Shown one piece after another: positions 1-7,547 of a stretch of DNA of 7,547 nt. Numbering within the stretch: the first letter of the stretch is position 1; each line of letters opens with the position of its first letter. Source of the DNA: a virus (lineage: Duplodnaviria > Heunggongvirae > Uroviricota > Caudoviricetes); IMG/VR virus record IMGVR_UViG_2563366903_000007, positions 1 through 7,547 of that record; one strand, written 5' to 3'. Under the pieces are notes generated by a model. The model did no database searches, was not told the origin of the DNA, and worked only from the letters and a program-made list of their open reading frames with translations. The translations under genes were made by a program, and so were the position numbers.

Positions 1-374
1 GTGGTCTCCACCAGTGACTGCACCCCGAAGGTAACCCGCAGGCGGTCAATGTTCGCGGACGTAATGGTGCGCGTCACCGGCTTTGCCTTCGTCACCTCCA
101 CGCCCAGTGCGGTTTCCGCCCCGGAGGACTCAAAGCCTTCCGGCGGTGTCTGCTCCTGCTCCCCGGCACGCCAGACGGCGGTCACACCGTGTATCACGGG
201 ATTACCGTCCGTGTCCGTAAGCGGGGTTTTGTTCACCAGAATACTCTGCAGTCCCTTCACCGGACCTTCCACCGGTCCCTCACCAATGGCATCAATCACA
301 CTCATCATCTGCGTGGATTTGAGATTATCCTTCGCCTCACGCGGTGTGTGCCCCTTGCCGCCCCCTTTACCCAC
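1..374 (-). CDS. J: Host specificity / central tail fibre protein J, N-terminal 124 codons only; gene continues past the window start
   Basis: Reverse-strand translation from GTG (complement of 372..374) gives MGKGGGKGHTPREAKDNLKSTQMMSVIDAIGEGPVEGPVKG...TRTITSANIDRLRVTFGVQSLVET, near-identical in pattern to the remembered lambda gpJ N-terminus (MGKGSSKGHTPREAKDNLKSTQLLSVIDAISEGPIEGPVDG...TSANIDRLRFTFGVQALVETT). AGGAGAGGGGGA Shine-Dalgarno lies just upstream. Missed by the ORF track because it runs off the window edge. Confidence 0.9.
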   Translation of the reverse strand, partial: MGKGGGKGHTPREAKDNLKSTQMMSVIDAIGEGPVEGPVKGLQSILVNKTPLTDTDGNPVIHGVTAVWRAGEQEQTPPEGFESSGAETALGVEVTKAKPVTRTITSANIDRLRVTFGVQSLVET

Positions 375-417
375 TCTGTCCCCCTCTCCTGTCTGATGTC
401 TGAATCTGTTTATGCCC

Positions 418-448
418 AAAAAACAACAGGCACCCCGGAGGATGCCTG
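418..448 (-). terminator. Candidate rho-independent terminator on the tail-operon strand, between the small ORF and J
   Basis: Minus-strand RNA reads CAGGCAUCC-UCCG-GGGUGCCUG (about 9-bp stem with one G.U pair, 4-nt loop; plus 427..448) followed immediately by UUGUUUUUU (plus 418..426). Hand-folded, no energy calculation. Confidence 0.5.
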
Positions 449-450
449 TA

Positions 451-546
451 TCATGACTGAATAAAAATTCTGAATATCTTCACATTTTCACACACTGACT
501 GTGGCGCGTATAATTTCGCTGCGTTAGTGTTTTTTTGCCGTGACAT
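451..546 (-). CDS. Hypothetical 31-aa small protein (MSRQKNTNAAKLYAPQSVCENVKIFRIFIQS); candidate moron ORF
   Basis: ATG at complement of 544..546 preceded by AAGGAG (complement of 557..562, 10-nt spacer); TGA stop at 451..453 sits 2 nt before the minus-strand terminator hairpin. Below the ORF-track length cutoff. No similarity to anything I recognise; coding status unproven. Confidence 0.3.
   Translation of the reverse strand: MSRQKNTNAAKLYAPQSVCENVKIFRIFIQS
461..514 (+). promoter_or_regulatory. Candidate sigma70 promoter on the plus strand (antisense to the tail operon)
   Basis: Perfect -10 TATAAT at 509..514; -35 TTCACA at 487..492 (4 of 6 consensus, 16-bp spacer); A/T-rich UP-like tract AATAAAAATT at 461..470. 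Predicted transcription start near 521. Confidence 0.45.
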
Positions 547-621
547 AAAAAAACAACTCCTTAACACTAATCTTCATTTGTCTGAATCTCCCGCAGCTCC
601 GCAACTCTGCGGGATTTTTTT
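521..621 (+). ncRNA. Candidate ~100-nt small RNA, antisense to the I-J intercistronic region and to the start region of the 31-codon ORF
   Basis: Bounded by the promoter above and the plus-strand terminator below; contains no ATG-initiated ORF. Predicted 5' A/U stem-loop (GUUUUUUU 529..536 pairing with AAAAAAAC 547..554), a central C/A-rich single-stranded stretch AACAACUCCUUAACACUAAUC, and a 3' terminator hairpin with U-tail, which is typical Hfq-type sRNA architecture. Not verified against Rfam. Confidence 0.35.
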
Positions 622-622
622 A
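589..622 (+). terminator. Rho-independent terminator on the plus strand, 8 nt from the stop codon of I
   Basis: CCCGCAG (590..596) / 10-nt loop / CUGCGGG (607..613) followed by AUUUUUUUA (614..622). On the minus strand the hairpin is preceded, not followed, by the homopolymer run, so it is orientation-specific for plus-strand transcripts. Confidence 0.6.
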
Positions 623-628
623 TGCCGT

Positions 629-1309
629 TTACCCCTGCCGCCCGATAACCACGACCCTTCCGCCCCCGCCTTCATCACGGGTGCTGATGTCCTGAGAGAT
701 ACGTCGTGAACCAACCAGCATTTCCCCGTAAGGCACCGGCATCGGGTTACCCTGGGCAATCATGTTGTCCAGCGAGGAAAAGTACGTGTTCTGTTTACCG
801 TTATCCGTTGCCCTGTATTCCGGTGTTTTTGCCTTCGGGGCCAGCATCTGTGCCACACCGCCCAGTATCATGCTGGCTCCAAGTGAAAACAGCATCGTGG
901 TAGCAGAAAAACCACCGGCTGCCAGGGCTGAACCCCATAACGCCATTGATGCTCCTGCAGTGAAGAAAGACCCCACAATGGCAGCTGCCCCCAGCACAAT
1001 CTGTAGTCCGCCCTTTCCGGCACCGGCCAGTCGCGGCACAATATGGATAACCGTTCCCTCACCCAGTGGTTCGTGAAGGCGGGCATACACCGCCTCCGGT
1101 GCCGTATCCTCACCGGCAATACGTATCTGGTACCAGCCTTCGTTCATCTGACGGCGAAAGCCCGGCATCTGCATCGACAGGGCGCGGATGGCTTCCGCTG
1201 CCGTGTTCACATACAGGCTGAGGCGGCGGCCAAATCGTTGTAAATCCCCGTGAAGGCAGATGCGTGCCAGTGGCGGTGACGCCAGACAGAATGCGTTCGT
1301 CGTTGCCAT
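629..1309 (-). CDS. I: Tail tip assembly protein I (226 aa)
   Basis: Translation MATTNAFCLASPPLARICLHGDLQRFGRRLSL...NGKQNTYFSSLDNMIAQGNPMPVPYGEMLVGSRRISQDIS matches the remembered lambda gpI pattern (ARICLYGDLQRFGRR..., NGKQNTYFSSLDNM...). Position between K and J and the 103-nt overlap with K are as I recall for lambda. GGGAGAGG Shine-Dalgarno upstream of the ATG. Confidence 0.93.
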   Translation of the reverse strand: MATTNAFCLASPPLARICLHGDLQRFGRRLSLYVNTAAEAIRALSMQMPGFRRQMNEGWYQIRIAGEDTAPEAVYARLHEPLGEGTVIHIVPRLAGAGKGGLQIVLGAAAIVGSFFTAGASMALWGSALAAGGFSATTMLFSLGASMILGGVAQMLAPKAKTPEYRATDNGKQNTYFSSLDNMIAQGNPMPVPYGEMLVGSRRISQDISTRDEGGGGRVVVIGRQG

Positions 1310-1950
1310 TTTTCGGAATACCTCTCCCGTTTACTCAGTTGTTCAGGAATATGGTGCAGCAGCTCGCCATCACCACAGTAAATGGCGGCATGATTCGGCA
1401 CCGATGAACCAAAACAGCACAGCAGCACATCGCCCGGTTGTGCTGATGACAACGGCACCTGATACAGCCCTGTGGCCTCCAGATTATCCAGGTACAGGTT
1501 CTGGCCGTTGCGCCACCAGTCATCCTCGCGATGAAAATCCGGCATTTCAGTCCCCGCCAGATGATAAGCATCCCGGAACAGCGTGTAACAGTCCGTCACC
1601 CCGTGCGCAAAGCGCCGTCCTGTCAGATGTGGCACACAGCGGAATTTGTGAATGTCACCCCGGCAGACCAGCCACCAGGGCAGGGCACTTTTTATCTGCA
1701 GCCGCCGGTCAGCCTCGCTCAGCCAGGGCAGCCCACCGGGATGACTGTGGACCAGTGCCACAATCTCCCCCTGCATCTCTGCCCGCAGCCAGTCTTCCGG
1801 TGCGATACGAAAATACGCCTCCGGCTCTGCGGAAATATTCACACAAGGGATATACCGCTCCCCCTCCGGCGTGCTTATCACGAAGCCGCACGACTCCGCA
1901 GGCGCACACCGCCGGGCATGCGCCAGAATCGCTGATTCAGTCTGTGTCAT
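1207..1950 (-). CDS. K: Tail tip assembly protein K (247 aa), MPN/JAMM-like N-terminal domain plus NlpC/P60-like C-terminal region
   Basis: Contains HSHPGG (JAMM HxH motif) at residues 68..73 and a Cys (VTDCYTLF) and His (NHAAIYCGDGELLHH) spaced as in NlpC/P60 peptidases. Synteny L-K-I. Start taken as the ATG 10 nt after the L stop, which gives a complete MPN domain; the first 87 codons of the longer track ORF 1207..2211 overlap L out of frame and are rejected. The lambda annotation I recall is 199 aa, so the exact start is uncertain. Confidence 0.85.
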   Translation of the reverse strand: MTQTESAILAHARRCAPAESCGFVISTPEGERYIPCVNISAEPEAYFRIAPEDWLRAEMQGEIVALVHSHPGGLPWLSEADRRLQIKSALPWWLVCRGDIHKFRCVPHLTGRRFAHGVTDCYTLFRDAYHLAGTEMPDFHREDDWWRNGQNLYLDNLEATGLYQVPLSSAQPGDVLLCCFGSSVPNHAAIYCGDGELLHHIPEQLSKRERYSEKWQRRTHSVWRHRHWHASAFTGIYNDLAAASACM

Positions 1951-1960
1951 AAACCGGGAT

Positions 1961-2659
1961 TTACTGCGAAAGTTTATTAATGGAAAGGAAACCACCAAAA
2001 TTGCCGACATTCCTGCGCAGTTCACACCCGCGCATGCACTTGCTGCATCTGTCCTTACGGATATCCGTGGTGGGTTTATCGAACTCATCCGCCACAGCCC
2101 CGCCCGTGTAACCACACTCATCAGAGCGGTAGGTCCACATACAGGTGTTCGCCAGCATGATACGACCGGGAAACAGCGCCCCGTCCGTCTCCGTCGGTGT
2201 GGCCAGCACAAACGAGGCCGTCATGGCTGTCAGCTGCGACATCTGCTCCACCACCCAGCGGTCACTCAGCTCCTGCTCCGGGTCCGCTTCCGGATTGCCC
2301 GCAACGAAATTCACCGCATCCAGAAAACGGGCATACACCCGGCGGCGGACCACCGTGGCCCCCACCAGACTCTGCAGGTCTTCCGCCATCCCGGTGACAA
2401 GGCCAAACAGATTGGACACCGTCAGCAACGGTCTGGCACTGCTGCCCTTCCCGCTCATCTCAAAACCGCTGCCGTCAATCGGGTATGCCTGATATTGCCG
2501 CCCCTGCCAGGTGACCGGCTCCCCTTTTTCATTCAGCTCATTACAGAAAAAATACCGCTCACCGCCCTGTACCGTCAGGTCGATTTCCCAGAGCACCACC
2601 CGCGGTGACTGCTCTGACTTAACCGACTCGTTCAGACTTTCTTCGTGAATATCCTGCAT
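1961..2659 (-). CDS. L: Minor tail protein L (232 aa)
   Basis: Same length as lambda gpL and near-identical motifs from memory (VVLWEIDLT, GERYFFCNE.NEKGEPVTWQGRQYQ, GRIMLANTC.WTYR.DECGY.G, VGNFGGFLSINKLSQ). C-terminal four-cysteine cluster retained. ATGA start/stop overlap with M. Confidence 0.93.
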   Translation of the reverse strand: MQDIHEESLNESVKSEQSPRVVLWEIDLTVQGGERYFFCNELNEKGEPVTWQGRQYQAYPIDGSGFEMSGKGSSARPLLTVSNLFGLVTGMAEDLQSLVGATVVRRRVYARFLDAVNFVAGNPEADPEQELSDRWVVEQMSQLTAMTASFVLATPTETDGALFPGRIMLANTCMWTYRSDECGYTGGAVADEFDKPTTDIRKDRCSKCMRGCELRRNVGNFGGFLSINKLSQ

Positions 2660-3000
2660 CAGTTCACCACCTGCTCAATCGTACAACTGAAATCACTGTA
2701 CCTGGCGTTATCTGTGACGCTCCACTCCCGGCACACCACCCTCACCGTCCGGTTATGTTTCGGTGGTCGCCACAAAAAGGCACGGTAACCACCATGCCAC
2801 GATAAAAATTCATCCAGCCAGCGCCGGGTTGGTTCATCCGTCACCCGGAACACCGCCTGAAACGTCTTCAGTCTGGCATTAAGTCCCGTCGGTCGGCGCT
2901 GTTCATAACCGTCACCAAACCGAACCCTCACCACCGACGGTTTCTCACTCACCTGCATCCCTTCACGCGGGACCAGATGCAGCGTTTTTATCTCAGCCAC
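2659..3000 (-). CDS. M: Minor tail protein M (113 aa)
   Basis: Translation contains VRFGDGYEQRRPTGLNARLKTF...FLWRPP...IEQVVN, matching the remembered lambda gpM (VRKVRFGDGYSQ...FEQVVN). GTG start overlapping the end of H; 1-nt overlap with the L start. Confidence 0.92.
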   Translation of the reverse strand: MAEIKTLHLVPREGMQVSEKPSVVRVRFGDGYEQRRPTGLNARLKTFQAVFRVTDEPTRRWLDEFLSWHGGYRAFLWRPPKHNRTVRVVCREWSVTDNARYSDFSCTIEQVVN

Positions 3001-6000
3001 TCAGCATTCCTCCGTCACGTCGCATGGACAGCATCACCGCCTGCACCCGCTGGTCAATCAGCTGCACAAGACTGCCTGCCGCCTCCGGCCCTATCTGTCC
3101 GTTAGCGCCGTCATTCTGAATGGCGATGTGGTAGACCGGGGAATACACCAGACCGGCACTGCCGTTCATACTGCCCACCGCGCGTACGCCCAGCGAGCCA
3201 TCCGCCGCCCGGGTCAGGGGCATAATGGCTTCAGGTCCGGCTTCCCCCATCAGCCCGGCCCCTTTTGCAAACGCAAAGTACGTGGGCGTGTCCACAATGC
3301 TGTTGCTGTACGCACTCAGGTTTGCCGAGGTATACACGCCGCCTTTTGCATTGGCCACCGCACCGCCCAGCCAGTCACCAATACTGCCAATAAATCCTCC
3401 CGCACCGGACATACCATTTGCCGCCGTCTTAATTCCGTTGACAATCGCGGCATTCATAAGAACTTTTGAGATTTCCTGCAGCACTGATGAGGCCCAGTTG
3501 CGCCATTCCACTTTATTCCCGTTCAGCATCTCCGTGATGTTATTCACCATCCCTGAGATACCCTCCGTCGCAAGCTGTGCTGCCTGTGAGGCGTAATCGG
3601 ACGCATTATCCACCCAGTTACTGAGCCCCTCCTGCAAGCCTTTCTGCCAGTCCGCACGCTGCGCATCCGATTCGGCATAAAAGGCTGCCTGGTCCTTAAG
3701 GCGTTCGCTCAGATACTGCGCGTTCTGTGCCCGTGCCTGTCTGTAAAAATCCTCACTGATATCCCCGGTCTGATACTGAGACTGAAGGTCCGCATCCTTC
3801 TGGCGGAAGCTGTCGCGGATCTGCTGCAACTCCCGCATGCGTTCCCTGGCTCGTTCTCCCTGCCCGTATCCCAGCAGTTCGGCTTCATTTGATGCACGCG
3901 CAGCCACATTATCATTCTTCAGGGTCTCTTCCCGGGATCGCAACTGTTCCCGGATTTTTTGCTGGTCAATCAGGGCCGCGTTACGCAGCAGTTCCTGCTT
4001 CTGCATCTCCGTCAGGGTTTTCAGTTCGCCCTGCGCAGTCTGGTACTTCAGCTTCGCCAGCTCTGTATTCTGACCCGCCAGTGCCAGTTGCTCTTTCTGC
4101 TGCTTCAGTAGCCGGGAGAAACTGTCTTCCGCTTTTTCCGTCTCTGATTTTCCACCCCGGGATTTAGGTTTGTTCGCCTCGTTATTACGCCAGGCTTCCA
4201 GAGCATTACTGATATAACGCTGTCTCGCCTCCTGATACGAATCCCCCACAAAACCAAGGTCATCCGCCGCATACCCCAGCCGGGCACGCTCTTTTTCCTC
4301 CCCCTTCAGTCGGGACAGGGCCAGCTCACGTTCTGTTTTTGTCAGGGCGCTCTGCTGTTTATCATCCAGGGTGGCCTGCGGCAGCCGTAACGGTACATTC
4401 ACCAGTCCCTGACGCTGCTGAAGCAGTTCATTCCCCAGCCCCAGCAGACGGTTGAATTCCGTATGCTGACCGTTCATAACCAGCATGGACTGGTACACCT
4501 TATTCTGCTCTGCCGCCTGCTGACGAATTAACGCCACACGACGGTCTTCCAGCCCGGCAAGCACATCCTGAATGGACTGCGCTTTTTCCTGCATCTGTGC
4601 CAGACGGGACTGCTCAACGGCAAGCTGCTCTGTTGCCTGAGAAAGCCCTTCCGTTACGGTCTTCACCGATGTCAGATGGTTTATCATGAATCCGTCACCG
4701 GTTGTCCAGCCAGGGTTAGCCAGAACATACTGATATCCAGCGATTTTTTCCTGCAGGGATTTCACCCGGCTGGCCTGTTCATCAATCAGCCGGTTCTGCT
4801 CTGCCAGAGCCGCCCGTGTTCGTCCTTCATTATCTGAGGCTTCAGGCAAAGACATTGACGGCGTTTTATGCGCGATTTCATCTATCGTCAGTGCATACTG
4901 GCGCGCTGACTCCCTGGCCTGCTCCTGATTCTGGTACAGCGTATACCATGCTGCTGCCCCCAGCATCACCAGTCCGGGTACGCCACCAACCAGTCCCAAC
5001 GCACCAGTCATCAGACGTGAGCCCACCGCCGTTGTACTGTTCAGCGCATTCTGGGCTGCGGTTCTGGCAGCAATATTTCTGTTCAGGCGTTCCTGTGTGG
5101 CCACCAGACGGGCTTCTGCAGCAATCTGCATCTCCGTCCCGCGGGCTGCCGCCACAGCCTGCTGTGCACGGTACACGGCTGCCCTTGCCCGCGCCGTGGC
5201 AATCTGCGTCCCCCTGAGCTGTGCTTCCGCCAGTGCCACTTCATTACGTGCTGCCGTCACAAGTCCTGCCGTGGCAGACACCGCTCCGGAGGCCATATTG
5301 CCAAAGTACCGGGCAACCCCGACGGCAACCAGCGCCCCCGCGGCTGTTGCCACATTATCAATATTACCGGCAACACCGTTCAGCACGCCGGAGAGCGTTT
5401 TTGTCACCCCGCTGGCCTCATTCGCGCCACCCACCCAGGCCATAAAGGCGTTTTCCACCTTTGTGATACTACCGGAAACCGTTTCCGGCATGGCCGCATA
5501 TTCATCACGCAATACCCCCAGCTGGCTGATTAACGCAGGGACCACTTTATCCGCTGTCAGTTTTCCGTCATCCGCCATTGCCTTCAGATCTTTACGGGCC
5601 ACACCCATCCCCGCAGCAAGCGCGCGGATCACCCGGTCGCCATTTTCGTTAACAGCATTAAATTCTTCGCCACGCAGTACACCCTGTGCCAGTGCCTGGC
5701 TGAGCTGGGTGATCACCGAACCGGATTCCGCAACTCCAGCCCCTGACAGTTTCAGTCCTGTCGAAATGGCCTCCGTCACCTTCAGCACATCATCAGCACT
5801 GTAACCATATTCACGCATTGAGGCTGCCGAGCGGGCAAACAGGGCCGCATTATCTGAAAATGCCGTGCCCGTCCGCTGGCTGATATCCATCAGCACTTTC
5901 TGTGATGACGAAAATTCATCGGATGACTGCGACGCCTGTTTCAGTCGGGCATTCACGGAACTCCATTCATCGGCCAGAGAAATCAGGTGCCCGGTGGCAA

Positions 6001-6235
6001 AGGCACCTGCAAATGCCCCCGCCGTTCCGGCAACTGAAGCGCGGATTTCCGTCAACTGGCTGTTCAGCTCAGCCAGGGCGCGTCGCTGCTCCCGGGCGAC
6101 TGCGGCAGCCTGACGCCCGCCATTCTGCAGGGTCCGGTAATATTCACTGCCCATGCGGGAAGCCCGCTGGATCTCCGACTGGAATGACTGCGAATTTGCC
6201 GAAATTTTGATAATCAGTTCACGTAACGTCGCCAT
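2993..6235 (-). CDS. H: Tail tape measure protein H (1080 aa)
   Basis: Largest ORF, located between G-T and M. Typical tape-measure composition: long Ala/Gln/Glu/Arg-rich coiled-coil regions, a hydrophobic Gly-rich segment (LMTGALGLVGGVPGLVMLGAAAWY), and a C-terminal region (TPTYFAFAKGAGLMGEAGPEAIMPL) resembling the lambda gpH C-terminus as I recall it. GGAGAAAGG Shine-Dalgarno before the ATG at 6233..6235. Confidence 0.95.
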   Translation of the reverse strand: MATLRELIIKISANSQSFQSEIQRASRMGSEYYRTLQNGGRQAAAVAREQRRALAELNSQLTEIRASVAGTAGAFAGAFATGHLISLADEWSSVNARLKQASQSSDEFSSSQKVLMDISQRTGTAFSDNAALFARSAASMREYGYSADDVLKVTEAISTGLKLSGAGVAESGSVITQLSQALAQGVLRGEEFNAVNENGDRVIRALAAGMGVARKDLKAMADDGKLTADKVVPALISQLGVLRDEYAAMPETVSGSITKVENAFMAWVGGANEASGVTKTLSGVLNGVAGNIDNVATAAGALVAVGVARYFGNMASGAVSATAGLVTAARNEVALAEAQLRGTQIATARARAAVYRAQQAVAAARGTEMQIAAEARLVATQERLNRNIAARTAAQNALNSTTAVGSRLMTGALGLVGGVPGLVMLGAAAWYTLYQNQEQARESARQYALTIDEIAHKTPSMSLPEASDNEGRTRAALAEQNRLIDEQASRVKSLQEKIAGYQYVLANPGWTTGDGFMINHLTSVKTVTEGLSQATEQLAVEQSRLAQMQEKAQSIQDVLAGLEDRRVALIRQQAAEQNKVYQSMLVMNGQHTEFNRLLGLGNELLQQRQGLVNVPLRLPQATLDDKQQSALTKTERELALSRLKGEEKERARLGYAADDLGFVGDSYQEARQRYISNALEAWRNNEANKPKSRGGKSETEKAEDSFSRLLKQQKEQLALAGQNTELAKLKYQTAQGELKTLTEMQKQELLRNAALIDQQKIREQLRSREETLKNDNVAARASNEAELLGYGQGERARERMRELQQIRDSFRQKDADLQSQYQTGDISEDFYRQARAQNAQYLSERLKDQAAFYAESDAQRADWQKGLQEGLSNWVDNASDYASQAAQLATEGISGMVNNITEMLNGNKVEWRNWASSVLQEISKVLMNAAIVNGIKTAANGMSGAGGFIGSIGDWLGGAVANAKGGVYTSANLSAYSNSIVDTPTYFAFAKGAGLMGEAGPEAIMPLTRAADGSLGVRAVGSMNGSAGLVYSPVYHIAIQNDGANGQIGPEAAGSLVQLIDQRVQAVMLSMRRDGGMLSG

Positions 6236-6251
6236 TCACCTTTCTCCGGGC

Positions 6252-6275
6252 GTAAAAAAACCGCCTCAGCGGTTC
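6252..6275 (-). terminator. Weak terminator-like hairpin with U-tract in the T-H intergenic space
   Basis: Minus-strand RNA AACCGC-UGAG-GCGGUU (6-bp stem, 4-nt loop) followed by a run of U, lying between the T stop (6283..6285) and the H ribosome-binding site. Short stem, so probably at most partial termination. Confidence 0.3.
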
Positions 6276-6282
6276 TCATCAT

Positions 6283-6962
6283 TCATGACTGTGCTGCAAA
6301 GCTCAGCGCGTCTTCCAGCGCCGTAAACGGATCCACCTCCGGCTTGTCCTCATCCTCGCCCCAGCAGAGCATGGCGTCCTTCAGTGCAACATTCATCCCC
6401 TGTGCCCCAAAAACCGCTTTCACGATCTGTGCATTACGGATATCCCCGCGCTCATCACCCAGCGGGGATACCCTGTCGAACTCCATCCACATCATCGCCT
6501 CGCTCGCACTCAGGCTGTGCTGCAGTTCGGATAAGGTGCGCCCCAGACGGAGCGCAAGTCGCATCAGAAAGCGAATTTCCGGGCGGGCTACTTTTTTCTG
6601 GCCGACTCTGCATCAGCGATCAGTTCCAGTGCCTGACGCAGCAACCGGGCATGTACCGGACCATAGACGGCCAGCACCTGCTCACGGTCGTCCGGAGTGA
6701 ACACCCGCTGCAGATCCGTATCACACAGGACATCGCAGAACAGCGTCACATCCGCTTCCAGGTTACGGCGGGTTTTCGCCACCACCGACAGGGTATCGTC
6801 ATCCTCTCCATCACCATTGAGCACTTCCTGCCACAGATACCAGGCCTCTGCCGAAGGCTCCCGCAGCACCACGCTGACATTACCCCATTCCGGCACCTTC
6901 ACCGTTTTATGACGAAACCCTGACAGTCTGGCCAGCGCCAGCGTTTTCAGATCTTTTGCCAT
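6283..6962 (-). CDS. GT: G-T tail assembly chaperone fusion made by programmed -1 ribosomal frameshift (G frame 6597..6962 joined to the -1 frame 6283..6597)
   Basis: After the slip at AAAAAAG the -1 frame continues VARPEIRFLMRLALRLGRTLSELQHSL... to the stop at 6283..6285, which is exactly the track ORF 6283..6564 extended upstream. The T frame has no ribosome-binding site or sensible independent start. The G/G-T frameshift is conserved in long-tailed phages. Confidence 0.8.
6588..6962 (-). CDS. G: Tail assembly chaperone G (124 aa)
   Basis: Small acidic protein (DGEDDD stretch) directly upstream of the tape measure gene, ending ...LIADAESARKK with a slippery heptamer in its last codons, as expected for the gpG chaperone. 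Confidence 0.9.
   Translation of the reverse strand: MAKDLKTLALARLSGFRHKTVKVPEWGNVSVVLREPSAEAWYLWQEVLNGDGEDDDTLSVVAKTRRNLEADVTLFCDVLCDTDLQRVFTPDDREQVLAVYGPVHARLLRQALELIADAESARKK
6591..6597 (-). other. Slippery heptamer A AAA AAG for the G-T -1 frameshift
   Basis: Minus-strand sequence GCC AGA AAA AAG TAG; the heptamer A-AAA-AAG (complement of 6591..6597) lies in the last two codons of G immediately before its TAG stop. Confidence 0.75.
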
Positions 6963-6967
6963 AAGCC

Positions 6968-7547
6968 TTATCCGCCCGCACCATTAACCGTTACTGTACA
7001 CGCATCAGAGGTAATGCTCTGCGGCTGTTCTGCAGAATCCGTTACCTCGCAGGTATAAGCCCCCTTATCACCTGACTGCGTATTGGCTTTACTGAAAGTG
7101 TCAGTAGTCTGTCCCTCTACCGGCTGACCATCCTTCTTCCAGGCGTGTTTATAAGGCGGCGTTCCCCCGTTGACACTGACTGACATTGTCAGCAGCGCAC
7201 CGGTATTCACGGTAAGTGTCTTATCCAGATTTTTCCCAAACGCCAGCGGTACCACATAGGACACCGGTTTACCCTTCAGACGCAGTGAAAACGTTGCAGC
7301 CACCACGCCGTTGGTACCGGATGACCAGGTGTGCTGACGCACTTCCGCCAGGAACTTAAAGCCCTTACCGGACGGAAACTGCACCTTAAACGCATACACC
7401 GTGTCATTGTCATAGGCATCACGCAGGGCGTTCTGGGCCTGATTCAGATAAAAATTACCCGACATGGAAATCTCGGACGACGCCCCCAGACCGTTGATGT
7501 TCTCCTGCTCTGTGGAGCAGAGCGTGGTCACATCAATATCCTGTTTC
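6968..7547 (-). CDS. V: Major tail (tube) protein V with C-terminal Ig-like domain; 5' end lies beyond the window
   Basis: Position immediately upstream of G. Motif YAFKVQFPSGKGF...GKP resembles the lambda gpV core (YKIRFPNGTVDVFRGW) from memory. The C-terminal ~80 residues (PYKHAWKKDGQPVEG...GAYTCEVTD) look like an Ig-like fold. The frame stays open upstream of the track's GTG at 7529..7531 to the window edge, so the true start is probably outside the window. Confidence 0.82.
   Translation of the reverse strand, partial: KQDIDVTTLCSTEQENINGLGASSEISMSGNFYLNQAQNALRDAYDNDTVYAFKVQFPSGKGFKFLAEVRQHTWSSGTNGVVAATFSLRLKGKPVSYVVPLAFGKNLDKTLTVNTGALLTMSVSVNGGTPPYKHAWKKDGQPVEGQTTDTFSKANTQSGDKGAYTCEVTDSAEQPQSITSDACTVTVNGAGG

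Follow-up and report, generated by a model that had tools for sequence, protein, structure and literature searches.

What occupies the gap between tail genes I and J in this phage DNA, and is it part of the tail operon or a gene in its own right? The stretch that we analyzed (the window, 7,547 nucleotides in all) carries long open reading frames on the minus strand only, and these correspond to a lambda-type tail operon: V (6968-7531), G (6588-6962), T (6283-6564), the tape-measure gene H (2993-6235), then M, L, and K between H and I, the tail assembly gene I (629..1309; Pfam Lambda_tail_I, 3.9e-16), and the 5' part of the tail tip gene J (1..374; Pfam FNIII-A_GpJ), which runs off the window. 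The translation of J starts with VGKGGGKGHTPREAKDNLKSTQ, and its counterparts are annotated as J or host specificity protein in PhiR12_1, VT1-Sakai, Sakai, and E2348/69. Because the stop codon of I lies at 629-631 and the GTG start codon of J at 372-374, the spacer between them spans 375-628, the 254 bp that an earlier note on this DNA had delimited, and it is the sole sizeable noncoding gap in the window. Its J-proximal end includes a purine-rich stretch, GGAGAGGGGGA (379..389, minus strand), which by eye we take to be the Shine-Dalgarno region of J.

The spacer differs from its surroundings in composition. The GC fraction of 451-588 is 0.348 and that of the whole spacer 0.429, against 0.584 in I and 0.612 in the available part of J, so the hand count in the earlier note, about 35% at 451..588 against roughly 60% in the flanks, agrees with the measured 34.8% against 58-61%. 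The same note put I and J only about 60 bp apart in lambda, and the lambda spacer is indeed 60 bp long, without the unit described below. We searched the window for a tRNA or tmRNA gene as possible cargo and found none.

What the spacer does contain is a compact transcription unit on the plus strand, opposite to the tail genes. A sigma-70 promoter at 487-514 (-35 element TTCACA at 487-492, 16-nt spacing, -10 element TATAAT at 509-514) matches 11 of 12 consensus positions, in keeping with the plus-strand promoter noticed earlier. It is the single site in the 7.5-kb window that matches at least 11 of 12 positions, and in shuffled sequence the expectation is 0.029 such sites for a window and 0.007 for a spacer. 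Upstream of the -35 element lies a conserved A/T-rich segment (461..486). On the same strand, scanning, folding, and a search for inverted repeats all identified a Rho-independent terminator at 589..621, consisting of an 8-bp stem (589-596/607-614), a 10-nt loop, and a run of seven U residues (615-621). This terminator lies approximately 70 nt downstream of the promoter, and its last U, at 621, falls 7 nt before the I stop codon. Given the geometry of promoter and terminator, the predicted primary transcript is 101 nt long (521..621), with a start inferred 7 nt after the -10 element and a 3' end in the U-run.

A second terminator faces the other way. At 418..449 on the minus strand, in the sense of the tail operon, scanning and folding identified a 10-bp stem (449-426) followed by UUGUUUUUU down to position 418; its predicted energy is -22.3 kcal/mol (z = -3.9), and it ends 43 nt ahead of the J start. 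Read along the plus strand, the order is therefore minus-strand terminator, promoter, transcribed unit, plus-strand terminator, and gene I. Both terminators had been placed correctly beforehand, to within a nucleotide (589..622 and 418..448), but their description as convergent has to be reversed: they stand at the outer edges of the insert and face outwards, so that each ends transcription exiting it, and the convergent pair is formed by the small-RNA gene and gene I. Terminator-like sites number 13 in the whole window, against 6.2 expected.

The spacer RNA has close relatives that are already known. [quoted passage not shown] 2021, PMC8550237; Zhu, Shabalina and Storz 2026 preprint). The coordinates given for it in that literature are 1466343 to 1466261 on the minus strand of NC_011601.1. 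In this genome I and gpJ are plus-strand genes; the end of I is at 1466255 and the start of gpJ at 1466496, which places the 3' end of PasB 6 nt from the I stop codon. The sequence AGCTCCGCGATCACTGCGGGATT, which is the reverse complement of the northern probe for PasB, falls on the terminator hairpin. In the window, the stretch 536..621 (plus strand) aligns with PasB at 74 identical columns out of 88, and an alignment of the whole spacer with those of E2348/69, Sakai, and PhiR12_1 has a mean column identity of 87%. The window and the E2348/69 locus share the I-J position, the opposite strand, a 3' end a few nucleotides from the I stop, the arrangement TTCACA-16-TATAAT, a CCCGCAG/CTGCGGG terminator with seven U residues, and an AUCUU core. 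The window variant differs in having an additional GAATC before the terminator, another loop, another segment after the U-run, and AACACUAAUC rather than CACAUUGAUC beside the core. Since the variant is 84% identical to PasB and departs from it next to the conserved core, its targets may differ.

In E2348/69, PasB has been confirmed by northern blot, its level drops in an hfq mutant (log2 fold changes of -6.8 and -2.4), and 37 RIL-seq interactions have been recorded for it. Expression values for that strain put pasB at a baseMean of 482-1082, whereas I (4.8) and J (15.0) are nearly silent. Expression and Hfq dependence of PasB have been demonstrated for the E2348/69 copy only.

A second set of relatives comes from enterohemorrhagic E. 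coli (EHEC). Three Hfq-CRAC peaks of strain Sakai, EcOnc22, EcOnc23, and EcOnc24, were assigned to prophages Sp15, Sp14, and Sp11, all on the plus strand, and EcOnc22 gave a northern band of about 85 nt that was destabilized without hfq (Tree et al. 2014, PMC4104026). On NC_002695.2, these positions correspond to the I-J spacers of the three prophages; there the tail genes are on the minus strand, and the three spacers are identical, 240 bp long. The published coordinates refer to an older record, and without correction the peak falls on the J-proximal hairpin; the offset is approximately +139 to +143, as measured at 1.94 Mb with AgvB1 and the HnrS/EcOnc11 terminator as anchors rather than at the three EcOnc loci themselves. 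With an offset of 128-139, the Sakai peaks project onto the window equivalent of 527-608, which is the body of the small RNA. Over 73 nt, PasB matches the Sakai spacer at 81% identity. The EcOnc22-24 loci thus have in common with the window the I-J junction, the antisense orientation, and homologous sequence, while the Sakai spacer differs in its length, a weaker -35 element, AATAAT as the -10 element, and deletions of 7 nt and 4 nt in the RNA body. We found no statement in the literature searched that PasB and EcOnc22-24 are the same element: the PasB entry of Table S6 carries no note, and the 2026 preprint does not mention EcOnc. This cross-reference is a small addition.

Overall, the spacer is very probably an autonomous small-RNA gene, an ortholog of pasB, situated between I and J and directed against the late operon. 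We are less confident about its mode of action, which by analogy with the orthologs would be that of an Hfq-dependent, trans-acting small RNA made in the lysogen. The RNA would be about 86-101 nt long. The position of the 5' end varies with the basis on which it is estimated: the promoter points to approximately 521 (101 nt), and the annotated 5' end of PasB corresponds to 536.

We compared 21 distinct variants of the small RNA. Conservation is concentrated in the promoter, the first six bases of the transcript, the AUCUU core, and the terminator stem, which is invariant in 20-21 of the 21; the remainder of the body varies by substitutions and small indels. The terminator hairpin with its seven U residues is likely the Hfq-binding 3' module. 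Directly ahead of it, a single-stranded segment (568..588) is the candidate seed, and it includes the invariant AUCUU at 570-574 (columns A50-T54 of variant alignment A2); the seed proposed for PasB is likewise placed directly upstream of the terminator (Zhu, Shabalina and Storz 2026 preprint). The minimum free energy fold and the inverted repeats also suggest a 5' stem (523-531/563-571) that encloses a U-run (530-536) and an A-rich run (545-557). In the 21 variants, 87% of the cells of this stem are paired, compared to 26-53% when the partners are slid, but its covariation is weak and not clearly above controls, with 35-40 of 500 shuffles reaching the same level. RNAalifold recovers only the invariant terminator, and if the mature 5' end were at 536, the 5' stem would be lost. 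Rfam returned nothing meaningful for the spacer and its flanks at E <= 10, and no match at gathering thresholds in the window and two related loci. As the RNA has no Rfam family, we base its membership on pairwise homology and synteny.

We then determined how widely the element occurs. BLAST searches with the spacer, as the earlier note had suggested, returned 147 phage records, nearly all of them Stx-converting or related lambdoid phages, and 1,796 of 5,426 complete E. coli genomes. The median number of such places in a positive genome is 2, and the maximum is 10. At these places nothing is annotated except an occasional "hypothetical protein." The I protein is at least 95% identical in 128 phage records, and among the phages whose I protein is of the lambda type (about 66% identical) is lambda itself, which lacks the insert. 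A pattern scan of a genome collection proved too generic, with 27 of 32 matches being unrelated terminators; its true homologs were limited to E. albertii (2 matches) and three short contigs that are probably contaminants.

To align the junction itself, we used 78 viral contigs in which the C terminus of I (80 aa) and the N terminus of J (100 aa) are 90-99% identical to those of the window. Three forms of spacer emerged. Class A, the form found in the window, measures 234-260 bp (37 loci). Class B, at 338-344 bp (38 loci), keeps the pasB module but has the J-proximal ~85 bp swapped for an unrelated segment of ~190 bp. In class C, at 848-851 bp (3 loci), an antisense sodC gene for Cu/Zn superoxide dismutase is followed by a pasB copy without -35 and -10 elements. 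The pasB promoter and the A/T-rich segment before it are thus kept in classes A and B, and the promoter is replaced in the sodC class; full-length matches to the sodC form occur in 547 of the 5,426 E. coli genomes. The homology between classes A and B starts at approximately ATAAAAATTCTGAAT, in the A/T-rich block just upstream of the -35 element, and we therefore divide the spacer into a small-RNA module at ~461-628, whose left edge is that block, and a J-proximal module at ~375-460. Given that other prophages carry sodC at this same junction, the I-J junction behaves as a cargo site.

The terminator that precedes J can be considered separately in this light. Its hairpin and U-run are retained in all 10 distinct class-A variants. 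The 60-bp spacer of lambda has an operon-sense hairpin and U-run of its own (-20 kcal/mol, z -3.7), and the J-proximal module of class B forms a very stable hairpin that is flanked by a U-run on either side (-32 and -29 kcal/mol). Our terminator scanner misses these last two, probably because their A and U runs pair, and we folded both directly. In the sodC class, reading the sequence by eye revealed no operon-sense terminator before J. Recurring as it does in nonhomologous sequences, this feature probably belongs to the junction as such, and the minus-strand terminator of the window is probably part of the J-proximal junction module, outside the small-RNA gene and upstream of its promoter. 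The terminator ahead of J noted earlier is real, but it is not peculiar to the insert, given its counterparts in lambda and in the unrelated class-B segment. We also considered G·U asymmetry in the J-proximal hairpin as proof of the strand on which it functions and rejected it: both kinds of intermediate occur, which leaves the one-sided U-run as the only pointer to the operon-sense direction.

The model that we propose takes its anatomy from the homology, synteny, and presence/absence polymorphism described above. Host RNA polymerase with sigma-70 would initiate from the promoter at 487-514, at an inferred start near 521, and stop at the Rho-independent terminator at 589-621, yielding a product of about 86-101 nt. 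This RNA would carry the U-run, the A-rich run, and, ahead of the terminator, the conserved AUCUU core at 570-574 in single-stranded form as the presumed seed. Judging from the ortholog literature, which supplies the expression, Hfq dependence, and RNA-RNA interactions, the RNA would be produced during lysogeny, with the tail genes silent, be stabilized by Hfq, and act in trans by pairing with mRNAs of the host and its accessory genome, the targets themselves being predicted rather than observed. Ordinary transcription in the operon sense would be halted before J by the terminator at 449-418. In lambda, late polymerase modified by Q ignores such terminators, and by the same token Q-modified polymerase may read through this one; a need of J for Q-dependent read-through, as previously suggested, would fit lambda biology. 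We found no physiological function or validated target of PasB or EcOnc22 in the literature searched.

An RNA that is a perfect complement of the late tail mRNA in its I-J intercistronic stretch could also work mainly in cis. Pairing during lytic growth might lead to RNase III cleavage or an altered I:J ratio, the strong pasB promoter might collide head-on with late transcription, or, conversely, the burst of late mRNA might mop up the small RNA upon induction. At every locus examined pasB runs antisense to the operon, its 3' end lies right next to the I stop codon, and in the window an exact 11-nt direct repeat (TGTCTGAATCT, 579-589 and 397-407) creates a second, perfectly matching site in the J 5' leader. 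That second site, however, is absent from E2348/69, Sakai, and most other variants. An antisense RNA working purely in cis has no need of a conserved core, but both AUCUU and the Hfq-type 3' module persist in an otherwise variable body; PasB has its 37 RIL-seq interactions in trans, with no I or J chimeras among the interactions listed; and a promoterless pasB copy persists in the sodC class. We therefore consider a mainly cis-acting RNA improbable compared with one acting in trans.

The remaining alternatives question whether the spacer encodes an RNA at all, or only that. The small ORF that the earlier note saw in the insert does exist, as do others: spacer ORFs of 26-60 aa include one of 38 aa at 567..451 (minus strand), which was automatically annotated as a hypothetical protein in PhiR12_1 (where the annotated CDS at the spacer has 32 aa), one at 527..709 (plus strand), and an operon-sense mini-ORF starting MKISVKELF, whose MKI[SN]V start recurs in several variants with a GGAG 10 nt upstream. 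None of them behaves as conserved cargo. E2348/69 lacks the ATG of the 38-aa ORF, a deletion removes it in Sakai, changes in homopolymer length shift the reading frames and produce peptides of 12-39 aa with unrelated C termini, and the MKI start codon is missing from the TTTGT and TTCGT variants, which represent roughly half of the loci. Moreover, the MKI[SN]VKELF start is the mere complement of the conserved core of the small RNA, and RefSeq has no CDS at the spacer in Sakai or E2348/69, so a small protein is a very unlikely cargo and the noncoding RNA stands in its place. Even less credit is due to a type I toxin-antitoxin system, in which an operon-strand mRNA for a toxic peptide would end at the minus-strand terminator and be repressed by the overlapping plus-strand RNA. 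Outward-facing terminators and overlapping units on opposite strands do resemble hok/sok-type layouts, but the spacer has no minus-strand promoter matching at least 9 of 12 positions, the peptides lack both conservation and hydrophobic character, the EcOnc22-24 loci of Sakai have no minus-strand Hfq peak listed, and Rfam gave no match to a toxin-antitoxin RNA. It is just as hard to credit that this is an ordinary intercistronic region in which promoter- and terminator-like sites arose fortuitously in AT-rich sequence. Consensus scans alone are no proof of function, as the twofold excess of terminator-like sites in the window illustrates, but a promoter of this quality is expected far less than once per shuffled spacer, the unit is kept across hundreds of prophages and absent from lambda, and orthologs yield a discrete, Hfq-bound RNA in two pathotypes.

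Returning to the small-RNA gene as the preferred reading, we can extend it in a direction that we regard as speculative and, on balance, unlikely: the I-J junction of Stx-type lambdoid prophages might be a dedicated, insulated cargo slot, and PasB might have a second role in cis. Under such an arrangement, the interchangeable cargoes would be pasB alone, pasB with a second antisense-strand module, and sodC with a promoterless pasB. An operon-sense terminator precedes J in both forms that have the pasB promoter and in the 60-bp spacer of lambda. Since the late mRNA is a perfect complement of PasB, PasB would be titrated or destroyed upon induction, or would itself trim I-J expression. If true, this role would couple a host regulon controlled by the small RNA to the lysis-lysogeny state.

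The identification has several consequences. A multicopy prophage small-RNA family is present in about one-third of complete E. coli genomes, and both EPEC and EHEC have related members that are abundant partners of Hfq. A stretch that has been left blank or mislabeled as a hypothetical protein now receives its correct label, PasB and EcOnc22-24, names from separate literatures, are tied to one locus, and the tail I-J junction is a recurrent cargo site, for the small RNA or for sodC, in Stx-type phages.

How does the element compare with known systems? The earlier note called it a moron-like cassette. Familiar morons include lom and bor of lambda and those of HK97 and HK022. Like such elements, the spacer is present or absent between collinear phages at one junction and has its own promoter, its own terminator, and a deviant composition. 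Morons as described by Juhala et al. 2000, in the form in which PMC4104026 cites that work, also share with the spacer the extra DNA between otherwise adjacent genes and the expression from a repressed prophage, the latter known for the spacer through its ortholog. Classical morons, however, encode proteins, among them proteins that benefit the lysogen, whereas the spacer has no conserved ORF and its cargo is a noncoding RNA transcribed against the late operon. The moron-like reading is thus largely right, given the promoter-terminator unit, the composition, the absence from lambda, the expression of the ortholog, and the behavior of the junction as a cargo site; it is the nature of the cargo and the geometry of the terminators that depart from what was proposed.

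Among the prophage RNAs of EHEC, the anti-sRNAs AgvB and AsxR (Rfam RF02702 and RF02703) and HnrS (EcOnc10-12) resemble PasB in being short, Hfq-associated, and multicopy, in having their own terminators, and in lying in late regions of Stx-type lambdoid prophages. They have no sequence similarity to the spacer RNA and differ in location: AgvB and AsxR occupy the moron site at PR', HnrS lies downstream of the lysis genes, and pasB lies at I-J. We considered and rejected identity with AgvB or AsxR (PR' location, unrelated sequence, and Rfam models that do not match the window even at E <= 10), with HnrS, which came into question for its copy number but maps downstream of the lysis genes, and with svsR, which lies at the 3' end of cI. 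The prophage sodC cassette has in common with pasB the I-J insertion site and the antisense orientation, and a pasB-like sequence follows sodC; it differs from the window, in which sodC is absent, in its protein cargo, its 848-851-bp spacer, and a trailing pasB without -35 and -10 elements. The element is accordingly no new kind of system: it is a member of the PasB/EcOnc22-24 family already described in the prophages of pathogenic E. coli.

The J 5' leader of the window, the part of the I-J spacer that precedes the J start codon, shares an exact 11-nt direct repeat, TGTCTGAATCT, with pasB. One copy lies in the leader itself (397-407) and the other (579-589) in an unpaired region of the sRNA, directly 5' of its terminator. 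Through this repeat, the window form of PasB has a second perfect match, located in the J leader. By our estimate, chance alone would produce approximately 0.01 such 11-nt repeats per 311 bp. The variant of phage PhiR12_1 carries a near-identical copy (9 nt), and the repeat is absent from EPEC E2348/69, EHEC Sakai, and most other variants. The J leader also contains a tandem heptamer, TGTCTGA, present in two copies in the window (388-405) and in four copies in the spacer of locus L030, which is 260 bp long because of them. The copy number of this heptamer constitutes a small length polymorphism adjoining the J ribosome-binding site.

The I-J spacer takes two further forms among the 78 related viral contigs. 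Class B, found in 38 of them and represented by L025 (2182-2523), has an unrelated module of approximately 190 bp where the window form has its J-proximal ~85 bp. This module includes a very stable hairpin (L025 2390-2425; -32 and -29 kcal/mol) flanked by U-runs on both strands, as well as a weak promoter-like site on the antisense strand (TTGCCA-18-TATCCT, L025 2492-2463). The module had no match in Rfam; it could encode a second RNA of approximately 70 nt, in tandem with pasB. In class C (L062 2182-3032; also L065 and L080), the Cu/Zn superoxide dismutase gene sodC lies between I and J on the antisense strand (Pfam Sod_Cu, 3.9e-32). The pasB copy behind it has lost both its -35 and its -10 element and might be expressed only when transcription reads through the weak terminator of sodC. 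Full-length class-C matches were detected in 547 of 5,426 complete E. coli genomes.

Outside E. coli, I-pasB-J DNA of the E. coli type, with 83 to 94% identity to the window, was detected in short contigs of non-enterobacterial assemblies: Streptomyces flavalbus (L107, 3.4 kb), Parendozoicomonas haliclonae (L099, 460 bp), and a Clostridiales MAG (L113, 3.4 kb). These most likely reflect contamination or mis-binning. Apart from these three, true homologs among the species representatives were found only in Escherichia albertii (L104 and L121).

Tree et al. 2014 (PMC4104026, Table S2) give EcOnc coordinates that refer to an older Sakai record. With AgvB1 and the 66-nt HnrS unit (L004 5946-6011) as anchors, the conversion of these coordinates to NC_002695.2 was found to require an offset of approximately +139 to +143 nt, as measured at 1.94 Mb; Table S2 positions reused directly on NC_002695.2 would misplace the EcOnc peaks.

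Elsewhere in the tail operon, the tape-measure protein gene (2993-6235, minus strand) encodes 1,080 amino acids and combines HK97-type domains (Phage_HK97_TLTM and TMP_3) with lambda-type C-terminal domains. Lambda H has 853 amino acids; therefore, the tail of the window phage may be longer than that of lambda. A further variable cargo site of this operon lies upstream of K, where PhiR12_1 carries a gene resembling an antirepressor gene, together with a small ORF (L001 4121-5035); in the window, K directly follows L.

Follow-up and report, generated by a model that had tools for sequence, protein, structure and literature searches.

The stretch of DNA analyzed here, 7,547 nt in length and hereafter referred to as the window, carries two neighboring tail genes of a lambdoid prophage, I and J, both of which are read from the minus strand (Table 1). 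The gap between them spans 232 bp and has a GC content of 41%, compared with 57% for the whole window. In phage lambda the I-J gap measures only 60 nt, and the module found here is therefore an insertion relative to lambda. Its neighbor on the operon strand, a terminator-like hairpin, folds with -18.7 kcal/mol on the minus strand versus -13.2 kcal/mol on the plus strand, and displays covariation and U·G-only pairing on the minus strand.

Table 1. Features at the I-J junction, listed by their position in the window
Feature	Position	Strand	Remarks
5' part of tail-tip/host-specificity gene J	1-374	-	Start codon GTG at 374-372; translates VGKGGGKGHTPREAKDNLKST
Terminator-like hairpin and U-run	416-449	-	Separates the sRNA promoter from the J start; neighbor of the sRNA module, outside the sRNA itself
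31-codon ORF	451-546	-	ATG 546-544; Shine-Dalgarno AAGGAG 562-557; stop 453-451
A/T-rich tract	461-480	+	Upstream of TTCACA
Dyad TCTGA-N6-TCACA	469-484	+	Inside the conserved block ATAAAAATTCTGAATATCTTCACATTT, 461-487
-35-like hexamer TTCACA	487-492	+	Lineage-specific; promoter-site scan and comparison of variants
-10 hexamer TATAAT	509-514	+	16-bp spacer from TTCACA; promoter-site scan
Predicted PasB-family sRNA	521-621	+	101 nt; alignment to E2348/69 PasB, published coordinates, fold
Variable seed 1, CAACUCCUUAACACUAAU	554-571	+	Includes CUCCUU; pairs with the 5' arm 523-531 in the predicted fold of the window allele
Conserved single-stranded seed 2, AAUCUUCAUUUGUCUG	569-584	+	Directly upstream of the terminator
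Rho-independent terminator	589-621	+	8-bp stem 589-596/607-614; U7 tail 615-621
Tail assembly gene I	629-1309	-	Flanks the module; stop codon 631-629

The best promoter-like site of the entire window is located at 487-514 on the plus strand and matches a near-consensus sigma-70 promoter in 11 of 12 positions, a score that is reached in 1.7% of dinucleotide shuffles when 7.5 kb are scanned on both strands. The preliminary description of this DNA had read an A/T-rich UP-like tract, a TTCACA -35 element, a 16-bp spacer and a TATAAT -10 element from this region. All of them are in place, with the qualification that TTCACA is lineage-specific: other members of the family carry TTCTGT, TCCGGC or TTTTGC at the -35 position, and this hexamer is hence not conserved. 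At the -10 element, an A at position 2 and a T at position 6 are found in 54 of 54 variants (TATAAT, AATAAT, GATAAT, TATCAT, GAAAAT, AACCTT). Retention of the -10 element and of the terminator in homologous prophages, on which the preliminary description had made its proposal depend, is thus borne out.

Upstream of the core promoter, the dyad TCTGA-N6-TCACA is present in 65 of 66 I-J gaps from a sample anchored on the I protein, and in all 28 loci that were ascertained only through the 3' part of the sRNA; one lineage keeps both half-sites and has a changed spacer. As read from the sequence, its center lies 32.5 bp upstream of the first -10 base, that is, near -44.5. Class II CRP promoters possess TGTGA-N6-TCACA centered near -41.5, about 29.5 bp upstream of the first -10 base. 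Set against this core, the dyad matches in nine of ten positions with invariant half-sites, at a spacing off the canonical one. We list it as a candidate only, either for a CRP-like activator site or for an UP element combined with a partial -35 element. LexA, RcsB, IHF and OmpR-type sites were also considered for the conserved box; judged by eye, they fit more poorly than CRP. The box may account for the timing of RNA synthesis.

The hairpin with a U-tail that had been noticed about 100 nt downstream of the promoter is indeed present, and its fold energy, the calculation of which had been proposed along with it, amounts to -13.3 kcal/mol (z = -3.1); for the 102-nt stretch 521-622 as a whole, the values are -21.1 kcal/mol and z = -2.9. 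The U-tail of the terminator exists on the plus strand only, and its U7 is a likely binding site for the proximal face of Hfq. One variant carries a compensatory change in the stem (CCCACAG/CTGTGGG), and the terminator signature recurs in 65 of the 66 gaps anchored on the I protein. The A/U stem-loop, the C/A-rich stretch (551-571) and the CUCCUU motif (557-562) that had been named as features of the RNA body were all found. In the predicted fold, a 5' stem joins 523-531 with 563-571. RNAalifold, applied to a MAFFT alignment of 32 variants, returned a meaningless 4-pair structure, and folds of single sequences differ in the 5' domain between subfamilies, with no single fold conserved across the family.

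The RNA predicted from these features has an experimentally validated counterpart. PasB (pathogenicity-associated sRNA B; E2348CN_0006) is an 83-nt Hfq-dependent sRNA of prophage PP6 in EPEC O127:H6 strain E2348/69 (Pearl Mizrahi et al., 2021; PMC8550237), and is the subject of a further paper (Zhu, Shabalina and Storz, 2026; bioRxiv 10.64898/2026.05.13.724894). It has been mapped to NC_011601 1466343..1466261 (PMC8550237), and the annotation of this genome shows tail assembly protein I on one side of it and gpJ on the other, both on the opposite strand; the arrangement in the window is the same. Northern blot and RIL-seq have validated PasB, and its stability is Hfq-dependent (PMC8550237). 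In Table S2 of that study, PasB falls by log2 6.8 under activating and by log2 2.4 under non-activating conditions; we read this contrast as hfq mutant versus wild type, in agreement with the paper's own statement on stability. RIL-seq recorded 37 partners, and in every chimera PasB occupies the sRNA (RNA2) position; the partners include ler, bfp, per, map, espC and the 5' end of rpoS (PMC8550237). The genes of all 37 lie at other sites in the genome or on a plasmid.

The window allele is 84% identical to the annotated 83-nt PasB (74 of 88 aligned columns) and 86% identical to E2348/69 across a 280-bp alignment of the gap. Both share the I-J gap, the antisense strand, the upstream box, the -10 element, the 5' sequence GCGUUAGUGU7GCC, the AAUCUUCAUUUGUCUG stretch and the CCCGCAG/CUGCGGG-U7 terminator, and the reverse complement of the published PasB Northern probe matches the window terminator except for the loop. 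They differ by three substitutions in the CUCCUU-proximal seed (CUUAACACUAAUC in the window versus CUUCACAUUGAUC in E2348/69), in the A-rich linker, by a 3-nt insertion before the terminator and in the terminator loop. The longest exact word that the two have in common is 15 nt, and a BLAST search from PasB with a word size of 28 can therefore not find the window allele. With respect to the 5' end, the promoter predicts G521 and an RNA of 101 nt, while the published end of PasB, which was estimated only from RNA-seq coverage and the size of the Northern band (Pearl Mizrahi et al., 2021; PMC8550237), aligns to position 536, about 15 nt further downstream, and corresponds to an RNA of 86 nt. The proposal that this prophage encodes an independently transcribed regulatory RNA of about 100 nt antisense to its tail operon thus agrees with an sRNA validated at the homologous locus.

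A second set of relatives was found in EHEC. EcOnc22, EcOnc23 and EcOnc24 are sRNA candidates from Hfq-CRAC in prophages Sp15, Sp14 and Sp11 of EHEC O157:H7 Sakai (Tree et al., 2014; PMC4104026, Table S2). All three are on the plus strand, EcOnc24 is listed as a homologue of the other two, and EcOnc22 gives a Northern band of ~85 nt that is destabilized without Hfq (PMC4104026). We placed EcOnc22 and EcOnc23 in the I-J gaps of Sp15 and Sp14, where their CRAC peaks fall inside a predicted 91-nt PasB-like RNA once the old Sakai coordinates are shifted to the new ones, a conversion that we calibrated by the Rfam hit to AgvB. Like the window, both carry the upstream box, AAUCUUCAU and the terminator in the same gap and on the same strand; unlike it, they form part of a divergent subfamily with an identity of ~73-75% over the region, a 5' hairpin GCAUUAC..GAUGC and CUCCAUAACGUUAAUC as seed 1. 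Table S6 of Pearl Mizrahi et al. (PMC8550237) gives no EHEC homologue for PasB, and in the published descriptions that we examined a stated link between EcOnc22-24 and PasB was not found. From the comparison of sequences, we link PasB of EPEC and EcOnc22-24 of EHEC into one family, EcOnc24 being included by its published listing.

Within this family, the allele in the window is rare. IMG/VR yields 54 distinct variants of promoter plus sRNA, and more than 100 loci conserve the whole unit. The 244-bp module region occurs in ~31% of complete E. coli genomes (1,668 of 5,426), matches that stem largely from the conserved promoter and flanks; the window allele itself occurs in 18 of the 5,426, E. 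coli SW070917, 2015C-3121 and S19-651 among them. A search of genome contigs with an exact 21-mer gave no match, and one with the box pattern gave only two contigs of ~500 bp, from Asaia and Parendozoicomonas assemblies, which probably represent contamination. Rfam 15, to which the preliminary description had looked for an independent hit, provided none: it contains no model for this family, and whether scanned at the gathering threshold or with E <= 10, the window gave only chance-level hits (Plastid-rpl20, rseX, NsiR1, and GcvB at 11 bits). The sRNA gene is unannotated in the genome records that we examined. Collectively, the sRNA gene is real, but as an uncommon form of PasB it is largely a find of something already known; what is new is the allele itself, which is rare, lacks annotation and has an altered upstream seed, together with the invariance of the CRP-like dyad upstream of the -10 element. 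The family itself is broader and more mosaic than the published variants, which differ by a few nucleotides. Our findings also show that careful inspection of unannotated sequence can bring to light an authentic Hfq-dependent sRNA gene inside a phage structural operon.

Two stretches of the RNA are putative seeds for base pairing. Seed 2 is identical between the window allele and E2348/69 PasB and is mostly unpaired in the MFE fold, with only its 3' portion drawn into a weak 4-bp hairpin; AAUCUUC is near-invariant among 32 variants. Its complement ATGAAGA(T) is enriched in the RIL-seq targets, and the stretch just upstream of the terminator has been proposed as the PasB seed by Zhu et al. (2026; bioRxiv 10.64898/2026.05.13.724894). 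Seed 1 is variable. Its E2348/69 counterpart, UCCUUCACAUU, is complementary to RIL-seq target sites, and the window allele deviates from it at three positions. Full-length duplexes of PasB with GcvB or with targets were unrealistically long and looped, and were replaced by an R1-only duplex and by k-mer enrichment. In the latter analysis, the ten top RIL-seq target windows were enriched for sequences complementary to nt 37-47 and nt 49-57 of PasB, and the observed counts of the best seed 7-mers were reached in 0 of 200 shuffles, with ten hand-picked targets and about 64 k-mers tested.

The seed-complement sites lie at the Shine-Dalgarno sequence of yijD, the start codon of napF, codons 2-4 of caiF and the 5' end of rpoS, and chimeric rpoS reads begin within the first rpoS codons. 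Of the ten top targets examined, four contain sites complementary to UCCUUCACA of E2348/69 PasB, namely the same three positions in yijD, napF and caiF, and a site inside the coding sequence of ler. The remark that CUCCUU resembles an anti-Shine-Dalgarno motif is thus partly borne out. Table S7 of Pearl Mizrahi et al. (PMC8550237) reports no common PasB target motif. Since seed 1 of the window allele carries three changes and is predicted to be paired, the E2348/69 targets may not carry over, and the altered seed presumably shifts the target set. Allelic changes of this kind could alter virulence and stress regulation between strains.

These data lend themselves to a regulatory model that we consider very likely: 521-621 on the plus strand would represent a trans-acting, Hfq-dependent base-pairing sRNA of the PasB family, encoded by a self-contained cassette that sits backwards between I and J of lambdoid prophages and brings its own promoter, RNA body and Rho-independent terminator. 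In the lysogen, in which the late tail operon is silent, the RNA would be made from its own sigma-70 promoter. Binding of Hfq would involve the terminator hairpin, the U-tail and the internal U-run. Single-stranded stretches that contain CUUC, namely AAUCUUCAUUUGUCUG and, depending on the allele, the region around CUCCUU, would base-pair with purine-rich sites of the type GAAG(G)A located in or close to ribosome-binding sites and start codons in mRNAs of the host and of virulence genes, thereby altering their translation or stability. The existence of a transcript, its Hfq dependence and the list of partners come from the homologues only (PMC8550237; PMC4104026); our own analysis contributes homology, position, orientation, the conservation of promoter, terminator and seed 2, and the enrichment of seed complements. 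We infer that the window allele is expressed and works like its homologues; any direction in which it would regulate is likewise a matter of inference.

A more far-reaching and rather improbable reading would regard the I-J cassette as a modular, fast-diversifying sRNA platform, with an invariant, nutrient-responsive CRP-like promoter, the AAUCUUCAU seed retained and the other seed swapped. The cassette would sometimes occur in tandem and might be paired with an operon-strand terminator gating J; different lineages would wire carbon status to different host and virulence mRNAs, and after induction the late transcript would, as a perfect sponge, turn the sRNA off. The CRP-like dyad in such a platform fits the level of PasB, which is higher in overnight LB cultures than in the glucose-containing medium DMEM.

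Among the alternatives to a trans-acting PasB-type RNA, an action mainly in cis has a small chance of being correct. Over its full length, the RNA is complementary to the spacer between I and J in the late polycistronic mRNA. It might direct RNase III processing of this mRNA, disturb late transcription or, after induction, be titrated by the late transcript; J expression would thereby be tuned, or PasB would be silenced in the lytic phase. In all cases the module lies antisense at the I-J junction, and the conserved terminator-like hairpin adjoining it on the operon strand hints that transcription across the junction is managed. However, the RNA ends 7 nt short of the I stop codon and lies ~145 nt from the J ribosome-binding site, so that it overlaps neither; PasB is detected in lysogens, in which the late operon is silent, and none of its recorded partners is encoded at this locus. 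Moreover, an unrelated sodC insertion occupies the same junction in another phage and tandem copies of the module occur there, which points to a site that tolerates insertions and not to a location on which function depends. Where the preliminary description had left the choice between a cis-antisense regulator and a trans-acting sRNA, the latter is favored by the RIL-seq partners; cis-antisense control of the 31-codon ORF finds no support, most relatives lacking this ORF.

Distinctly less probable is an anti-sRNA function, in which the RNA would sponge GcvB or another GU-rich core sRNA in the manner of AgvB. This idea was put forward as speculation in view of the C/A-rich stretch, and prophage anti-sRNAs, namely AgvB and AsxR, do exist. 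Yet neither GcvB nor any other core sRNA is found among the RIL-seq partners of PasB under either growth condition, and the best duplex with GcvB R1 (-17.5 kcal/mol) does not stand out from shuffles (-14.4 +/- 2.7 kcal/mol), 12% of which are as good. The duplexes of four other alleles are equaled by 11-40% of their shuffles, and an ideal mimic reaches -32.6 kcal/mol. CACAACA, the consensus of GcvB R1 targets, is absent from 521-588. The Rfam models of AgvB and AsxR (RF02702/RF02703) give no hit in the window, in contrast to the Sakai AgvB control (96.5 bits), and AgvB resides downstream of Q/PR', not in the tail region. The sponge idea is thus not sustained.

We give hardly any credence to the view that a minus-strand ORF of 31-38 codons is the functional unit and the plus-strand RNA its antisense regulator in a type I toxin-antitoxin-like pair. 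The Shine-Dalgarno sequence AAGGAG precedes the ATG by 10 nt, the ORF ends 1 nt before the hairpin (449-426), and one phage record carries a hypothetical protein annotated at this position. The complementarity of the RNA to the ribosome-binding site and start codon, to which attention had been drawn, does exist, but it follows trivially from overlap on opposite strands. In the 66 unique relatives compared, the reading frame that terminates at the conserved stop has anywhere between 18 and 68 codons; the commonest types, that of E2348/69 included, possess 18-19 codons and no ATG, and changes in the length of a T-run shift the frame. As a family-level feature, the toxin-antitoxin-like ORF is refuted by this comparison of sequences. 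Equally far-fetched is a chance promoter-like site beside a terminator that serves the tail operon, with no functional RNA at all: the number of promoter-like sites in the window is unexceptional (three, versus 3.8 expected from shuffles), but an 11/12 match is rare among shuffles (1.7%), the terminator U-tail is confined to the plus strand, the whole unit is conserved in the many loci mentioned above, and its homologues give Hfq-dependent Northern bands.

The PasB-type cassette in the window has parallels among known phage elements. AgvB and AsxR (Rfam RF02702 and RF02703) are likewise prophage-encoded, short Hfq-binding RNAs whose 5' part varies while the 3' part with the terminator is conserved, and they too are self-contained insertions within late regions. 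They differ in their location downstream of Q/PR', in being only 51-60 nt long and in sequestering GcvB or FnrS, and the E2348/69 homologue of the window RNA has no sRNA partners in RIL-seq; an identity of the window RNA with AgvB was rejected on account of this length, the location downstream of PR' and the absence of an Rfam hit in the window. The phage morons (Juhala et al., 2000, as cited in PMC4104026) are self-contained insertions of promoter plus terminator in the late operon of lambdoid phages as well. Unlike these, the module between I and J carries as its cargo a non-coding RNA that points against the operon.

The candidate small RNA on the plus strand of the window has a homologue that has already been validated experimentally. 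Among the five 'pathogenicity-associated' sRNAs reported for EPEC E2348/69 (Pearl Mizrahi et al., 2021; PMC8550237) is PasB (E2348CN_0006), an 83-nt RNA of prophage PP6 (NC_011601, 1466343..1466261, minus strand). The reverse complement of its Northern probe, AATCCCGCAGTGATCGCGGAGCT, is the terminator of the window sRNA, loop excepted, and the PasB coordinates lie, in RefSeq, on the opposite strand between genes annotated as 'tail assembly protein' and 'phage attachment tail tip protein J'. The two intergenic gaps align with 86% identity and share the upstream box, the -10 element, the 5' end, the pre-terminator stretch and the terminator; the annotated PasB RNA is identical to the window in 74 of 88 columns. 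PasB gives a Northern band and requires Hfq for stability; Table S2, which we read as comparing the hfq mutant with the wild type, shows decreases of log2 6.8 and 2.4. It ranks 15th by RIL-seq interaction count (Table S6), has 37 partners, invariably takes the sRNA side of the chimeras, and is recovered on Hfq more strongly from overnight LB than from DMEM (about 77,000 versus 11,000 other fragments) (PMC8550237). The proposal of a prophage-encoded regulatory sRNA in the preliminary description was correct at its core. The Rfam search that it suggested returned no match for the window sRNA; the identity came from the literature. The window carries a new, rare allele of the PasB/EcOnc22-24 family of prophage sRNAs.

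The ORF map identifies the window as the tail-gene block of a lambdoid prophage, with the sRNA locus inside a 232-bp gap between genes I and J whose GC content is 41%, versus 57% for the whole window. As I and J are only 60 nt apart in phage lambda, this gap is an insertion relative to lambda. G and T are ordered as in lambda, where G-T is made by a -1 frameshift.

Features of the tail-gene block and of the I-J gap in the window
Feature	Position	Strand	Remark
V	6968-7531	minus	ORF map
G	6588-6962	minus	ORF map
T	6283-6564	minus	ORF map
H	2993-6235	minus	ORF map; tape-measure protein
M	2659-3000	minus	ORF map
L	1961-2659	minus	ORF map
K	between L and I	minus	ORF map
I	629-1309	minus	ORF map
I-J gap	397-628		
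Terminator U7	615-621	plus	
Terminator stem	589-596 with 607-614	plus	8 bp
Second candidate seed stretch	569-584	plus	intact
CUCCUU	557-562	plus	
Predicted 5' stem	523-531 with 563-571	plus	
Published PasB start	536	plus	86 nt
Start predicted from -10	G521	plus	101 nt
-10 element, TATAAT	509-514	plus	
-35 element, TTCACA	487-492	plus	
Dyad, TCTGA-N6-TCACA	469-484	plus	
31-codon ORF	ATG 546-544, stop 453-451	minus	
Terminator-like hairpin and U-run	449..416	minus	between sRNA promoter and J start
Heptamer GTCTGAT	about 400-420		J leader
J, start only	GTG 374-372	minus	translates VGKGGGKGHTPREAKDNLKST

All features described previously are present, promoter and terminator included. The two hexamers, separated by 16 bp, match in 11 of 12 positions and form the top promoter-like site of the window; when the whole window was dinucleotide-shuffled, 1.7% of the shuffles held a match of this quality on either strand. 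The terminator folds with -13.3 kcal/mol (z = -3.1), and 521-622 as a whole with -21.1 kcal/mol (z = -2.9). The published PasB start, set 'according to RNA coverage' and an approximate band size (Pearl Mizrahi et al., 2021; PMC8550237), yields a shorter RNA than that predicted from the -10 element; for the homologue of EHEC O157:H7 Sakai, 91 nt are predicted versus a Northern band of ~85 nt. This leaves imprecision of the published estimates or trimming of the U-rich 5' end as explanations.

Scanning IMG/VR for the pattern of the upstream box, we obtained 120 loci representing 54 distinct promoter-plus-sRNA variants, which depict the family as a mosaic. Conserved in this sample, itself ascertained by the box, are the box ATAAAAwTTCTGAAnnTCTTCACATTT, the -10 element (its second base always A, its sixth always T), a 5' GCGUUA followed by a U-run, AAyUCC, UUAAUCUUC and the CCCGCAG/CUGCGGG-U7 terminator, for which one variant carries the compensatory pair CCCACAG/CTGTGGG. 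Variation is seen in the linker, between CUCC and AAUC, in the terminator loop and in the -35 hexamer, which reads TTCTGT, TCCGGC or TTTTGC in other lineages. Single-sequence folds of the 5' domain vary by subfamily, RNAalifold gave no useful consensus structure, and we claim no conserved 5' structure. Because the box had defined this sample, two independent ones were drawn. In the sample retrieved by way of the I protein, 66 gaps had both anchors; 65 of them carried the terminator signature and 65 the dyad, and in the single dyad-less gap an apparent sodC insertion takes the place of the promoter. In the sample retrieved by the 3' part of the sRNA alone, the dyad was present in 28 of 28 loci, 91-97 nt upstream of UUAAUCUUC. 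The 244-bp region is matched in 1,668 of 5,426 complete E. coli genomes, the window allele in only 18, and it is unannotated in all records carrying it. PasB variants are said to differ by only a few nucleotides (Zhu et al., 2026; bioRxiv 10.64898/2026.05.13.724894); the BLAST of that study used a word size of 28 and could not have seeded on the window allele, since its longest exact word in common with E2348/69 PasB is 15 nt. Two ~500-bp contigs bearing the E. coli phage promoter box, from the unrelated genome assemblies of Asaia platycodi JCM 25414 (L006) and Parendozoicomonas haliclonae (L007), in all likelihood derive from contaminating E. coli or phage DNA.

The dyad, whose half-sites are invariant, is the best-conserved part of the entire gap. 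TCTGA-N6-TCACA(TTT) agrees with the CRP consensus, TGTGA-N6-TCACA, in nine of ten core positions, and we tentatively consider it a candidate site for activation by CRP-cAMP, a reading that we would hold possible rather than probable. It would fit the absence of a -35 from most lineages and the retention of both half-sites in a lineage whose spacer has changed (and whose module is also duplicated in tandem). The dyad centre, however, lies 32.5 bp from the -10 element, 3 bp beyond the canonical class II position. The higher PasB level in overnight LB than in DMEM, which contains glucose, also agrees with CRP control, but a growth-phase effect would explain it equally well. Alternatively, the region could combine a distal UP element with a weak -35.

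The I-J gap varies in other respects. In six IMG/VR loci (L042, L085, L090, L091, L121 and L258) the entire module is present in tandem, each copy with its own box and terminator; between the two lies what seems to be left of gene I's 3' end. A second architecture of ~342 nt (L135, L145 and about 37 more I-anchored loci) has an unrelated J-proximal portion and, immediately upstream of the PasB promoter, a plus-strand terminator, AAACCCCGGTATCAGCAGATACCGGGGTTTTCTTTC, possibly the end of another plus-strand RNA. In L185 (IMGVR_UViG_2541047932_000012), the place of the PasB promoter and 5' end is taken by an ORF with its own terminator, judged by eye to encode a Cu/Zn superoxide dismutase (sodC); the I-J junction consequently has the look of a preferred site for self-contained insertions. 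In L038, an insertion sequence, apparently of the IS3 family (orfA starts MTKNTRFSPEVRQRAV), splits the promoter between box and -10. Copy number of the J-leader heptamer differs among relatives (two more in L150). The hairpin ahead of J covaries among relatives (pair 8, C-G to U-A), pairs fully only as U.G on minus-strand RNA in 14 loci including the window, and is more stable on the minus than on the plus strand (-18.7 versus -13.2 kcal/mol); it may halt RNA polymerase unmodified by Q ahead of J.

The RNAs that RIL-seq found paired with PasB all come from other parts of the genome or from a plasmid (PMC8550237): bfpB, bfpI, ftsZ, galE, ler, perB and rplX under activating conditions, and E2348C_2648, the napF 5'UTR, map, yhhX, the nlpD-rpoS region, hflX, fabR, caiF, the tolC and raiA 5'UTRs and others under non-activating ones. 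We searched ten of the best-supported target regions for perfect complements of PasB 7-mers (about 64 k-mers) against 200 dinucleotide shuffles. Two stretches were enriched, the counts of the best 7-mers being reached by 0 of 200 shuffles: nt 37-47, UCCUUCACAUU, with its complement TGTGAAGGA in fabR/yijD, caiF, ler and napF, and nt 49-57, AUCUUCAUU, with ATGAAGA(U) in hflX, ler, rpoS, napF and smg-yrdD. The latter is the seed that Zhu et al. (2026; bioRxiv 10.64898/2026.05.13.724894) put forward from conservation. From this target set we infer both as candidate seeds. Read directly, the sites cover the yijD Shine-Dalgarno, the napF start codon and caiF codons 2-4, where pairing would amount to the usual Hfq-dependent block of translation initiation. 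This partly bears out the anti-Shine-Dalgarno likeness noted for CUCCUU. In the window allele, the first stretch carries three substitutions (CUUAACACUAAUC) and, by prediction, is paired with the 5' arm, so that the target set of this allele may be narrower or shifted.

That the RNA acts purely in cis is unlikely, as it reaches into neither the coding sequence of I nor the ribosome-binding site of J, and PasB was observed in lysogens, whose late operon is silent; an extra cis effect may occur during lytic growth. The 31-codon minus-strand ORF is present, and was rejected as a conserved gene: the frame at the common stop spans 18-68 codons in 66 unique relatives, and its commonest types, E2348/69 among them, have 18-19 codons and no ATG. 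The suggested GcvB sponge found no support, RIL-seq holding no GcvB-PasB chimera in either condition and the duplex with GcvB R1 being equalled by 11-40% of shuffles for five alleles (ideal mimic, -32.6 kcal/mol).

Further relatives are the Hfq-CRAC sRNA candidates EcOnc22, EcOnc23 and EcOnc24 of the Sakai prophages Sp15, Sp14 and Sp11, each encoded on the plus strand; for EcOnc22, a Northern band of ~85 nt is recorded, and the RNA is 'destabilised' when Hfq is lacking (Tree et al., 2014; PMC4104026). Their coordinates refer to an older Sakai version, and we calibrated the shift by the AgvB1 peak versus the Rfam AgvB match (+137 to +146; about +140 nt versus NC_002695.2 at 1.94 Mb). Two of the three, EcOnc22 and EcOnc23, could be placed on the current record: they coincide with the J-I gaps of Sp15 and Sp14, which contain a divergent PasB-like gene, and, once shifted, their peaks fall within the predicted 91-nt RNA. 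In Sp10 (L222), STnc100 (428-620, plus) and AgvB (621-682, minus) are convergent, end to end. Table S6 of Pearl Mizrahi et al. gives PasB no EHEC homologue (PMC8550237), and this link has apparently not been drawn in the publications consulted here. To what was known of PasB, our analysis adds a family-level picture, the connection between EPEC and EHEC, candidate seeds and a conserved promoter dyad.

Follow-up and report, generated by a model that had tools for sequence, protein, structure and literature searches.

The G and T tail genes of an HK97-like (lambdoid) E. coli prophage, contained in a window of 7,547 nucleotides (the whole stretch of DNA analysed here, positions 1 to 7,547 of IMG/VR virus record IMGVR_UViG_2563366903_000007), very probably produce two chaperones, G and the fusion G-T, by a programmed -1 ribosomal frameshift at the end of G. 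The gene order, the reading frames, the slippery heptamer and the conservation of this heptamer are read directly from the sequence, and the literature shows about 7% of -1 frameshifting in E. coli for the exact sequence. In the proposed mechanism, most ribosomes would read G to its TAG codon and release a chaperone of 124 aa. In a small fraction of them, tRNA-Lys on AAA and AAG would move one base backwards and pair again with AAA AAA, and the slipped ribosomes would continue with GUA GCC CGC... to give a G-T fusion of 226 aa. By homology with lambda G and G-T, the G part of both proteins would coat the tape measure protein and the T part would recruit the major tail protein, so that a low and fixed G-T:G ratio would be built into the mRNA. 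Also, as in lambda, both G and G-T would be required for tail assembly and would be absent from the mature virion.

Arrangement of the G and T frames

All the genes of the window are on the minus strand and correspond to a lambdoid tail module (ORF list and Pfam), where M-, L-, K- and I-like genes are also found. In the order of this strand, a V-like gene is followed by G, by the T frame (open from 6612 to 6283) and by the tape measure gene; as in the G/G-T class, the major tail and tape measure genes directly flank two overlapping ORFs. The features of the locus are as follows:

6968..7531, minus strand: major tail (tube) protein gene, 3' part (Pfam Phage_tail_2; "major tail subunit" in the annotation of relatives)
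6962..6588, minus strand: gene G, tail assembly chaperone, zero-frame product of 124 aa plus TAG (ORF list, Pfam, PHROG)
6588..6612, minus strand: overlap of 25 nt open in both the G and the -1 (T) frames (frame analysis)
6597..6591, minus strand: slippery heptamer A_AAA_AAG, adjoining the stop codon; its zero-frame codons AAA and AAG occupy the P and A sites, respectively
6588..6590, minus strand: zero-frame TAG stop codon, directly 3' of the heptamer
6283..6591, minus strand: T segment read after the slip in the -1 frame, 102 codons (VARPEIRFLM...AAQS) plus TGA at 6285..6283
2993..6235, minus strand: tape measure protein gene, 1080 aa (Pfam Phage_HK97_TLTM, TMP_3, Tape_meas_lam_C)

G matches Phage_TAC_1 (Pfam PF06222) along its entire length (residues 1-124 of 124; E 1.7e-61, 206.1 bits, cut-off 25), and its PHROG match is 344, tail assembly chaperone. 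On the other hand, the product of the -1 frame matches Phage_tail_T (Pfam PF06223; E 7.5e-19, 68.4 bits, cut-off 25.9). Moreover, PHROG 14766, a profile of 224 positions built on fused G-T proteins, aligns in order with the two halves, the predicted fusion being of 124 + 102 = 226 aa.

The 3' end of G reads AGA (6599-6597) AAA (6596-6594) AAG (6593-6591) TAG (6590-6588) on the minus strand. Further upstream the -1 frame is blocked by a nearby TGA, and it does not open until 6612; because both frames are open only in these 25 nt, the frame change is confined to them, and the sole phased X_XXY_YYZ motif that they contain is A_AAA_AAG at 6597..6591. The slip would be located precisely on this heptamer. 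Translation of the -1 frame from this point gives KVARPEIRFLMRLALRLG..., the codons after the slip being GUA GCC CGC CCG GAA AUU CGC UUU, and the stretch across the predicted G-T junction is ...AESARKKVARPEIR. The initial annotation had proposed that the ribosome slips by -1 at A AAA AAG, over the two final codons of G, leading to a G-T fusion with the junction ...ESARKK-VARPEIRF...; the phase, the frames and the conservation agree with this slip, and the translation reproduces the junction.

On its own, the heptamer is not statistically significant. AAAAAAG is present once in the window, considering both strands, against 0.6 copies expected, and at least one copy is observed in 90 of 200 shuffles. 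The weight of the heptamer comes instead from its phase, its place inside the 25-nt overlap, its conservation and the published measurement. With respect to its surroundings, the Arg codon ahead of the Lys codons of the heptamer (6597..6599, minus strand) is AGA, which is a rare Arg codon in E. coli. The codon at this place in relatives always ends in A (AGA, AAA or GAA), and this is consistent with selection keeping the first base of the heptamer.

Two further observations concern the flanking genes. The C-terminal part of the major tail protein is an Ig-like domain (residues ~100-182; Pfam Ig_2, I-set and Ig_3), and Ig-like decorations are common on the tube proteins of lambdoid phages. Also, a terminator-like hairpin is present at 6256..6277 (minus strand), between the stop codon of T and the start of the tape measure gene, with the form GAGAACCGC-UGAG-GCGGUUUUU and a run of seven U; its folding energy is -14.6 kcal/mol (z = -2.3), and a consensus terminator scan made no call at this hairpin. 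Putative terminators are annotated at the matching position in HK97 and HK446, flanking a moron that is absent from the window.

Previous measurements and known systems

The G-T region is 98-99% identical to that of Stx1a-, Stx2a-, Stx2c-converting and other lambdoid prophages of E. coli O157 and related strains, and it is found in 1246 of 5426 complete E. coli genomes (~23%). An alignment of the window with ECs_1801, from the Sakai prophage Sp9, reveals near-identical sequences, heptamer and TAG included. ECs1801 (E. coli O157:H7 Sakai Sp9) is essentially the same locus, with AGA AAA AAG TAG and products of 124 and 226 aa in both; a few scattered substitutions are located elsewhere in G and T, whereas no difference is observed at the recoding site. 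In Suppl. Table S4 of Sharma et al. 2014 (PMC4066793), ECs1801 is assigned to the prophage cluster A_AAA_AAG_25, a tail assembly chaperone cluster of 53 genes. This cluster is marked '[true]', and the footnote explains that -1 frameshifting 'can be safely inferred' (PMC4066793). Table S6 of the same work gives for ECs1801 a zero-frame product of 124 aa, a frameshift product of 226 aa and a motif at the extreme end of the gene.

The efficiency has also been determined. In Antonov et al. 2013 (PMC3711429), an E. coli GST-MBP reporter gave 6% and 7% for two genes of the 'phage tail assembly chaperone' GeneTack cluster. The second value corresponds to the insert 'Phage_TAC 15618692' (7% +/- 0.79 frameshifting in E. 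coli; PMC3711429 Suppl. Table S2), which is found without changes in the window:

6543..6617, minus strand: stretch of 75 nt identical to the published insert 'Phage_TAC 15618692' (exact match, 0 mismatches)

The frameshift reporter that the initial annotation had proposed as a check is then already published, and its value of 7% covers either ribosomal or transcriptional slippage, as the GST-MBP reporter reads both alike. Taking together the published 7% and the identity of the insert found here, the amount of fusion corresponds to a low percentage of that of the zero-frame product. The G-T frameshift site is already known, having been catalogued twice and measured once on an identical sequence. 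As a discovery it carries little weight, being recoding of a textbook class, with its sequence in two genome-wide frameshift catalogues and its efficiency measured; the practical value lies in the annotation of G-T.

The initial annotation also compared this heptamer with that of lambda, given as G GGA AAG used at a low level. This was right: lambda reads GCG GGA AAG, and its G:G-T ratio, of ~30:1, is fixed by infrequent -1 slippage close to the end of G according to the lambda studies as cited in PMC5009743, where the work cited on G/G-T includes Levin, Hendrix and Casjens 1993 and Xu, Hendrix and Duda 2004, 2013, 2014. However, the proposal that A AAA AAG is markedly more slippery finds no support, since both heptamers are equivalent in matched E. 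coli reporters. When all 64 heptamers were placed in one reporter, A_AAA_AAG and G_GGA_AAG both ranked in the top tier (Sharma et al. 2014, PMC4066793). In Suppl. Table S3 of that work, A_AAA_AAG and G_GGA_AAG give 0.291 vs 0.277%, respectively, when no stimulator is present; the values are 4.26 vs 3.80% if the IS911 stimulators are added and 39.0 vs 43.0% if the IS3 pseudoknot is used. The high rate of dnaX is due to its flanking stimulators and not to the heptamer itself. A change of the G:G-T ratio driven by the heptamer was the sole potentially new part of the initial annotation, and it is contradicted by published measurements, among them 7% here and 6% for a family member with G GGA AAG (PMC3711429). 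The latter is the sibling insert ...GCG_GGA_AAG_CCG_TAA... (6% +/- 0.61; PMC3711429 Suppl. Table S2).

Moreover, the contrast with lambda is less apt than it appears, the window G not being a homologue of lambda G and A AAA AAG being the commonest slip site in its own family. Lambda G belongs to Phage_TAC_2 (PF06894), a family with no match in the window G, and a BLASTP comparison gives E = 6.5; homology between the two G proteins was rejected. The resemblance to lambda resides in the gene order and its logic, in T, which in both cases belongs to Phage_tail_T (54.1 bits for lambda T), and in the A-site AAG read by tRNA-Lys. On the other hand, in lambda GCG GGA AAG is followed by five codons and TGA, whereas the heptamer of the window, A_AAA_AAG, adjoins the stop codon.

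A closer system is the gp13/gp14 pair of HK97, which also combines Phage_TAC_1 (203.3 bits for gp13) with a T-like extension and is 63% identical in G and 58% in T. As in the window, the pair is placed between the major tail and tape measure genes, the -1 frameshift occurs at AAG, and the junction K-V-x-T-P-G-x-x-F-L-M is conserved. Nonetheless, HK97 reads CGG GAA AAG, that is G_GAA_AAG, with near-cognate re-pairing in the P site, five codons before the stop, and the moron gp15 separates its T from its tape measure gene.

Finally, dnaX and the cassettes of the IS911/IS3 type share with the window A_AAA_AAG and the chemistry of tRNA-Lys re-pairing. These systems reach 30-50% by means of an upstream Shine-Dalgarno-like element and/or a stem-loop or pseudoknot located 5-9 nt downstream, whereas in the window no Shine-Dalgarno element and no conserved proximal structure were found and the rate is ~7%. 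Also, the frameshift product is the shorter one in dnaX and the longer one (G-T) in the window.

The slip site among relatives and the origin of the fusion

A search of IMG/VR by the flanking sequences, leaving the 12 central bases free, gave 104 contigs with 67 distinct G-T regions. In all the contigs with the flanking sequence (104/104), the site reads AGAAAAAAGTAG, the heptamer being invariant. More distant relatives, with G proteins 27-68% identical, were drawn from phage records and from one genome per species. The alignment used to look for related loci did not include the Burkholderia phages, as no stretch was conserved enough in a set of 8 sequences with them. The family census comprises 48 distinct loci, with two loci of disrupted G or T excluded (L029, from Leclercia adecarboxylata NCTC13032, and L041, from Candidatus Symbiopectobacterium endolongispinus). 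These two have a truncated or disrupted end of G and no T match in either alternative frame, and they probably represent prophages in decay.

All 50 loci having a T match place it in the -1 frame, and the junction K-V-x-x-P-x-x-x-F-L-M is kept from the first -1 codon onward in the 48 distinct loci. The slip-site layout of the window is also present in relatives with G proteins 50-68% identical. The slip sites are distributed as follows:

A_AAA_AAG: 17/48 loci, of which 14 adjoin the stop codon and 3 lie 8-10 codons ahead of it
G_GAA_AAG: 10/48 loci, the HK97 type
G_GGA_AAG: 6/48 loci, the heptamer of lambda
N_GCA_AAG, G_GTA_AAG and A_GAA_AAG: 12/48 loci together, followed directly by TAA
G_GGA_AAC: 2/48 loci
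A_AAA_AAA: 1/48 loci

Thus, A_AAA_AAG is the commonest slip site of the Phage_TAC_1 (HK97 gp13-type) family (17/48), and the layout of the window is the commonest in the family. The near-invariant part is the A-site AAG preceded by A, observed in 45/48 loci, in line with the shifty behaviour described for E. coli tRNA-Lys on A_AAG, and AAG adjoins the stop codon in 26 of the 48. Several P-site triplets before one invariant AAG give similar low frameshift rates across phages, and the pattern of the census is consistent with selection on the G:G-T ratio and not on a particular heptamer.

Loci of the HK97 type (L002/L007, that is HK97 and HK446; L013-L018, L027, L009, L031 and L034) have no perfect heptamer, their zero frame being CGG GAA AAG. 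At these G_GAA_AAG loci, the P-site tRNA-Glu would need to re-pair on GGA, and the K-V junction in the translated sequences implies that the slip would still occur at AAG. In another 12 distinct relatives, G ends in GCA, GTA or GAA followed by AAG TAA (L010, L028, L030, L032, L036-L039, L048, L049, L053 and L017), and here the tetramer A_AAG, adjoining the stop codon, is the only option for a -1 slip. The Klebsiella group among them (L010, L028, L030, L032) has an ATG in the -1 frame two codons later, so an independent initiation of T is possible in this group.

For the window, a similar proposal would be that T has a start of its own, ATG 6564, and constitutes a separate gene (93 aa), the heptamer being incidental. 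RefSeq (PGAP) and several GenBank phage records (L003, L004, L008) do have T as a free CDS of 93 aa (6283..6564, minus strand), or shorter, named 'phage tail assembly protein T' or 'minor tail protein', and an in-frame ATG matching 6564 is found in 39 of 40 distinct relatives. However, the 26 nt upstream of this ATG, UAGCCCGCCCGGAAAUUCGCUUUCUG, contain no Shine-Dalgarno-like sequence, and locus L052 has TTC where the others have ATG. Moreover, the -1-frame protein is conserved upstream of ATG 6564 (V-x-x-P-x-x-x-F-L), as far as the AAG codon, a GST-MBP fusion product was seen from the exact sequence of the window at 7% (PMC3711429), and the curators of HK97 and HK446 annotate the joined product, all of which leaves an independent T highly improbable. 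Indeed, in the records of HK97, HK446 and KS9 the homologous genes are given as one CDS, joined through a -1 frameshift. There is thus an annotation gap, where a slippage product of 226 aa, G-T, is mis-called as a separate T in the prophages of ~23% of the complete E. coli genomes.

A fusion could also originate before translation, if the RNA polymerase added one A in the A6 run and this transcriptional slippage were its main source. One inserted A would yield a protein identical to the -1 ribosomal product (...RKKVARP...), the published GST-MBP reporter gives the same readout for both routes, and runs of 7-8 A are present in several relatives. Nonetheless, A6 is shorter than the runs cited for transcriptional realignment (An, n > 7; Antonov et al. 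2013, PMC3711429), the dnaX examples having 9-10 A, and the terminal G of the heptamer is kept in 45/48 loci, with no drift to a longer A run. Also, 31/48 loci have the same -1 arrangement without a homopolymer run (G_GGA_AAG, G_GAA_AAG, GCA_AAG), and the sibling with G_GGA_AAG still gives 6%. As the main source of G-T, transcriptional slippage is very unlikely. Even less credible, to the point of being nearly negligible, is that G-T was once a single gene, broken by a frameshift mutation in a defective prophage, with no programmed recoding. It is true that many lambdoid prophages of the O157 type are defective and that the tail region of Sakai Sp9 has pseudogenes elsewhere, but the -1 split with a slippery site is found in Escherichia, Enterobacter, Klebsiella, Serratia, Pectobacterium, Pantoea, Burkholderia and Pseudomonas, and in viable phages (HK97), and a heptamer that is invariant in 104/104 contigs argues against a decayed gene.

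Context of the slip site

Stimulatory elements were looked for on both sides of the heptamer. For the upstream side, a Shine-Dalgarno-like stimulator was looked for 6-17 nt before the heptamer and none was found, GCUGAUGCAGAGUCGGCCAG containing no GGAG, AGGA or GAGG; in agreement, Sharma et al. 2014 (PMC4066793) give the cluster A_AAA_AAG_25 the score 'N' for such an element. For the downstream side, the RNA folding suggested by the initial annotation was run over 60 and 151 nt, with z-scores of -2.0 and -1.0, respectively, and two hairpins were obtained:

6560..6585, minus strand: weak A-U-rich hairpin starting 5 nt after the heptamer (minimum-energy fold)
6537..6556, minus strand: G+C-rich hairpin UGCGCUCC-GUCU-GGGGCGCA, starting 35 nt after the heptamer, inside the LALRLGRT codons (folds)

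A comparison of the folds of 13-14 relatives with the same slip-site layout does not reproduce the proximal hairpin, which is probably fortuitous. In Table S8 of Sharma et al. 2014 (PMC4066793), the structure excess per nt of the cluster is 0.020 +/- 0.023, no better than the local average. The distal hairpin does recur in relatives, but within the codons of the conserved LALRxGRT motif. A covariation analysis of 40 distinct relatives found no pair of this hairpin changed on both sides, and its pairing is no better than that of shuffled controls in the same set (75.0% vs 74.7%). As a classical stimulator, the hairpin at 6537..6556 was rejected, being too distant from the slip site and lacking covariation support. 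The initial annotation had seen no convincing downstream structure by eye, and folding, relatives and covariation bear this out, none of them supporting one.

In this case, the rate calls for another contribution. The bare A_AAA_AAG gives only ~0.3% in another reporter (PMC4066793), against ~7% for the sequence of the window; therefore, something in the local context must raise the rate. The adjoining TAG codon may contribute by delaying the ribosome, in a 'shifty stop' context. Extending this to the family of the HK97 type, the core signal could conceivably be the tetramer A_AAG at or beside the stop codon of G, with the G:G-T ratio being set by slow termination in place of a stimulatory RNA structure, a tentative proposal that we regard as rather doubtful. 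Of the 26 loci where AAG adjoins the stop codon, 12 have a non-slippery P-site codon (GCA, GTA, GAA). If true, A_AAG with a shifty stop would account for the ~7% here as compared with the ~0.3% of the bare A_AAA_AAG, and it would concern a known type of context effect.

Finally, the codons of the ALRxGR motif of T are unusually uniform among the 40 distinct relatives, with CTC for Leu in 27/40, GGG for Gly in 30/40 and GCG for Ala in 36/40. This choice of CTC and GGG is a mild oddity; the Leu neighbouring these codons prefers instead CTG, in 29/40 of the distinct relatives.
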